In this document: positions 1 to 64,000 of the stretch, piece after piece | Layout: each line of letters opens with the position of its first letter | Position numbering within the stretch: the stretch's first letter is position 1 | Source of the DNA: a virus | Reading direction: 5' to 3' (one strand) | Length of the DNA: 64,000 nt | Virus record (IMG/VR): IMGVR_UViG_3300030104_003613 | The notes under the pieces: generated by a model | Seen by the model: the letters and a program-made list of their open reading frames with translations, nothing else | What the model was told of the DNA's origin: nothing | The model's database searches: none | Program-made: the position numbers and the translations under genes

Positions 1-769
1 TTAAGTTCTCTGTAATAGTTTTGCTTGTCTCTTTTTTCTGTTCCCAGGAGAGATTAAGTTCTTCCATGAATTTCAAGGTCTCTCCATCCTTGATAAAATC
101 ATATGCCCTATGAACTGTAGAGATCAAAGGTGAGATCTTGTCTATGTTTTTGCTGACATCTTTGAGGATTGTTTTTGAGTTTCGCGTGACGCCGGTAAAT
201 ACAAGATGAAGATCATAAGAATCAAATAAATCAACAGGAAGAAACTCATACTTAATAGTGTTAGAGTCCATAAACTCAATCCTTTTGAAACCTCCCACAC
301 CGCACCCATATGGGTCTTGATACCCACAGTAAGGATTGAAAGAAACTTCCAGTTCATATGCTAACCTACAAATGTCATTGTCAGACATCTTCCTATTTAA
401 GAAGATAGAACATGCTTTGATCAAACTAATAATGTAAGAAGATGATGAAGCAAGTCCACTGCCTTGAGAAAACGCATCACTAGCAAGAGTTACCTGTACT
501 GGTGGCATGTCGAAGTATTCTAACACCACACGAACAGGATCATTCTTAATCTGACTGATGTATTCTACCTCTTCTCTCTTGGAATAGTTGATGATGTACT
601 TGTGTTTTACCTTGTTAAAACCAAACTTATCTTGATTGATAGTCACATATGTTTTGAGATTAGATGTAAAACTAATTACAGTTCCATACCCGAATGCACG
701 AACAAAGTTCGGGTTGTCAGTAGACCCCCCGAACAATGATACTCTTAATGGACAACTAGCGATGATCAT
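1..769 (-). CDS. GHMP-family sugar kinase, HddA-like (heptose-7-phosphate kinase-like); 3' end outside window
   Basis: Manual translation from ATG 769: MIIASCPLRVSLFGGSTD...SQGSGLASSSS...GYQDPYGCGVGGF; GHMP motifs. Absent from ORF track because the stop is off-window. Confidence 0.85.
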   Translation of the reverse strand, partial: MIIASCPLRVSLFGGSTDNPNFVRAFGYGTVISFTSNLKTYVTINQDKFGFNKVKHKYIINYSKREEVEYISQIKNDPVRVVLEYFDMPPVQVTLASDAFSQGSGLASSSSYIISLIKACSIFLNRKMSDNDICRLAYELEVSFNPYCGYQDPYGCGVGGFKRIEFMDSNTIKYEFLPVDLFDSYDLHLVFTGVTRNSKTILKDVSKNIDKISPLISTVHRAYDFIKDGETLKFMEELNLSWEQKKETSKTITENL

Positions 770-1440
770 TTGATCTTAAGTGGTAGGAAAAACTGATTCT
801 GTACCATACATTCAACAGTCTGTTGTTCAGATAGAGGACTATAAGTCACTGTCTGATTGCCACCAGAACTTGTCTGGTAGAAGTATGGATCATCAAAAGC
901 ATACACATTGTGCCAGCGTTGAATCTCTGCGAATCCAATGTCAGGATGGTCTTCAATTACATAACCAGCATGAAGACAGACTCTTCTCGCTAAATCAATA
1001 TACCTTTGCCGAAGATACATTATAGCATGTCCACCTAGCATATTGTAAACTTGTAACATACCAGGGTTAACAACGTCCCACTGAACAAAAGGTCCAGAGT
1101 GACCATTCATTCTACCCCAACCAGAGATGCCAAGATAGAAAGCATCAGTGTTCTCTGGTATCTCAATGATAGGATCCCATCTCTTTACCTCAATATCGTC
1201 TTCGATAACCACAAAAGGTGTGCCTAGGGGTGATACGATAGGGTTGATGGCAGTTTCGATTGCTTCCAACATAGAGCGAGCAGTGCCTGCTTGCCCCACA
1301 GAGTGACGGGTGGCATTGATTCTTTTGAAGTTCTTGATCTCAAGATCCTCAAGAATCTTTTTCATCTTTTGATTTCTTTCTGTCGCATCATCTAGGTTGA
1401 TGTAAAAGAAAGGGATCTCCCTAAGATCGTAACGCCGCAT
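766..1440 (-). CDS. Glycosyltransferase, GT25-like
   Basis: FYINLDDATER N-terminus and VIEDDI motif typical of GT25. Confidence 0.7.
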   Translation of the reverse strand: MRRYDLREIPFFYINLDDATERNQKMKKILEDLEIKNFKRINATRHSVGQAGTARSMLEAIETAINPIVSPLGTPFVVIEDDIEVKRWDPIIEIPENTDAFYLGISGWGRMNGHSGPFVQWDVVNPGMLQVYNMLGGHAIMYLRQRYIDLARRVCLHAGYVIEDHPDIGFAEIQRWHNVYAFDDPYFYQTSSGGNQTVTYSPLSEQQTVECMVQNQFFLPLKIK

Positions 1441-2122
1441 GATTCTTCTTCAGAGCAATGATTTTACCAGGTTGAAAGGGATAGTCTGTCCCGATGAACT
1501 CTTCAGCATAACAATATGTGGGGTCCAAATCAAGTGTAGGTGGATTTTGAATCAGATAGCGATTCATATGTGATTCATCATGCCACACTGCGACAATATT
1601 GTTCTTCAGATCTTCGTTCACATTCTCTGCGATAGTCTCCGCCATCTTCATAAAGACTTCAGTCTTACCACCATTGAATCCACCAGCATAGTAGGTGACA
1701 GTCTTCTCGTCTGGTGAGACGAAAGCACGACTAGCAGGATTACGATCAAAGGTCTGTTGAGCAGGAGATGCCATGGATTGATATCCATGTCTAGTAGCAA
1801 CTAGATCACCACAGACTTCTTCTGCTGTCACAACACCATCAATACGCATGTCAGCATCAAAATAGAAGCAGTAATCATGCTCCAAGATGAAGTCTTTCTC
1901 CTTCATGAAATAATTATATCTCTTCAGAGTGGGCATCGGCCATGGTTCATGGTCAATATAATGAACTCTTACGTTATCTCCTGTCTCCTCAATCTCATGA
2001 TCAGTGAACAGAAGACAACTGATTTCAGCACCGGGACAGAACTTCTCCGACAAGTCCTCGTATAGTTTCTCTACGAACTGAAGATATTTGTTCGTAGCAA
2101 TTGTTAAGATACAGATTTTCAT
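1421..2122 (-). CDS. Glycosyltransferase family 6 (ABO/alpha-1,3-Gal(NAc)T-like)
   Basis: IATNKY, WPMPTLKRY, YFDADM (DXD), YYAGGFNGG, AVWHDESHMNRY. Confidence 0.92.
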   Translation of the reverse strand: MKICILTIATNKYLQFVEKLYEDLSEKFCPGAEISCLLFTDHEIEETGDNVRVHYIDHEPWPMPTLKRYNYFMKEKDFILEHDYCFYFDADMRIDGVVTAEEVCGDLVATRHGYQSMASPAQQTFDRNPASRAFVSPDEKTVTYYAGGFNGGKTEVFMKMAETIAENVNEDLKNNIVAVWHDESHMNRYLIQNPPTLDLDPTYCYAEEFIGTDYPFQPGKIIALKKNHAALRS

Positions 2123-3195
2123 GACACCGCCTCTTCAAAAAGTTTTACATATTCATCCATTATAGCATTCATCGAATAAAACTCATCATACCTTTTCTTT
2201 GCTTCTTTAGAGAACTCATCATACTTATCTCTATCTTCCATAAACATTTTCATAATAGCAGCATACTGCTCCACTGTGTCAACACAGGCACCTGCCAATC
2301 CAACCTGCTCTGCCTGTCCCATGCTGGGGGCAGTATGAGTGATTACAGGTAGACTGTGAGACATTGCTTCAATGATAGCACTAGAACATTGTTCTCCATC
2401 AGATCTACCATGAGCATAGACAGTCAGTGTATTCAAGAACTTATGAATGGCATCTACATCTGATGTAGACGGACAGAACAAAGCGTTCTTAATTCCAAGG
2501 TCAAATGCCTGCTTCTCATACTTGACACTACCACCAAGCATTAAGAACATGGTATCATCGTTTTCAATTTTACTATATGCCTCAAGAGGAATAGGTGAGA
2601 AGATGTGATCATTGTCTCTCTGGTGCATACCAAAGATATGTTTCTGATCAAAAGGTAGTTTACCTTCTACTTCTGGCACAACAACAGTAGGTGGAATGAC
2701 CATAGATCTATCCGCTGGTCCACCAGCAGCGATCCATTTATCTCTCTGATCCTGACACATCAATACAGTCTTGTAAGTATTAGGTTTGTCTTCTGCCATT
2801 CCAGATAGGTGAATAGTATCGATGATAGGAGTCTTGCGAATCATATGGAATGGATACTCTGGATGCCCAGACCTACCACTCACAACCAGATCATAGTTTT
2901 TCTCATCAAAGAGATCCCAGAAGTCTGTGCCAACCCAGTCGTGGGTGCCAACTGTGACGTTCTTGAATAGGACTTTGACTGGAATACAATTTACACCATG
3001 ACTTTCACAAAACTCAACCCTACTGGGATCAGTATCTTTATGCTGATGACTTGATCCAATATAGGGTGCTCCAGGTGTGTAAAAATAATCAACTTGAAAC
3101 TTTGTCTTGTCGAGATAAGAGGCAATAGTTTGGAGGAACTTCTCTGTTCCTCCGTTTGCCATTCCACCAAACTTAACGAATGCTACCTTAATCAT
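2119..3195 (-). CDS. Glycosyltransferase, GT4/GT-B fold
   Basis: GGTEK N-terminal motif and EQCSSAIIEAM (EX7E); start at ATG 3195 overlapping the upstream stop. Confidence 0.8.
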   Translation of the reverse strand: MIKVAFVKFGGMANGGTEKFLQTIASYLDKTKFQVDYFYTPGAPYIGSSHQHKDTDPSRVEFCESHGVNCIPVKVLFKNVTVGTHDWVGTDFWDLFDEKNYDLVVSGRSGHPEYPFHMIRKTPIIDTIHLSGMAEDKPNTYKTVLMCQDQRDKWIAAGGPADRSMVIPPTVVVPEVEGKLPFDQKHIFGMHQRDNDHIFSPIPLEAYSKIENDDTMFLMLGGSVKYEKQAFDLGIKNALFCPSTSDVDAIHKFLNTLTVYAHGRSDGEQCSSAIIEAMSHSLPVITHTAPSMGQAEQVGLAGACVDTVEQYAAIMKMFMEDRDKYDEFSKEAKKRYDEFYSMNAIMDEYVKLFEEAVS

Positions 3196-3944
3196 ACCGC
3201 TTTCAAACAAATCATGTTTCTGGGGAACCACCATGGAATCCACACGTTAAACCACTTTTGTCTAACAAGTTTATCAGTGCTAGCGTTCATTGCGTCATCA
3301 TGAGTCAACCAGTTTGTAGACTTTGGTTTATGAACACCATCATTGAATCCAGTTCCATCACCCCTCACAGTATATCTCAAGAACTCGGGGTCTGCTTTCT
3401 CTGTTTCTCTTGCTTCTTTACACCATTGAACGATCTTTTCTTCCAACTCGGGATAAACTTCATATCCTTTAGTAAGGAGTTTATCGTACCAGTAGGACTT
3501 TGGTTGAAGATTGAAATGTCCTGTGCCACCTTGCCCCGGAGGTGCTGCTGTCATGATGATATACTTTGCCCCATGTCGAGTAAGAGCATCAACATAATTG
3601 TCAGCATACTCTGGTTCGATATGTTCCGCAACCTCAATGCTGTAAACCATATCTACATCTTGGTTGACCTCATAGGGATTTCTCAAATCATGGATAGTCA
3701 CCTTTTCGGGGTCAATCATCATGTGAGGAATGGCATTAGTTGTTCCCTCTAGTCCAGAAATTTGAACACCGAGATTCTCATAACAAGACAACCAATGTCC
3801 TGTGGCACATCCTACATCAAAAACTGATTCGATATTTAAAAACTCTTTGATCTTGGGGGCAAGATACTTTGCCATTGGAAGAGAGTCAGCGATGTTATCT
3901 CTGAAGAACCAGTCTTCATAGATTTCGTTTAGTACATTAGTCAT
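3192..3944 (-). CDS. Class I SAM-dependent methyltransferase
   Basis: VFDVGCATG motif I; SIEVAEHI; PGQGGTGH. Confidence 0.8.
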   Translation of the reverse strand: MTNVLNEIYEDWFFRDNIADSLPMAKYLAPKIKEFLNIESVFDVGCATGHWLSCYENLGVQISGLEGTTNAIPHMMIDPEKVTIHDLRNPYEVNQDVDMVYSIEVAEHIEPEYADNYVDALTRHGAKYIIMTAAPPGQGGTGHFNLQPKSYWYDKLLTKGYEVYPELEEKIVQWCKEARETEKADPEFLRYTVRGDGTGFNDGVHKPKSTNWLTHDDAMNASTDKLVRQKWFNVWIPWWFPRNMICLKAV

Positions 3945-3948
3945 TTTA

Positions 3949-4881
3949 TTAATCGTTGAATTGTGTATTGGGTTGGCGTCCAGTGCGTTTTACAAACTCC
4001 TCACGCAGTTGTGGAATGTGCCAGATGCGAAGACCTTCAAAGTATTCTACACCCTGATTGTCAAAATGCTCTAGAATCTTGGGCATTAGATCACAACGCA
4101 GGAAAGTCTTCTCATCCCATTTAGGATCGAAGTTAGGGACATTAGGAGTAGGAATGCCTTCCAACCATGCGGGAGGAATCTTCTTCAGTCCAACGCCTTG
4201 ATCTTGAAAACAAATACTATACTTACCAAGGATTGTACCCAGAGCACCAGGACCGTGCTGAACCAGTTCACCAACCTGCTTCCATGCCTGTTTCAGGTGG
4301 AAGTTATTGAAGTATGCGAACTGATAGTGGAGGACACATCCCATGCTAGGATCAAGTCTCATCCACTTGTCCTCTGTGTTTGGTCCAATAGTTCTACCAT
4401 CTGCCATAAAAGTGTAGTGATAATCCAATTCAGGACTATCAGTTACAACAAAATCCTTGTAGAGATTACTCCACACGGTCTGGTCATTGCGATAGAAATT
4501 GTTGCTCTTCCACAGTGCCAACCACTGCATCGCCAGTTTCCTACCAGGTGGAATCTGTGAGATTACCTCTCTGGCAATAGGAACAAAGTTAGTGGTGAAT
4601 GCTTCATCAGCATCCAAGCAAAGGAAGTGAGTTCCTTTACGCTCGCGAGCATAGTTAAACAGGAACTGGCGTACACGTCCGGGGTTCCAACCACCACGAA
4701 CGTCTGTGGTCTCCTCATATCCCTTGACGATGACGCCTGCTTCCTCCATCATCTCTCTGGAATTATCAGTAGAGTCATTATCAATAGCAATGATCTCATC
4801 ACAAATGGGGAGAACATTCTTCAAGTAAAGAGGAATAAACTGTTCCTCATTCTTGAAGGGTAAGAGTCCAATAATTTTCAT
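3949..4881 (-). CDS. Glycosyltransferase family 2-like
   Basis: PFKNEE, IDNDSTDNS, LDADE. Confidence 0.8.
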   Translation of the reverse strand: MKIIGLLPFKNEEQFIPLYLKNVLPICDEIIAIDNDSTDNSREMMEEAGVIVKGYEETTDVRGGWNPGRVRQFLFNYARERKGTHFLCLDADEAFTTNFVPIAREVISQIPPGRKLAMQWLALWKSNNFYRNDQTVWSNLYKDFVVTDSPELDYHYTFMADGRTIGPNTEDKWMRLDPSMGCVLHYQFAYFNNFHLKQAWKQVGELVQHGPGALGTILGKYSICFQDQGVGLKKIPPAWLEGIPTPNVPNFDPKWDEKTFLRCDLMPKILEHFDNQGVEYFEGLRIWHIPQLREEFVKRTGRQPNTQFND

Positions 4882-5510
4882 TTCAGGTAAATTCCAAATC
4901 CAGTAGGGTTGTGCGCGTCCTTTGTTACATCAAACTTTGTCCCAGTCCACTCTTCGTGAAACTTCCACTTTGATCTTTCATCAGATGTGGTGCCTTGATC
5001 TTGAATATCATCCACCACGATGATGGCATCATCCGTCAAATACTTGTTCCATACCTCATACTCTGCTTTGATCTGCTCGTATGTATGAATCGTATCACAG
5101 AAGAGCATACTTACACTCTTTTCTTCAAAGAGTTCTGCGATCTTATCAGAGTCAATAGCATCAAAGTTATTATCAATCGTGACCCTAGGATCTCGTCTTA
5201 CCTCTCCTGGAACATAACGACAGTCATTCGTGATATCAAATGAGTAAAACTTTTGATCCTCTTTGAGAGCATCATAAATCGCAAGGGTGCTACACCCTCT
5301 ACGATTACCCAGTTCTACGACAGTTCCATCAACGTGTTCTGTCAGTTTGTGGAGATACCAGAAGTATCCATGGTTACTATCAGCATTAGTGATGTACTGA
5401 TAATGCTCCGTTGTGGGAGAGATCAGTCTAATAAGGTTAGAATCATTCCATTCAACAACTTTGTTCTTGTTCTTAATGATTCTATTGATAAAAGTCTTAT
5501 GATTACTCAT
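4878..5510 (-). CDS. Class I SAM-dependent methyltransferase (Methyltransf_24-like)
   Basis: VVELGNRRGCST, FCDTIHTYE, IVVDD. Confidence 0.75.
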   Translation of the reverse strand: MSNHKTFINRIIKNKNKVVEWNDSNLIRLISPTTEHYQYITNADSNHGYFWYLHKLTEHVDGTVVELGNRRGCSTLAIYDALKEDQKFYSFDITNDCRYVPGEVRRDPRVTIDNNFDAIDSDKIAELFEEKSVSMLFCDTIHTYEQIKAEYEVWNKYLTDDAIIVVDDIQDQGTTSDERSKWKFHEEWTGTKFDVTKDAHNPTGFGIYLK

Positions 5511-6285
5511 TAAAATCTGATGCCTCAATCACTCTATCATTAAACGTGATCTTATTTATTTCATATCCTGAACTTGCTTGGGGAACCAGTCTGGGATCAA
5601 TAACATCTATACCATATCTCATTTCAATCACAGTTCTTTCAAGAGACTGCTTACTGTTGGGACTGGTGCTCTGTCCTAATCCTTCATCAAGATAGTAACC
5701 AAGGATGTCATTGATATGAAGACCTTTGCCACAACGTGCCATTCGCATCGCAAGATCATAGTCGGCACCAGAAACAAGTTTCTCATCAAACCAACCAGTC
5801 TTATCTAACAAATTTCTACGAACCATGAAGAAAGGTCCAAGGATCATACCACTCTTCAACTCATCTTCTCTACCAGATTCATCTACCAGTTCACCATCTG
5901 TTCCTCTAAACTCTGGAACTTTGATGTAGTTGCCATATACAAAGTCAACATCAGGATTCTCATCCAGTGCCTTTGCCATCACCTCAATGGATTCCGGTGT
6001 ACGCAGGTCATCAATGTTCCAGATACACAAATAATCACCATCAGCATATTCAATACACCGATTCATTGATACGCCAATAGGATCAACACCCTCTACAACA
6101 ATGTGAGTGATGTTGTCCTGTGTTTCATTATACTTTTCAACCTTGGCAACCTCTTCCTTGGTGGGATCATTATGGTCAAGAACAACTTCAAGATCGGTAT
6201 GAGTCTGTTCTGCCACACTCTCCAAGAATCCGTCCAGATACTTTGAAGTATTATAGGATGCGCTAATACAACTAACTCTTGTCAT
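5503..6285 (-). CDS. Glycosyltransferase family 2
   Basis: VSCISASYN, GDYLCIWNIDD, GWFDE, ADYDLAMR. Confidence 0.85.
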   Translation of the reverse strand: MTRVSCISASYNTSKYLDGFLESVAEQTHTDLEVVLDHNDPTKEEVAKVEKYNETQDNITHIVVEGVDPIGVSMNRCIEYADGDYLCIWNIDDLRTPESIEVMAKALDENPDVDFVYGNYIKVPEFRGTDGELVDESGREDELKSGMILGPFFMVRRNLLDKTGWFDEKLVSGADYDLAMRMARCGKGLHINDILGYYLDEGLGQSTSPNSKQSLERTVIEMRYGIDVIDPRLVPQASSGYEINKITFNDRVIEASDFNE

Positions 6286-7135
6286 TGAGATACTCCTTCT
6301 TCATTTCATTATACACCTTTCTGACGCCTACATCAATAGTAGTTTTAGGAATCCACCAATCTAGAATGAAGGTGTCTGCTTCGTTTCTCTTATCCATCTG
6401 AACACTGTCCTTTGCCAGACCGGGTTTGATATCAACATCATACATTTCGTCCATATAAAAACATCCCTTGATCATAGCGGCAACCTCTTTGATTGTCTCT
6501 GATCTGAATGAAGTGATGTGAAGTGGATCCTCTGGTTTGAAGTCAGTATAGTTCTCCATGATTGTCTCTAGTGCCTCACAGCAGTCTTCAGCATAGAGGA
6601 ACTGACGCTCTTCGGTGCCATCAGTCATCATTTCAAATTGACGCTCTTCAAACCCCTTACGGATGAAGTCAGTGATAACATGTGCCTTCTCCATATCTTT
6701 CTCAATACCATAGACATTCCAGAACTTAACAGTAAGTCCATTTAGTGCTGTGGTATGAAGTTCGCCAACACGCTTCATCACACCATAAGGTGAGTATGAC
6801 ATGTTGCTCATCTGGGATGAGGCAAAGATAAATCTCTTATTGAACCTCTTCAATAGTTTGAAGGTGTTCGCCATCATACGAGTGTTGTTGTTTACAAAGT
6901 CAAACGTATGCTGATACTTCTTTAGATAGCGTGACCCACCTACATCAAAAGCAAGGAAGAATACAAAGTCAGCATTCTCAATTGACTTCTCTATGACAGT
7001 GCTAGGTGTCACCCTCAAATCATATTGAACACCATTCACGACATCAATATCAGTGACCTCATGTCCTTTTTCTTTGAGGTAATCAGATAGGTATGCGCCA
7101 ATCTGGCCAGCAGATCCTAGGATTGTAACTTTCAT
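6272..7135 (-). CDS. NAD-dependent nucleotide-sugar epimerase/reductase (extended SDR)
   Basis: GSAGQIG Rossmann motif, YGVMK (YxxxK), DGTEERQF. Confidence 0.85.
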   Translation of the reverse strand: MKVTILGSAGQIGAYLSDYLKEKGHEVTDIDVVNGVQYDLRVTPSTVIEKSIENADFVFFLAFDVGGSRYLKKYQHTFDFVNNNTRMMANTFKLLKRFNKRFIFASSQMSNMSYSPYGVMKRVGELHTTALNGLTVKFWNVYGIEKDMEKAHVITDFIRKGFEERQFEMMTDGTEERQFLYAEDCCEALETIMENYTDFKPEDPLHITSFRSETIKEVAAMIKGCFYMDEMYDVDIKPGLAKDSVQMDKRNEADTFILDWWIPKTTIDVGVRKVYNEMKKEYLNDKS

Positions 7136-7989
7136 ACAATGATCTCCATAAATTTATTCAAAGATGCTTTCAATGATAATTCCCTCTTCACGAACATTTG
7201 AGGGTTGTAGTTCTTACCTATAAATTTAGAGAAGGTATCTCCAAGTTCGGAATATTTATAAAAGAACTCACCACATTCTTCTGACCAATAGGGGATAGAA
7301 GTTGCGGGAGTTGCCCACTCTTCACCCATGTCATTCCATTCTTTCACATCCCATACAAGACAGGGTGTATCTGATGCCATAATCTCTTGAACAGCAATGC
7401 CTTGACTCTCTGTTCCATTTAACAGAAACGCGAATCTAACTTTACTAAGGGTGTTGATAAAATCATTCTGTGAATAATTACCATAACCAAAGACAATGTA
7501 AGTCATTCCTTTTTCATCCAGGAACTTCTTGACAAGATTTAACTCTTTGTCACTTCTCCTTTTAAAGTAAATGAGGAAATCGTATTCAATTTCTCTGGTT
7601 ACGTTTGTGATGTCAATACCAACTGGCCATGATACAACCTTGTTTGAAGGCACATTGAACTGAGTAATTAATTGATTGGATACCCATTCAGAGGGTGTGA
7701 TGAGTTTATTATAATAATCGGGATTGTCAAATAAGAATTTACCATAGGCATCCCAACCCCAAAACTGTGGTCCAATATAACACGATTCATGTTCTAGACA
7801 CTCATGCTTTCTGTGACCATCAGCATTATACTGCATCAGGAAATTAGTATCATATCTTTCTTGATTGATACTATACGGAATGCCTTCCAGGTCTAATGAT
7901 TTAATAAAGTTTTTGACAACCTTCTCTGGACCACTAACAATGCCCTGCCTGTGTGCCCAATAAGAATCCTCATACCATAGATTTATCAT
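7132..7989 (-). CDS. Glycosyltransferase, GT-B (GT4-like)
   Basis: SGPEKV, ITPSEWV, WPVGID, ESQGIAVQE (EX7E). Confidence 0.65.
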   Translation of the reverse strand: MINLWYEDSYWAHRQGIVSGPEKVVKNFIKSLDLEGIPYSINQERYDTNFLMQYNADGHRKHECLEHESCYIGPQFWGWDAYGKFLFDNPDYYNKLITPSEWVSNQLITQFNVPSNKVVSWPVGIDITNVTREIEYDFLIYFKRRSDKELNLVKKFLDEKGMTYIVFGYGNYSQNDFINTLSKVRFAFLLNGTESQGIAVQEIMASDTPCLVWDVKEWNDMGEEWATPATSIPYWSEECGEFFYKYSELGDTFSKFIGKNYNPQMFVKRELSLKASLNKFMEIIV

Positions 7990-8849
7990 ATATCCTCCCA
8001 ACCATTTACAATGATGTCCTTATAATCCACAGTATTTTTAGGACCAGCCCATTTGTTTACGTCTGGACAGACAACCTTTCTTGTTCTGCTCTGCAACCAA
8101 GCACCCCACCAACTGTAACTACTATTAGAAATGATAGCACCATCACACAAAGTCATCAAGCATAAATCAAACTCTGGTGATAGTGCTCCTTCCTTATATC
8201 CCTGACTTGATATGAAAGAACTCATTGGCATTCTATCTTCAGTTTCAGAGAAATGAAATCTATCTGATTGAAAGAGTTGTTGATCTTTACACCACTCAAT
8301 ATCATCAGAGAAAACCAGCACAGGTTCATCACTGAAAAGTGACAATGCTTTTTCAAAATAAGTTATGTCCAGATTGAAATGATACTCTGGTCTCTTTACA
8401 TAATCTCCTCTTCTAACATGGAGGAAAATGGGTGTAACATCAAAACTTGATATCATCTCTTGACATGGTTCAAGAATATAGTCTTTGAAGTTAAAGTCTT
8501 TTCTGATACTACCCTCAATGTTCTTGAACCATTTTTCAGACTGGTAAAACCCGCTGATGTTCACATTGTCGGGACACTCATCATAGAATTCCTGATTGAA
8601 ATGAAACGTGGTTGAGTGACACACATCGTCAGATGTCCTGTGTTTATAAAGACCTCCCATGTATCCATTGTATTTGACACTGCTCAACTCAAAGACATCA
8701 TGAAGAAGGTAATTACAGGTCCTTGATTGATCGTTTGGGGGGATTACAAAGTCATATCCCCTATGTGCTGCTATACCACGAAGGGCAGCATACTGAAACA
8801 TAGTGTTTCCAATCCACCCCTTGTTACCTAGTTCATCAAAACCAATCAT
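7986..8849 (-). CDS. Alpha-1,2-fucosyltransferase, GT11
   Basis: GNTMFQYA, GFYQSEKWF, HVRRGDY, FSDDIEWC, SNSSYSWWGAWL. Confidence 0.92.
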   Translation of the reverse strand: MIGFDELGNKGWIGNTMFQYAALRGIAAHRGYDFVIPPNDQSRTCNYLLHDVFELSSVKYNGYMGGLYKHRTSDDVCHSTTFHFNQEFYDECPDNVNISGFYQSEKWFKNIEGSIRKDFNFKDYILEPCQEMISSFDVTPIFLHVRRGDYVKRPEYHFNLDITYFEKALSLFSDEPVLVFSDDIEWCKDQQLFQSDRFHFSETEDRMPMSSFISSQGYKEGALSPEFDLCLMTLCDGAIISNSSYSWWGAWLQSRTRKVVCPDVNKWAGPKNTVDYKDIIVNGWEDI

Positions 8850-9814
8850 GACAGACGATCCACCCAGGTCTTGATCATCTCATCCATCATAGTCTCAAAG
8901 TTATACGTCGGTTTCCATCCAAGTTTATCACGAATCTCCTGACCATCACCTTTAAGGTACTTCAACTCCTCGGGTCTCATATACTTCTGATTCTGTACAA
9001 CATAATCTTTGTAGTTTAAACCTAGTTGAGTGAATACATGATCGCAAAGGTCACGAACCGTTCTTGTCTCTCCGGTCGAAACAATCCAATCCCTTGGTTC
9101 TTCATGTTGTAGGAGAAGATACATTGCGCGAACATAGTCATAGGAGTGACCCCAGTCACGACTGGAATCCATGTTACCCAATTCAAGTTTGTCACGAAGA
9201 CCATTCTTGATTTCTACTGCTGCTTTGACAACCTTGTGTGTCACGAAGTTAGTTCCTCTACGAGGTGACTCATGATTAAAGAGAATACCGTTACAAGCAT
9301 GAAGTTTATAGGCATTCCGATAGTGACGGACCAGATTGTATCCCATCACCTTGGAACAACCATAGGGACTGACAGGACTCATAATTGTAGTGAGTCTTTG
9401 ACATCCATCTGGGTCAACAGAATTACCAAACATCTCAGAAGAACTTGCCTGATAGAACTTGGATTGAGGAACAACCTCTTTGTATGCTTCTAGAATATTC
9501 AGAACACCAAGAGAGTTTGTCTTAATAGTAAAAGAAGGGACATCAAAACTAACCCTGACATGACTCATAGCAGCAAGATTATAAATCTCATCAGGTTCAA
9601 CCTCTCTCATAACACGGTACAGAGAGTGTTCATCAGTCAAATCACCATAATGATTGTTGACTTGATCATTAATATTCATGATACGAGAACTCTGGTTCTC
9701 GGCAACTGACTGTCGTCGAACAATACCATGAACTTCATAACCAAGTTCCACAAGATACTCGGCAAGATAAGATCCATCTTGTCCAGTGATACCAGTAATG
9801 AGTGCTTTCTTCAT
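8846..9814 (-). CDS. gmd: GDP-mannose 4,6-dehydratase
   Basis: GITGQDGSYLAE, SHVRVSF, YQASSSE, NGILFNHESPRRG, RDWGH. Confidence 0.97.
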   Translation of the reverse strand: MKKALITGITGQDGSYLAEYLVELGYEVHGIVRRQSVAENQSSRIMNINDQVNNHYGDLTDEHSLYRVMREVEPDEIYNLAAMSHVRVSFDVPSFTIKTNSLGVLNILEAYKEVVPQSKFYQASSSEMFGNSVDPDGCQRLTTIMSPVSPYGCSKVMGYNLVRHYRNAYKLHACNGILFNHESPRRGTNFVTHKVVKAAVEIKNGLRDKLELGNMDSSRDWGHSYDYVRAMYLLLQHEEPRDWIVSTGETRTVRDLCDHVFTQLGLNYKDYVVQNQKYMRPEELKYLKGDGQEIRDKLGWKPTYNFETMMDEMIKTWVDRLS

Positions 9815-10401
9815 TTGAATACTTTCATGTTTCTAAGGTCAGGCCAATCAGTCCATTCCCATTGGCGGGGAGTTCTTTCAATAGCGTCTGGCAACTTGTC
9901 CAATCCCAGTTGTGCTGTCTCTGGTGTCATATAGTAATGATATCCTACCATGTCAATATCTTGGTCTCTCCATGGAGTACCAGGAGTTCTCCCATCATAG
10001 GACATTTGTTTGATGGTGTCAAAAGATGTTTTATTATCCAACAATATCATACCACCTCTACCCAAACTCAAATGTTTCTGGAATTGAAAACTCAAACACA
10101 TGTATGTGCCGGGAATGTATGAGTTTTTCTTCCACAATACAGCAGCATCAATAATATTTGTATCACCAAGAGCGTAATAATCTTTCCATTCCTCCTCTGA
10201 CCATTCCATATCAAGACATAGTTTTTTAGATAAGAAAGGAATAGAGATATAAGTTCTGGTTGGAACTGTAATCTTGGGGTAACCCTCATATCTAAGACAA
10301 AGTTCAATACCATGAGTACAGGAGTCTACCGCAATTGCGTATGGACTTCCAAAGAACTTTGCTATCTCTGTTTCAAATTTAGATACTGATTCAAAACTCA
10401 T
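9811..10401 (-). CDS. DegT/DnrJ-family PLP sugar aminotransferase, unusually short
   Basis: AVDSCTHGIEL, IIDAA, SFQFQKHL (Schiff-base Lys), GRGGMI, GYHYYM. Confidence 0.85.
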   Translation of the reverse strand: MSFESVSKFETEIAKFFGSPYAIAVDSCTHGIELCLRYEGYPKITVPTRTYISIPFLSKKLCLDMEWSEEEWKDYYALGDTNIIDAAVLWKKNSYIPGTYMCLSFQFQKHLSLGRGGMILLDNKTSFDTIKQMSYDGRTPGTPWRDQDIDMVGYHYYMTPETAQLGLDKLPDAIERTPRQWEWTDWPDLRNMKVFK

Positions 10402-10915
10402 AACCTAACTCCTTCGCATACTCATACATTTTTGTCTTACGTCTTTTCTTAATAGGTTTTGCTGGACTACCACCATAGATTGTCCATGGTTCGGTAGATG
10501 TTTTTAGGAAAGAGTTTGCTCCTAACACAGAACCCTCTGCCATGGTGACACCTGACATCACAACAGAGTTGGCACATACACCAGAAAACCTTTTGAGATT
10601 AATTGGTTCTAGTATTTGTGTGTCCTTGTATTCATCTGGGATCATAGGTCCAATAAGTCCATCACCCATAAAAAGATCTGATCCACAGATCATTCTCGCA
10701 CCTGTCGAAATGAAAGTAAAGTCTTCCATATTTAGAGATGTCTTTTCTCCACCAATCACCGAAACATGTGGAGAGATATGAATATAATCACCCAGATTTA
10801 AACCAGTGGTACAGTAAAATCCAAAGTCAATAGCAACATGATTACCAACTTTTGCTAAATGAGGTCTAGTTATACAGGTATGACCATGTATAAAGAAATC
10901 ATTTCCTGTGATCAT
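10391..10915 (-). CDS. Hexapeptide-repeat (LbH) acyltransferase
   Basis: LGDYIHISPHV, GVTMAEGSVLGANS, IYGGSPAKPIK; likely start MITGN at 10915. Confidence 0.85.
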   Translation of the reverse strand: MITGNDFFIHGHTCITRPHLAKVGNHVAIDFGFYCTTGLNLGDYIHISPHVSVIGGEKTSLNMEDFTFISTGARMICGSDLFMGDGLIGPMIPDEYKDTQILEPINLKRFSGVCANSVVMSGVTMAEGSVLGANSFLKTSTEPWTIYGGSPAKPIKKRRKTKMYEYAKELGYEF

Positions 10916-11324
10916 TGATGAACACCTTATCATTTTCAATTCCCGTATAGGGTCCAGTCTTGTATTCATAAACAACGGTGTCATCATCAAGGATGGTATA
11001 TGTGTGACCACCCTCAAAGGTCATCGAGCAGTCACCTTGATTAATAATCTCATCACCAATATGAGTTTCATCAATGTCATACATGTGAATCTTTACAGAT
11101 CCTTGAATGACCACCCAAGATTCTTGAGCGATTACTTGCTCTCTTGAAGATGGTTTCCAAATATGTTTGTGAGGTTTAAATGTTTTACCCGAATCCATCC
11201 TCAAGGTTGCTAACTGAATAAATTGATCTTCGGGTGCGACATCAGTTCTTGCGGTGATCTCATCTAATCTATTAATGATATGAATGAGTCTAGAGGGATC
11301 AACTTTAGAGTATATGTGTTTCAT
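10899..11324 (-). CDS. Cupin-fold protein (WbuC/sugar-isomerase-like)
   Basis: PHKH...QESWVVIQG...GGHTY...EYKTGPY. Confidence 0.75.
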   Translation of the reverse strand: MKHIYSKVDPSRLIHIINRLDEITARTDVAPEDQFIQLATLRMDSGKTFKPHKHIWKPSSREQVIAQESWVVIQGSVKIHMYDIDETHIGDEIINQGDCSMTFEGGHTYTILDDDTVVYEYKTGPYTGIENDKVFINDHRK

Positions 11325-11326
11325 AA

Positions 11327-11470
11327 CTAGTCTGTTTTAGTTTGATTGTAAAACCAATTGTGTGTAAGTTGATACCACATCACAGCATTTACACTTGTGA
11401 TCGAAAGTATCAAGAGTAAGATCACAACCATTGTGATCCCCTTTATGGATTTATCAGTCTTCTTTAGCAT
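11327..11470 (-). CDS. Small membrane protein
   Basis: 47 aa with one hydrophobic helix; fills the gap between flanking genes. Confidence 0.5.
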   Translation of the reverse strand: MLKKTDKSIKGITMVVILLLILSITSVNAVMWYQLTHNWFYNQTKTD

Positions 11471-12509
11471 CGATTTGAGCATTGATCCAATGATAGGTAT
11501 AACGAATACCCTCTTCAAGAGTCATCTCATAATCCCAACCAACTTTCTCACGAACAAGATCATTGTTAGAGTTACGTCCACGAACACCCAGAGGAGCATC
11601 CAGTTTATGCATCCTGCGAACTACTTTACCAGCAACTTTGCCAGCGATATCAACCAGTTCGTTGATCTTAACCATCTCTTCAGAACCAATATTCATTGGT
11701 CCCATGAAATCAGAGTCCATCATACGACGGGTTGCTTCGATACACTCATCAATATAAAGGAATGAACGAGTCTGTTCACCATCTCCCCATACTTCAATCG
11801 CACCACCTACATCAGGAAGGTATGCTACTTTACGACAAATTGCTGCGGGGGCCTTCTCTCTTCCACCCTCCCAGGTCCCCTCCGGGCCAAAAATGTTGTG
11901 ATATCTAGCAACCCTAACAGGAATGCCATGATTACGATTATACGCAAAGTACAGTCGCTCAGAGAAAAGTTTCTCCCATCCGTACTCGGAGTCTGGGTCT
12001 GCGGGGTATGCTGATTCTTCACGGCAGTCGGGATTATCAGGGTCCAATTGGTTATGCTCTGGATACATACATGCTGATCCAGAATAGAAGATCTTGGTAT
12101 TATTTCCTACAGTCTCATTAAATTTACGCTGCTCTTCAAGCACATTCAAGTTGATGGTAACAGAGTTGTGCATGATTTCAGCATCATTTTCACCAGTGAA
12201 AACGAATCCAGCACCACCCATGTCAGCAGCAAACTGATAGATCTCATCAAAAGGAGCATGATATCTTTCAGGAACAGAGTAATAGAAGTTACCACGTTCT
12301 CCTTTGAAACGGAGAACACGACGGACAAATTCTACATCACAAAGATCGCCCTGTACAAATTCGTTCGCCTCGGTAGGGGAGAACTCTGGATATTTAAGGT
12401 CTACACCACGCACCCAGTAACCTTCTGAACGCAGACGCTTCACCATATGACTTCCGATGAATCCACCTGCGCCCAAAACGAGTGCTGTTTTCTTGTATTC
12501 CATGGTCAT
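11454..12509 (-). CDS. NAD-dependent epimerase, GDP-mannose 3,5-epimerase-like
   Basis: GAGGFIGSH, AADMGGAGF, SACMYPE, YGWEK, GGREKAPAAICRK, GVRGRNSNN. Confidence 0.9.
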   Translation of the reverse strand: MTMEYKKTALVLGAGGFIGSHMVKRLRSEGYWVRGVDLKYPEFSPTEANEFVQGDLCDVEFVRRVLRFKGERGNFYYSVPERYHAPFDEIYQFAADMGGAGFVFTGENDAEIMHNSVTINLNVLEEQRKFNETVGNNTKIFYSGSACMYPEHNQLDPDNPDCREESAYPADPDSEYGWEKLFSERLYFAYNRNHGIPVRVARYHNIFGPEGTWEGGREKAPAAICRKVAYLPDVGGAIEVWGDGEQTRSFLYIDECIEATRRMMDSDFMGPMNIGSEEMVKINELVDIAGKVAGKVVRRMHKLDAPLGVRGRNSNNDLVREKVGWDYEMTLEEGIRYTYHWINAQIDAKED

Positions 12510-12557
12510 TAATAATGCTTTTTATTTATCCAAGTCAAATTATAGCACGTCAGTCAA

Positions 12558-12839
12558 TCAAAGACGACCCTTTGAAAGTCTCTCGATACCATTCTTTTCA
12601 TTACTCTTGAGAATATCAACTAAAAGATTGAATCTCTGCTCTAGTTCAGCATCAGGTCCAGTCTTACCAGTCTCTGTAAGATCACCAACTTTGCTCTTCA
12701 TCCAAGCAATCTCTGCTTCAAGAATTTCAATCTTCTTGTTCGCTGCTTCAAGTGCTTTCAGTCTACCTTCTACTTCAACATCATACTTTGACATTGATGC
12801 TCCAGTGGAAGACTTGGCAGCAGTTCCTTTGTATGCCAT
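12558..12839 (-). CDS. Hypothetical coiled-coil protein (late)
   Basis: ORF preceded by AATAAATA late-type box near 12868. Confidence 0.7.
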   Translation of the reverse strand: MAYKGTAAKSSTGASMSKYDVEVEGRLKALEAANKKIEILEAEIAWMKSKVGDLTETGKTGPDAELEQRFNLLVDILKSNEKNGIERLSKGRL

Positions 12840-12875
12840 GTGGTTTTCAATCATTGACTAACGTCTGTATTTATT

Positions 12876-12900
12876 AAAAAAGGAGACCCGAAGGTCTCCT
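12876..12900 (-). terminator. Intrinsic terminator with UUCG loop
   Basis: AGGAGACC-TTCG-GGTCTCCT-TTTTT; identical to the terminator after gp23. Confidence 0.9.
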
Positions 12901-12903
12901 GAT

Positions 12904-13164
12904 TTAGCGACGAGATACTGTGTCTTTGATATAACAAGGGACACCCGCTGGGTCCAACCATTTAGGATACTCTGGATCTTCAATGGCTAGAAGTAACTGA
13001 TCTGCGTTATCAAACAAATAAATGTCAGAGTATTTTTTAGTATACTCATCTGCTTTTTGTAGACGAAGATCGGGGTTACCATTCAATTCAATGTAACCTC
13101 GTTGAACAAAACGATAGGGATATCGTTCATGAATAACAACAGTCTTCGTTGTCAAATCGTTCAT
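12904..13164 (-). CDS. Hypothetical protein
   Basis: 86-aa ORF coupled by ATGA overlap. Confidence 0.75.
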   Translation of the reverse strand: MNDLTTKTVVIHERYPYRFVQRGYIELNGNPDLRLQKADEYTKKYSDIYLFDNADQLLLAIEDPEYPKWLDPAGVPCYIKDTVSRR

Positions 13165-13373
13165 GCCACCTCCGATGTTTCCAGATCTTCAGCGATACAA
13201 TCGATAAGAATATCATAGTCATCCAATGGATCACCAGAGAAAACTACACCACTGTTCTCATAAAACTTACGAACCTTTTTAAAGAGTTTGGGGTTCTTCA
13301 CATCAAGGTAGTAATCACCTTGAACAGCGGAACGAAGGGTGCTGATGTCTTTCTTGAACTTAGAAGTAATCAT
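13161..13373 (-). CDS. Hypothetical protein (probably early)
   Basis: 70-aa ORF directly after a sigma70-type promoter. Confidence 0.75.
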   Translation of the reverse strand: MITSKFKKDISTLRSAVQGDYYLDVKNPKLFKKVRKFYENSGVVFSGDPLDDYDILIDCIAEDLETSEVA

Positions 13374-13395
13374 TGTCTTGCTTTGTTACCCTGAT

Positions 13396-13452
13396 ATTAT
13401 AAGGTATAGGACTTGTGAGGTCAAGATGCCTTGGACAGTCAGGATTCTGTCC
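13396..13452 (-). promoter_or_regulatory. Sigma70-type promoter with upstream palindrome
   Basis: GGACAG-N8-CTGTCC, then TTGACC-N17-TATAAT. Confidence 0.85.
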
Positions 13453-13454
13453 TA

Positions 13455-13527
13455 TGGGGATCGTGAGGATCGAACTCACCTTGAGCAAATTATGAGTTTG
13501 CTGCATTCACCAGATTGCTAGACCCCC
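13455..13527 (-). tRNA. tRNA with CAU anticodon, probably Ile2 (Met not excluded)
   Basis: GGGGGTC/GATCCCC acceptor, GCAAA-CTCATAA-TTTGC anticodon arm, GTTCGATC T-loop; no encoded CCA. Confidence 0.85.
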
Positions 13528-13532
13528 TGATG

Positions 13533-13706
13533 TCAGGAGGCTTCGTTATTCTGTTCCAGATATAACTTCATAAATTCATCATCCGCTGGCACCATCACTG
13601 CCCTTTCACCTTTTTCGTTTTCCACACCTATTGTTTCACCATTCTCAACTCTATCCAAAAGAGTTTCCCAGTTCTTTTGCCAATGTTCCACGGAGTAAAA
13701 TTCCAT
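13533..13706 (-). CDS. Phd/YefM antitoxin-like small protein
   Basis: Manual translation MEFYSVEHWQKNWETLLDRVENGETIGVENEKGERAVMVPADDE... (57 aa; not in track). Confidence 0.65.
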   Translation of the reverse strand: MEFYSVEHWQKNWETLLDRVENGETIGVENEKGERAVMVPADDEFMKLYLEQNNEAS

Positions 13707-13727
13707 AGTTAGTTTATGTATAATGAT

Positions 13728-13913
13728 TTAATTCCACAGTCCAATTACTCTGAACAATCCATCTGCGTAAAAGAAAAGAAGGACTGAACCTATAGAAGCA
13801 CTAATAACTGTGGCAGTTTTATTATGCTTATCGATAGCTTTATCAATCATATCTTGACACTGTTTTTCAGTGACAAGATGTTCGGGTTTGATCTTGGGCA
13901 TTCGGTGAGTCAT
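13728..13913 (-). CDS. Small membrane protein
   Basis: 61 aa with a C-terminal hydrophobic helix. Confidence 0.7.
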   Translation of the reverse strand: MTHRMPKIKPEHLVTEKQCQDMIDKAIDKHNKTATVISASIGSVLLFFYADGLFRVIGLWN

Positions 13914-14161
13914 TAGCGGACATCAAAGTCTAATTTACGAACTTTACGATGTCTTCTCTCCTCCTGATATGCCAGGTCTTGAGAAGTAAGGATTCCTTTT
14001 TGTTTGGTTTCCTTATTAGAATTTAGCATAATGATTAGGTTAAGATCAACTGCTGTGATGTTGTCTTCCCTTACTGTTAGCATGTTCGGACAACCGCAAC
14101 ATTGTGTTTTAGTTGAACTAACAATTTCCTTGCCACAGGATTTACATCTGATTTTAAGCAT
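13913..14161 (-). CDS. Small Cys-rich (Zn-ribbon-like) protein
   Basis: CKSCG...CCGCPN; AGGAGG RBS upstream. Confidence 0.75.
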   Translation of the reverse strand: MLKIRCKSCGKEIVSSTKTQCCGCPNMLTVREDNITAVDLNLIIMLNSNKETKQKGILTSQDLAYQEERRHRKVRKLDFDVR

Positions 14162-14186
14162 TGGAACATGGTCCTCCTATCAGGAA

Positions 14187-14258
14187 TGCTTGAAGAGGGG
14201 ATCGAACCCCCGACAACCTCGGTGTAAACGAGACGCTCTACCTCTGAGCTATTCAAGC
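14187..14258 (-). tRNA. tRNA-Val(UAC)
   Basis: GCTTGAA/TTCAAGC acceptor, TT-TAC-AC loop, GGTTCGATCC. Confidence 0.95.
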
Positions 14259-14264
14259 AAAACA

Positions 14265-14385
14265 CCGTTACTGGTGATCAGTCAGTAACGGGGACTCAAG
14301 GAGGATCCCACTCCTCTCTCACACGGGTTGGTTTTCCGATTCTTTTTTCTCTCGGAGATGTGAGCACGGATGTCGTCAATCCGTA
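14265..14385 (-). ncRNA. Structured RNA between tRNA-Arg and tRNA-Val
   Basis: Stems TACGGAT/ATCCGTG, CTCACA/TGTGAG enclosing TCCGA/TCGGA, AGGAG/CTCCT, CCGTTACTG/CAGTAACGG. Confidence 0.65.
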
Positions 14386-14387
14386 TA

Positions 14388-14459
14388 CAGGTCCACTAGG
14401 AATCGAACCTAGAATAACTGCTTAGAAGGCAGTAGTTATATCCGTTTAACTATGGACCC
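14388..14459 (-). tRNA. tRNA-Arg(UCU)
   Basis: GGGTCCA/TGGACCT acceptor, ACTGC-CTTCTAA-GCAGT, GGTTCGATTCC. Confidence 0.95.
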
Positions 14460-14462
14460 AAA

Positions 14463-14526
14463 GGTGGTTCCTATCGCCGCTAACCCTGAACCACCAAGGG
14501 GGTCACCGCAGTGGTCTCTCAACCAC
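14463..14526 (-). ncRNA. Structured leader RNA (hairpin plus H-type pseudoknot) of the tRNA operon
   Basis: GTGGT/ACCAC hairpin; TGACCC/GGGTTA crossed with GGTGGTTC/GAACCACC. Confidence 0.6.
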
Positions 14527-14532
14527 TTTATT

Positions 14533-14561
14533 ATTGTAGCAGACCTGAACCAGATTGCCAA
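14533..14561 (-). promoter_or_regulatory. Sigma70-type promoter of the tRNA operon
   Basis: TTGGCA-N17-TACAAT with TG extension. Confidence 0.75.
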
Positions 14562-14568
14562 CCCTGAT

Positions 14569-14967
14569 TCATGCCTGCCAATGATAGTGAAAGAAGTTGC
14601 CTCTTGGATCACACATCGGGTCTTCCGATGCTACGCGATATCCTAACATACTCTGTCCCTTGAAGTCAGTTCTATCTCCAATGATGCTGTATGCCTTGAG
14701 GAGGTTCTCTCTACCTGTATTTGAATTAAATCTATTCACCAAAGCGGTGGATGCTACAGGACGATGAAAATCAAAACCCTGATATTGTCCAGGAGCATAC
14801 ACTACATCAGCCACATTGTTAGGATAATAAGGTGACCGAACACGGTTAAGGATTGATGTTGCCACACAGAACTCATCCATAGTATTGGGCGCTGCTTCTA
14901 CCGACACTGCCCTTGCAAGATGATGATAGTCAAGTGGCGTCAATGCCAGGATCGTTTCCAAAATCAT
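14569..14967 (-). CDS. SleB/Hydrolase_2 cell-wall hydrolase
   Basis: LARAVSVEA (catalytic Glu), ILNRVRSPYYPN, VVYAPGQY. Confidence 0.85.
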   Translation of the reverse strand: MILETILALTPLDYHHLARAVSVEAAPNTMDEFCVATSILNRVRSPYYPNNVADVVYAPGQYQGFDFHRPVASTALVNRFNSNTGRENLLKAYSIIGDRTDFKGQSMLGYRVASEDPMCDPRGNFFHYHWQA

Positions 14968-15415
14968 AATAGTCTTTCTTGTAGTACCGTCCTAGGACAT
15001 TGCTATTGTAGTAGAGGGGCGTCCCGTCTGTCAAGCTCTCTGTCAGGACGTTGTTCAGGAACAACTGACGGGTCTCCTCATAGTTTACTTTACCAGGAGT
15101 CTTGTGGAGACTCAGTATAGTCCTTCTAAAGGATTCCTTTCCGAATCTGGCAACATCTTCTTTAAGCTCTGGACAACTTCCATAGTAGTCGCGCCAGTCG
15201 CTCTCAGACGTAACTCTTCTCCGCTTAACAGTTTTATCTGAACATCTAGGCTTTCGTTTTTGCCAAAAATACTTTCGCCCAATGTATTGTCGTTCGTTCT
15301 GGAGATTGGTAATGTTATACACAAAGCCGTAAAAGTCCCGAACATCGCTCCCATTAAACACGGAGCCCATATATTTCCAAGGATTTGGGTACTCTTCTGA
15401 GTCATACGTTTCCAA
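14930..15415 (-). CDS. GIY-YIG-family nuclease-like protein
   Basis: GFVYNITN...YIGRK, YYGS, YYN motifs. Confidence 0.7.
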   Translation of the reverse strand: METYDSEEYPNPWKYMGSVFNGSDVRDFYGFVYNITNLQNERQYIGRKYFWQKRKPRCSDKTVKRRRVTSESDWRDYYGSCPELKEDVARFGKESFRRTILSLHKTPGKVNYEETRQLFLNNVLTESLTDGTPLYYNSNVLGRYYKKDYYDFGNDPGIDAT

Positions 15416-15418
15416 TAA

Positions 15419-15568
15419 TCATTCTTCATATTCTTCAAATATGTAGTCGTCGAGTTGTTTTGCTTTTCTTTTTTGGGCATCACTAATCATTCCATACATC
15501 CAATCATTGGGATCACCATCGCCCTCAGCCCAAGGTGAATTGGAGGTGGGGGGGATGGTGGTCTTCAC
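15419..15568 (-). CDS. Small hypothetical protein
   Basis: Likely GTG start after the nrdB stop; 49 aa. Confidence 0.45.
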   Translation of the reverse strand: MKTTIPPTSNSPWAEGDGDPNDWMYGMISDAQKRKAKQLDDYIFEEYEE

Positions 15569-15587
15569 TAAATCTTCACGTTCTTTC

Positions 15588-16781
15588 TTAAAGTTTAAAA
15601 CCAGCGAAAGAATCTTTCTTAACATCTTGCTTAATGCCACCGACAACATAAGATTCAACTTCAGTCTCTTGCGGCGCAACCTGTAGTCCTTTAGAGGAAA
15701 TCCAGTGTTGAGTCCAAGGCAAGGGATTGTTCTTGGCACTTACATCGTATATAGGCTTAAGTCCGATACCTTTCAATCTCCTGTTGGCAATCCATTCAAC
15801 ATAGTTTTTAAGCAGAGTGTCGTTCAGACCAATCATTGAACCGTTGCGGAACAGATAGTCTGCCCACTTCTTCTCTTCATTGACTGCCTTCTTAAACATC
15901 GCATACACCCACTCCTCTTCCTCTTTGGCAATCTTTGCCATTTCAGGATCATCACCACGCTTCCACTTACTCAAGATATTTTGAGTAATCGCTAGGTGTT
16001 GATTTTCATCTCTTGCGATGAGAGAGATGATTTTAGCTGATCCTTCCATAAGCTTAAGTTCACCGAAGGCGAAACTACAAGCAAAACTAACGTAGAACCT
16101 AATACCCTCAAGAATGTTAACGTTGGCAACTGCTCTGTAGAGTTTTCTTTTGACATCTTTACGAGTCCATTGTGCGGATGGTGAATCTCTAAAATCACTT
16201 TCCCACATTCTGCCAGTTCCCCAGTCTTGGGCGCAGTTGATAAAATCATCATAACTTTGAGTTACTGACTTTGCTCTTTCCAGAATCCTATCGTCGGTGA
16301 TGATTGTATCAAGCACCTCACAAGGATCAGAATAGATGTTCTTAATGATATATGTGTAGGAGCGACTATGGATCATCTCCATAAATCCCCACACTTCCAT
16401 ACACGCTTCCAGTTCAGGAAGTGAACAGTATGGAATGAATGCCATACCAGGACCACGACCCTGAACAGAATCTAACATGATCTGATACTTCAAGTTAGAA
16501 GTATAGATATGCTTCTGTTCTGGGCGCAGTGTATGGTAATCTGCTCTATCTTTTTGTAAGGAGACCTCCTCTGGTCTCCAGAAGTAACCCAACTGCTGCG
16601 TTGTGAGTCTTTCAAAAATTGGATACTTGTAGGAATCATATCTCTGAATTCCCAGGGGTTTACCGAAAAACATTGGTTGTTTTTTGGCATCATGGACTTC
16701 AGGATTGAAAACCGTCATCCCCTTCACTTTTTCATCAACTACATTATTCACTGAGCTAACCTTAAACTGCACAGGATTCAC
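15588..16781 (-). CDS. nrdB: Ribonucleotide reductase class Ia beta subunit
   Basis: FWRPEE, EMIHSRSY, EGIRFY, RDENQH, VAPQETE. Confidence 0.97.
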   Translation of the reverse strand: MNPVQFKVSSVNNVVDEKVKGMTVFNPEVHDAKKQPMFFGKPLGIQRYDSYKYPIFERLTTQQLGYFWRPEEVSLQKDRADYHTLRPEQKHIYTSNLKYQIMLDSVQGRGPGMAFIPYCSLPELEACMEVWGFMEMIHSRSYTYIIKNIYSDPCEVLDTIITDDRILERAKSVTQSYDDFINCAQDWGTGRMWESDFRDSPSAQWTRKDVKRKLYRAVANVNILEGIRFYVSFACSFAFGELKLMEGSAKIISLIARDENQHLAITQNILSKWKRGDDPEMAKIAKEEEEWVYAMFKKAVNEEKKWADYLFRNGSMIGLNDTLLKNYVEWIANRRLKGIGLKPIYDVSAKNNPLPWTQHWISSKGLQVAPQETEVESYVVGGIKQDVKKDSFAGFKL

Positions 16782-19071
16782 ACTCTCCCTCCTCGGCTGT
16801 ACTTAATTCGTCTAATAAACTTGACAATTCTGACTTCTCTTCTTTCTCTTCCTCCACCTCATCTGTTTTGATGTCGTAGGTGTTCTGATAGTAAGAAGTC
16901 TTCCATCCATACTTATATGTAGTCAAGAGGTCATTTGCCATCTGTGAGACTGGCACCTCATTGTCTGGATAATGTTCGGGATTATACGACCAGTTTCCAG
17001 ATATGGCCTGATCGAAGAATTTCTGCATCACAGACACTACATTTATGTACCCCTCATTATCAGGCATCTCCCATAGAAGAGTGTAATTATTCTTCAAGGA
17101 AGCATACCCAGGAACAATCTGCTTAAGAGGCCCTTTCTTTGATTTCTTAATAGAGAGGTATCCTCTAGGAGGTTCGATTCCGTTGGTGGCGTTTGAGACG
17201 ACACTGCTGCTCTCTGACGGCATTTGTGCCGAGAGTGTGGAGTGTCGTAAACCGAACTCTGCGATAGAATTACGAAGGCCATCCCAATCATGTGCCAACT
17301 CCTGTGATGAAATTTCGTCTACATCTTTTTTGTATGTATCAATTGGCAATATACCATCAGCATACTTGGTGCGTCCAAAGTATTCACAATGTCCTTTCTC
17401 CTTGGCAATCTCATTAGAAGATTTCAGAAGATAGTATTGGAATGATTCAGACAGACCATGGACAGCATCCCATGCCTCTTGTGATCCATAATTGAATCCA
17501 AGTTTTGCCAAATAATGTGCCAGACCAATGAATCCTACACCGAGTGACCTTCTCGCCTTTGTAGCGATCTCTGCTGCCCTTACAGGATATTCCTGATAGT
17601 CAATTAGTTCCTCCAATCCACGCACTGACAAATCACAAAGATCTTCCAGTTCTTTATCAGATCTAACTTGACCCACATTCACAGCAGAGAGAATACACAG
17701 AGCAATCTCACCTGGCATTTCCTCATCAATATGATTAAGAGGATCTGTTGGCAGGGTAATCTCCTGACACAGATTAGACATGTTCACCTTGTCCTTGAAG
17801 GAGGAGTGTGAATTACAGTGGTCGATGTTCATAATATAGATACGACCAGTCTCTGCTCTTTCTTTCAATAAATCAAGAATGAGTTCCTGAGCTCCCACAG
17901 TCTTTCTTGGTACAGATTGATCTGTTTCGTAACTTGTATAAAGCTCATCGAACCTATCAGTACCAAAAGCATCATAGAGCCCAGGCACATCATGAGGACT
18001 GAATAAGGATACTTCTCCGTTCTGGATGAATCTTTCATAGAAGAGTTTGGAGAGTTGAATTGAGTAGTCAAGTTTCCTCACTCGATTATCTTCTGTCCCT
18101 TTGTTGTTCTTAAGAACAAGAATATCTTCTATCTCTTGATGCCAGATGGGGAAGTGGACGGTTGCTGATCCTCCACGAATCCCATTTTGCGTGCAGCATC
18201 GTACAGTTGATTCAAACTTTTTAAGGAAAGGAACAACGCCAGTGTGCTGAACTTCTCCGCCTCTGATTTTAGAGTTGATTCCACGGATGCGACCCGCGTT
18301 GATACCAATACCTGCCCTCTGTGCAACATAACGACCAATGGCCATATCACTAGTAAAAATGCTATCCAGGGTGTCGTCAACATCAACCAGAACACAGGAC
18401 GCAAACTGACGGAGGGGGGTACGAACTCCTGCCATGATTGGCGTTGGGATGTTGAGTCTGTGGCGCGAGATCGCGTCGTAGTACCGCTTGACATAGGACA
18501 TTCTCGTTGCTTTAGGATAGTCTCGGAAGATTGTCAACGCAATCATGATATACATGAATTGCGGTGTCTCGTATACCTCTCCAGTGCTTCTATCCTGTAC
18601 TAGATATTTATCCACAACCTGCCTCAAACCAGCATATGTGAACATAAAATCACGATCATGATCTACAAAGGTTTCTGCCTTGGCAATTTCTTCTTGTGAA
18701 TACTTGGCAAAGATATCTTTATCATACTGTCCATCATACGCTTTAGCAGTGATATGATCGATCAATGAGGGTAACTCCCTCATCTTCCCAAACAACTGCT
18801 TCCGAAGCGAAAATAGAAGCAGTCTAGCGGCAACGAACTGGTAGTTGGGATGATCCAAATCAATCAAGTCACTGGCACTTTTGATTAGAATTTCTTGAAT
18901 CTCTTTTGTTGTAATGCCATCGTAGAATTGAATACCAGATGTCATCTCAACTTGACTCGCAGATACTCCTGCGAGACCATCACATGCGTCTTGAACCATA
19001 AGATGCATCTTATCCAAGTCAAGAGACTCAATTCTCCCATCTCTCTTTTTAACTTTTGTTCCGTTGCTCAT
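16762..19071 (-). CDS. nrdA: Ribonucleotide reductase class Ia alpha subunit
   Basis: ATP cone, QFASC, SNLCQEI, KTSYY, C-terminal CESC. Confidence 0.98.
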   Translation of the reverse strand: MSNGTKVKKRDGRIESLDLDKMHLMVQDACDGLAGVSASQVEMTSGIQFYDGITTKEIQEILIKSASDLIDLDHPNYQFVAARLLLFSLRKQLFGKMRELPSLIDHITAKAYDGQYDKDIFAKYSQEEIAKAETFVDHDRDFMFTYAGLRQVVDKYLVQDRSTGEVYETPQFMYIMIALTIFRDYPKATRMSYVKRYYDAISRHRLNIPTPIMAGVRTPLRQFASCVLVDVDDTLDSIFTSDMAIGRYVAQRAGIGINAGRIRGINSKIRGGEVQHTGVVPFLKKFESTVRCCTQNGIRGGSATVHFPIWHQEIEDILVLKNNKGTEDNRVRKLDYSIQLSKLFYERFIQNGEVSLFSPHDVPGLYDAFGTDRFDELYTSYETDQSVPRKTVGAQELILDLLKERAETGRIYIMNIDHCNSHSSFKDKVNMSNLCQEITLPTDPLNHIDEEMPGEIALCILSAVNVGQVRSDKELEDLCDLSVRGLEELIDYQEYPVRAAEIATKARRSLGVGFIGLAHYLAKLGFNYGSQEAWDAVHGLSESFQYYLLKSSNEIAKEKGHCEYFGRTKYADGILPIDTYKKDVDEISSQELAHDWDGLRNSIAEFGLRHSTLSAQMPSESSSVVSNATNGIEPPRGYLSIKKSKKGPLKQIVPGYASLKNNYTLLWEMPDNEGYINVVSVMQKFFDQAISGNWSYNPEHYPDNEVPVSQMANDLLTTYKYGWKTSYYQNTYDIKTDEVEEEKEEKSELSSLLDELSTAEEGECESCAV

Positions 19072-20060
19072 GTTTTCTTCCAGGTGGTAAATTTTAACTT
19101 TGCTTGTAAACCCGAGTAGATGTTAGATTCTACGATATTCTTCACATCATGTCCAGCAAGGACCATATCATTCAGGTCTTTCTCTTTAATTTTAGACGGC
19201 CAGATGATTACCTTATCTCCTCTGTCGATTGTTTTGGAGATTCTATCACAGATCTCTCGGTTCCGAGGTTCATTATCATAAACCCAAATATAATCGCTCC
19301 AACCAAACGACCCAACATCAATGTCAGCCCCACACATGGCAATACTGTTTTCCACGAACGTGGAGTCGAAGGGTCCTTCGATGATGTAGATTGGTCGTTT
19401 GGTGTCAATTGAGTCGAGTCCATAGATTTTTGGTGCGTCATCGTCCAACATGACGGTTAAGTATTTAATGGGGTTCGTAGACAGTGCTCTGCCTTGAACT
19501 CCTACAAGTTTAGAATCCACAATGAGAGGAATAACAATCCTCTCTTCTCCATACTTCACGTCATCAAACATATCAGGTTTGATTGTGTTCACAAACTCCT
19601 TGAAGTTTTCAGCGTAATAAAACTTCCCATTGAAAATTGCCCTGGTTTCAAGATAGTTCCTTGAAATGGGCACGGAGAATGCGTCTGGAAGGTCTATGTT
19701 GACCTTCTTTTTGAATTTAGGTCTGGCACTGTCCACAGTGCGAAATACATCCACTTCATTTATTTCAGTGGAGGATCTTCCGTTCTTACCACCTTTGAAC
19801 TTCTCAAAGGTATAGTGCTTATGTGATTCAGGATCGACAGACTTTAAGAAGTTGCCGAACGAAACACTGACACCACAGTTGTGACACTTGAAGTTTGAGT
19901 TATTCTTTACCTGATAAAGATATCCTCTTGCTTTATTCTTCTGCTTTTGCGAATCACCACAGATGGGACAACGAAAGTTATAAAGATTTGGTTTGACCTT
20001 TTTGAATTTATCAAGTCTTGATGATATAAGATTGATGTATTTCACATCAATGTGATCCAT
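19068..20060 (-). CDS. gp61: T4-like DNA primase
   Basis: NFRCPICGDS...CHNC Zn domain; EGPFDS and DNEPRN TOPRIM. Confidence 0.96.
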   Translation of the reverse strand: MDHIDVKYINLISSRLDKFKKVKPNLYNFRCPICGDSQKQKNKARGYLYQVKNNSNFKCHNCGVSVSFGNFLKSVDPESHKHYTFEKFKGGKNGRSSTEINEVDVFRTVDSARPKFKKKVNIDLPDAFSVPISRNYLETRAIFNGKFYYAENFKEFVNTIKPDMFDDVKYGEERIVIPLIVDSKLVGVQGRALSTNPIKYLTVMLDDDAPKIYGLDSIDTKRPIYIIEGPFDSTFVENSIAMCGADIDVGSFGWSDYIWVYDNEPRNREICDRISKTIDRGDKVIIWPSKIKEKDLNDMVLAGHDVKNIVESNIYSGLQAKLKFTTWKKT

Positions 20061-20063
20061 GTG

Positions 20064-20450
20064 TCAACCTTTCACATAACTACTCATGATTCTAGACTGT
20101 GTTTGTGGTTGTGTCAATAGGTTGGTTACCATCCCGGCATTGTTCATGACAAAAGATGCGACGACCACACCACCGATGGCCATCCACACCCTCTTCTCTA
20201 ATTGACGTATTCTTTGATCGATGCGGTCATTATCCCCGTCAATTTTATCACGGAGTTTGTCAACTTTAGCAAACAGTATTGAGTCAACCTCTTCTTGCTT
20301 TGAAATTCGCTCTTCATGAATCGCGAGCATTCTACTAACTGTTGTATTTACCTCAGATAGTTTTTCAATAGCAGCATCGATACGGAGGACAATTGGTTTC
20401 AAGTCCTCTAACTTTTGTTCTAATACAGCAATCTTAACTTGATCTTCCAT
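20064..20450 (-). CDS. Coiled-coil protein with C-terminal TM helix
   Basis: Heptad repeats followed by VWMAIGGVVVASFVM. Confidence 0.8.
   Translation of the reverse strand: MEDQVKIAVLEQKLEDLKPIVLRIDAAIEKLSEVNTTVSRMLAIHEERISKQEEVDSILFAKVDKLRDKIDGDNDRIDQRIRQLEKRVWMAIGGVVVASFVMNNAGMVTNLLTQPQTQSRIMSSYVKG
20089..20117 (-). promoter_or_regulatory. Sigma70-type promoter for gp61-nrdAB
   Basis: TTGACA-N17-TAGAAT inside the end of the upstream gene. Confidence 0.75.
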
Positions 20451-20745
20451 CTTGTGGTTTGAAGTAAGGATTGAAATCCATTGCTTTCTTTTTTGCCTTT
20501 CTATCTGCTCTCTTGTCTCTTCTATCCATCAAGTCCTTTATTGCTTTCTTTACATACTTGTTACGACCATCAAACTTAAGGGTTGAATCATAACCAGCAG
20601 TAGGGCCACGGTCAGGGGAGGAATTACTAAATCCACCAGATCCCCCAGGAGGATTTGCCACCATGCCTTCCTCAGAGACACTGAATTCATGATACATTGC
20701 TGTACGAAATGCGTCAACAAACTTGTCAATTTTTGATTTCTCCAT
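20434..20745 (-). CDS. Hypothetical protein
   Basis: 103 aa; Gly/Ser linker and basic C-terminus. Confidence 0.7.
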   Translation of the reverse strand: MEKSKIDKFVDAFRTAMYHEFSVSEEGMVANPPGGSGGFSNSSPDRGPTAGYDSTLKFDGRNKYVKKAIKDLMDRRDKRADRKAKKKAMDFNPYFKPQDGRSS

Positions 20746-21118
20746 TGGTCATCCTTTCTAATTGTTGTTGTATCACCTGATCGCATTCAATTTCATGAAT
20801 ATAAGTATGGGGGTACTCAGGAAGACGATTCAAGAATACAACAAATGTTTTTACATAAGACCAAAGATCTTTTTCAATTTTGAAAAAGAGCATAGGTGTA
20901 GCAGCATTACCAAAGATATTATAGAGGATGATGAAGTGATTAATCAAGAGATGAAGTTTGAGTTCATTGCTTGATTTATATCGTTTCAACAACCTCTTAA
21001 TGTATCGAAAATGATTAAGGTCTTTATCGAAATCTTCTTTTGTTACTGCTTGAGGATTTTCATAATGTTTAATAGCAAATAGAAGGAAATTCCTCTCGGT
21101 CAATTCATCAAATCTCAT
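20726..21118 (-). CDS. Conserved T4-like hypothetical protein
   Basis: NFLLFAIKHYENP...LINHFIILYNIF pattern, upstream of primase. Confidence 0.8.
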   Translation of the reverse strand: MRFDELTERNFLLFAIKHYENPQAVTKEDFDKDLNHFRYIKRLLKRYKSSNELKLHLLINHFIILYNIFGNAATPMLFFKIEKDLWSYVKTFVVFLNRLPEYPHTYIHEIECDQVIQQQLERMTNGEIKN

Positions 21119-21121
21119 TTA

Positions 21122-22117
21122 TCATGCGGGGGGATAGAGGGGAGTGTTACCTGTTACGATGCCAACGCCAGCAACAAGAACCTCACTCTTAACTCTAAGA
21201 TTGCCGTGGTTGTCATTGTAAGTTGTAACTCCGACCCAACCAGAGTGTGCTACGGCATATTGACCGCCCTGTGCGTTAGCAGTAGCGGTTGTTCCAACAC
21301 CATAAGCATACTTGTCATAACCTGACATGTAGCGACCGAAAGCAAGATCTGCTCCCTGTGCTTTTGCGTTGGAGATGGTGCTTGCCAGTGATACAAAGTA
21401 AGCACTAGCGAGATCAAACACAGATCCTACACCTGCTGCCTTGGTAAGAGCGTTGGTGAAGGTAACGGAGGTAGATGAAGTTGAAACTACCTGACCCAAA
21501 TCTTGTCCGTAGAAAGAACCCGATCCAAACTCAGGACCAAACGCTGGTGTAAGTGTGGTATCGAAGAATGCTGTGAAGAATCCAACAGGAGAAATGTTAT
21601 TTGCTGCAATCGAACCAGTTCCAAGTCCGGCGACAAGTCTCTTGGTAGCGCCATCTAGATAGAAGTCACCAGGTGCGATATGTGCGTCTTGTAGGAAACC
21701 AGCGAATGTAGGAAGGATGCTCGATCCCGCTGCTACACCAGATGGTGACTGGACGTTTACAGTTAAGATGGTCTTGAATGAAGGAGCCTCTTTGTTGTAG
21801 AGAGGATTCTCACTAAACGAAGGATCAACTACGGTATACTTAGGAAGTTGTGAAACTTGGAAAGTAGTAGCAGCAACTGCTACGCCACTTAATCCAATAG
21901 TAGAACCAATAGTCAAAGATTCACTGTTGGCAATACTAATGATGACAGCATCACCATAGTAAGTTCCTGCTCTATCACCAAATCTAATTACATCGCCTTC
22001 GGAACATCCACCTGCGATACCAAACGAGGTGCCTGCACCAGTAACGACTCCGGTGGAGTAATTTAGGAGGACGGTTCCGGCTGCCCCCACATTATCTTTA
22101 TTGCCCCAAAGTGCCAT
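21122..22117 (-). CDS. Probable virion structural protein
   Basis: MALWGNKD N-terminus and HSGWVG...RVKSEVLVA C-terminus; G/A/S/T-rich; late promoter. Confidence 0.75.
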   Translation of the reverse strand: MALWGNKDNVGAAGTVLLNYSTGVVTGAGTSFGIAGGCSEGDVIRFGDRAGTYYGDAVIISIANSESLTIGSTIGLSGVAVAATTFQVSQLPKYTVVDPSFSENPLYNKEAPSFKTILTVNVQSPSGVAAGSSILPTFAGFLQDAHIAPGDFYLDGATKRLVAGLGTGSIAANNISPVGFFTAFFDTTLTPAFGPEFGSGSFYGQDLGQVVSTSSTSVTFTNALTKAAGVGSVFDLASAYFVSLASTISNAKAQGADLAFGRYMSGYDKYAYGVGTTATANAQGGQYAVAHSGWVGVTTYNDNHGNLRVKSEVLVAGVGIVTGNTPLYPPA

Positions 22118-22150
22118 GTCTTTGCCCTTGTAAAATTACTTTGCTTCAAA

Positions 22151-22183
22151 TATTTATAAAAATAGGAGACCGTCAGGTCTCCC
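22151..22183 (-). promoter_or_regulatory. Terminator followed by T4 late promoter
   Basis: GGGAGACC-TGAC-GGTCTCCT-ATTTT, then TATAAATA (22151-22158). Confidence 0.8.
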
Positions 22184-22188
22184 AAGAA

Positions 22189-22392
22189 TCACTCTTCATC
22201 TCTTGCTTTAATTGCTTTTGTAACAACTTCAAGCAGTTGATCATCCATATCAGTCTTGGTCAACTTAACTGCTTTAGCAAGAATAACAAGACAAATCTCA
22301 ACCATTTTCTCACCCAGTTCTTCATTCTCTGGAATTTTGTTAATAGCATCTGTGATAATTTTAGACGCCAGGGGAAGTAGGAATGAAAGCAT
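22189..22392 (-). CDS. Small hypothetical protein
   Basis: 67 aa; LTKTDMDDQL motif. Confidence 0.75.
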   Translation of the reverse strand: MLSFLLPLASKIITDAINKIPENEELGEKMVEICLVILAKAVKLTKTDMDDQLLEVVTKAIKARDEE

Positions 22393-22423
22393 GACTACAT
22401 TAGCAAGGTAATGTATATATGCT

Positions 22424-22741
22424 TTAAACTCTATTTTGTGTCTCTAGCATAAAGTCTGTGAACTTTTTCTTGCTAGATTCATCCATTCTATTTACGAAAG
22501 CCTTTGAAGCAGCGACTTGTGCGTCAATAGATGGACCGTCTCCCATGTTGTTTGAGAGAGATACTTTCATCACAGGATATACTGAAGAGAAAGTATTGTA
22601 TCTATTCTGACCAGGTTCGGCATCAGTCTGAAAGTCTTGCGACAATAGATCATCATCACCTTTAAATAGTCTCTTATCGAAACCAGCAAAAGGTCCAGAG
22701 GCAGATGCCGCATTAGTAAATGCCCCGTTACCTCCTCTCAT
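22424..22741 (-). CDS. Hypothetical protein (possible internal head protein)
   Basis: 105 aa ending KKFTDFMLE. Confidence 0.65.
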   Translation of the reverse strand: MRGGNGAFTNAASASGPFAGFDKRLFKGDDDLLSQDFQTDAEPGQNRYNTFSSVYPVMKVSLSNNMGDGPSIDAQVAASKAFVNRMDESSKKKFTDFMLETQNRV

Positions 22742-23586
22742 GACTTAGATCTGTCCATAAATTGTTGGAAAGTCTTACGATGTTTCTTTGCTGAACCTAC
22801 CTTATCTTTCAAAGTGTTGTAATCGTTGGCATCATAACTCTCATTCTTCTCCTTGGTCTTCTTCTTCATAGAGTTGATATACTTCCTATAGACTGCCGCC
22901 TCTGAAGACTTACCCATCTCTTTTGCTCTTTGTTCCATAGCAACCGCTGCCTGGATCTTGTGAGCATGAGATCTTGATGAATTGCGAATCTTAGAAACAG
23001 ATGCTTTGGCAGAAGCAACATCTTTAAAACCAAGTCCATGAATGGTGCCCTTGGGATTCTCATCGGTGTAAAGATCGGAGTGTTTCTTTGAATTAGCAGG
23101 TTGTCCCTTCTTTCTAGGAATACGAGGATTAGATTCCTCACTCATTCCTCCTCCGCCGTTGCCCCCGTTGGATCCAGAAGAACCACCCCCATTCCCATTA
23201 CCACCATTGCCATTCCCATTACCATTACCACTACCATTTTTGCCTCCGTTCTTACTGTCATCATCATCTTGCGAATGACCATTCTCCTTGCGGAGATAAC
23301 CAGCACGACCCACAACCTTAAATCCTTTAGGAATGGGTTTACACTTCTTGTCAGTATAGCAGTAATAATAACCGATTTTACACTTTTTGGATTCCTCTTC
23401 TATATCTAAAGATTCTACCTTGTTAGGCAATCCTTTGTGCTTGGTTCCGGCAAAGTCTTTAGCATCCTTTTTCTTGATAGATGCTGCTGCTTTCTTTACT
23501 TCAGGTGACGGGTTATCCATCTTACCTTTCTTGGCAGCATATACCATACCCATGAACCGTTGTTGTGCCTTACTTACTGCTGGCAT
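22738..23586 (-). CDS. Modular basic protein with Gly/Asn repeat (possible internal head protein)
   Basis: MPAVSKAQQRFMG module, Cys module, GN repeat, KKHSDLYTDENP module. Confidence 0.75.
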   Translation of the reverse strand: MPAVSKAQQRFMGMVYAAKKGKMDNPSPEVKKAAASIKKKDAKDFAGTKHKGLPNKVESLDIEEESKKCKIGYYYCYTDKKCKPIPKGFKVVGRAGYLRKENGHSQDDDDSKNGGKNGSGNGNGNGNGGNGNGGGSSGSNGGNGGGGMSEESNPRIPRKKGQPANSKKHSDLYTDENPKGTIHGLGFKDVASAKASVSKIRNSSRSHAHKIQAAVAMEQRAKEMGKSSEAAVYRKYINSMKKKTKEKNESYDANDYNTLKDKVGSAKKHRKTFQQFMDRSKS

Positions 23587-23587
23587 A

Positions 23588-24745
23588 TCACTTTTTCTTT
23601 TTAGTATCCATGATGGCACCTTTACCATACTTGGCAGTGATATCTGCTTTTACTCTATCCAAAGCAGACATGCCACCAGCAGGTTTCTTCTTACCTGCGA
23701 GGTTTGGTTTACCAGGTGGTCTTCTGTAATCAACATTACCATCTACACCACCACGCTCCATGCGACGGTCTTTCAAAGAATCTTCTGTAGACTCTTTCAT
23801 CTTCTCACGTTTTGCCTTTGCCTTGGCAAGAAGTCTATCACGGGCAGCGTCTCTATCTTTCTTCGGGATAGGAGTTACAGCACCAACCTTTTGGTCAACA
23901 TCACCAGGTTCATAACCTTCAGCATGACCCATAGGCAGTCTGCCCTGTTTCTGCATTTGAATTCTTTGCCTTGACAGCATTTGCTGTCTCTTCATCATTT
24001 GCTCTTTGTTTTTGAGTTGCTGTTTCTGCTGGGGATCCATCTGACCAGTAGTTGATCCTGCTTCTTCTTTTTGTGTACCAGACATTGTGGTGTTGGTATT
24101 GATAGAAGAACCAGATGTTTTCTTTTTAGCAGGAGCATTAGAACCAGCCTTCGCAGCAGCAGCACCAAGAGAGGCAGCACCACTTACAGCGGAACCAGCA
24201 CCTTTGGCAAGACCACCAACTGCTGAACCAGCTGCTCTAATAGCGGCAGGTGCTACCCTTCTAGCGGCAAATCCTCCTGCTATTTTCAAACCTTTGGCTA
24301 GTCCAGCAACAACAGCAGGCGCAGCCTCATCAATATTTTGAAGATCTTCTTCGGTCAACTCATATAAATCAAGAACCTCGGCACCAATCTCTTCAAATGC
24401 CTCCTTCATATCAGGGTTGATGAGAATCTTATTTTTAACTTTCTTCTCTTTAATTTCTTTAGACATCTCTGTGTCTTTCTTTGCTTCCGATGAAGGAATG
24501 TCAGCGATTTCGCGAATCTCCTCTCTCCATGAAGAAAATCTTTCAGACAATCCAAGGGATTGCTTGACTGTAGCGCGGTCAGTAGCAGTCACACCAGAAG
24601 CACTACTCATGTAATCGTTGAATGCCTTGAAGAGGTTGCCACCTTCCTTCCTTGCCTTATAACGAATCGCTTTCGTTATCTGCCTAACACGCTGTTTAGA
24701 TTCGTCAGGAGCATTACCCTGCGCCAGATCTTCTTCAGAAATCAT
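23588..24745 (-). CDS. Low-complexity modular protein (possible internal head protein)
   Basis: Ala/Gly-, Gln- and Lys-rich blocks separated by xxE sites; CATAAATA upstream. Confidence 0.75.
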   Translation of the reverse strand: MISEEDLAQGNAPDESKQRVRQITKAIRYKARKEGGNLFKAFNDYMSSASGVTATDRATVKQSLGLSERFSSWREEIREIADIPSSEAKKDTEMSKEIKEKKVKNKILINPDMKEAFEEIGAEVLDLYELTEEDLQNIDEAAPAVVAGLAKGLKIAGGFAARRVAPAAIRAAGSAVGGLAKGAGSAVSGAASLGAAAAKAGSNAPAKKKTSGSSINTNTTMSGTQKEEAGSTTGQMDPQQKQQLKNKEQMMKRQQMLSRQRIQMQKQGRLPMGHAEGYEPGDVDQKVGAVTPIPKKDRDAARDRLLAKAKAKREKMKESTEDSLKDRRMERGGVDGNVDYRRPPGKPNLAGKKKPAGGMSALDRVKADITAKYGKGAIMDTKKKK

Positions 24746-24751
24746 GACTCT

Positions 24752-26065
24752 CTACTTTTTCTTATACTTATTTATGAATGAGCGAGCACTTTTGCCGTCA
24801 TATGCTTTACCACCAGGTTGAAGGTTCTTCCCACCGTCTTCATGACCAGGAGTCATATCAGCAGCATACTTGAAGTATCCTTTGGTTCCGATCAATGTGT
24901 TTGCCTTGCCAGGAAGTCTTTCTTTCTTATCCATCTTGACTTCACTATACTCACGAATGTCCCTAATCCAGGACTTGAACATCACATTGTCCTCTGTTAC
25001 ACAGATCAGATAGTTAGTTCCTCTACGAACAATCTTACCAATCAATCCTGTGTTTAGATTCTCAACCAGTTGATCAATATTGAAGATCTTACCAGTGACA
25101 TAGTTCTCTCTAAGGTTTCTCCAATCAAACTTGGGAGCAATCTCCCACAAGTTCCAACCCTCTTTAATTTTCATCTTCTTACGAAGACCCATCATCATTT
25201 GTTTGGCAGTCTTATCATCAATATTATCAGGAACACCCTTTCTAAATGTCTCAAAATCATCTGATGCGGCCGCCTTTCTCATCTTGGAGGCTGACATCCC
25301 CTCGATGCCCTCAGCGTCGGGATCTCTTTCTCCAGCAGATACAGTCTCCAGACTAGAAAAATCATAGAGTTTACCATTGTAATCTCCTGAGAGTTTTTCA
25401 AACTCTTTAACTCGGTCACCACCGACCACAATTTGAATACTTGAATGTCCATCATCATACCCCTGCTTCAAAACGTCAAAGATAGTCCTAGAGTTAGGAT
25501 CATTTACTATACTATCCGAATGATCCGGGAACATCTGTTTCATGATGTCCACTTTCTCATCGGGATCATAAGGATTCTTCTTATTATCTTGCGATCTAGA
25601 AGGATATATTTTTAATCTTCCTTTGCCTGCTGTTTTCTTCGCAGCATCTAACAATTTCTTATGTCCAACAGTCGGGGGATTAAACCTACCAAATACAACT
25701 GTCAGAGGTCCAAGGTCTTCTTTAGGAGAACCATCTGCCCTCGTAGGTGCTGGCATTCGTCTTGGACTACCATCTTCAAAACTTCCATACTCTGATGATT
25801 GTCCATCTTCTTCTGGAGCAGCGGTTGATTGCTGTTGATTTGATTCAGGTTCAGACTGTCGGGTGGTTGTTGATTTTTCATCTTCCTTCGCAGAAGTTTG
25901 TTTCTGATTTATAAATTCAAGTCGTCCACTTTTGGTTTTGGCAGCAAGATTACCGTTTTTGTCATACCAGTTTCCATGTCCATCACCAGTCAACCCACGA
26001 CGCTCCGCTTGGTCGGATGCCATGGATGTTCTTGCTTCTTTTAGGAAATTAAAAAACGACTTCAT
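24752..26065 (-). CDS. Cytidylyltransferase-like (HxGH nucleotidyltransferase) protein
   Basis: FGRFNPPTVGHKKL, VVGGDR, MSASKMR. Confidence 0.88.
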   Translation of the reverse strand: MKSFFNFLKEARTSMASDQAERRGLTGDGHGNWYDKNGNLAAKTKSGRLEFINQKQTSAKEDEKSTTTRQSEPESNQQQSTAAPEEDGQSSEYGSFEDGSPRRMPAPTRADGSPKEDLGPLTVVFGRFNPPTVGHKKLLDAAKKTAGKGRLKIYPSRSQDNKKNPYDPDEKVDIMKQMFPDHSDSIVNDPNSRTIFDVLKQGYDDGHSSIQIVVGGDRVKEFEKLSGDYNGKLYDFSSLETVSAGERDPDAEGIEGMSASKMRKAAASDDFETFRKGVPDNIDDKTAKQMMMGLRKKMKIKEGWNLWEIAPKFDWRNLRENYVTGKIFNIDQLVENLNTGLIGKIVRRGTNYLICVTEDNVMFKSWIRDIREYSEVKMDKKERLPGKANTLIGTKGYFKYAADMTPGHEDGGKNLQPGGKAYDGKSARSFINKYKKK

Positions 26066-26089
26066 TATAGTTATTCCTCATAAAAATAT

Positions 26090-27490
26090 TTAGTATAACT
26101 TACCAAAGGGTCCAAACTTATTACCTTTCTTGATAGCAAGGAAGACCATATCAGTCCACACCTCAAGTTGATCTTTTTCGGGGTTAATCTTATAAAGAGC
26201 ATTCAAAAATGACAACTGCATCAACTTTGAGTTAGCAACATATGGTTCTGTCAAGAATTTGTTTTCTATATTAGTGACAAACTCGTCACTGGTGTTAATG
26301 TCTGTATCTGCTTTTTTACTAACAAAATTAAACATCGTTACATATTCTCTCTTTTTCTTTCTAAAATCCTCTATGTTTTGAGGATAATTCTTATTTGACT
26401 TATCAAAGTTCTGTCCATTGTCCTTCAAGAGTTGAACAACCTGATCAACCTGTGCCTTACCACCCCTGGCAGCACCAGCACCAATCTGTGTTGCTTCCCA
26501 TTTCAAATTAGAGAAACTTTTAGAATCATTTGCCTTAATCTGAAACTTGTATCCTTGACCACCAGACTTTGTAAGTTTGACTACAGTATCTTGAGACATG
26601 TTGGCATCTAATCTAATTTTAGATTCCACATCAGGAAAGTTATAATCATCTCTTTCTTCTAGTGTGAGTTCCTTAACGTTAAACTCTTCCCACTTTGCCT
26701 GACTACCTGATACTTTTTTAAGAGAAACACCAACAACAATCTTTTTCTTAAACATCTCTCTCATGATTGAATTTAATTCTTCAATCGTTTGTGTTGTTTT
26801 TGATCCAGCAACATTATCCTCGATAACTTTTGTCACCGAAGCGACACTACCCTTGATGATCCACATATCAGCAGGATCCCAGTTGTCTTTCTTGGTGATA
26901 CCAAACTTTTGATTAACTAATTGAGAGATATAATCCATGAAAGAACCAGTTCCACTATGATCAAACACATCAAACTGTGCGGAACTATACAGTTTGAACA
27001 TGGTGACATGCTGTTTCCAGAAGACTTCCAACCATTCAAAATCAACAGAGGGATATACTTCCTTGATGCCTTTCATCGTAACATTATCTTCCATCATCTT
27101 TTCAACAGATGGCCATGTCTTATTGTCTTTTAATACACGCTCAAAGACATACGTTGATGCTTTCTCCTGCATCAATGTTGTCTTGGCATCTGCTTTCTTT
27201 CCACCTAGTGGTTTATATTGAATGACAGCACTTTTCACTGTTCCTTGATTTTGAAAAGGCACAACTGTGGCAGGAAATGATGACCCCGCCATCTTTGTCG
27301 TGGTGTAATCAAGTTTCATCTTATCAAAGTTCTCATGAATCTGACTGGCAAGTGCCATCCTATCAGGTGCGGAGAAGACATACTTCATACGCACCTTGGA
27401 TGATTCATCCTTTGTTTTAATAGAGGGATCTTTTAAGAACTGCTCAATGCCATCGAATACATCACGAGGTGTATTTCTTGAAATTGCCAT
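26090..27490 (-). CDS. Hypothetical protein, possible PD-(D/E)xK nuclease fold
   Basis: MQE...NWDPADMW...GVSLKK spacing. Confidence 0.7.
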   Translation of the reverse strand: MAISRNTPRDVFDGIEQFLKDPSIKTKDESSKVRMKYVFSAPDRMALASQIHENFDKMKLDYTTTKMAGSSFPATVVPFQNQGTVKSAVIQYKPLGGKKADAKTTLMQEKASTYVFERVLKDNKTWPSVEKMMEDNVTMKGIKEVYPSVDFEWLEVFWKQHVTMFKLYSSAQFDVFDHSGTGSFMDYISQLVNQKFGITKKDNWDPADMWIIKGSVASVTKVIEDNVAGSKTTQTIEELNSIMREMFKKKIVVGVSLKKVSGSQAKWEEFNVKELTLEERDDYNFPDVESKIRLDANMSQDTVVKLTKSGGQGYKFQIKANDSKSFSNLKWEATQIGAGAARGGKAQVDQVVQLLKDNGQNFDKSNKNYPQNIEDFRKKKREYVTMFNFVSKKADTDINTSDEFVTNIENKFLTEPYVANSKLMQLSFLNALYKINPEKDQLEVWTDMVFLAIKKGNKFGPFGKLY

Positions 27491-28605
27491 CAGTCACTCC
27501 AACTATCTACAATCTCCTGGATTCTTGCGAGTTCTGCTTCGGAGAACTGTACACTCTCGTTCTTTGGAGCGGGAGGAAGAGGTCTGCCATCAGGAAGAGT
27601 CTTCTTACCCATCTTTCTCTCATGGGCAAAGACATCAACTTTCTTCTTAGGTTTGCCACCACCACGAATCATAGCAGCACCTGTACCATATCCTTCCATG
27701 GTAGTACAATCTTCTTTACCGTGCTTGGGGCAATCTTCGCCTTTAGCATTGTGAGCACAGGCATCTTCTTTCATGCCTTTCTTGCCTTTCTTCTTATCGG
27801 AAAGAGCCTTCTTCATTGACTCCTTTTCATTACCATCCTTATCAAAGTCAAGATAATCAGGTTTTGCTGCTTCGTAAACAGACTTATAAGCATCTGCCCA
27901 TGATTCCTTCATGGACTTCTTCTTCATATTGGCTTTTTGATATGCCAAATAACTTCTGTCTTTACTACTCATACGAGCTTGACCTTGTGGTTTCTTTGAA
28001 CCACCAGCAGGGTTAGGACCAGTGTTCTGTGCTTTGTAGGAGTAGTTTGCTCCACTACCCTTGGAATCACCAGAGACCATCTTACCTGCCATAGAGCGAC
28101 TATCCTGATACTCTTTCTCAGATTGACCGTGCTTACCCTTGTAGAGTTCAAGTAGACCTGCCTTTACACCAGCACGGTCTTCTGCTACCAGAGCACTGTG
28201 ATGTTTTTGAATTCTCTTATCCTGATTAAATCTAGCAGACCAGGTTTCTTGAAGTTTCTTCGCGTGTCTATACTCAATAAATGATTCCAGTCTATTTGCT
28301 TTTGACTTGATACGATTAAACGTTTCAGTAAAAGCACCAAGGATTCTAGATAACTTTTTATTTCTTCCTACGTTCTCACCTTCTACAAGGACTTCAGAGA
28401 AAATACTTTCTACTCTCTCTAAAGTCATCTCCTCATTAAATAAGGTTTCACAGACTTCTTCAGCAATTTCACGAAGATCATTATCAGTGAGAGTCGCAGT
28501 GTTCATTTCACTTATGAGGTCTCTCTCAGAGTAATACTCTTCTTTTGCCTCAGAATTATGGACAGCGGCATATGCTCCCATAAAGTTACGCATTGCTGAA
28601 GACAT
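27490..28605 (-). CDS. Modular late protein (possible internal head protein)
   Basis: TATAAATA at 28629-28636; DFDKDGNEKE and CxH-x6-CxxH-x4-C modules. Confidence 0.75.
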   Translation of the reverse strand: MSSAMRNFMGAYAAVHNSEAKEEYYSERDLISEMNTATLTDNDLREIAEEVCETLFNEEMTLERVESIFSEVLVEGENVGRNKKLSRILGAFTETFNRIKSKANRLESFIEYRHAKKLQETWSARFNQDKRIQKHHSALVAEDRAGVKAGLLELYKGKHGQSEKEYQDSRSMAGKMVSGDSKGSGANYSYKAQNTGPNPAGGSKKPQGQARMSSKDRSYLAYQKANMKKKSMKESWADAYKSVYEAAKPDYLDFDKDGNEKESMKKALSDKKKGKKGMKEDACAHNAKGEDCPKHGKEDCTTMEGYGTGAAMIRGGGKPKKKVDVFAHERKMGKKTLPDGRPLPPAPKNESVQFSEAELARIQEIVDSWSD

Positions 28606-28628
28606 CTTCTTTACACATTACTTTTTTA

Positions 28629-28636
28629 TATTTATA
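28629..28636 (-). promoter_or_regulatory. T4 late promoter
   Basis: Exact TATAAATA. Confidence 0.8.
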
Positions 28637-28640
28637 TGTG

Positions 28641-28898
28641 TTATAGTTTTCCGTCAACAACGCCACTGTTAGCAATTCTTACACTGCCCTCTGGCCACCC
28701 ATCCTGTTCACATTTAAGATGCCAACGTGTCATGTCAACAGAAGCCTCCTTGGTCGGACCAGTTAACATCTGACGACCCTCCTTTGTCATCGTTGAGAAG
28801 AGACCAAATCGTGTTTCCCAGACATAGAAAACATCATCAATCAGTTCGCTTCCTTCAGGTATCACTGGAAATGTTTCAGGTGTCGTTATCGTCTGCAT
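28641..28898 (-). CDS. Hypothetical protein
   Basis: Likely start MQTIT; packed in operon. Confidence 0.7.
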   Translation of the reverse strand: MQTITTPETFPVIPEGSELIDDVFYVWETRFGLFSTMTKEGRQMLTGPTKEASVDMTRWHLKCEQDGWPEGSVRIANSGVVDGKL

Positions 28899-29103
28899 CA
28901 CTTTCCTCTTTTGTTTTGTTAAATCCAAATGGTCCTTCTTTTTCATCTAAAACAAGTTTCAAGGCAACACCACCGACTGCCTCCATAACTTTTAAGATAT
29001 CCTCTGCCTTGGCATCTTCACCAAGTTCCTTCGCAACATACCAATACTTAGGCCAGAATGATTCACCTGCTTTTTGATAATCTTCAAGCGTTAATAGTTT
29101 CAT
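28876..29103 (-). CDS. Hypothetical protein
   Basis: 75 aa; FWPKYWY and GPFGF motifs. Confidence 0.7.
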   Translation of the reverse strand: MKLLTLEDYQKAGESFWPKYWYVAKELGEDAKAEDILKVMEAVGGVALKLVLDEKEGPFGFNKTKEESDADDNDT

Positions 29104-29330
29104 TAGAATCCACCTCCTTTAGTTTTCTTTTTCTTTTTGATATGATTATTCATATCTACTTTTGATTCGGAAAGAATCTCTTTCAACCTTTCCTCATCAT
29201 AGGGATCGCAGAGTTGAATCATACGATCCAGAGCATATTGAAATTGAGAACCCTTACTCATTTTACTGAGCAAATAACGTGCTACATCGTATCTGAGTTC
29301 TTCAAGTTCATTGGGTGTCATCTTCGACAT
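29103..29330 (-). CDS. Hypothetical protein
   Basis: 75 aa ending KGGGF. Confidence 0.65.
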   Translation of the reverse strand: MSKMTPNELEELRYDVARYLLSKMSKGSQFQYALDRMIQLCDPYDEERLKEILSESKVDMNNHIKKKKKTKGGGF

Positions 29331-29514
29331 GACTCTTTAGCAGTTCTTCAATTTGTTCATCTAGATCAACGATCACAGTGCGAAGTTCCACAACTCTCGG
29401 TGGACAACAAGATGGATCATAGGTATAGATTTTAGTATCACGAAACAGTGATTCACGAACCGCAGCAGCAGTCCTTACGTCCATATTAAGTTTAATTCCT
29501 TTTCCGCAACTCAC
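29308..29514 (-). CDS. Hypothetical protein
   Basis: 68 aa coupled to the mazG stop. Confidence 0.6.
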   Translation of the reverse strand: MSCGKGIKLNMDVRTAAAVRESLFRDTKIYTYDPSCCPPRVVELRTVIVDLDEQIEELLKSHVEDDTQ

Positions 29515-29915
29515 AGGTCTCCCTCCTTTCTGTTTTCTGAATAGTGTACATCAAATGTGCCTTCTGGGTATCTGGCACTTAACTTGTCAACGTTCATCTG
29601 CATGAGTTCGTCGAAGTCAGTATCAAGTGCCATACACGCTTGCGCGATATACCACATGATATCACCAAGTTCTTTTTTCATGTGAATGATGTTTGCTTCT
29701 TCGTAGGGTTTGCCTTGAAGAAAGATCTTCTTGACAATCTCGGCAAACTCACCCGCTTCAGCGGTGATACCCAGAGCAGCAGTGGTCAACTTGGGAACAT
29801 CAGCACCTAATCCCTCCAGTTCGGCAAGTCGGGTAGCCAGATCTTGAAAGTAAGTGCTGGGGCGACTTGTCGTTTGAGCAACGAAGTCAATATATTTTAC
29901 GGGGTCAACGGTCAT
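29511..29915 (-). CDS. mazG: MazG-like NTP pyrophosphohydrolase
   Basis: AEAGEFAEIVKK, KELGDIMWY, KLSARYP. Confidence 0.93.
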   Translation of the reverse strand: MTVDPVKYIDFVAQTTSRPSTYFQDLATRLAELEGLGADVPKLTTAALGITAEAGEFAEIVKKIFLQGKPYEEANIIHMKKELGDIMWYIAQACMALDTDFDELMQMNVDKLSARYPEGTFDVHYSENRKEGDL

Positions 29916-29947
29916 AGTTTTAGATTAATGTGTTTTTTACTGTTAGG

Positions 29948-31318
29948 TTAGAACTTGAAACCTTCAAAAGATTTTCTTGGTTTCTCTTCTTGCTCATACT
30001 CGTCCTGCTTGCTCTCTAATAAGTCATCTTGTGCTGATTGTTCACAATCATACAACCGCATCTTTGCCCTGTCAATACCGACGACAAATCGTTTAAACAG
30101 AGTGATATCATTATACCTGTTCTTGAGTTGTTTTACAAGTATCTGTCCCAACTCTTCAAGCTCGTCAGTTTTAATAAGGGCAAACATAAGATCAGCAGTA
30201 GCAGGGAGGCCAAAGGACTCACTAGTATCAGTGAGTTCAATATCACTGCTGCCATAACCAGAGCGAGTGGTCTGCGTGGCAGAAACGATAGGGACGTTTG
30301 CCTCGCAAGCCAATCCTCTAAGTTCTTCAGCAATTGCTTTGACAACTGTATATGAATTGACATTGCTACCTGCGCGATATCTTTCGGAAGCACATATATT
30401 AAGGTAATCAATGAAAATAATATCAGGTCTAAATGACTTCTTAAGAGCAAGTTCGTTAAGAAGTGACCTGAAGTGACCAGCATGAGCAGATGCCGTGGCG
30501 TATTCTTTAATTATAAGAGTGCCCTGTGTTTTCTGGGCAACGTTGTTAACTTTGCTTTCAAACATCTGCTTGGGTAGATCAGCAATGTCCTGAATGTTAA
30601 CGTTCAGGAGATTGGCATCAATACGTTCGGCAATCTTTTCCTCCGCCATTTCAGCAGTGATATACAAGACATTCTTATTCTGAAGTAGAACAGCAGAGGC
30701 CATGTGACACATAAAGAGAGACTTACCAACACCAGTGCCAGCAAGAGCAATATTGAGTGTTTTGTTAGGAAGACCACCCTTTGTAATCTTGTTAAAGAAT
30801 TCAAGGTCGAACGGAATCCTAGACTCTTTCCTGTTGTATAAGTCATACCGTTCTTCGTAGTCTATTAAGTAATCGTGTCCGATATGATTGTCGAAAGATA
30901 CAGCAAGTGCTTCCGACATAATTGAAGGAATAGCATCTGATGTTCTCTTATCGTCGTTTCCATCAGCAATACCGATTGATTGAAGAAGTGCCAGATAAAT
31001 GGCACGATCACGACACCATTTCTCTGTGGTGTCCATCAACCAATCCTGATCTACAGGATCACTATCAAGGTAACTAATTAATTTAGAGATTTCCTTGAAG
31101 GTCTGCTCATTAATGTCATTACGCTTTTCGATCTCAATGTTCAGAACCTCCTTGGTCGGAATCTGATTGTATTGAGTTACAAAAGAATTAATCTCCTCAT
31201 ACACATTCTTCTGATTAGGATCTTCAAAGTATTCTGATTTGATAAAGGGAATTACTTTTCTCCAATACTCTTCGTTGTGAAGAAGGTTTCTCAAAATCAA
31301 AAATTCAATCTTATCCAT
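29948..31318 (-). CDS. gp41: T4-like replicative helicase
   Basis: AGTGVGKS Walker A, IDYLNI, SATQTTRSG, SESFGLP. Confidence 0.97.
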   Translation of the reverse strand: MDKIEFLILRNLLHNEEYWRKVIPFIKSEYFEDPNQKNVYEEINSFVTQYNQIPTKEVLNIEIEKRNDINEQTFKEISKLISYLDSDPVDQDWLMDTTEKWCRDRAIYLALLQSIGIADGNDDKRTSDAIPSIMSEALAVSFDNHIGHDYLIDYEERYDLYNRKESRIPFDLEFFNKITKGGLPNKTLNIALAGTGVGKSLFMCHMASAVLLQNKNVLYITAEMAEEKIAERIDANLLNVNIQDIADLPKQMFESKVNNVAQKTQGTLIIKEYATASAHAGHFRSLLNELALKKSFRPDIIFIDYLNICASERYRAGSNVNSYTVVKAIAEELRGLACEANVPIVSATQTTRSGYGSSDIELTDTSESFGLPATADLMFALIKTDELEELGQILVKQLKNRYNDITLFKRFVVGIDRAKMRLYDCEQSAQDDLLESKQDEYEQEEKPRKSFEGFKF

Positions 31319-31319
31319 T

Positions 31320-31877
31320 CTAATTTCCTTTCCAATTCCAGAGACAGTATGATGACATGATATATTTCTCACCCTTGGTTACGGGGGTGCCCTCATGTGG
31401 GAACAACCAGTAAGGAGGGAATACTACCACAGATCCCTTCTTTGGTTTGATTGACATTTCAGGATAAAAGATAGTTTCTCCGCCTTCAAAATCATCATTG
31501 AGATAGAATAGCATCGCAACGAATCTTTGACTAGTGTCAATGGATGCTACATCAGCATGTCTCTTGTATACATCATCAGTTCCACCAACATACTTTTTGA
31601 TGTTGGACCCCTCAAAGTCAAAGTCTCTTGTATTGAAGTGAAGACCATACTCACCTAACCATTCTTGATACTTACGAGCGATTGCCAAGTATACATTATG
31701 GAGTTTTTGTTCTGCTTTGGGATGATGATTACAAATGAAAAGATTGGTCCAGTTTGGATACCCTCCCTTTTCCAATCTATCTTTGTGTTCACTTTCTTCA
31801 AAGATTTTGATTAGTTCATCACAAATAACATCAGGCAGAACACCATCAATTTTTAGAACAAAGTCAAGTACATTCAT
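31320..31877 (-). CDS. 2OG-Fe(II) oxygenase
   Basis: HAD...FYLNDDFEGGET...HEG...KY. Confidence 0.92.
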   Translation of the reverse strand: MNVLDFVLKIDGVLPDVICDELIKIFEESEHKDRLEKGGYPNWTNLFICNHHPKAEQKLHNVYLAIARKYQEWLGEYGLHFNTRDFDFEGSNIKKYVGGTDDVYKRHADVASIDTSQRFVAMLFYLNDDFEGGETIFYPEMSIKPKKGSVVVFPPYWLFPHEGTPVTKGEKYIMSSYCLWNWKGN

Positions 31878-32878
31878 GAACCGTAGGAAAACTCCTCCTT
31901 CGCAATGACATCTAGTTTCTCCATAACTTCTGGAGTAAAATATGCTTCAGGATCTTTCAGAATCGCTTTGGCATATACTTTCTTGCCATCTATTTCATAG
32001 CGTCCTGCTACATTCTTCCATAGGCCACCAAGTTCGCCAAGCTCCAAGAGGCCATAATACCGATCAAGACCCCGCTCATCATAATACAAACGTATTGTAA
32101 CATCTTTATTCTCCTTGCTTAAACGCGACTTGTGCGTCTTAGCCTTGATAAGATTTCCGACAATTTCCGTTCCATCCTTTTCTTTTTTCTTTGAGAGATA
32201 AATGATCGTAGACGCGGCATACTTGAGGCCGCTGCCGCCTCCCATTTCCTTAGTAGGGACATAAGATCCAATGACATCGTAGGTATGATTCGTAACAATC
32301 ATGGGAATGTTTGCTTGACCAAGTTTCAGGGTGAGCATCCTGAAAGCGCCCTTGACAAGTTGCGATTTGGTCATGTCGCGAACTTGTTTGTCGTCAAGGG
32401 CATCACGAATTTCTTTCTCTGTGGAAAGCATTCCCAGAGAGTCTAGCACAAACATACAGGGTTTGCGATCCTCTGTGGGGGTCTTTAAATATATATCCAC
32501 CGCTTTCAGTGCTTTGGTTCTGAACTCTTCGATGGTAACGACATTAACAACGACGACGCGAGTAAGGTCAAGACCACGGCTCGCGAGTAGGGATTTATTA
32601 ACTGCGGCTTCAGTGTCAAAATAGAGACAGTAACCGTCAGGGTTAGAATCGAGGAAATTCTTAACAACCGCAAGTGAGAAGAAAGTTTTTCCAGTGCTAG
32701 ACTCGCCAGCAATGGCAGTAATCTTATTCCCAGATACGCCACCAAATATGCTACCTGAAACAACTCCATTAAGAATGTATGAACCCGTATCCACAAAGGT
32801 CTCTGTGTCGTCGATGTCTGCTGCGAGTTTTGTGTACTCATCTCCAATCTCTTTTACGATGTCTTTAAGGAAATCCAT
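31874..32878 (-). CDS. uvsX: RecA-like recombinase
   Basis: GESSTGKT, DSLGML, DMTKSQ, MGGGSG. Confidence 0.96.
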   Translation of the reverse strand: MDFLKDIVKEIGDEYTKLAADIDDTETFVDTGSYILNGVVSGSIFGGVSGNKITAIAGESSTGKTFFSLAVVKNFLDSNPDGYCLYFDTEAAVNKSLLASRGLDLTRVVVVNVVTIEEFRTKALKAVDIYLKTPTEDRKPCMFVLDSLGMLSTEKEIRDALDDKQVRDMTKSQLVKGAFRMLTLKLGQANIPMIVTNHTYDVIGSYVPTKEMGGGSGLKYAASTIIYLSKKKEKDGTEIVGNLIKAKTHKSRLSKENKDVTIRLYYDERGLDRYYGLLELGELGGLWKNVAGRYEIDGKKVYAKAILKDPEAYFTPEVMEKLDVIAKEEFSYGS

Positions 32879-35373
32879 TATCCAAAAAATAGTTCTAGGT
32901 TTACAACTTTCTCGACGTTCCATCCAATAGCGTCAAGTATGACCTTTACAGGTTCTAGGAATGCCTTGTCAAATTGTAAATCGTAATCGATATACTTGTC
33001 AAGTCCTAGTTCGTGTGGGAAATCCGAGATGAAAGAAATCACATTCTCTCTAATCGGATTCGCTTTCTTCAACATGACAAACTTAATCTTCTCACCATTA
33101 TTGATGAGAGAATATTTGTTTGACAATCCCTTTTCTTTTATATAGTGATTATAGAGCAAAGAACCACGAACATGCATAGGGCATCCCTTACCGTAAACAG
33201 TTACGGAATTCTTATGCTTATTAACATCACTCACAGTTCTAGGGAAGGCAATCTCCTCTGGAGACAGTTTCTTGAACTTTGCTCTGGCATCTTCAATGAA
33301 GTCAATGACCTCATCTTCTGTACCACTCATCATCAGGTGTAGGGCATCCTTAATCATTTTCCTACAAGGAGCAGGAGTAGACGACTTAACCGCCTCAATA
33401 CCCATCATTTTCAGTTTAGGTTCTTCGTACCGCACACCCTCACTATCCCACACGTTGAGGATGTATCTCTTCTTTGCAGTCCAGATGCCACGTTCAGCGA
33501 TATTCTCCCGCTTCATCTGCATCTTCTGCTCGTAGGCATTTACATACGTCGCAAGATCCTGATAACAGGATTCGATGAACGGTTCCAACTTGTCTTCACA
33601 GATCGTGTTAAGGATTTCCACAAGTTTAGTCGTTTCGCTAATACGACTACTATAAAATTTATCAACAAGAGGTCCGAAATTAATATAGATTGAGTCAGTA
33701 TCGGATGCGATAACATAATCGATACTATTTGTTTTGAGCAAGTTATTTATATACTCATTCACACGGTTCTCAATCCAACGGATAGAAGTTTGCCCAGAAA
33801 GGGTGATTGCTTCAGCGTTTGCTAATTTATAATAGCGGAAGTATTGATTACCAATCGCACCATAGGCAGAGTTGAGAGCAATCTTTTTAGCCATCTGAAT
33901 GTTGTTACATCTGGCAATTTCTTTCTCAAGTACCGCAGTGGGCGTCTTCTCATACTGCTGCTTGGCAGCGAGCATTCGTTTCTTGAAGATAACTCGTTCC
34001 GCATACATTTTCTCCATCAATTCAGGCAAGAATCCTTTGATATCCTTACGGAACATCGCACCGTTCGCGCAAACAGCATAGTCTTTATACATCTCAAAGG
34101 TAAGATCTTTATTCAAAATCTTATCGACAGTGACTGACGGATGTTTCTCATCGACCAGTGTTTCTGGTGAAATGTTATACTGCATCATCAAGTGAGGATA
34201 CAGAGAGTTAAGGTCAAAAGATACCACCCAGTCATACTTACCAGGTTTGGGTTCTTTCACATACGCACCAGCAAACTTATCACTCTTCTCCGACCTGTCG
34301 CGAGGAGGAATGACAATGTTTCTGTTCTTCAAATAGTTGTAGATGATACTGTCCCACATGCGAACTTGAAACATCACATCATTGTAGTTTACTTTGGCAG
34401 TGTATGCCATCGTTAATGCCAACTCAATTAGTTTCATCTTGTCTTCCATCCGGTCAACAAGTTCCACGTCAACAATGTTGTAGTCTACAAACTTCTTCCA
34501 GTTACCACGATAGAAATCTCGGAATGTATCAAACTCACTGTGGTCTAACTTCTTTTGACCGAGTTCAACTTCAGCAATATAGTCCAAGCGATAGGACTCT
34601 TGTGCCTTGTAAGTAAACTTCTTATACAGTTCCAGATAGTCAAGTGTAGCAACACCTTCCAAGTCAAAGATGTTAAACATGCGACCAGTGATCTGAATCT
34701 CCTCATGACGAACCAAACCCCATGGTGAGAGTTGCTTCATCTTCTTCTCACCCATGACACGGGTGATACGACCACACAGGTAAGGGATGTCATATAGGCG
34801 ACAGTTCCAACCAGTCACCACATCAGGTGTGTTTTGCTGCCACCAATACAAGAATGCCTCAAGCATCTCCACCTCTTCGGAGAAGTGATGATAGGTCACA
34901 TTTGCTTGTGTAGGAGCATAGGGGTGACGACCCCAGGTTATGATCTTCTTGGTGTTGTAATCCTGAAGTGAGATGGTCAACATCTCTTCAGAGCAGGACT
35001 CTGGATCTGGAAATCCATGCTCTGCCTGAACCTCAATATCAATCGTTACAAGATTGATTTTTGCGATGTCAAACTTAATTTCCTCTTCAGGATATTTCTC
35101 AGAGATATATTGACAGACATATCTGTCCTGCCCGTAAATCTTGAACCCATCAATATCATCATATTTACGATAGAAATCACGACAATCACGAACTGATCCT
35201 GGTTGAATCGGTTCTACATTATCACCTTCAAGTGTCTTCCACTTGCTTTCTCTTTTTGACTTTACATAAAGTGTAGGTTGATATTCTTCTCTGTATGATA
35301 CCTTTTTTCCATCCTCATATCCACGAAACAGAAAATTGTTACCAATCATCTGAACGTTGGTGTAAAACCTCAC
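32878..35373 (-). CDS. gp43: Family B DNA polymerase
   Basis: DIEV exonuclease motif, DLNSLYP, KIALNSAYG, DTDS. Confidence 0.98.
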   Translation of the reverse strand: MRFYTNVQMIGNNFLFRGYEDGKKVSYREEYQPTLYVKSKRESKWKTLEGDNVEPIQPGSVRDCRDFYRKYDDIDGFKIYGQDRYVCQYISEKYPEEEIKFDIAKINLVTIDIEVQAEHGFPDPESCSEEMLTISLQDYNTKKIITWGRHPYAPTQANVTYHHFSEEVEMLEAFLYWWQQNTPDVVTGWNCRLYDIPYLCGRITRVMGEKKMKQLSPWGLVRHEEIQITGRMFNIFDLEGVATLDYLELYKKFTYKAQESYRLDYIAEVELGQKKLDHSEFDTFRDFYRGNWKKFVDYNIVDVELVDRMEDKMKLIELALTMAYTAKVNYNDVMFQVRMWDSIIYNYLKNRNIVIPPRDRSEKSDKFAGAYVKEPKPGKYDWVVSFDLNSLYPHLMMQYNISPETLVDEKHPSVTVDKILNKDLTFEMYKDYAVCANGAMFRKDIKGFLPELMEKMYAERVIFKKRMLAAKQQYEKTPTAVLEKEIARCNNIQMAKKIALNSAYGAIGNQYFRYYKLANAEAITLSGQTSIRWIENRVNEYINNLLKTNSIDYVIASDTDSIYINFGPLVDKFYSSRISETTKLVEILNTICEDKLEPFIESCYQDLATYVNAYEQKMQMKRENIAERGIWTAKKRYILNVWDSEGVRYEEPKLKMMGIEAVKSSTPAPCRKMIKDALHLMMSGTEDEVIDFIEDARAKFKKLSPEEIAFPRTVSDVNKHKNSVTVYGKGCPMHVRGSLLYNHYIKEKGLSNKYSLINNGEKIKFVMLKKANPIRENVISFISDFPHELGLDKYIDYDLQFDKAFLEPVKVILDAIGWNVEKVVNLELFFG

Positions 35374-35639
35374 TTCAATAATCCTTCGTACTTGTCTTTT
35401 AGTTTACCAGTTGGTTCAGCAATGGTCAAGATTTTATCAGAGTGAATCATAAATGTGTTTTGATTAGTCAAGTCAACCAACCAAGGACTCATGGATCCTG
35501 TTCCATCAGGATTAATGACAAAAGGTTCTGTCAATTTACAATCAGGAGAACCCAGTTCAGACGTAACCTCTTCTATTTCACTGATCAAGACTAAACCAGT
35601 CATCATATAAAGAATTTTACAGTTTACGTTTTCGCTCAT
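35370..35639 (-). CDS. Hypothetical protein (small beta fold)
   Basis: 89 aa directly upstream of gp43. Confidence 0.75.
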   Translation of the reverse strand: MSENVNCKILYMMTGLVLISEIEEVTSELGSPDCKLTEPFVINPDGTGSMSPWLVDLTNQNTFMIHSDKILTIAEPTGKLKDKYEGLLK

Positions 35640-35791
35640 TTACCAACTCCATAATCAGGTGCTTTCAGTTCTAGTTCTGCGATTGTCTTTTGAAATTTCC
35701 TAATCGCTTCTTTTGCTTCGGGTGTTTCTTCCCACTCCCAAGATTCCTCACGACCTTTACTATCTGTTTTTTTGAATTCTTTTTTAGTCAT
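35636..35791 (-). CDS. Small hypothetical protein
   Basis: Manual: MTKKEFKKTDSKGREESWEWEETPE... 51 aa; ATGA overlaps on both sides. Confidence 0.7.
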   Translation of the reverse strand: MTKKEFKKTDSKGREESWEWEETPEAKEAIRKFQKTIAELELKAPDYGVGK

Positions 35792-36087
35792 GATTCTACC
35801 TTTACTTCTACTTTTTTCTCAACTTTTTGTTTGACTTCAACTGGGGGAGCAGGGATAGGATGATACCGTCGATACCGGGCAGTTTCAAAAGTCTCAAAGA
35901 TCTCCTCTGGATTGCCATAACAGATCTTCTTTCTAACTTCAACAATCTCGTCATAAGGGTCAGACTTAACGTCTGGCCACTCACGTTGAGCGTTTTCAGT
36001 AACTTGACGACTGATCACTTCATAATCAACACCGTCTCCAGAGACCGGTTGAACGCATTCCACATATTCTTTTTGTTTAGGTGCCAT
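35788..36087 (-). CDS. Hypothetical protein
   Basis: 99-aa ORF. Confidence 0.7.
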   Translation of the reverse strand: MAPKQKEYVECVQPVSGDGVDYEVISRQVTENAQREWPDVKSDPYDEIVEVRKKICYGNPEEIFETFETARYRRYHPIPAPPVEVKQKVEKKVEVKVES

Positions 36088-36089
36088 GA

Positions 36090-36245
36090 TCAGAAGGATT
36101 TGGTGTGAATGTCAAGTTCCCCATCATCAATGTGGGCGTGATCAATATGTTCAATGTGACCATGCACCATATTTATTGTGATGGTCCCACTCTCTAACAC
36201 TGTTGCTATCCTCTCAAGGGCATCAGCGATTCTGTCCTGGTCCAT
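36090..36245 (-). CDS. Small His-rich protein
   Basis: Manual: MDQDRIADALERIATVLESGTITINMVHGHIEHIDHAHIDDGELDIHTKSF. Confidence 0.7.
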   Translation of the reverse strand: MDQDRIADALERIATVLESGTITINMVHGHIEHIDHAHIDDGELDIHTKSF

Positions 36246-36266
36246 AATCATAGATCTTCTCTACAT

Positions 36267-36322
36267 ATCATAAAGCATAAAAAAGGGGGTGTCAACTGGA
36301 TTGTGCCAGTTCCCCCTCTGCC
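36267..36322 (-). promoter_or_regulatory. Sigma70-type promoter with CAG-N8-CTG element, embedded in a terminator
   Basis: GGCAG-N8-CTGGC, then TTGACA-N17-TATGAT. Confidence 0.8.
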
Positions 36323-36341
36323 CATAGGGCGGCGACGATAT
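36279..36341 (-). ncRNA. Candidate late small RNA / hsp20 terminator
   Basis: CTAAATA late-type box (36346-36352) overlapping the hsp20 stop; terminator AGGGGG-AACTGG/CCAGTT-GACA-CCCCCT-TTTTT. Confidence 0.5.
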
Positions 36342-36348
36342 GAATTAT

Positions 36349-36786
36349 TTAGTCTGACCCAAACCAGAGTTTCTTCTGGTGCTTCTCTGGGACAATGCGG
36401 TTTAACACCACAGACAGGATACCATCAACGAACTCCACATTGCTCACCTCAACGTCTTCAGAGAGCGTCCAGGCGCGTTTAAACGAGCGTAGGGCAAGAC
36501 CACGATGGACATACTCTCGTTCCGCCGTGTCCTCCTTGGATGCCTCTACAAACAGTTGTCCCGATTCAGTATATGCTTTAACTTCTTTGCTACTGAATCC
36601 AGCGAGTGCTAGTTCAAGAGTGTAGGTATTCTCGTCCACTTTCACCAAGTTATACGGCGGGTAGTTTACATCCTCCGCACTAGAAAGTTGTTTGTTAAAC
36701 CACTCATTCACTCCAATCGAATGCTTATCGATGTCACGGACAAAGCGATCTAGATCCGCAGCACCGTAGTGTGCTAGTGTTCTCAT
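36349..36786 (-). CDS. hsp20: Small heat-shock protein
   Basis: NYPPYN, ELALAGF, HRGLALRSFKRAW, DGIL. Confidence 0.95.
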   Translation of the reverse strand: MRTLAHYGAADLDRFVRDIDKHSIGVNEWFNKQLSSAEDVNYPPYNLVKVDENTYTLELALAGFSSKEVKAYTESGQLFVEASKEDTAEREYVHRGLALRSFKRAWTLSEDVEVSNVEFVDGILSVVLNRIVPEKHQKKLWFGSD

Positions 36787-36793
36787 TATGGTA

Positions 36794-36851
36794 GCTCCTA
36801 TAAAAGCGAGTTTGTGTTTTGTGGACCCCGAAGGCATCCAATATATTTATA
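36794..36851 (-). promoter_or_regulatory. Late promoter and structured 5' UTR of hsp20
   Basis: TATAAATA 36844-36851; GGATGCC-TTCG-GGGTCC hairpin; GCTTT/GGAGC stem over the SD. Confidence 0.7.
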
Positions 36852-36863
36852 GCACAATACGAT

Positions 36864-36895
36864 AAAAGGAGATACAGCAACAACCGTATCTCCTT
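36864..36895 (-). terminator. Intrinsic terminator after regA
   Basis: AAGGAGATACGG/CTGTATCTCCTT followed by TT. Confidence 0.75.
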
Positions 36896-36945
36896 ATAGG
36901 GGTTTCCGACTTTTGAAGCGACCGCACGAAAGATCGCAGAATTAT

Positions 36946-37383
36946 TTATTCTTTCTCTTCGCTTTTACTTTTCTTGCCTATATTATATTTTTGCTCCAGC
37001 ACCCAATTGTGTTTCTCTTTATAGGGAAGAACTTTGATTTGATTTAGCGGAGCAATATCTAGAATAGTATCTTCATTCACAACACTAATGAGGCCCCAGT
37101 CAGCAAGAAGGCGAGTAATACGATTCCTACGCTGAACGTCGTTAACAGTAAGGTTAGCGTACTTGCCGTCAAGAGCAAACAACTCCTTAAAATGCACTAT
37201 GTAATATTTACCTTGTTTATGCAAAATATGGCAGGATTGATAAAGTTTCTTCTCTTTTCGTGAAGCTACACCAATTCTTGTTAATGTTTCCCTCACTTTA
37301 AGAAAGTCATCAGGGGCGTTCAATCTGACCTCAATCATTTGATCTTGAGACCAATTTACCTGCGGTTCAGTAGTTTGTGTCAT
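36946..37383 (-). CDS. regA: Translational repressor RegA
   Basis: DDFLKVRETLTRIG, LYQSCHILHKQGKYYIVHFKE. Confidence 0.97.
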   Translation of the reverse strand: MTQTTEPQVNWSQDQMIEVRLNAPDDFLKVRETLTRIGVASRKEKKLYQSCHILHKQGKYYIVHFKELFALDGKYANLTVNDVQRRNRITRLLADWGLISVVNEDTILDIAPLNQIKVLPYKEKHNWVLEQKYNIGKKSKSEEKE

Positions 37384-37748
37384 TTTGTACCACCAGTGTC
37401 AAGTCGTTGTTTAATAAAATCGATCTGTTCATTTGATAAAATCTTCAGTGCTTGAGACGCTTTCTCGTTACTGTAACCATAGTATTGTTTGACACAATCA
37501 AGGTCGGTGACTTTATCCTTACGGATCCAAGGAGAGAATCTTTTTCTCTTTCTCAAGATATTTAGATAAAATTCATATTGTAGATCTTTGTCAAGAAAAT
37601 GATACTTGTTCATTTCATTAGCAAACATCACACAGTCTAGGTGACCAGATAAACAACGATTGACAATGAAAGGAGGATAATCACGAATACTATCACTCAA
37701 ATTCTCCTTGTTAAAATTAATTGAGTTCAACCAATCCTTCAGTTCCAC
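37380..37748 (-). CDS. gp62: Clamp loader small subunit
   Basis: YPPFIVNRCLS, ANEMN, RKRKRFSPW. Confidence 0.93.
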   Translation of the reverse strand: MELKDWLNSINFNKENLSDSIRDYPPFIVNRCLSGHLDCVMFANEMNKYHFLDKDLQYEFYLNILRKRKRFSPWIRKDKVTDLDCVKQYYGYSNEKASQALKILSNEQIDFIKQRLDTGGTK

Positions 37749-38134
37749 AGTTCTTCCTCAATATATCTTTTAAGTTCCTTGTCCTCAACATCATTTGGAA
37801 TCTCATTCTTATAAAAGATCCTGTAACTATCAGACCCATACTTACCAATGCCAAAGAGTTTGGTGGCATCCCCACCATCCCACTTAAGTATATCATGAGT
37901 CATACGCATGATGCGATGTGCCCTAATATTAAACATACCGAGTGGTTTAATAAAGTCAGAGAGGGTATCATGATCCCACACCTCCAGGAACTCCTCTGGT
38001 GTGGGTGTCATCTTGAATAGTTCGGTAAGGATTGGTTTTACCTGATTGCGGGAGGTTAGGTTGAGACAAATGACACCAACCATGTGCTGCCATACATTCT
38101 CTACCTGTTGTTGGACCATCAATTCATCGACCAT
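37739..38134 (-). CDS. MBD4-like HhH DNA glycosylase
   Basis: WQHMVGVICLNLT, IKPLG, GIGKYGSDSYRIF, VEDKEL. Confidence 0.85.
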   Translation of the reverse strand: MVDELMVQQQVENVWQHMVGVICLNLTSRNQVKPILTELFKMTPTPEEFLEVWDHDTLSDFIKPLGMFNIRAHRIMRMTHDILKWDGGDATKLFGIGKYGSDSYRIFYKNEIPNDVEDKELKRYIEEELWN

Positions 38135-38957
38135 AATTAAAAAGTAAAAGTTCTTTGCGTTCCTTTTGCTCACGCATATACTCACCTACCGAGCGCATGG
38201 TGTAAGTGAGATCGAATTCAGCAGCATTCCATGACTTGAAGCGGTCCATGACCAACTGGGCGGAGTTATAACTGACAAGACAATCCATAGAGCAATTATC
38301 GCAGTCAGAGGCAAACCCATCGTGATCAAATCTCTTGTGCATTGATCCCTTTTTTCCATAGAGGTTGTCTTTGATGTCATAGGGAGGGTCCAGATAAACA
38401 AACGCATTTATATCAGATCCTTCGTCAAGAAGTCTCTCATATGAATAATTAGTTATATCCCAATTTTTAATCAACTGCGTGTAACCCTCAAGTTTTAAGA
38501 TACCCTTCATCGAAAAGTTACTATCAGATGCTTGAGAGGAGAAAGAAGAACTTTCAGTCAGACCAGAGAAAGAACATTTGTTGATGACATAAAAAGATAT
38601 CGCTCTCCATAGAGGATCTTCATTGTTGTGCTCAAGATAATCCTTTGACGACAAGAACAATCCCCTAGCAGAACCAGGATCAGGATAACGAGACTTTAAC
38701 TCCATCAGTTTCATTCGGAGTTCATATCCATTCTCCTGAAGTTGCTGCCAGAAGTTAACCAGTGGTTCATACAAGTCATTGACCCAAATCTTTACGTCTG
38801 GATACTTCTTGGTGACATATATGGAAACACTACCTCCACCTAAAAAAGGTTCCCTGAACTCATCGTAATCACGGAGATCAGGGATATAGGGTCCAATCTT
38901 TTTAGTGGCACGACTCTTACCACCGGGATAACGAAGAGGGGTTTTCAAAGATTTCAT
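38124..38957 (-). CDS. dam: DNA adenine methyltransferase (Dam/D12 class)
   Basis: LRYPGGKS, EPFLGGGSV, YLDPPY. Confidence 0.93.
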   Translation of the reverse strand: MKSLKTPLRYPGGKSRATKKIGPYIPDLRDYDEFREPFLGGGSVSIYVTKKYPDVKIWVNDLYEPLVNFWQQLQENGYELRMKLMELKSRYPDPGSARGLFLSSKDYLEHNNEDPLWRAISFYVINKCSFSGLTESSSFSSQASDSNFSMKGILKLEGYTQLIKNWDITNYSYERLLDEGSDINAFVYLDPPYDIKDNLYGKKGSMHKRFDHDGFASDCDNCSMDCLVSYNSAQLVMDRFKSWNAAEFDLTYTMRSVGEYMREQKERKELLLFNYGR

Positions 38958-39214
38958 CAATACCTTATGTTAAAACCGTGTTCAAACCATAGACGATTAT
39001 AGATGGGATGCTTCCACGCATTACCATGATGACCTCTACCAGGTCCATTGTGAGAGTGTCTGTGACAGTGAGTATATCCTCTTCTGGCATGGTAATGGCA
39101 ATGATTGTGGGAGTGACGATGTGGTCTCCAACCGTGTCTTTTATGTGCCAGTGCTGGTTCGGCAACTGCGATAGCAGCACAGATTGTTAGGCACGAAAGA
39201 ATTACTTTTTTCAT
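38957..39214 (-). CDS. Signal-peptide His-rich protein
   Basis: Hydrophobic N-terminus with ALA cleavage motif, then HRHSHNHCHYH...HCHRHSH. Confidence 0.7.
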   Translation of the reverse strand: MKKVILSCLTICAAIAVAEPALAHKRHGWRPHRHSHNHCHYHARRGYTHCHRHSHNGPGRGHHGNAWKHPIYNRLWFEHGFNIRY

Positions 39215-39495
39215 AGGATTAGTTTTTTACTAGGTGTTTGAATTGGGGAAAAGATCTTCTCGTAGTTGTCTACAATTTCTTCTCTTGCTTCAATAGTATA
39301 AACGATATATTCCTTGGCGATTTTGATAGTCGCATCTTCTTTCGCAAGAGTAGACCAAGGAGCAAAACCAACCTGTCCTTGGGCATTAGGTAAAGCAACC
39401 AGAGGATGCTCTACTTCAAGAAACTCATCGTCTTCGTTGATAAGGGTGAAGATAACTTCTTCACCAGTGTTCATTCGCAATACTTTAACGTTCAT
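39211..39495 (-). CDS. Conserved hypothetical protein (Sm-like fold)
   Basis: VLRMNTGEEVI...GFAPW...IQTPSKKLIL. Confidence 0.8.
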   Translation of the reverse strand: MNVKVLRMNTGEEVIFTLINEDDEFLEVEHPLVALPNAQGQVGFAPWSTLAKEDATIKIAKEYIVYTIEAREEIVDNYEKIFSPIQTPSKKLIL

Positions 39496-39650
39496 TTCAG
39501 TGCTAATTGTAAAAGTTCAGTGAGATCTGCTGTGTTCTGTGCCATGGTTCGATATCCAGTTCCAACATACACTTGCCCCGTAAAAACAATGAGGGTCATG
39601 GCACCCCAGAAGTAATAATACAATCTGGACTTCTTTTGTCTAGGTTTCAT
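39492..39650 (-). CDS. Small membrane protein
   Basis: Manual: MKPRQKKSRLYYYFWGAMTLIVFTGQVYVGTGY... 52 aa; ATGA overlaps. Confidence 0.7.
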   Translation of the reverse strand: MKPRQKKSRLYYYFWGAMTLIVFTGQVYVGTGYRTMAQNTADLTELLQLALK

Positions 39651-40600
39651 TTGAATTCACACTCCACCATAATTTCAGTTAGACAAGCGAGCATATTTAT
39701 TTCCTGATCTGCCACGAACGCACTCTGGTACTGATACTTAGCAATAATAAGGACAGCAGCAGCAATGCCAGGACCTGCCAAGTGTGCGTAAAGAGCATCG
39801 TAAATACTACGCAGAAGTACAGTAGGATCATTGTCCAGATTATCAACAACCCACTTCCGTGTGGCGGGGAAATCTTTCTCTTTAAGGAACCTAAAAAGGT
39901 CATCGGTCTTGACATTACTAAAAGCAGCGAGGATACCTGAATCAATTTTACCACTGACGGAGTAACGTTGCAACTCATTGAGCACACGACGCCAGTCAGG
40001 GAAGTGCTTATTGATTAGTTCAGCAAGGACTTTGCCTTCAAAATCAATTCTCTCCAAAACGAGGATGTCTTGGAGTCTCTTGAAGAATTGTCCGGCAAGT
40101 TGTTGTCTTTCTTTTCCTCTGATTCCAAACTCAACCACTGAACATCTGGAGTGAAGTGGAGCGATGATTTTGTTTTTGTAGTTACAGGTGAAGATGAATC
40201 GGCAGTTGCCAATAAACTCCTCAGTAAACGCCCGTAAGCAGAGTTGTACATCTGGGGTTGTGTTATCTGCCTCATCAATGATGACGACTTTGTGTTTCGC
40301 AGTTGAAGAAAGCGAGACGGTCGAAGCGAAATTCTTCGCATTGTTTCGGACAGTTTCCAAGAATCGTCCTTCATCGGATCCGTTGATGACATAGTAATCT
40401 ACTCCAAGTTCCTCACACAGTGCCTTTGCGACAGTGGTCTTTCCACACCCAGGAGGTCCAGACAGCAACAAATTTGGCACTTCTCCCTTATCTAGGAAGT
40501 CTTGGAATGTCTTCTTGATGTTGTCAGGAAGTATACACTCTTCAATAGTTTTGGGTCTGTATTTTTCAACCCAAATAAATTCACTGCGACTCATAATCAT
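39647..40600 (-). CDS. gp44: Clamp loader large subunit
   Basis: WVEKYRP, GPPGCGKTT, DEAD, SRC. Confidence 0.97.
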   Translation of the reverse strand: MIMSRSEFIWVEKYRPKTIEECILPDNIKKTFQDFLDKGEVPNLLLSGPPGCGKTTVAKALCEELGVDYYVINGSDEGRFLETVRNNAKNFASTVSLSSTAKHKVVIIDEADNTTPDVQLCLRAFTEEFIGNCRFIFTCNYKNKIIAPLHSRCSVVEFGIRGKERQQLAGQFFKRLQDILVLERIDFEGKVLAELINKHFPDWRRVLNELQRYSVSGKIDSGILAAFSNVKTDDLFRFLKEKDFPATRKWVVDNLDNDPTVLLRSIYDALYAHLAGPGIAAAVLIIAKYQYQSAFVADQEINMLACLTEIMVECEFK

Positions 40601-40932
40601 TCCAAAGGACGAACAAATTCATTAGACACAATATCAGTTGCCTTCAATTGTTCTTTCATATACTCTACACCAGCATCAGTCAGTTGTCCATCTCCGCATG
40701 TGAAGATATCACACAGGGCCATCTCCTTTTCAGGCCAGGTATGAATACTGATATGACTCTCAGCAATCATGGCATATCCCGTAACCCCTTGGGGTTCAAA
40801 CTTATGAACATTTAAATCTAATAGGGTTGCCTCACACTTTTGTACTGTTCTAAAGAGCATAATACGAATGTGCTCTGGGTCATCTAGTAATTCAAATGGA
40901 CATCCCTTTAGTGTAAAGAGAGCGTGTTTCAT
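40597..40932 (-). CDS. speD: S-adenosylmethionine decarboxylase proenzyme
   Basis: HKFEPQGVT, AESHISIHTWPE (E/S self-cleavage), DIFTCG. Confidence 0.92.
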   Translation of the reverse strand: MKHALFTLKGCPFELLDDPEHIRIMLFRTVQKCEATLLDLNVHKFEPQGVTGYAMIAESHISIHTWPEKEMALCDIFTCGDGQLTDAGVEYMKEQLKATDIVSNEFVRPLE

Positions 40933-41120
40933 AATAATTTAGATAGTGAAATCATTAACAGAAATGACAACATTATAACCACATCCCAGGACTTTGTTCT
41001 TACAAAGTAGGGAACCGAAATGAGGTCAGCAACAAAATGTGTTACTGCCCCCACCACAACATTTACATGGAGAACAATAAAATAGGCAATGATAACAAGA
41101 CCACTACCAATTATTCTCAT
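40929..41120 (-). CDS. Small membrane protein
   Basis: 63 aa, very hydrophobic; likely start MRIIG. Confidence 0.7.
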   Translation of the reverse strand: MRIIGSGLVIIAYFIVLHVNVVVGAVTHFVADLISVPYFVRTKSWDVVIMLSFLLMISLSKLL

Positions 41121-41127
41121 CTTGATA

Positions 41128-41793
41128 TCAACCGAAGGTCGAGTCAGGTTCAAGCGCGATGTAGTAGGTGACATCAAGATTCTGATTAGTAAACTTAGAT
41201 AGAAGTTTTGAGGATACGATTACATCGTATGTGCCAGGGACAATTTTAAGATTCTCCTCTTTAAAGTTAAACACAAACTCTTCGTCAGCATCACCTACAA
41301 TGATAGAGAAATCATTAGAAGTATCATTCTTCTTATCGCGAGCGACAAGTTTGACAACACCATTCTCACCGATGGCAGAGATATCAGGCAATTGATAGAC
41401 AGATGCTGCTTTCTTTAGTTTCTCCAGTTGTTGACTGGTAAGTTGAAAACATACATCTTCAGTTGGAAGAGTAATCTCTTTTTCAGGAGGAGAAACAATT
41501 ACAGTTGGGTCGGCAAAGAAATACTTTGAACGCATCTTGCCTTCTTTGATTACAACAAACTGGTTGTTCTCAAAGTCCAGTTCGGGACTGTTGTGAAGTG
41601 ACAGACCATTAAGGAATTGATTAAGATCATAGATTCCGAAGTCCTTGGGGAACTCTTCGGAAATAGTTGCCTCTGCTAGGATGTTCTTCATCACTGAAAT
41701 AGAACGCAGTTTGTTACCCTCCTTGAACAGGATGGACTGGTTGATAGAAGAGAAGTTCTTCAGAAGATTAACAGTGGACTCAGAAAGTTTCAT
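41128..41793 (-). CDS. gp45: Sliding clamp
   Basis: LKNFSSINQS, FGIYDLNQFL, YYIALE. Confidence 0.96.
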   Translation of the reverse strand: MKLSESTVNLLKNFSSINQSILFKEGNKLRSISVMKNILAEATISEEFPKDFGIYDLNQFLNGLSLHNSPELDFENNQFVVIKEGKMRSKYFFADPTVIVSPPEKEITLPTEDVCFQLTSQQLEKLKKAASVYQLPDISAIGENGVVKLVARDKKNDTSNDFSIIVGDADEEFVFNFKEENLKIVPGTYDVIVSSKLLSKFTNQNLDVTYYIALEPDSTFG

Positions 41794-42379
41794 AATTACC
41801 TTTTGGTTTGTCGAGGACGCCAGAGAAGTGGTAGAGAAGGATACAATAGTGAATTGCTTTTAGAATGTCAAGTTTAGACTTGCCCTCCTTCTTACCAAAT
41901 CGTGACAGATATTTAATTGCGTTGCTACGGCAGAACGGTTCTGCGTCTCCAATACTTTCAACCAGGTCAAGAGTTTGAGTTTTGGAGTCTTGAGAAGTAT
42001 AGTGAGAGCGATAGGTTCCACTCAAATAATCACGAACTTCCTTAAGAATTACATCCTCCCGATAGTTCCAAAACCCATTCCTGGAAGTGGAATCAAGATT
42101 CAGATCAAAGGTTACCTCATCCATTCCACCCACTGCGTATGGGACTTCCTGTGCTGCCCCAAAATAGATTGTGTCAGATGAGTCAGCACCACTAATCACA
42201 GTATTACCGACATTACCAAAATTGATGGTGTCGCTAGAAAAGGGGTTAGGACGGTTTGGATCATTGCGAGTGTAGTCGAACCAATAGTTAGATTTAAGAC
42301 TGTCCTCATAACGATCTTCAAAGTTTTCACTCATTTTTAATTCCTCATAAAGTAAAGACCAGGCGTTCATGGGAGGCAT
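41780..42379 (-). CDS. Conserved hypothetical protein (DUF3310-like C-terminus)
   Basis: SHY...FCRSNAIKYLSRFGKKEG...DILKAIHY. Confidence 0.8.
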   Translation of the reverse strand: MPPMNAWSLLYEELKMSENFEDRYEDSLKSNYWFDYTRNDPNRPNPFSSDTINFGNVGNTVISGADSSDTIYFGAAQEVPYAVGGMDEVTFDLNLDSTSRNGFWNYREDVILKEVRDYLSGTYRSHYTSQDSKTQTLDLVESIGDAEPFCRSNAIKYLSRFGKKEGKSKLDILKAIHYCILLYHFSGVLDKPKGNYETF

Positions 42380-42393
42380 ACTTACCTCCCCCA

Positions 42394-42422
42394 ATTATAT
42401 CAGAAAGGTGCTGATGTGGCAA
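42394..42422 (-). promoter_or_regulatory. Sigma70-type promoter
   Basis: TTGCCA-N17-TATAAT at the end of cobS. Confidence 0.75.
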
Positions 42423-43494
42423 CATCAACTGAATCGCTGTTTAACTCAAACTCAGCATCAACCTTATCATACAATTCAAGGAAGGATGCTTTGGTCTCAT
42501 CATCAAAACGATTGATACAGACTTGAATTGCCTTCTCCTTGTCACCCCAGATACTGAAAGCACGGATAATGTGAACCAGACGACGGGTGCTGATTACTTC
42601 TTCAATACCACCATCATAGAAGGTCTTGCGGATGATGTCTGCCCAATCAACCAGATACTTACAGAAAGCACGGTCTTCGATACCCAGATCGAGAGCGATA
42701 CCCTCAATGATGCGTTGCTCTGTAGCAGCGGTAGGATAAGACTGCTCAAAGGTGACACAGAAGCGTTCCAGGAATGCCTCGTTCAAGACATTGGTGCCAA
42801 TGAAGCGACCATCGTCAGAACCCTTACCCTTGGTGTTAGCGGTGGCAATGACATTGAATCCCTTGGCAGGAGTCACAAAGCGACCAGTCTTCTTGAGGAA
42901 GACACCCTTACCTTCCAGAACAGACTGAAGACACAGGATCTTGTTAGATGCCAGATCAACCTCGTCTAAAAGAAGAATTGCTCCACGCTCCAGAGCTTCG
43001 ATGACTGGACCGTTATGCCAAACAGTTTCACCATTAACCAGACGGAAACCACCAATAAGGTCATCTTCGTCAGTCTCGATAGTAATGTTGACACGAATCA
43101 GTTCCCTCTTGAGTTGGGCACACGCTTGCTCAACACAGAACGTCTTACCGTTGCCAGAAAGTCCTGTAAGGAATGTAGGATAAAATAGACCGGACTTAAT
43201 AATCCTTTTAACATCCGTGAAATTACCAAAGCTGATAAAGGTATCATCTTTCGCGGGAATAAGGTTTTGTTCTACAGCAGGAAGGGCAGCAGGTGCCTGA
43301 TAGGTTTGCTCAAGTTGTTCAGTGACGGTCAGATCCCATTTGCCACGACCAGTTTTATAATCATCAATTTTCTTTGAGACCGTTTGATAGGTGGTGCCGT
43401 TCATCGCACACCATGCTTTCACATCGCCAGAGGTGACTTTATCACCGTACAGTGCTTGAAGAGAAGAGACAACGTATTCGGTAGACAGTGCCAT
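42400..43494 (-). CDS. cobS: CobS-like MoxR-family AAA+ ATPase
   Basis: GLSGNGKT, LLDEVD, TANTKGKG, NEAFLERF, STRRL. Confidence 0.93.
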   Translation of the reverse strand: MALSTEYVVSSLQALYGDKVTSGDVKAWCAMNGTTYQTVSKKIDDYKTGRGKWDLTVTEQLEQTYQAPAALPAVEQNLIPAKDDTFISFGNFTDVKRIIKSGLFYPTFLTGLSGNGKTFCVEQACAQLKRELIRVNITIETDEDDLIGGFRLVNGETVWHNGPVIEALERGAILLLDEVDLASNKILCLQSVLEGKGVFLKKTGRFVTPAKGFNVIATANTKGKGSDDGRFIGTNVLNEAFLERFCVTFEQSYPTAATEQRIIEGIALDLGIEDRAFCKYLVDWADIIRKTFYDGGIEEVISTRRLVHIIRAFSIWGDKEKAIQVCINRFDDETKASFLELYDKVDAEFELNSDSVDVATSAPF

Positions 43495-43521
43495 GATGTA
43501 GTGCGTTTGTTCAACAGGTTA

Positions 43522-43578
43522 ATTATAGAGCAGGTTGGGACCGTTGCCGGTCCCGAGTGGACGGTTTAAGGTCTGGTC
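43522..43578 (-). promoter_or_regulatory. Early-type promoter with CAG-N8-CCG element
   Basis: GACCAG-N8-CCGTCC, GGGACCG/CGGTCCC hairpin in place of -35, TATAAT. Confidence 0.7.
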
Positions 43579-45718
43579 AGCAGACCAAATCCATGAACTG
43601 ACTCAGCACCTTTTTATTTAGTGCTTTTGCTTTAAGATTCTTCATAAAAGCAGACTTAATCTTTGTCTTACTAGCACCCTCTTCAACATCCAGTTCAGAG
43701 ATGTTCTCAAGGGAAGCAGAAAGCATGGTAAACAGACTAGTGTATCCAGACTCTTTAACAGCATAACTCTTGACCTTTTTGACTTTCTTGATTTGTTCAT
43801 CCGACAGGAACTCATAACGACGGATGATATCACCCAGTTCACGACCATTACAGAGACGAATACCAATGAAGTTAGTTTCAGGAAAAGACTGACGAAGATC
43901 CTTGAGGAGAACATCAGTGAACCTATAATAAGCATGATCAAACTTGTAGGTGTGACCTGTCTTACGGTTACGGAGATAGCAACCAGCGTATACAGTGGCG
44001 ACTCCAAGACGTTCTACACCTTTATAATCAATGATGCGCTTGAACACTGGCAAACCACCTGATTCACCATCAGTCAAAATTACACAGTGAGTCTTTTGAA
44101 CGCCATGCTTTGATTTAAATTGAGGAATAATCTGATGAAGACAAACAAGTGACTCATGAAGAGGAGTTCCAGACAAATTCAATTCACCAGGAATACTGTA
44201 ATTGACCCAGTGCTTGAATGAGAAAGCAACTCTCCAAAGGTTGAGAATTTGTTTCTCCACCTCACTCTTCTTGACACTACTGGAAAGGATATTCATCAGA
44301 CCGAAATGATTACCAGTAATGTTAAACATACCTACCTCATTTTCTTGAGTGTCAAGTTCACTCCAATCTATACCTCTTCTTTCCTCATCCCTTGCCCAGT
44401 TGTTTGTAAAAGCATAGACATCAAAAGGAATGTTGACCTTGTTACAGAACCAGACAATGTTCAGAAGTTGTTTGACAGTTGGGACAATACAATCACCCAT
44501 AGAACCAGACCAGTCAAGAACAAAGATAAGTCCATGATTCTTACCATCAGGCAGAATAGTCACTTTACGGAACAGGTCTTCATTGTACTTGTAGGTGTGA
44601 AGTTTGGAGCAATCAAGAACACCAGTGCGGGCAGTTGCTGAACGAGCATAAGCATCAGCAGACTTCTTACACTCAAACTCTTTTACCATGTAGTTGATTT
44701 CTTTTTGAGCAGACTTTTTGAATTTACCAAACTCACAATCAGCATAACCAAAATCATAAGGGTCAGGTGTTACATACTCCTGTGTCCAACGATCAAACGT
44801 AGGTTGAGGATTCAGACCAGATTCCCAAAAATCATTGAGTTTCTGATGAACATCAGCGTTAGGAATAATGAAGTGCTCAAGTTTGACTTTAGGAACCTCA
44901 CAATACATGGGGTCTTCATTCTTGTCTAGGTTACCGTTGAACTCTTCGGTGCCTTCTTCAAACATTTCATCAGTGGTTACCTTTGGTTCCTCTGGTTGCT
45001 GCTCCGCAGTCCCACCATAAGGAGTATTCTCATCTTGCTCAATCTGACTGCTGCCTTCTTCTTCGGAACCACTAGATTCACCACTCTCCTGTTCAACTGT
45101 ACTATCAGAAGTGCCTTGCTGATCGGTGTTGGTGTTCTGTTCAGGAAGATCGCCTTTGGGAGTCTCAAGTTTTTGAGCATCCTTACAGAAACGATACAAC
45201 TCTTCTGCCACCATCAGAGCATCAGCAAAAGTCTCTGTCTCTCCCATCATCTTGACAATCCTTTCTTCCTCTTTAGAGAAAGAAATATCAACGAAATTAC
45301 CAATCTTGTAATACAGATTAGCACGGTCAGCAAGATTCATATCGCTGATATTAGAACCTTCCAGACAGAAGAAGTCATCCTCCGCCAGTTCACTGTACCC
45401 TTTGTAAAAGCTTTTAGACAGACCAGGATACCGACGCTTCATCAGTTTCTCAATACGAGCGTCTTCCACCACATTCACAAACTGATGAGGGATACGATCC
45501 GACCAGTCCCACTCATTAGGGGTGTAAAGGGCATGACCAACCTCATGACCCACCAGCATGTCATATACGTTCTCACTTGCTCGCTTCCACATCGGCAGCG
45601 TCAACACACGGGTTTCCACATTAAACTGTGCCGTAGCGACATTGCGGTTCTCAACCAGCAGGTCCTCTGTAGCAAGCAGTCTAGCGAGTTGTGACTTGAT
45701 TTCGTAGTTGACAGTCAT
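43577..45718 (-). CDS. Metallopeptidase-like / vWA-domain protein (CobT-like partner of CobS)
   Basis: HEVGHALYT...NVVEDARIE; acidic linker; LDWSGSM MIDAS, LSGTP, LTDGE. Confidence 0.88.
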   Translation of the reverse strand: MTVNYEIKSQLARLLATEDLLVENRNVATAQFNVETRVLTLPMWKRASENVYDMLVGHEVGHALYTPNEWDWSDRIPHQFVNVVEDARIEKLMKRRYPGLSKSFYKGYSELAEDDFFCLEGSNISDMNLADRANLYYKIGNFVDISFSKEEERIVKMMGETETFADALMVAEELYRFCKDAQKLETPKGDLPEQNTNTDQQGTSDSTVEQESGESSGSEEEGSSQIEQDENTPYGGTAEQQPEEPKVTTDEMFEEGTEEFNGNLDKNEDPMYCEVPKVKLEHFIIPNADVHQKLNDFWESGLNPQPTFDRWTQEYVTPDPYDFGYADCEFGKFKKSAQKEINYMVKEFECKKSADAYARSATARTGVLDCSKLHTYKYNEDLFRKVTILPDGKNHGLIFVLDWSGSMGDCIVPTVKQLLNIVWFCNKVNIPFDVYAFTNNWARDEERRGIDWSELDTQENEVGMFNITGNHFGLMNILSSSVKKSEVEKQILNLWRVAFSFKHWVNYSIPGELNLSGTPLHESLVCLHQIIPQFKSKHGVQKTHCVILTDGESGGLPVFKRIIDYKGVERLGVATVYAGCYLRNRKTGHTYKFDHAYYRFTDVLLKDLRQSFPETNFIGIRLCNGRELGDIIRRYEFLSDEQIKKVKKVKSYAVKESGYTSLFTMLSASLENISELDVEEGASKTKIKSAFMKNLKAKALNKKVLSQFMDLVC

Positions 45719-45741
45719 CGTGCTTTGCTTTGTATATGGAT

Positions 45742-45798
45742 ATCATACCGCAGTCAGAGCAGTTTTAAGATGGGTCCGACCAGTTTGACAACTGTCAC
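45742..45798 (-). promoter_or_regulatory. Early-type promoter with palindrome
   Basis: GTGACAG-N8-CTGGTC and -10 TATGAT. Confidence 0.7.
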
Positions 45799-45873
45799 AA
45801 TAACCAATCCCCCGCACCTGATAGGTACGAGGGACTTTGGTGGTATTGGCTCCGGTAATAAACTTTCTACTCT

Positions 45874-46044
45874 TTATTCTTCAGTTAGAATGTGTCTACA
45901 GACCCTCCTGGCGTTTTGATCGACTATCTCACAATCGGAAATGCATTGAAAGTATTCGGACACTTGGTCGTATTTTTGATCGATGGTTAGTTTTTCGTCC
46001 CACTTCCAGGATGCTAGTTCATTACGAGAAAAAAGATTACGCAT
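45874..46044 (-). CDS. Small Cys-containing hypothetical protein
   Basis: GGAGG RBS; YFQCISDC...VCRHIL. Confidence 0.7.
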   Translation of the reverse strand: MRNLFSRNELASWKWDEKLTIDQKYDQVSEYFQCISDCEIVDQNARRVCRHILTEE

Positions 46045-46112
46045 AATAACCTCCGTCACTATATTATATAGTCATCGTATGCTAACTTAATAACTTTTAG
46101 TTAACTTGAAAT

Positions 46113-47825
46113 CTAACTCAACATTCTGCTAAATCCTTTAATCTTTTCAAACTTCAACACTTCCTCAAACTTATCTTCAAGACCAGTCTTGTGGGAGATG
46201 ACAAAGATATTGGCGTCCTTAATCACAAAACGAATAATCTTAAGGAACTCTTCTGTACCAAATCCATCAAGAGATGAATCAAACACTTCATCCATAATCA
46301 AGAGATTAGTGTTGACAGAGTTTTTAAGTCTGGCAATTTCTCTCCAGGTAAAAAGCAAAGACAAGTCAACCCTCATCTTCTCTCCTTCAGAGAAAGAAGA
46401 ATAGGTAAAGTCTTCGTGAATCGGAGTTTCAATAGTCTCGTTAAACTCTTCATCCAACTTGAAATTGATATAGAAATCCATCATCTGCAGATAACGATTA
46501 ACCTGCTGATTAATGAGTGGTAGATACTTATTGATAATCTTTGCCTTGACTCCACCATCTTTGAGGAGGTTGTAGATGAAATCCTGATAGGATACCTTGT
46601 CTTTTCTTTCAGCAAGATTATCGTAGGTTGTTTGAAGAGTTTCGTTTAGTTCTGTTAGCTTCTCATGCTCAATACTTTGATTTTCGATTTCCGTGGTAAT
46701 AGTTTGAATTTCTGATTCCAATCTACTGATCTGTCGTTGGAATCCAGTGATTTCAGTATTGTTAGTAGAAATGCCATTAAGGAAAGAACTTACCTCTTCT
46801 GATAGTTGGGTGAAAGAGGACTCTCTCAACTCTTCGTCTTTAATTGCCTGTTGGAGTTCTTCATACCCCTTTCGCAATTCTGTTGCTTTATTTTGAGAGT
46901 CCGTAATTCTATTTACACGGAACGACTCCTCAATAGTCTGGTCACAAGTAGGGCATACCGTATTTTCATTAAAGAATTTGTGCTCCTTAACTATAGTATT
47001 GATACGCTGTGATAGTTTACCTTTAATACTACCGTACTCACGCAGACGCTTTGAAGCATCAGTGTACTTATCCATTTCTTCTTTCTTCTCAATCATACTA
47101 TTTTCAAGTGCCATGCTTGTTTCATAGCGTTGATGAATAGTTGTATTCAGACTATTGATTTGTGTTCTTTTCTGATCTACATCTTTCTTACTTTGACTCT
47201 CGATCTTCTTGATGAATCCTCTCTGCATATCAACTTTGTCTTTCAAAGATTCTTTCTTGAGTTCAAGAGTCTTAATCTCATCTTTCAATAGTCTAATCTT
47301 TCCTTTGACAATATCATTCATCGAGGAGAAGATCTTGATGTCCAATAGATCTTCTACAACTTCTCTACGACTTGATACTGGGAGTTGCATGAAGGGAACA
47401 AAAGTACTGCTACCCAGAATAACAATCTGACTAAAAGACTTATAGTTCATCTTCAAGACATTCTGTTCCAACCATTTCTGCTGATCAATGGCAGAAGAGT
47501 TTTGATTTAGTTCTTCACCATTGCGATAGATTTTAAAGATATTAGGTTTGATACCTCTTGATACTTTCCATTCAATACCATTGATATCAAACAAAATATC
47601 TACATAACAGTTCTTTTCATTAACACTATTAACCAGTTGCCCTTTGTTAATCTTACGGAAGGACTTACCATACAGCGAGAACGTAAGAGCATCTAGAATG
47701 GTTGACTTACCAGCACCATTAGATCCAATGATAAGGGATGTAGATTTACTATCAAGTTGAACGGTGGTCGGTTGATTCCCGGTTGATAGAAAGTTTTTCC
47801 AAGAGATAGTCTTAAAGGTAATCAT
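46113..47825 (-). CDS. gp46: Recombination endonuclease ATPase subunit (Rad50-like)
   Basis: GSNGAGKST, CPTC hook, FSEGEK, MDEVFD. Confidence 0.97.
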   Translation of the reverse strand: MITFKTISWKNFLSTGNQPTTVQLDSKSTSLIIGSNGAGKSTILDALTFSLYGKSFRKINKGQLVNSVNEKNCYVDILFDINGIEWKVSRGIKPNIFKIYRNGEELNQNSSAIDQQKWLEQNVLKMNYKSFSQIVILGSSTFVPFMQLPVSSRREVVEDLLDIKIFSSMNDIVKGKIRLLKDEIKTLELKKESLKDKVDMQRGFIKKIESQSKKDVDQKRTQINSLNTTIHQRYETSMALENSMIEKKEEMDKYTDASKRLREYGSIKGKLSQRINTIVKEHKFFNENTVCPTCDQTIEESFRVNRITDSQNKATELRKGYEELQQAIKDEELRESSFTQLSEEVSSFLNGISTNNTEITGFQRQISRLESEIQTITTEIENQSIEHEKLTELNETLQTTYDNLAERKDKVSYQDFIYNLLKDGGVKAKIINKYLPLINQQVNRYLQMMDFYINFKLDEEFNETIETPIHEDFTYSSFSEGEKMRVDLSLLFTWREIARLKNSVNTNLLIMDEVFDSSLDGFGTEEFLKIIRFVIKDANIFVISHKTGLEDKFEEVLKFEKIKGFSRMLS

Positions 47826-48084
47826 TTGCGTTATCAGGGGGAATCACAATGTCATTTTTAGTAATTACAGTATAGCGATGATCATGAATTTCGCATGTCT
47901 TAATCATCACTTCATCATCTACTTCTAGCACGTGCATCTCTGGATATCCAAGTTCTTCCAGATGCATCGCATATCGCATAGCATCATCTTCCTGGTCGAA
48001 GATATAGAGAACCTGTTCTCCGTCATCATCTACGACTGAATATGCTCCTTCTTTTTCTTTGCCAGCGATTGTTAATATAAACAT
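47812..48084 (-). CDS. Conserved hypothetical protein
   Basis: 90 aa between gp47 and gp46. Confidence 0.75.
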   Translation of the reverse strand: MFILTIAGKEKEGAYSVVDDDGEQVLYIFDQEDDAMRYAMHLEELGYPEMHVLEVDDEVMIKTCEIHDHRYTVITKNDIVIPPDNANDYL

Positions 48085-49130
48085 TAGAAAATCAATTCAC
48101 ATGCCTCTTGATAGGTTGACCTCATGAGACTCTTGACTTTAGATTTATCCAAACTAATTTCTGCCTCTTCAATATATCTATCAAGAATAGAGAGAGTATC
48201 TTCTGTCTCTAAACCATCAGTGTCAACAGCATCGTCGTTGAGCACAAAGTTCTCGACAATCTTCAAATCAGCAACGTTTGAAGAGTACAACTTATCAATG
48301 AACTTCTCAAACTGAACGCTGTCAGACTTCTTACGAACGATTACCTTGACGATCTTACCTTCGTATTCTCTGGTGTCAAACAGTTGATGGTCGGTATCTT
48401 CGTAGTAGATAATTTTAAACAGAGAGAACGGATTGTTGATGGGTGTGTGTTTCATTGTCTCTGTATCAAAGAGATGGAAACCTCTTACATCATTACAATC
48501 ATTCCAGAACATCTCATAGGGATTGCCTAGGTAGAAGACTGTTCCGTTATCTGATCTTGTATGGTAATGACCCGAGAACACCTTGTCGAACTTCTGATAT
48601 AGTTCGCTTTCCATACCATGCTCCATGATGCAACCTCTATGAGCTCTAAATCCTTGTAACTCAAGGTGCCCCATCGCGCATACGCTAGTTGAAGCTTTAA
48701 TAGATTCAATAGAACTCTTTTCATTTTGCTCACATATCCATGGTATGTAAAGTATATTCAAACCACCAACCGTAACCTCTGTCGATTCAACATAGGTAGT
48801 AATGTTATCGTACTCTTTTAGGAGAAGTTCAATAGCATTAATCTCATTGGTATTTTTATAGTAAGCATCGTGATTACCAACCATAAGATCCATCGTGATA
48901 CCTCTTTGTTTTAGAGGTTCAAAGAATACTCTCTTTGACCAGTCCAGGGATTTGAACTCGATGCCTTTTCTGCTATCAAAAGCATCACCCATGTGAATAA
49001 CATGAGTGATACCCATCTTGTCTAGGGTTGGAAAGAATATCTCATTATAAAATACTTCAAAGTAATCGTGAAAGAGTTTAGATCCTTTACGAGCACCAAA
49101 ATGAGTATCAGTGATAATCGCTACGAGCAT
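48084..49130 (-). CDS. gp47: Recombination endonuclease subunit (Mre11-like)
   Basis: DTHFG, GDAFD, GNHD, GHYH. Confidence 0.97.
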   Translation of the reverse strand: MLVAIITDTHFGARKGSKLFHDYFEVFYNEIFFPTLDKMGITHVIHMGDAFDSRKGIEFKSLDWSKRVFFEPLKQRGITMDLMVGNHDAYYKNTNEINAIELLLKEYDNITTYVESTEVTVGGLNILYIPWICEQNEKSSIESIKASTSVCAMGHLELQGFRAHRGCIMEHGMESELYQKFDKVFSGHYHTRSDNGTVFYLGNPYEMFWNDCNDVRGFHLFDTETMKHTPINNPFSLFKIIYYEDTDHQLFDTREYEGKIVKVIVRKKSDSVQFEKFIDKLYSSNVADLKIVENFVLNDDAVDTDGLETEDTLSILDRYIEEAEISLDKSKVKSLMRSTYQEACELIF

Positions 49131-49633
49131 CAGTTACGAAGTTTGGAGTGGACAGCATCCTTGATGGAATTGTACTCGCTATAGTTGCTAGAGTCAATAT
49201 CATTTGCGTCAAACACCTCGTCAAAATCTGTCTTCTCAAGTATCTTATTCTTGATCTCCAACTGCTTCTTCTCTTGCTGAATGCGTCTCAAGAAGGCGTA
49301 GTAAATGATTTGAGTGAAGTATGCGAAAGGGTTCTTTGATTTCTCTGGATTAAAGTTATGAACGTATCTTACACAGTTCTCAATGCCGTCACAGATCATG
49401 TCATCCTTGAACATGTAGTTGACAAAGTTTGGTTTGTATGATAAGTGATTGGCGATCTTCAAGAAGCACTCACCGATGTATCTGGGGATTGGTGGTTTGG
49501 GTTGATCGTTGAGTTTCGCTCTCTCCACCTGTGCGAAATAAAGTTCTAAAGCAGCAAGGAAATCCTTGTTGTTAACGTAATGTTCTGATTTCTTCGGTCT
49601 TGGCATAACCCCATAAGCAGTATTAACGACCAT
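49130..49633 (-). CDS. gp55: Late-transcription sigma factor
   Basis: HYVNNK, DMICDGIENC, NPFAYFTQI. Confidence 0.96.
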   Translation of the reverse strand: MVVNTAYGVMPRPKKSEHYVNNKDFLAALELYFAQVERAKLNDQPKPPIPRYIGECFLKIANHLSYKPNFVNYMFKDDMICDGIENCVRYVHNFNPEKSKNPFAYFTQIIYYAFLRRIQQEKKQLEIKNKILEKTDFDEVFDANDIDSSNYSEYNSIKDAVHSKLRN

Positions 49634-49657
49634 AATGTGTTCAAATCCGTTTCACTT

Positions 49658-49708
49658 ATTATAACAGATTAATCAATACTTGACAAGATCCTATTTACCC
49701 TTTAGACT
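49658..49708. promoter_or_regulatory. Overlapping divergent sigma70-type promoters
   Basis: Minus: TTGTCA-N17-TATAAT toward gp55. Plus: TTGACA(49680)-N17-TAGACT. Confidence 0.65.
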
Positions 49709-49735
49709 AAGTTTGTTGCTTTTCAAGGATCAGCT

Positions 49736-50122
49736 CTAGCTATTATTATAGAGTTTCTCTAGGACTTCTTTGGCTTCATGAACAGAAGACAGATATCCCA
49801 TCTTCCTATCTAATTTAGCAAAGTTACCTTTGTTTGCTTTACGAGTGTAATCTTGATAGTACAGGATCATCTCGATATCTTCTGATTCAGACATCGTTAA
49901 GACATCTTCCAGATTCAAGATGAACATATCTTCTTTAGTTGTCTTTAACCATGGTTCAAAGTTATATCCTTGTACGTTCCCTCTAACTTTAATCTCTGAT
50001 ACTACAATGGGATTAGATACCAATAGCATGGTTCTTCCATCTTCCTCTGATGCTGCTACCTTACAGAAGATTTCATCACCACATTTAAGTTTAATTGTTG
50101 CGTAAAAGTCGTCTTCTATCAT
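49736..50122 (-). CDS. Conserved hypothetical protein
   Basis: YATIKLKCGDEI...EPWLK; between uvsW and gp55. Confidence 0.8.
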   Translation of the reverse strand: MIEDDFYATIKLKCGDEIFCKVAASEEDGRTMLLVSNPIVVSEIKVRGNVQGYNFEPWLKTTKEDMFILNLEDVLTMSESEDIEMILYYQDYTRKANKGNFAKLDRKMGYLSSVHEAKEVLEKLYNNS

Positions 50123-50136
50123 ACGGTTCTCCTTTT

Positions 50137-51600
50137 CTAGTCTTTGATGTCAATTGATACGATGTCATAGTTGAATTCTTCTTGAACGTAAATCTTAACT
50201 CTTTCAATAAAATGGTTGAGTGTATAATTCTTTCTTGATCCGATTGTCAGATCATCAGCAATATCATAGAGTTTGGCACTTACTTTATCTTTGCCTTTGC
50301 GAAGGACTCTACCAATACTCTGCAGATTACGAATGCGAGATTTGGATGGAGAGGCAAAGATTACATTATGAAGATTTTTAATATTGATGCCTGTACTGAA
50401 TGTACCATAAGATGCGACAATGATTGCATCTTTTTGTTGTTCTGTAATCTCCCTTACTGACTCACGATCTTCAGCATCTACACCGCCGTGAACAAAGAAT
50501 ACTTTTCTTCCTTCACTGACATTTTTATTTATGAGGTTGTAAAGTATAGCACCATGTGCTTCCACACGACTGAATAGAATCAGAGTGTTACCTTTTAAAT
50601 CAATTGCTAGATTCTTAATGAAATTGTTTCTTTTTTCATGACCGATAAGGAACTGAATCTCATCTTCATAGGTATCAAACTTCTTGGGTTTATACTTAAG
50701 GACAAGACATTGAATATCAAGAGTGGCAAGGTGTCCCTCATCAATTAATTTCTTGGTTCCTGTTACTTTATATGATGGTCCGAAGAGTCCCTCTAACACC
50801 CACTTATGCGTCTGTGTGCCGTCTAACGTGCCTGTAAACCCATATCTATACTTTGCGTGATGTAACTTATCCATAATACCAACAAGAGACTTACTCTTGA
50901 AAAGGTGCGCCTCGTCACCAATGATTACATCATATTCTTCAAAGAATGTTCTATCTAACTGATAGACAGATTGCCAAGTAGTAATTGTCACCTCATTGGT
51001 ATTAACTCTTTCACGTCCAGCATAGATCCTATGGCAGTGATTCTCTGCTGCCCATCCATAGTCTTGAAAGTCTTTGAACATCTGTTCTACAAGTGATGTG
51101 GTAGGAACCACAAGCAAGATCTTTTTGCCAGCATTCACAAAGAATCTGACAATGGTGTAAATCATAAATGACTTACCAGATGCCGTAGGTGAGATAAGAA
51201 GTTTTCTATTATAACGTAGAGCATCAGACACTGCATCTATCTGATAATCTCTGGGTTTTAACGCTGTGATGGATGCCATAAAGTCTTTAACACCCTCTGG
51301 TGTTACCATCTCATTGACTTCAAATGGTAGACCGTAAAACTTATTCTTTGCGAACGTATAGGAATATCCTGACTTCTCACAGAAGGCAACTATCTTATCT
51401 AATAACCCAACATAAATTCTTTTTGTTCTAATATCAAACAGGTGAATTTCTCCGTTCCAATGCCTCTTGCGATATTGAGGCATGAACTTCATGTTGGGAA
51501 CTTCAAACGTAAACCTATCTCGTAGTTCGTATTCTACATGAGGTTCAGTGTGAATTTTAAGATATACTTCATTAACCTTTTCAATAACCAGGTCAGCCAT
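50137..51600 (-). CDS. uvsW: SF2 helicase UvsW
   Basis: PTASGKS, DEAH, TGT, QSIGRVLR. Confidence 0.96.
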   Translation of the reverse strand: MADLVIEKVNEVYLKIHTEPHVEYELRDRFTFEVPNMKFMPQYRKRHWNGEIHLFDIRTKRIYVGLLDKIVAFCEKSGYSYTFAKNKFYGLPFEVNEMVTPEGVKDFMASITALKPRDYQIDAVSDALRYNRKLLISPTASGKSFMIYTIVRFFVNAGKKILLVVPTTSLVEQMFKDFQDYGWAAENHCHRIYAGRERVNTNEVTITTWQSVYQLDRTFFEEYDVIIGDEAHLFKSKSLVGIMDKLHHAKYRYGFTGTLDGTQTHKWVLEGLFGPSYKVTGTKKLIDEGHLATLDIQCLVLKYKPKKFDTYEDEIQFLIGHEKRNNFIKNLAIDLKGNTLILFSRVEAHGAILYNLINKNVSEGRKVFFVHGGVDAEDRESVREITEQQKDAIIVASYGTFSTGINIKNLHNVIFASPSKSRIRNLQSIGRVLRKGKDKVSAKLYDIADDLTIGSRKNYTLNHFIERVKIYVQEEFNYDIVSIDIKD

Positions 51601-51626
51601 AATATAATCTCACCTAGAGATATTTA

Positions 51627-51815
51627 TTAGCTGTTTAAAAACTTGTGTTCTAAAATAATCCTATAGAAATGATCTCTCATAGCAAGTAAATCTTCTTGCT
51701 CCATAGGATCACCGCCAGACCATTTATTAGCAGCCTGTGATAATCCAGTGTGAATGACACGAACTGCCTCTATTGGCAATTCTAAACGATAATACTGATC
51801 GTCTTCTTCCATCAT
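51627..51815 (-). CDS. Small hypothetical protein
   Basis: 62 aa; WSGGDPMEQ. Confidence 0.7.
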   Translation of the reverse strand: MMEEDDQYYRLELPIEAVRVIHTGLSQAANKWSGGDPMEQEDLLAMRDHFYRIILEHKFLNS

Positions 51816-52246
51816 CCTAGTCCTGAATTAAACCTCATGAATTCGATAGCGTTCTTAATCTGATATGTACGATTACCAACTTGTTTGAGTATCTCTTCTA
51901 GATATCTCAAAGTAGTTTCATAGTAATCGATTTTTAAACTGCAGTTAGATAACTTTTCATCAGCGTCAAGATACTTTTGCATTGTATCCTTGTCCCGTAT
52001 TTTCTTGGGGAAAGGATTTCTTATGTATACATCTGGGTCCGCTTTACCCGAGAAGTATTCGTATCTTTCATGTCTGATGTTCTTCCTCTGCTGCTCTGCC
52101 TTCTTGCGAAGGAGCATCACAGTGTTGTACATCTCATAATATTTAGCATGAAGGATAGGTATATTCAAAGATTCTGTGTGAAGATTATCAGGATCAATCT
52201 TTGAGTCACTTTCCCACATGGTTTGGATTGTTTCCAAATCAATCAT
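51812..52246 (-). CDS. uvsY: Recombination mediator UvsY
   Basis: DSKID...LHAKY...YLDAD...IKNAIEF. Confidence 0.93.
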   Translation of the reverse strand: MIDLETIQTMWESDSKIDPDNLHTESLNIPILHAKYYEMYNTVMLLRKKAEQQRKNIRHERYEYFSGKADPDVYIRNPFPKKIRDKDTMQKYLDADEKLSNCSLKIDYYETTLRYLEEILKQVGNRTYQIKNAIEFMRFNSGLG

Positions 52247-52249
52247 AAA

Positions 52250-52903
52250 TTAATCAGGGCAGCACCCCACCGATTCAATGTTGTATACATCATACTTGAA
52301 GGACACCTCTGCTGTAAAGTACTCCGTGTCCGCAAGTGTAGCGTCAAATTGAAGGGTTGTCAATGAATATGGAAACATATTTTCAAAGTGAACTTTAAAG
52401 TTTGGATTACTCAAGGAATCATATACAATCAACGTTCCATCAGAGTAGATGTTCATAGTTGATTGTAAGTCAGGTCTAGCAACACCCTCTGTTTCATCTT
52501 GGAAATCATAAATCTGTTCTAGAGATTCTGGGAATCCAATACCACGAATCCAATTCTGAACCTCAATGTAGTTCTCCATGTTCTCGTCAACCAAGAAACG
52601 AAGTGTCAGGTCACCAAACTCGATGATCTCACCGGGTACAGGTAAGTTCTTCAATGCTTGAGTAGGTTGAATCGTTGTACCAAGCAGTAAGTCGGGAATA
52701 TTAACAGCATTGCCAAAGAAAGCAATTTTAGGTGCCCTAGAAATAATCATCTGAAATCCAGAGGGTTGCAGGAAATTCTTATCCTGAATCTGTTTCAGTT
52801 TAGTTTTCCTAAACAGAGTGTTACCCCTGATAGGTTGTCTAATTCTAACTTGAGCGGCAGTGCTAGTAGATCTAATACTAGAACGCCTTGGATTTGTTGC
52901 CAT
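52250..52903 (-). CDS. gp3: Tail completion/terminator protein
   Basis: NFLQPSGF, FGDLTLRFLVDENMENY. Confidence 0.88.
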   Translation of the reverse strand: MATNPRRSSIRSTSTAAQVRIRQPIRGNTLFRKTKLKQIQDKNFLQPSGFQMIISRAPKIAFFGNAVNIPDLLLGTTIQPTQALKNLPVPGEIIEFGDLTLRFLVDENMENYIEVQNWIRGIGFPESLEQIYDFQDETEGVARPDLQSTMNIYSDGTLIVYDSLSNPNFKVHFENMFPYSLTTLQFDATLADTEYFTAEVSFKYDVYNIESVGCCPD

Positions 52904-52921
52904 ATCCTTTCTGACTATTTA

Positions 52922-53059
52922 TCAACAGCATAAAAAAGACCCCCCTTTGGGATCAAAGGAGGGATCGTATTCTGGTTCTCTGGGGTCAATACGAGGATCC
53001 CAGTAGTAGTACATACACTGATATAATCGCAGCGTCTTTAACGGTTTACTAAGTTTCAA
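52922..53059 (-). CDS. Small late hypothetical protein (TTG start)
   Basis: TATAAATA 53082-53089, AAGGAG RBS; MKLSKPLKTLRLYQCMYYYWDPRIDPREPEY... Confidence 0.55.
   Translation of the reverse strand: MKLSKPLKTLRLYQCMYYYWDPRIDPREPEYDPSFDPKGGSFLCC
52932..52966 (-). terminator. Intrinsic terminator
   Basis: GATCCCTCCTTTG/CAAAGGGGGGTC followed by T6. Confidence 0.7.
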
Positions 53060-53084
53060 AATTATCTCCTTTCTACTCGTTTAT

Positions 53085-53213
53085 TTATAACATACCATAC
53101 AACATTATTAAGAAACAAATAATTGCGAAAGCAAGCAATCCAGCACAAGCAATTATTAATTGTTTTAATGTGGTACTCTCACCGTTTGGTTCATGATGTA
53201 AATGGTCAGACAT
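53085..53213 (-). CDS. Small membrane protein
   Basis: Manual: MSDHLHHEPNGESTTLKQLIIACAGLLAFAIICFLIMLYGML. Confidence 0.65.
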   Translation of the reverse strand: MSDHLHHEPNGESTTLKQLIIACAGLLAFAIICFLIMLYGML

Positions 53214-53216
53214 AAT

Positions 53217-53330
53217 TTAATGGTCGTGTTCATCAAATGAGTCATCCAATTGTTTGGATGGTGGTCCAAATGACAGGTAGATACCATACGCTGTCATTAC
53301 TACAACTATAGCACTAATCGTGGCAATCAT
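53217..53330 (-). CDS. psbN: PsbN-like photosystem assembly factor
   Basis: Manual: MIATISAIVVVMTAYGIYLSFGPPSKQLDDSFDEHDH; TM helix plus FGPPS-x-L-x-D-x-F-D/E-E-H signature. Confidence 0.85.
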   Translation of the reverse strand: MIATISAIVVVMTAYGIYLSFGPPSKQLDDSFDEHDH

Positions 53331-53515
53331 TGGTTCGTAAGTTTCTCAAGGTAATCTTTTGATACTAATTTACTTTCGTACCCAGGAAAGTATTCTTTCA
53401 CTTTAATTGGTACAGCCATAACTGTGGGCCAACCACTGGCGACATAGACGGAGACACTTTTTGTTTCTTCGTCAATGTGATGTGGCCATGGAAACTTTCT
53501 TTTTCTTCTACTCAT
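53327..53515 (-). CDS. Small hypothetical protein
   Basis: Likely start MSRRK at 53515. Confidence 0.65.
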   Translation of the reverse strand: MSRRKRKFPWPHHIDEETKSVSVYVASGWPTVMAVPIKVKEYFPGYESKLVSKDYLEKLTNQ

Positions 53516-54050
53516 AGGTAAATGTTTTGTTTTTAACTTTAGTGTCAAATTCACCAGTGCGTCCTGGTCTCATCTTCCCTACCTTAACATTCTTACCCTT
53601 ACCTGGCCAAGATGTTTTGGAAGTTCCTTTGAGTGTCGCAGATCCACCTTTCTTACGCTGGATTAGAACTGAATCTTGGTCATCTTTCCCTGACCCTGAT
53701 TTTACATTCTTTTTGCGTTTAAGTCCACCCTCTGTGCCCAGTTTCTCAACTGTCTTCTTGAACTTCCTCTTACCCATCTTGCCGGAAGAAACTACATGAG
53801 ACTTCTCTCCCACTTTCTTCTCCTTATCAGTTCCAGGATTCTCTGTGTACCTTCCAGAAACTTTTGTAGGACCAGGAAGACCAGCACCACGAATTCTTTT
53901 TTCAGTTCTCTTACTTCTTTCTTTATTCTCTTTGGATGACTTATCTCCACGTTGTCCAGATAGAATTGCCATTCCACCTTTTTCGGACTTGGAACGAATT
54001 CTATTCAGAGAAGTCTCTTGAAGTTCTACAAATTCTGCGAATGTTCTCAT
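53508..54050 (-). CDS. Basic late protein with capsid-targeting-like N-terminus
   Basis: MRTFAEFVELQE; late promoter 54069-54076. Confidence 0.75.
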   Translation of the reverse strand: MRTFAEFVELQETSLNRIRSKSEKGGMAILSGQRGDKSSKENKERSKRTEKRIRGAGLPGPTKVSGRYTENPGTDKEKKVGEKSHVVSSGKMGKRKFKKTVEKLGTEGGLKRKKNVKSGSGKDDQDSVLIQRKKGGSATLKGTSKTSWPGKGKNVKVGKMRPGRTGEFDTKVKNKTFTYE

Positions 54051-54068
54051 TTTCCAAGACTTTCTAGT

Positions 54069-54111
54069 TATTTATAATTAGGCATAAAAAAAGGAGACCC
54101 GAAGGTCTCCT
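54069..54111 (-). terminator. gp23 terminator followed by late promoter
   Basis: AGGAGACC-TTCG-GGTCTCCT-T6, then TATAAATA. Confidence 0.9.
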
Positions 54112-54130
54112 GGAAATATGTGAACCGAAA

Positions 54131-55564
54131 TCACATGAGGTTCTTAACGGCAACGCGACGATAGTAGCGGTTGCTGTTGATACGCAGTCTACCCAGACCT
54201 TGGGTAGTACCTTCAGCGAAGGGGTTAGCAACAATACCGTAGCGGGTCTTGAAGCCAATCTTGGGCTGGAAGGTGTCCTCTCCAACGGCGCGAACCATCT
54301 GAAGGGGAACATAGGGGCAATAGAACAGACCAGCGTCATAAGGTGAAGAACCCTTATAACCAACAACGTAGTACTGGTTGCCGCCGTTAGAAGCAGCGTT
54401 ACCGGTGCTCAGGTTGGCAGCATAGGGGTCAATGTAGACGCGGAACTTACCATTGATAGTGCCAGCGAAGGTGTTGCCGGTGTCATCAACGTTCAGGTTG
54501 CTGTTCAGAGCAGGGGTGTAATCCAGGATACCTGCCATGGTCAGTGCGGAGGCAACGTCTGCCGAGCACATGATCATGTTGCCCTTCCCTCTACGAGTTC
54601 TTTGTGCGATGGCGTTAGCATCACGCTCGATTTGGAAGAGGAGACCCTTGAACTTCTCAACGGACCAACGACCATTGGAGTCAACATCCAGGTCGAATAC
54701 ACCAGCAGTAGCGGTGTTAGAAACAGCGCCTTGCTCAGCAATCTTGTAGATCGTTCTGATGACTTCTCTGTTGATCTCAGCGAGGATTTCAGTAGAGAGG
54801 ATGTTAGCAAGTTCTGCTTCAGCGTTCAGACCGTGAATTGCCTTCAGGTCTTGTGCCAGTTCCAGGGAGTACTCTGCTTTCAGAGCTCTGGACTTAGCGG
54901 TAACAGTGACTTTCTCAATCGAGAATGCCATCTGGTTGAACTGGTTGCCAGTACCATTGCCCAGGTTCTCGGCGTCACCAGTAACCATACCCTGACCGAC
55001 ATTATAGGCGGTAGAGGTGGCGGTTCCGACAGGGTTGAGGACGGAAGGATTGGTGCCTGCACCTTGTGAGGTAGTACCAAGACCAACAGGACCGTCAGAG
55101 AAACCAGCGGTCAGATCGTTACCATCATCCTGACCGGAGAATGCGGTGTTAACTTCGTCATAGAAGGTCTCAGGACCACCTTGACGGGTGTAGCGGGAGC
55201 GCATTGCGAAGATCAGTCCAGTAGGACCGTTCATCGGTTGAACGCCAGCGAGGTCATATGCGACCAGGTTAGGCATTGCGCGTCTGATCAGGGAGATCAG
55301 AACAGGGTCGAAACCGGCAACAGGGCCAGCATCAGGAGCGCCAGCACCGAAACCACCAGAAGCACCAGCAGCATTACCTGCGTTGGTGGGGGTTTCCATC
55401 AGGTTCATACCTGACGAGAATGCGGCTTCTTCCTTAAGGAATTTCTCTTGGTTCTCAAGCAGGACAGCGGTTACGGCTCTTCTGTGATTGTCTTTGATTG
55501 AATCAAGACCCTCATAGTCGAGAAGAGGACTCCACTTTTCCTGCAGATGCTCGGATTGGAACAT
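54131..55564 (-). CDS. gp23: Major capsid protein
   Basis: GVQPMNGPTGLIFAMR, AKSRALKAEY, QPKIGFKTRYG. Confidence 0.98.
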   Translation of the reverse strand: MFQSEHLQEKWSPLLDYEGLDSIKDNHRRAVTAVLLENQEKFLKEEAAFSSGMNLMETPTNAGNAAGASGGFGAGAPDAGPVAGFDPVLISLIRRAMPNLVAYDLAGVQPMNGPTGLIFAMRSRYTRQGGPETFYDEVNTAFSGQDDGNDLTAGFSDGPVGLGTTSQGAGTNPSVLNPVGTATSTAYNVGQGMVTGDAENLGNGTGNQFNQMAFSIEKVTVTAKSRALKAEYSLELAQDLKAIHGLNAEAELANILSTEILAEINREVIRTIYKIAEQGAVSNTATAGVFDLDVDSNGRWSVEKFKGLLFQIERDANAIAQRTRRGKGNMIMCSADVASALTMAGILDYTPALNSNLNVDDTGNTFAGTINGKFRVYIDPYAANLSTGNAASNGGNQYYVVGYKGSSPYDAGLFYCPYVPLQMVRAVGEDTFQPKIGFKTRYGIVANPFAEGTTQGLGRLRINSNRYYRRVAVKNLM

Positions 55565-55614
55565 TTGCTTTTACCTTTAAATTAACGTTATGTGTTTGTT
55601 TGAATTGATATAAT

Positions 55615-56682
55615 TCAAGAATTTCTAAACGCACCCAGTGCCTTCAGATATGAATCCATTCCTGCGGATACAGGAGCATCAGTCGTATCTACACCTTCGG
55701 AAAGGGTTTGAGGGGCGGATGCTTTAGCAGCAGGAGTGCCTCTGGAGAAGTATGACTCCTTCAAAGTTTCCAGCTTCTCACGATATTCGTCCTCACTTTC
55801 AAACTCAACACTTTCGGCAAGTGAAGCGAGCTTCTCTTTCTGAGTAGACGCGAGTCCTTCAGAAACTTGATCGATGATGACATCAGCAGTGGACTCGGCG
55901 AGTCTCTTATTCAGTCCGATGTTCTTGTCGATCTGCTCATTGAGCTTGGTTTCCATTTCATCAAGTTTTTCTACCATGCTTTCCAGCACATCATATTTCT
56001 CTTCAGGGATAGTTACATAATGTTCTTCAAAAAGACCCTTCATTCCAGAAAGGAATGATTCGGTCATTTCGGTCTTCAGACCAGCTTCGACAGCCAGTTC
56101 GTTCTCGGACATCCACTCTTGGCAGACATACTCAAGATACGCATCGACTCTCTCAGTCAAGGTGTCCTTAAGACCTTCCTTTTCTTCTTCTAGTCTAGCA
56201 GCGTACTGCTCTTCTAGAACGTCTTGGATTTCTCTGATCTTAGAATTAAGTGCGGCTTCAAAGATGACTTTCGCCTTTTCTCTGAATTCTTCGGAGAGTT
56301 CTTCGCCACCGAGCAGAGCGTTAACGTCTTCTTCAACGTCATACTCTTCTACAGTTTCTTCTTCCTCGGCAACGATTTCTTCAGTAGAAGTCTCCTCTTC
56401 TTCAAGAGTCTCCTCTTCTACCTCAGCTTCTTCGCCGTAGCTGCCTTTTTTAGATGAATCCATTGCGTCTGCCTTTTTAGCACCCTTGTTGACTACATCA
56501 GCGACAGTTTTGATCTTAGGCTCTTTGAGCTTTGCAGAATCATCATCGGGTTTGTAGTTCTCAGGGGTGGGTCCACCCAGATCCTCATAGGAACCTGAAA
56601 GACCTTCGCCCGTAAGACCCAACTTAGGCATTGGGTCAGCAGGTTTTGCGTTGGCATTCACAGCAGTTTTAGATTGCTCCAT
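55615..56682 (-). CDS. gp22: Prohead core scaffold protein
   Basis: Acidic coiled coil; EWMSENELA; late promoter 56725-56732. Confidence 0.95.
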   Translation of the reverse strand: MEQSKTAVNANAKPADPMPKLGLTGEGLSGSYEDLGGPTPENYKPDDDSAKLKEPKIKTVADVVNKGAKKADAMDSSKKGSYGEEAEVEEETLEEEETSTEEIVAEEEETVEEYDVEEDVNALLGGEELSEEFREKAKVIFEAALNSKIREIQDVLEEQYAARLEEEKEGLKDTLTERVDAYLEYVCQEWMSENELAVEAGLKTEMTESFLSGMKGLFEEHYVTIPEEKYDVLESMVEKLDEMETKLNEQIDKNIGLNKRLAESTADVIIDQVSEGLASTQKEKLASLAESVEFESEDEYREKLETLKESYFSRGTPAAKASAPQTLSEGVDTTDAPVSAGMDSYLKALGAFRNS

Positions 56683-56744
56683 TTCTTGTAAATCTCCGAA
56701 AATTAACCTTAATTAATCTATATTTATTTATAAATTAGAATCTT

Positions 56745-57395
56745 TTACAGATTGTTCAGAAAATCATCAAAAAGTCTGATCTTCTGTTCGTCAAGTTGTT
56801 TTTGATCAACCAAGGTGTTGATCTGTTTGTATGTTTTGGCAGCTTGTTGTTCTCTTAAGATACCACCATCCCATACCCAGTTCTTCCCTTCCATGATTCC
56901 CTCAACAAAAGCGTCGGGGGCAGAAGGATCTGCTACAATATCAGCAGCAGTTGACAGCATAAAATCATCACCAACGATGTTTACGCCTTCTCTCGTTTGC
57001 TTGAGTGATCCGATGCCTCTAGAAGAAACACCAAGTTTAACTCCCTCGCTAATGAGAGACTCCGCAATCTTACCCATCGGAGTTGATAGGATCTTTGCCT
57101 TACCGATAAAATTGGTTCCGTTTTCCTTGAGCGAAACAATTTTGTGACTGACGCGATCCAGATTAACAGTCGGGCCATCTGGATGTCCGAGTTCTCCAAG
57201 AGCCCTCCCAGAATTGACGTGGTTTTCAGTATATCTTTGGACTTCTTTTCTCAAAGTCTCCATAGGATACATACGACCATTCCTGTTCTTGAGATCTCCC
57301 TGAAGGAAGATGCCCTCAATGAACATGTTCTTTTTACCGTTGCGTTCTTCAACGATAAAATCAACTGTTTCGATTTCTTCTCTGATGAGTTTCAT
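56745..57395 (-). CDS. gp21: Prohead protease
   Basis: NRNGRMYP, GELGHP, GVSSRGIGS, DPSAPDA. Confidence 0.97.
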   Translation of the reverse strand: MKLIREEIETVDFIVEERNGKKNMFIEGIFLQGDLKNRNGRMYPMETLRKEVQRYTENHVNSGRALGELGHPDGPTVNLDRVSHKIVSLKENGTNFIGKAKILSTPMGKIAESLISEGVKLGVSSRGIGSLKQTREGVNIVGDDFMLSTAADIVADPSAPDAFVEGIMEGKNWVWDGGILREQQAAKTYKQINTLVDQKQLDEQKIRLFDDFLNNL

Positions 57396-57400
57396 TGTTT

Positions 57401-57949
57401 TCAGGATACTTGTACTTGTTGGATATATGCTTTGCCAGTTCCAGCCTCTGCTAAAACAGCGACCTTAATTGACTTTCTCAATTGAGTCCAGTTGTTAGGA
57501 TCAAATGTATCTGTCACCGAGGATGTATCAACATCAACCACAATTCTCGTATTAAAGAAACCAACTTCACCAGGGGTGTTGTCGATAGATTTTACGATTT
57601 TGTGAGTAAAGTCAAAGTTAGATTGACCAGCAGACAAAGTGACTGCTTCACCTACGGCAAAAGGAGAACCTGTTCCCTCTGGGAAATCAATCGTTGTAGT
57701 AGTACCAGTAGTAATACCAACCACTCTTTGTGCTGACGCCTGCCCGATAGCAATTTCTTCAGCACCACCAGACACACCAACGTAAAAGTTTTCGTTAGTG
57801 GCAGTAGGATTAGTACCGATTGCGACATAGCAACCAACAGACTCCGCCAAGACTCTGATATTCTCAACCTGTTGTGAGAAAGCAGCGGATTGAGCAGACG
57901 AGTTAGATGTGGCAAGAACTGTGTTAATGCCTACTGGTTTGATGGCCAT
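57401..57949 (-). CDS. Probable virion structural protein
   Basis: Beta-rich 182 aa between the gp67-like gene and gp21. Confidence 0.75.
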   Translation of the reverse strand: MAIKPVGINTVLATSNSSAQSAAFSQQVENIRVLAESVGCYVAIGTNPTATNENFYVGVSGGAEEIAIGQASAQRVVGITTGTTTTIDFPEGTGSPFAVGEAVTLSAGQSNFDFTHKIVKSIDNTPGEVGFFNTRIVVDVDTSSVTDTFDPNNWTQLRKSIKVAVLAEAGTGKAYIQQVQVS

Positions 57950-57984
57950 TATCTTAAATTACAATAAGTCCTAAACAATATTTA

Positions 57985-58191
57985 TTATACTTCTTCCTCT
58001 GGGGTATCATCTACTTCTACTTCTACCTCTTCTTCTTCCTCTACTTCAGGTTCGTCAAAGATAGATGCTGCCACTTGAGGGCGAATTTCTGTAATTCTGT
58101 CTGCTGATTTAGCAAAAAGAATATCTTTAATTTTGTCACTAATTTGAGCTGGAGACTCATCAGCAACAAGCAAATCCATTAATTCTTCCAT
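57985..58191 (-). CDS. Small acidic prohead core protein (gp67-like)
   Basis: Position after the portal gene; Glu-rich tail. Confidence 0.7.
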   Translation of the reverse strand: MEELMDLLVADESPAQISDKIKDILFAKSADRITEIRPQVAASIFDEPEVEEEEEVEVEVDDTPEEEV

Positions 58192-58219
58192 TTTGTGTAA
58201 AATACTTGTGTGTTGTTAT

Positions 58220-59884
58220 TTAGATTTCACCACCTTTGGGTGGTTTGATTTCTGGGGTAGTTGGCATCGGAGGCATTGCCGTTGCGTCAGCAGGAGCACC
58301 AGGTTCTGGCATCATAGGTTGTCCAGTAGCAGGATCGACTGCCATTTCAGCAGGATCAGGAATCATTCCTGAATCAATTTCTTTCTCGATCAACTTATCT
58401 TGCTCTTCAATTTCATCATCAGATTGACGCAGAACGTTTCTTCTGATGTAGTCATTGGAGTAATACTTACCAATGTATGGTTCATACAATTGTGCCAGAT
58501 TGATTCTCTCTGTAGCAAGTTCTGCTTCTTTGAGTTCAGCAAAGTGATTGTCATACAGGAAATCATACTGAATATGATCTGCCATGACCTCCCAATCTTC
58601 GAGAGTGACAATGTTTTTCAGGATCAATTGAGTTTTCAACATGTCGTTAAACATGTCCGAGAATCTCTTTCTCAGTCTGCCAACAAACTTGGAGAACTTA
58701 ACTTCGTCTCTCAAAATTTCAGATGAACGACCCATTGAGAAACCAGTATCACCTTGAATACGAGTTTCAGGAACGTTGAGTGATCTGTATAACTTCTTCT
58801 GGAAATAGTTAATATCGGTGATTTCGCCAAGGTTCTGACCACCAGGCAACGTGGTAATTTCTGTACCACGACCACCTTCTCTTCTAGGTAACCAGAAGTC
58901 CTCCATCATGGACATAAACTTCTTATCATCTCTGACTTCACCTGTGTTAGCATCATAGACAAGTTTGTTTCTATAACGCATCATGACATCACGCAGATAT
59001 TGTTCTGCCTTTTGTTTAGGCAGATTACCAACGTCAATGTAGAAGATTCTTCTTTCAGGTGCTCTTGATAGACGATAGATGACAAGCGAATCCTCAATCA
59101 TCATCAACTGATTAAGAGGTTTGATTGCCTTATGCATCCAAGACAATGTGGTTCCTTTGTTTCTGTCTACCAAACCAGAGGTACAGTAAGTAACAGAATC
59201 GCGAGTCATCCTAACACCTTTGTTTCCTCCACCACCAGGATTATAACCACCAGATGAACTAGAACTTCCTGGTGTATAAACAAAGTATTCTTCAATTTCT
59301 GGAAAGTTATAAGTAGCTGGATCTTCTTTATTAAAACTATTCCTTAAATTTTGTACGCTATCCTTACCTCTTTTCTTTAACTGACGAACATATTTCATTT
59401 TCGACGCATCAATATATCTCAACTCTTGAATACCATCTTGTGGATTCTTTTGGTCGATTACTTTATTATAGTAAAGTCTTCCGTCGATATACCAGTTACG
59501 AAAGATTTCATGCGCTTTCTTATCAAAGTCAAGCAGTTCTAGAATAAATCTAAACTCCTCTCTTACTTTCTTTTTAATTCCATCGCTTGCTCTCAGATTG
59601 GACAGTTCGATATTTACAGGACTGTCATTCGTATCTGATACAACCGCTTCATTTACAACATCTTCAATCGCACTATCACATTCAGGATACAACGCCATTG
59701 TGCGGTATCTTCTGATTAGATCATTTTCATTTTTATATTTGCCTTCGATATCAACGTATGAACCGTAAAAACCCGTCGAGACGTAGTGCTCGGAACCATC
59801 CTGATTAGAGGGTGGAACCGGGGATACTACACCCGGCGGGTTCTTATCGCTATCATCAATTGAGAATCCAAATAGTCTCGCCAT
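58220..59884 (-). CDS. gp20: Portal protein
   Basis: RAPERRIFYIDVGNLPK, EDFWLPRREGGRGTEI. Confidence 0.98.
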   Translation of the reverse strand: MARLFGFSIDDSDKNPPGVVSPVPPSNQDGSEHYVSTGFYGSYVDIEGKYKNENDLIRRYRTMALYPECDSAIEDVVNEAVVSDTNDSPVNIELSNLRASDGIKKKVREEFRFILELLDFDKKAHEIFRNWYIDGRLYYNKVIDQKNPQDGIQELRYIDASKMKYVRQLKKRGKDSVQNLRNSFNKEDPATYNFPEIEEYFVYTPGSSSSSGGYNPGGGGNKGVRMTRDSVTYCTSGLVDRNKGTTLSWMHKAIKPLNQLMMIEDSLVIYRLSRAPERRIFYIDVGNLPKQKAEQYLRDVMMRYRNKLVYDANTGEVRDDKKFMSMMEDFWLPRREGGRGTEITTLPGGQNLGEITDINYFQKKLYRSLNVPETRIQGDTGFSMGRSSEILRDEVKFSKFVGRLRKRFSDMFNDMLKTQLILKNIVTLEDWEVMADHIQYDFLYDNHFAELKEAELATERINLAQLYEPYIGKYYSNDYIRRNVLRQSDDEIEEQDKLIEKEIDSGMIPDPAEMAVDPATGQPMMPEPGAPADATAMPPMPTTPEIKPPKGGEI

Positions 59885-59921
59885 TATTAATCAGACTAGA
59901 AACGTTCGTTCTAGTTATTTA

Positions 59922-60560
59922 TCACTGAATCAGTACCTGACCTCTAGCGCCTCTGTTTGCATTCAGAGCATTACCAATCGTGAAGAACTGAACCTGGAAG
60001 GTAACAGTGAATTCTTCAATCTGATCGGTGTTGTCGTAAGACAGCTCAATAGCAGCAACTTCAGTCGGGAAGATGTCAAAGAACTTGTAGTTTCTAAGAA
60101 CGGAGGATCTTCCACCTCTTCTGTTCTTGGTTGCTTCAGCAACTCTACCTCTACCCAACTGAGTGACATAAGCATCAGTCATGTAGGATGAAGGGTTGGT
60201 AACACCAGTAGCGTCATTGAGTTTACTCATGACGTTCATCCAAGTTTCAAAAGCAGTTCTGAGTTGGAAGTCCTCATCATTGATAATGGTAACGGTCCAG
60301 GTGTCAAAGGTTCTGTCTCCAGCAACCTTCAAGATTCTGCCTCTAAAGGGGACGGGAACTTCAGCAATAGTTGAGGCAGGCAGCTGTGCTGCCTTTGCCA
60401 AGAACTTGAAGTTACCATTCTCTCTTCTACCTCCATTTCTCCAAACTCTTCTACCCAAGGCAGAAGGGAATGATGGGATAGAGCATTCAAATAGATTGGG
60501 GCGGGCACCACCGCCCGCTAATCTATTCTTAAACTGTGATAAGGTTTTTGTAATTGCCAT
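59922..60560 (-). CDS. gp19: Tail tube protein
   Basis: GGARPNLF, FRGRILKVAGDRTF, IEEFTVTF. Confidence 0.96.
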   Translation of the reverse strand: MAITKTLSQFKNRLAGGGARPNLFECSIPSFPSALGRRVWRNGGRRENGNFKFLAKAAQLPASTIAEVPVPFRGRILKVAGDRTFDTWTVTIINDEDFQLRTAFETWMNVMSKLNDATGVTNPSSYMTDAYVTQLGRGRVAEATKNRRGGRSSVLRNYKFFDIFPTEVAAIELSYDNTDQIEEFTVTFQVQFFTIGNALNANRGARGQVLIQ

Positions 60561-60595
60561 TGGTTTTTCCTCGTTAAATGATTGATATTAGTAGA

Positions 60596-62782
60596 TCAGG
60601 CTGTTGTGCCAACCACTTCATCAAACGAGATTCCAGACCTGGTTGCGATGAACGTCAGTGTAATGTAGTTAATGGATCTCGCAGGTGAGATGAAGATGTC
60701 CGCTCTGAATTCATTGTTATCAACGACAGCAGGCGTGTTATTAGTCTCATCACAAATAACTGTAAACTCTTCAATTCCTCTCTGTGCCTGAACATCTCTC
60801 AAATAAGGAATTACAATGTTAACAAAGTTCTCTCTTGTTTCCTCATCATTGAGTTCAAAGAGTTGATCATTTGCTGCTTCTTCAAGTGCTTGCTCAACTG
60901 TGAGGAACAGACGGCGAACGTTAATTCTGTCAAAAGCAGAACTATATGAAAGACCAGTCTTGTCACCGAATAGAATTACACCTTGACCATTTTGATTAAT
61001 GACAGGGTTGATTCTGTTTCCATAAAGCACGTCTCTCTGTGCTTTGTTGGGGTTGTATGCTAGTTTGACAGCATTGTTGATGTTGCCTCTTTGCTGACCA
61101 GCAGGTGAGAACCATGGGAAAGACTCAATGCTAGTTCTAACCATCAGACCCGCGATGTCTCCGTTGAGGGGAACATAACGGAACTCATTATTAAATCTAT
61201 CATAAGTGTACTTATAACCACTATCAAATACCGCGTAAGAAGATGAAGTGATAGGAGAGTAGTACTTCAACAGATTGTTAGTCTGTGTGGTTGTGTTGGT
61301 TTCTCCAACAACATTTGCTCTATGAGGAGAAATGACTGCCATACAATCCTTTCTCAACTCGGCAATAGAGATGAGCAGATTTGCCTTGGCTTGGGATTGA
61401 ACTTCGGTAGAACAACCAGGACCCATCATCAGGAAATCAACTTCGATCTCATCTCTGTTAGAGAAGAGGTTGTAAGAAGTGAGAAGATCTCCAAGAGAAG
61501 CCGATTGACCACCATTTGCTCCGTAGTCAGCACCACCGAGAAGGTTGTAACCAACGTTACCAAGCGCACTGAATTGAGTGTCTCTTGATTCCAGACCCCA
61601 AAGACCATCGCCTCTGCTTACAGGAGAGAAGTCAGTTGTGAATCCAGTTGCGACAGGAGTAGTGCCGTGGAAAGCATCTGCTGACTGTGAGGGGTTGAAA
61701 CCAGGGAAGATCCAATCTGAGTTAAGTGCCAGATAGTTCTTATAGTAGGTTTTCAGAGGTGAATCACCATCTGCTTCAGCGTCAAGTGCCTTCGACAAGA
61801 AGGACCAGGACTCAAGCAGGTTGCCAGCGACACCAGTTACTGCGCCAGTATCATCAACGACAGCAACGTGAATAGCATCACCACCGCCACCTTTTGAAGA
61901 AACGTAGTTCGTATCAACAGGTTTGGGGGCGATTGTCTTCCAGAAGATGGTGCTGTTGTTGATCTGCAGTTTCTGCTGATCGTACCAGTCTGAGGCGGAG
62001 GTAGCGGAAACAGTACCTTCTGAACCACCAGCGTTGTTGCGAATGGTGACTACATCACTCGCTTCAAATGATTGAGCAGGGTTGTTCTCCTGATAATCAA
62101 TTGCGAATTCTGTACCAGCACTGTTAACTCTTGAAACAACTTTAACGTTAATCGTGCTGTTGCTGTTGGTAGCGTCGGTCGAAACACCAGTAATGATGCC
62201 TTTCAGCATTCCATTAAAGGTTGTGGTTGTTCCTGCGCCAGGGATTGCGACGGATGAAAGTGCTGTCGTAACACCATATCCAACGGTAACTCCTAGACCA
62301 GCAAGACTTGTGGTTGCGATACCGATAACTTGGTCTGCTGCGTTATCAATCGTACAAACTTTTAGTTGGTTTGCCCACTGACCGGGGTTTCTAGCAGCAT
62401 AGTAGAACGACGTAGCAGAAGTGTAATCCTCCTGATAGTCATCGTAGTTCTTAATCTTAAGAGAGGCAGATGAACCAATTCCAACACCAGCATTAGCGTT
62501 GACCAGGTTGCTTCCGTCTGTTCTTACAACGCTCAGAATACCACCATAATTGAGGTATTCGGAAGCTGTCATCCAGTATTCGTATTGTCTATCATTGCTC
62601 TGAGGAGTGCCGAAAACATCGATCAACTCCTGTTGAGTTGTAATAGTAGTAGGTTCATCAATCGGACCCAGTTTGAAGGGGGACGCAATCGCTCCGATGT
62701 TATCGAGAACGTTTTCAGCTCTTCCTACTGTAAGATCAATTTCCCTGACTAATACGCCTGGAGATAATTGAGGAGTTGCCAT
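60596..62782 (-). CDS. gp18: Tail sheath protein
   Basis: SPGVLVREID, PWFSPAG, FDRINVRRLF. Confidence 0.97.
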   Translation of the reverse strand: MATPQLSPGVLVREIDLTVGRAENVLDNIGAIASPFKLGPIDEPTTITTQQELIDVFGTPQSNDRQYEYWMTASEYLNYGGILSVVRTDGSNLVNANAGVGIGSSASLKIKNYDDYQEDYTSATSFYYAARNPGQWANQLKVCTIDNAADQVIGIATTSLAGLGVTVGYGVTTALSSVAIPGAGTTTTFNGMLKGIITGVSTDATNSNSTINVKVVSRVNSAGTEFAIDYQENNPAQSFEASDVVTIRNNAGGSEGTVSATSASDWYDQQKLQINNSTIFWKTIAPKPVDTNYVSSKGGGGDAIHVAVVDDTGAVTGVAGNLLESWSFLSKALDAEADGDSPLKTYYKNYLALNSDWIFPGFNPSQSADAFHGTTPVATGFTTDFSPVSRGDGLWGLESRDTQFSALGNVGYNLLGGADYGANGGQSASLGDLLTSYNLFSNRDEIEVDFLMMGPGCSTEVQSQAKANLLISIAELRKDCMAVISPHRANVVGETNTTTQTNNLLKYYSPITSSSYAVFDSGYKYTYDRFNNEFRYVPLNGDIAGLMVRTSIESFPWFSPAGQQRGNINNAVKLAYNPNKAQRDVLYGNRINPVINQNGQGVILFGDKTGLSYSSAFDRINVRRLFLTVEQALEEAANDQLFELNDEETRENFVNIVIPYLRDVQAQRGIEEFTVICDETNNTPAVVDNNEFRADIFISPARSINYITLTFIATRSGISFDEVVGTTA

Positions 62783-62863
62783 GTTTCTCTCCTAAATGTC
62801 TCAAATTAACTATTAATATTTAGAAAAATAAGGTGCTTCATGGACGTGAACAAGACGTGAACA

Positions 62864-63058
62864 TTACTTCTGTCTGCTTTTCTTTATTCTATCTATTGTA
62901 CACTTTTTACATTCATATGAATATGAGGATACGACTTGACCTTTATCTTTTCTAGTTCTGTAAAATCCTTCTAATAAGTTTTTTGTTTCACCACAAGTCC
63001 GACATTTTCTTTCAGTCAGAAAGAGATGATTTACATCGAATTGAGCGTCTAAATCCAT
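62864..63058 (-). CDS. Small Zn-finger protein
   Basis: CRTC...CKKC. Confidence 0.75.
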   Translation of the reverse strand: MDLDAQFDVNHLFLTERKCRTCGETKNLLEGFYRTRKDKGQVVSSYSYECKKCTIDRIKKSRQK

Positions 63059-63621
63059 TAGGGAGATGTTGTTTCATACTTCAAGACACATTCTTTCAAT
63101 GATTTAGTGGTCATACCAGGTGTCGCTCCAGCCCATAGTGCCTCTCTTTCAATCCTTACGACGGTTGGATCTTTGATACCATACAACTTAATTGCATTTT
63201 CTGTATATTTGGGGGGAACGACACCGGAACTCAAGTATATCCTTTCTAGCGTTGTATTATAAAGACCATCCTTACAGTCCTGAACAACATGCCATCCCTC
63301 ATGTCTTAGCACATCAATGAGTGCTTCGTAATCATTATCAATGTGACCCATATTCAGATAAATCACATTAGCTTCTGGATAATATAGACCACGATAGTTT
63401 TCCTCAAAGTAATAAGGGAATGCCTTGTAAACGCCTACATTTAATTTTTCAAGATTAACAAGGATATCCCTTACCTCATCATCATACTCCTCTGATTTTA
63501 ACTCATAAACCTCGTAAACACAATCATTTCTCCTCATACATCCCCTACCATCATATTCAGATGACAATGCCGGTAATGTAATTAGTGATGCTGTTGCCAA
63601 TAACGTAATTAGTTTTTTCAT
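63058..63621 (-). CDS. Signal-peptide zincin-like metalloprotease
   Basis: MKKLITLLATASL signal; HEGWH (HExxH) and distal EREA. Confidence 0.75.
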   Translation of the reverse strand: MKKLITLLATASLITLPALSSEYDGRGCMRRNDCVYEVYELKSEEYDDEVRDILVNLEKLNVGVYKAFPYYFEENYRGLYYPEANVIYLNMGHIDNDYEALIDVLRHEGWHVVQDCKDGLYNTTLERIYLSSGVVPPKYTENAIKLYGIKDPTVVRIEREALWAGATPGMTTKSLKECVLKYETTSP

Positions 63622-64000
63622 CCGTAATTCCACATATGACTCATGTCTCCGTATTCGTCGGTATGCCACCTGTCTCCGTCATCATCCACAAAAGAAGCAT
63701 CATCGAGTCCATCGACAATAAAACCAAAGGGTGCCATATCTTGCTCGATTTGATTCTTTTGTTCTTCGTATAATCGTTTTCGGACATCCTGATCTGTTAA
63801 CTCCTTAAAGTAATCTTGTGCTACCAACCAAGCATAGATGACGAGACACATAGCAAGGTCATCATTACAACCCTCTTCTGCCTCAAAGGAATTATGCTTT
63901 GAAACAAAGGTGGTCAATTCTGATATAACTTCATAATCACAGAAGGTCAGTTTGTCCTCCTCAATCATGGTTTTTAGATTTAGAGATCCAATTTTCTTTA
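63618..64000 (-). CDS. gp17: Terminase large subunit, C-terminal part
   Basis: ELTTF...FEAEEGCNDDLAMCL...APFGF; upstream of gp18. Confidence 0.93.
   Translation of the reverse strand, partial: KKIGSLNLKTMIEEDKLTFCDYEVISELTTFVSKHNSFEAEEGCNDDLAMCLVIYAWLVAQDYFKELTDQDVRKRLYEEQKNQIEQDMAPFGFIVDGLDDASFVDDDGDRWHTDEYGDMSHMWNYG

Follow-up and report, generated by a model that had tools for sequence, protein, structure and literature searches.

A short non-coding element of T4-like cyanomyoviruses carries, behind a candidate late promoter, an unpaired 5′ segment that is the Watson-Crick complement of a segment of picocyanobacterial 5S rRNA. The element is very probably real, conserved and previously undescribed. 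It was studied in a 64,000 nt stretch of viral DNA (IMG/VR record IMGVR_UViG_3300030104_003613; hereafter the window), which comes from a T4-like cyanomyovirus. The element is best explained as a phage RNA of late infection that would pair in antisense with host 5S rRNA, and this reading is held with slightly more belief than doubt. It draws on the anatomy of the element, its conservation as a single-copy feature, its complementarity to real 5S sequences and the co-variation of its 5′ segment with natural 5S variants.

Genomic setting and anatomy of the element

The gene order on the minus strand of the window is gp44, gp62, regA (36946-37383), hsp20, small ORFs and gp43 (32878-35373). The element follows hsp20, a small heat-shock protein gene that has TATAAATA upstream, at about 36848-36841. 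On its other side lies a 53-amino-acid ORF, the first gene after a predicted early promoter. This ORF is not kept among the carriers of the element. Elsewhere on the minus strand, the window encodes two tRNA genes (14187-14258 and 14388-14459; Rfam, 66 and 64 bits). Positions 1-12500 of the same strand hold a series of sugar-modifying genes, apparently an auxiliary cluster of the polysaccharide type. It includes a group 1 glycosyltransferase (2119-3243) and an NAD-dependent epimerase/GDP-mannose dehydratase-like gene (11454-12509).

Table 1. Features of the element and its neighbours; positions refer to the window unless a phage genome is named.
Feature	Position	Strand	Basis
hsp20 (small heat-shock protein), gene 5′ of the element	36349-36786	-	ORF list; Pfam HSP20, E = 1.2e-12
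hsp20 stop codon TAA, inside the late-type box	36351-36349	-	
Late-promoter-like box CTAAATA, candidate late promoter	36346-36352	-	Sequence
Unpaired 5′ seed AUAUCGUCGCCGC	36329-36341	-	Watson-Crick complement of 5S rRNA GCGGCGACGAUAU
Mini-hairpin GCCC-UAU-GGGC, sharing the last two seed bases	36320-36330	-	Fold
Intrinsic terminator, bipartite GC hairpin and U6 tail	36279-36316	-	Fold
Predicted sigma-70-type early promoter	36267-36295	-	11/12 consensus match
53-aa ORF without known family, downstream of the element	36090-36251	-	ORF list, Pfam
Element in Syn9	164115-164185		CM R1
Element in S-PM2	124951-125027		CM R1

The unit spans 36352-36279 on the minus strand and has four parts: a late-type box CTAAATA, the unpaired seed, an optional mini-hairpin and a U-tailed terminator (Table 1). 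The overlap of the box with the hsp20 stop codon and the location of the seed agree with an earlier note on this DNA. The cyanomyovirus late promoter consensus is NATAAATA (PMC2984593). The box of the element, CTAAATA or ATAAATA, resembles this consensus, is conserved at a fixed spacing and is a candidate late promoter. ATTC lies between box and seed. Read from the box alone, transcription is predicted to start near 36341-36339. With such a start, 5-7 nt past the box, the RNA of the window copy would be about 63 nt long. The fold and the ORF list bear out the description in the earlier note of a unit of this length that is free of ORFs, has an open 5′ end and ends in a U-tailed terminator. The window unit has a minimum free energy of -25 kcal/mol (z = -2.3) and leaves its first 15 nt open, and no ORF of at least 30 amino acids was found in the unit on this strand.

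The mini-hairpin that the earlier note had described is present in the window but is no general feature of the family. It is confined to the window and a few relatives, and most relatives have other short inserts at this place or none. The mini-hairpin is therefore an optional insert and was rejected as a defining feature.

The terminator hairpin consists, in order, of GGGGG, A, the inner hairpin ACUGG-CACAAU-CCAGU (36310-36295), UGACA and CCCCC, followed by the tail UUUUUU (36284-36279). With a GC stem-loop, a U6 tail and an outer helix that covaries in 147 sequences, it has the make-up of a Rho-independent terminator. A simple terminator scanner missed the site because its loop limit is 3-8 nt and the hairpin is bipartite.

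The predicted early promoter is interlaced with this hairpin. Its -35 element TTGACA (36295-36290) is located in the 3′ side of the hairpin, its -10 element is TATGAT (36272-36267), and the 17 nt spacer includes the U-tail of the terminator. TTGAC(A/G), the T-tract and TATAAT or TATGAT are kept across relatives. As judged from its sequence, a stretch of about 30 nt doubles as an RNA terminator and as a DNA early promoter for the next genes. This overlap accounts for part of the conservation of the 3′ half. It leaves the conservation of the seed unexplained; the seed precedes the early start by about 65-80 nt.

Distribution and conservation

A BLAST search with one element against 50,697 phage records matched 293 records at 293 places, one copy each. 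Nearly all are Synechococcus myoviruses, Syn9 and S-PM2 included, and the element is unannotated in them. A pattern scan found it in at least 120 IMG/VR contigs. A covariance model (CM R1) gave one strong match (57-95 bits) per complete genome in seven phages (S-RIM8, P-SSM7, S-SM2, Syn19, S-CAM1, Syn9 and S-PM2) and a single match of 65 bits in the window. The Prochlorococcus phages P-SSM2, P-SSM4 and P-HM2 showed neither a CM match nor the box-plus-seed pattern.

Relatives reached through their Hsp20 proteins (63-92% identity) keep the box, UAUCGUCG[C/G]CGC and the inner hairpin ACUGGCA[A/C]AAUCCAGU. The fetched loci were searched for psbA, and none was found. The genes upstream of the element vary among carriers (hsp20, a Gly-rich ORF, T4-GC 162 and others), and so do the genes downstream. 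Of the 148 unique elements, 136 have TAAATA, with C (73) or A (57) in front of it. TAAATA stands 8 nt before UAUC in 102 of the 148, regardless of the upstream gene. In 86 of 148 folds the 5′ 15 nt have no pairs at all, and pairing of the first 6 nt is seen in three at most.

The seed is the most conserved part of the element, and the outer terminator stem is less conserved. This is the opposite of what the earlier note had named as evidence against its proposal. The outer terminator helix is maintained by compensation: compensatory changes occur at six of its seven pairs among the 147 sequences, with 151 double-changed cells compared to 44.6 in shuffles, a value reached in none of 500 shuffles. 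The invariance of the inner hairpin is partly built in, as the searches were anchored on it; copies found with the CM in S-PM2 and in contigs L368 and L469 have compensated changes at its outer pair.

Two carriers deviate in the 5′ part. In S-SKS1 (L494) and L357, an extra leader GGGTAAAC.CCAA is inserted between box and seed. Their seed is shortened to UAUCGUCGC, directly followed by AGACGG, and about 12 nt of 5S complementarity are left.

Outside the cyanophage family, the 16-mer ACTGGCAAAATCCAGT was also observed in unrelated prophage-like IMG/VR contigs from isolate genomes (L322, L324, L330, L331, L332, L337-L339, L342, L347, L354 and L364). There it is preceded by TACCTTT.CGGTAAATTTACA and GGC and followed by GCCGGGATTGG..CCCCGG, a conserved context that resembles some other structured RNA or a tRNA-like element.

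Complementarity to host 5S rRNA

The 5S string given in the earlier note is real. Picocyanobacterial 5S rRNAs contain GCGGCGACGAUAUU; Prochlorococcus AG-363-B11 and many other Cyanobiaceae have it as ...CAGCGGCGACGAUAUUUGGGG..., the commonest 5S form with 39 species. The 5S genes were first reached by a 5S-anchored pattern scan of species genomes that included Prochlorococcus and Synechococcus. An Rfam 5S search then found 5S in 115 of 151 genomes of the host family, and 90 were read (Table 2). GCGGCGACGAUAUUUG occurs in 39 and GCGCCGACGAUAUUUG in 11 of these 90 Cyanobiaceae species.

Table 2. Forms of the target segment among the 5S rRNAs.
5S form	Occurrence
GCGGCGACGAUAUU	41 species (39, and 2 with a 16-mer ending in UUUU)
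GCGCCGACGAUAUU	11 species
GCGGCGACGAUAGU	10 species
GCGGCGAAGAUAUU	8 species; 5 were read from genomes as small as those of Prochlorococcus
GCGGCGAAAAUAUU	7 species
GCGGCAACGAUAUU	4 species
GCGCCGACGAUAGU	2 species
GCGGCAACGAUAGU	2 species
GCGGCGAUGAUAGU	1 species
GCGGUGACGAUAUU	2 genomes of the WH7803 genus

In the Rfam alignment, the target segment, GCG[G/C]CGACGAUAUU, takes in the final two bases of helix II together with the entire 5′ strand of helix V/loop E. Its fourth base, the G/C site in GCG[G/C]CGAC, is a compensated pair flip in helix V with AUAG[C/G]UC (L280-L311, L372-L448). The GCGCC form was read in 13 of 90 species, mostly of one genus, whose complete genomes have three 5S copies. 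The genomes with GCGGCGAAAAUAUU include those that we take to be MIT9312 and MIT9301. In one picocyanobacterium with the GCGCC form, a separate observation was made: about 19 head-to-tail repeat copies with a period of 603 bp, containing TCGCCGACGAAATT, fill G013:C1:556432-567275 and probably belong to a giant repetitive protein gene.

The window seed is complementary to real 5S sequences over 13 nt, within the 12-13 nt proposed by the earlier note. The family consensus UGAAUAUCGUCGCCGC extends this to 14 Watson-Crick pairs and two G-U pairs. The calculated seed-5S duplexes have energies of -24.8 to -28 kcal/mol, compared to medians of -14 to -16 for shuffled seeds. Across a complete rRNA operon, the best duplex of the 5′ part is the 5S site (-26.4 kcal/mol). 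Each host genome has one to six occurrences of the 10-mer core, the 5S copies invariably included. A 14-mer match to 5S rRNA has an expectation of about 2e-5. When two mismatches were allowed, four host genomes held nothing better than or equal to 5S, and other near-matches appeared only at two mismatches. Alternative seed targets within the window were not found beyond chance at up to two mismatches. At up to two mismatches, T4 was found to contain no 14-mer that is antisense to the homologous segment of E. coli 5S. One property of the target counts against pairing: in mature ribosomes the segment is helical and protein-bound.

Co-variation of the seed with natural 5S variants

Nearly every seed variant found is the Watson-Crick complement of a natural 5S variant, and such matches number at least seven. 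The 5S-matched seed changes are G/C, C>A, CG>AA, C>U, G>A, U>G and a double change. The two main forms, CGCCGC (58 unique) and CGGCGC (57 unique), each have a complementary 5S variant. The seed UAUCUUCG/UAUCUUCGCCGC was found in nine contigs of at least two backgrounds, and its complementary 5S was found as well. Complementary 5S variants also exist for UAUUUUCG/UAUUUUCGCCGC (contig L469), for UAUCGUUG/UAUCGUUGCCGC (L344) and for seeds beginning with CUAUCG (ACUAUCG, in the C or G form; L125 and L121). One 258-kb phage has a double change, CUAUCAUCG/AACUAUCAUCGCCGC, and both changes are mirrored by the rare 5S form GCGGCGAUGAUAGU. The seed CUAUCGUUGCUGC (L367) pairs with one G-U.

A prediction was made in advance from the 5S form GCGGUGACGAUAUU/GCGGUGAC: only A should replace G at seed position 8. 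A scan of this position found two contigs with different backgrounds, and both have A. A scan of the control position U6 found a single contig, with an unmatched U>C; the variant scans were targeted at chosen seed changes.

The direction of the changes is also informative. Single substitutions include C>U at all five C positions of the seed, by which G-U pairing is kept; U>C and G>A without compensation hardly occur. Two transversions were seen in the 12 nt core, C9>G and G5>U; of the 24 possible, no others match a 5S variant. By chance, 12% of single substitutions would be compatible if only Watson-Crick pairs count, and 31% if G-U pairs are allowed.

The covariation with host 5S that the earlier note had proposed as a test holds for the rare variants, which track natural 5S sequences, and does not fit S-PM2 and S-RIM8, which mismatch the probable WH7803 5S. 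The latter is read from genome G156 (2,366,980 bp), which we take to be WH7803 from its chromosome length. Its 5S has GCGG, and its genus has two 5S copies. Among the phages isolated on WH7803, S-CAM1 and S-SCSM2R have the C form of the seed, S-IOM18 and S-M1 the U form, S-SKS1 the shortened seed, and S-RIM8 and S-PM2 the G form. Against the probable WH7803 5S, the G form of the last two has a central G-G mismatch that leaves 10 + 3 pairs. S-H35, isolated on WH8102, also has the G form. The G form is about as common among phage contigs as the C form (57 and 58 unique), whereas just 13 of the 90 species have the host GCGCC form. For the U form (13 unique), none of the 5S sequences sampled offers a Watson-Crick partner. 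Possible causes of the G-form misfit are broad host ranges, a laboratory host that differs from the natural host, and a weaker constraint at position 9.

Alternative explanations

The same pairing with 5S could be made by an RNA that is the 3′ UTR of the upstream mRNA, or a fragment processed from it, instead of an independent late transcript. TAAATA would then be kept for other reasons, for example as stop-codon context. The upstream stop codon is nearly always located in or beside the box, and hsp20 has its own upstream TATAAATA, as such an origin would suggest. The box and its 8 nt spacing nevertheless persist behind unrelated genes, and even where an insert separates stop codon and seed. 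A 3′-UTR origin of this kind is considered unlikely.

A regulatory cassette of terminator and sigma-70 early promoter could also be all there is, with a coincidental 5S match or a seed that is a DNA site for a protein. In favour are the 11/12 match of the predicted promoter, its -35 element inside the hairpin and the conservation of TTGAC, T-tract and TATAAT, and the inner palindrome with its A-rich loop, at about -52 to -37, is in a possible place for an UP element or operator. These features leave out the seed, which is the most conserved part in spite of its distance of 65-80 nt from the early start. The element is single-copy, with no repeats within genomes. A 14-mer match to 5S has the low expectation given above, and the seed variants complement natural 5S variants, including the double change and the prediction made in advance. 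The excess of C>U over the reverse change suits RNA pairing and not a DNA site. A cassette without a function of the seed in pairing is quite improbable. For the partner of the seed, the co-variation tracks the 5S sequence and not the molecule that carries it. The partner could be the 5S rDNA in an R-loop at the rRNA operon, a partially complementary host mRNA, or 5S fragments of a host defence for which the phage RNA acts as a sponge, in place of mature or precursor 5S rRNA. No better or equal site was found in the four host genomes or in the window, and the tolerance of G-U pairs favours an RNA-RNA duplex over an RNA-DNA duplex. A partner of this kind is very improbable.

Proposed function and significance

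The reading preferred here, late antisense pairing with 5S rRNA, can be extended to a mechanism. From a gp55-type late box, TAAATA, a transcript of about 55-65 nt would arise, in which the first 13-16 nt, (G)AAUAUCGUCG[C/G/U]CGC, would remain unpaired and serve as the antisense seed for host 5S. The transcript would end at the intrinsic terminator, the descending arm and U-tract of which would act in the DNA as -35 element and spacer of the early promoter. Late in infection, the RNA may bind nascent or free 5S rRNA, with the seed pairing to the target segment in helix II and helix V/loop E. The bound RNA would compete with the formation of helix V/loop E, and hence with the binding of 5S-specific ribosomal proteins. 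New 50S assembly might be blocked, 5S might be exposed to host RNases, or both. Host ribosome production would stop and nucleotides would be freed. For this complete picture, that is, a dedicated late sRNA whose 5′ end pairs and co-evolves with host 5S, that shuts down ribosome assembly or triggers 5S decay and whose seed records the host lineage, we see the chances as even.

Cyanomyoviruses are among the most abundant viruses of the ocean. Most sampled cyanomyoviruses that infect Synechococcus carry the element, which is unannotated and not in Rfam. If the pairing with 5S is true, the element would be the first phage sRNA known to target ribosomal RNA. It would represent a new route of host take-over, by which ribosome biogenesis is stopped or rRNA nucleotides are mobilised in nutrient-poor water. 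For uncultured phage contigs, the seed may in addition indicate the lineage of the host, as the 5S variants that it mirrors are not the same in the clades of Prochlorococcus and Synechococcus.

Comparison with known systems

Rfam 15 at the gathering threshold found only the two tRNAs in the window and no match at the element, and a local E-value search of the window with Rfam gave nothing above 16 bits. A search of the literature for an anti-5S RNA of cyanophages found none. Non-coding RNAs on record for T4-like cyanophages are glnA, manA, PhotoRC-II, wcaG, abiF and CfrI (PMC2984593 and PMC12197685, among other sources). A review of phage sRNAs from 2025 never mentions rRNA (PMC12197685).

CfrI of S-PM2 is the only experimentally confirmed antisense RNA of a cyanomyovirus (PMC2984593). 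Both CfrI and the element are non-coding and come from T4-like cyanophages. CfrI has about 225 nt and is encoded in cis, and its antisense partners are phage psbA and a homing endonuclease gene. The element, in contrast, has about 60 nt, lies at another locus of S-PM2 (Table 1) and is complementary to a host RNA in trans.

The architecture of the element is that of trans-acting sRNAs with a 5′ seed, such as RybB and OmrA/B or the phage and prophage sRNAs DicF, IpeX and 24B_1 (the last three from PMC12197685). They share shortness, the absence of an ORF and a GC hairpin with a U-tail. The element also has an unpaired 5′ seed of 12-16 nt that is more conserved than the remainder, and this seed co-varies with its predicted target, the exception being the G form in phages isolated on WH7803. 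Unlike these sRNAs, the element has rRNA and not mRNA as its predicted target, and it is encoded by lytic T4-like phages behind a candidate late promoter.

C/D-box guide RNAs of archaea and eukaryotes are similar in principle only, as short RNAs with 10-20 nt antisense to rRNA. The element has no C/D boxes and no known partner protein, is borne by phages of bacteria and would presumably be inhibitory and not guide modification.

Promoter-early stem-loop (PeSL) cassettes have reportedly been described in T4-type phages by Arbiol and co-workers in 2010. As in PeSL, the stem-loop of the element is placed directly upstream of a predicted sigma-70 early promoter and overlaps it at a module boundary, with varied neighbour genes. 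The element differs by its 5S-complementary segment and its late-type box, and it is single-copy instead of a dispersed repeat. A multi-copy cassette of the PeSL kind was rejected: the 293 places are distributed over 293 records, and strong CM matches number one per genome and one in the window.
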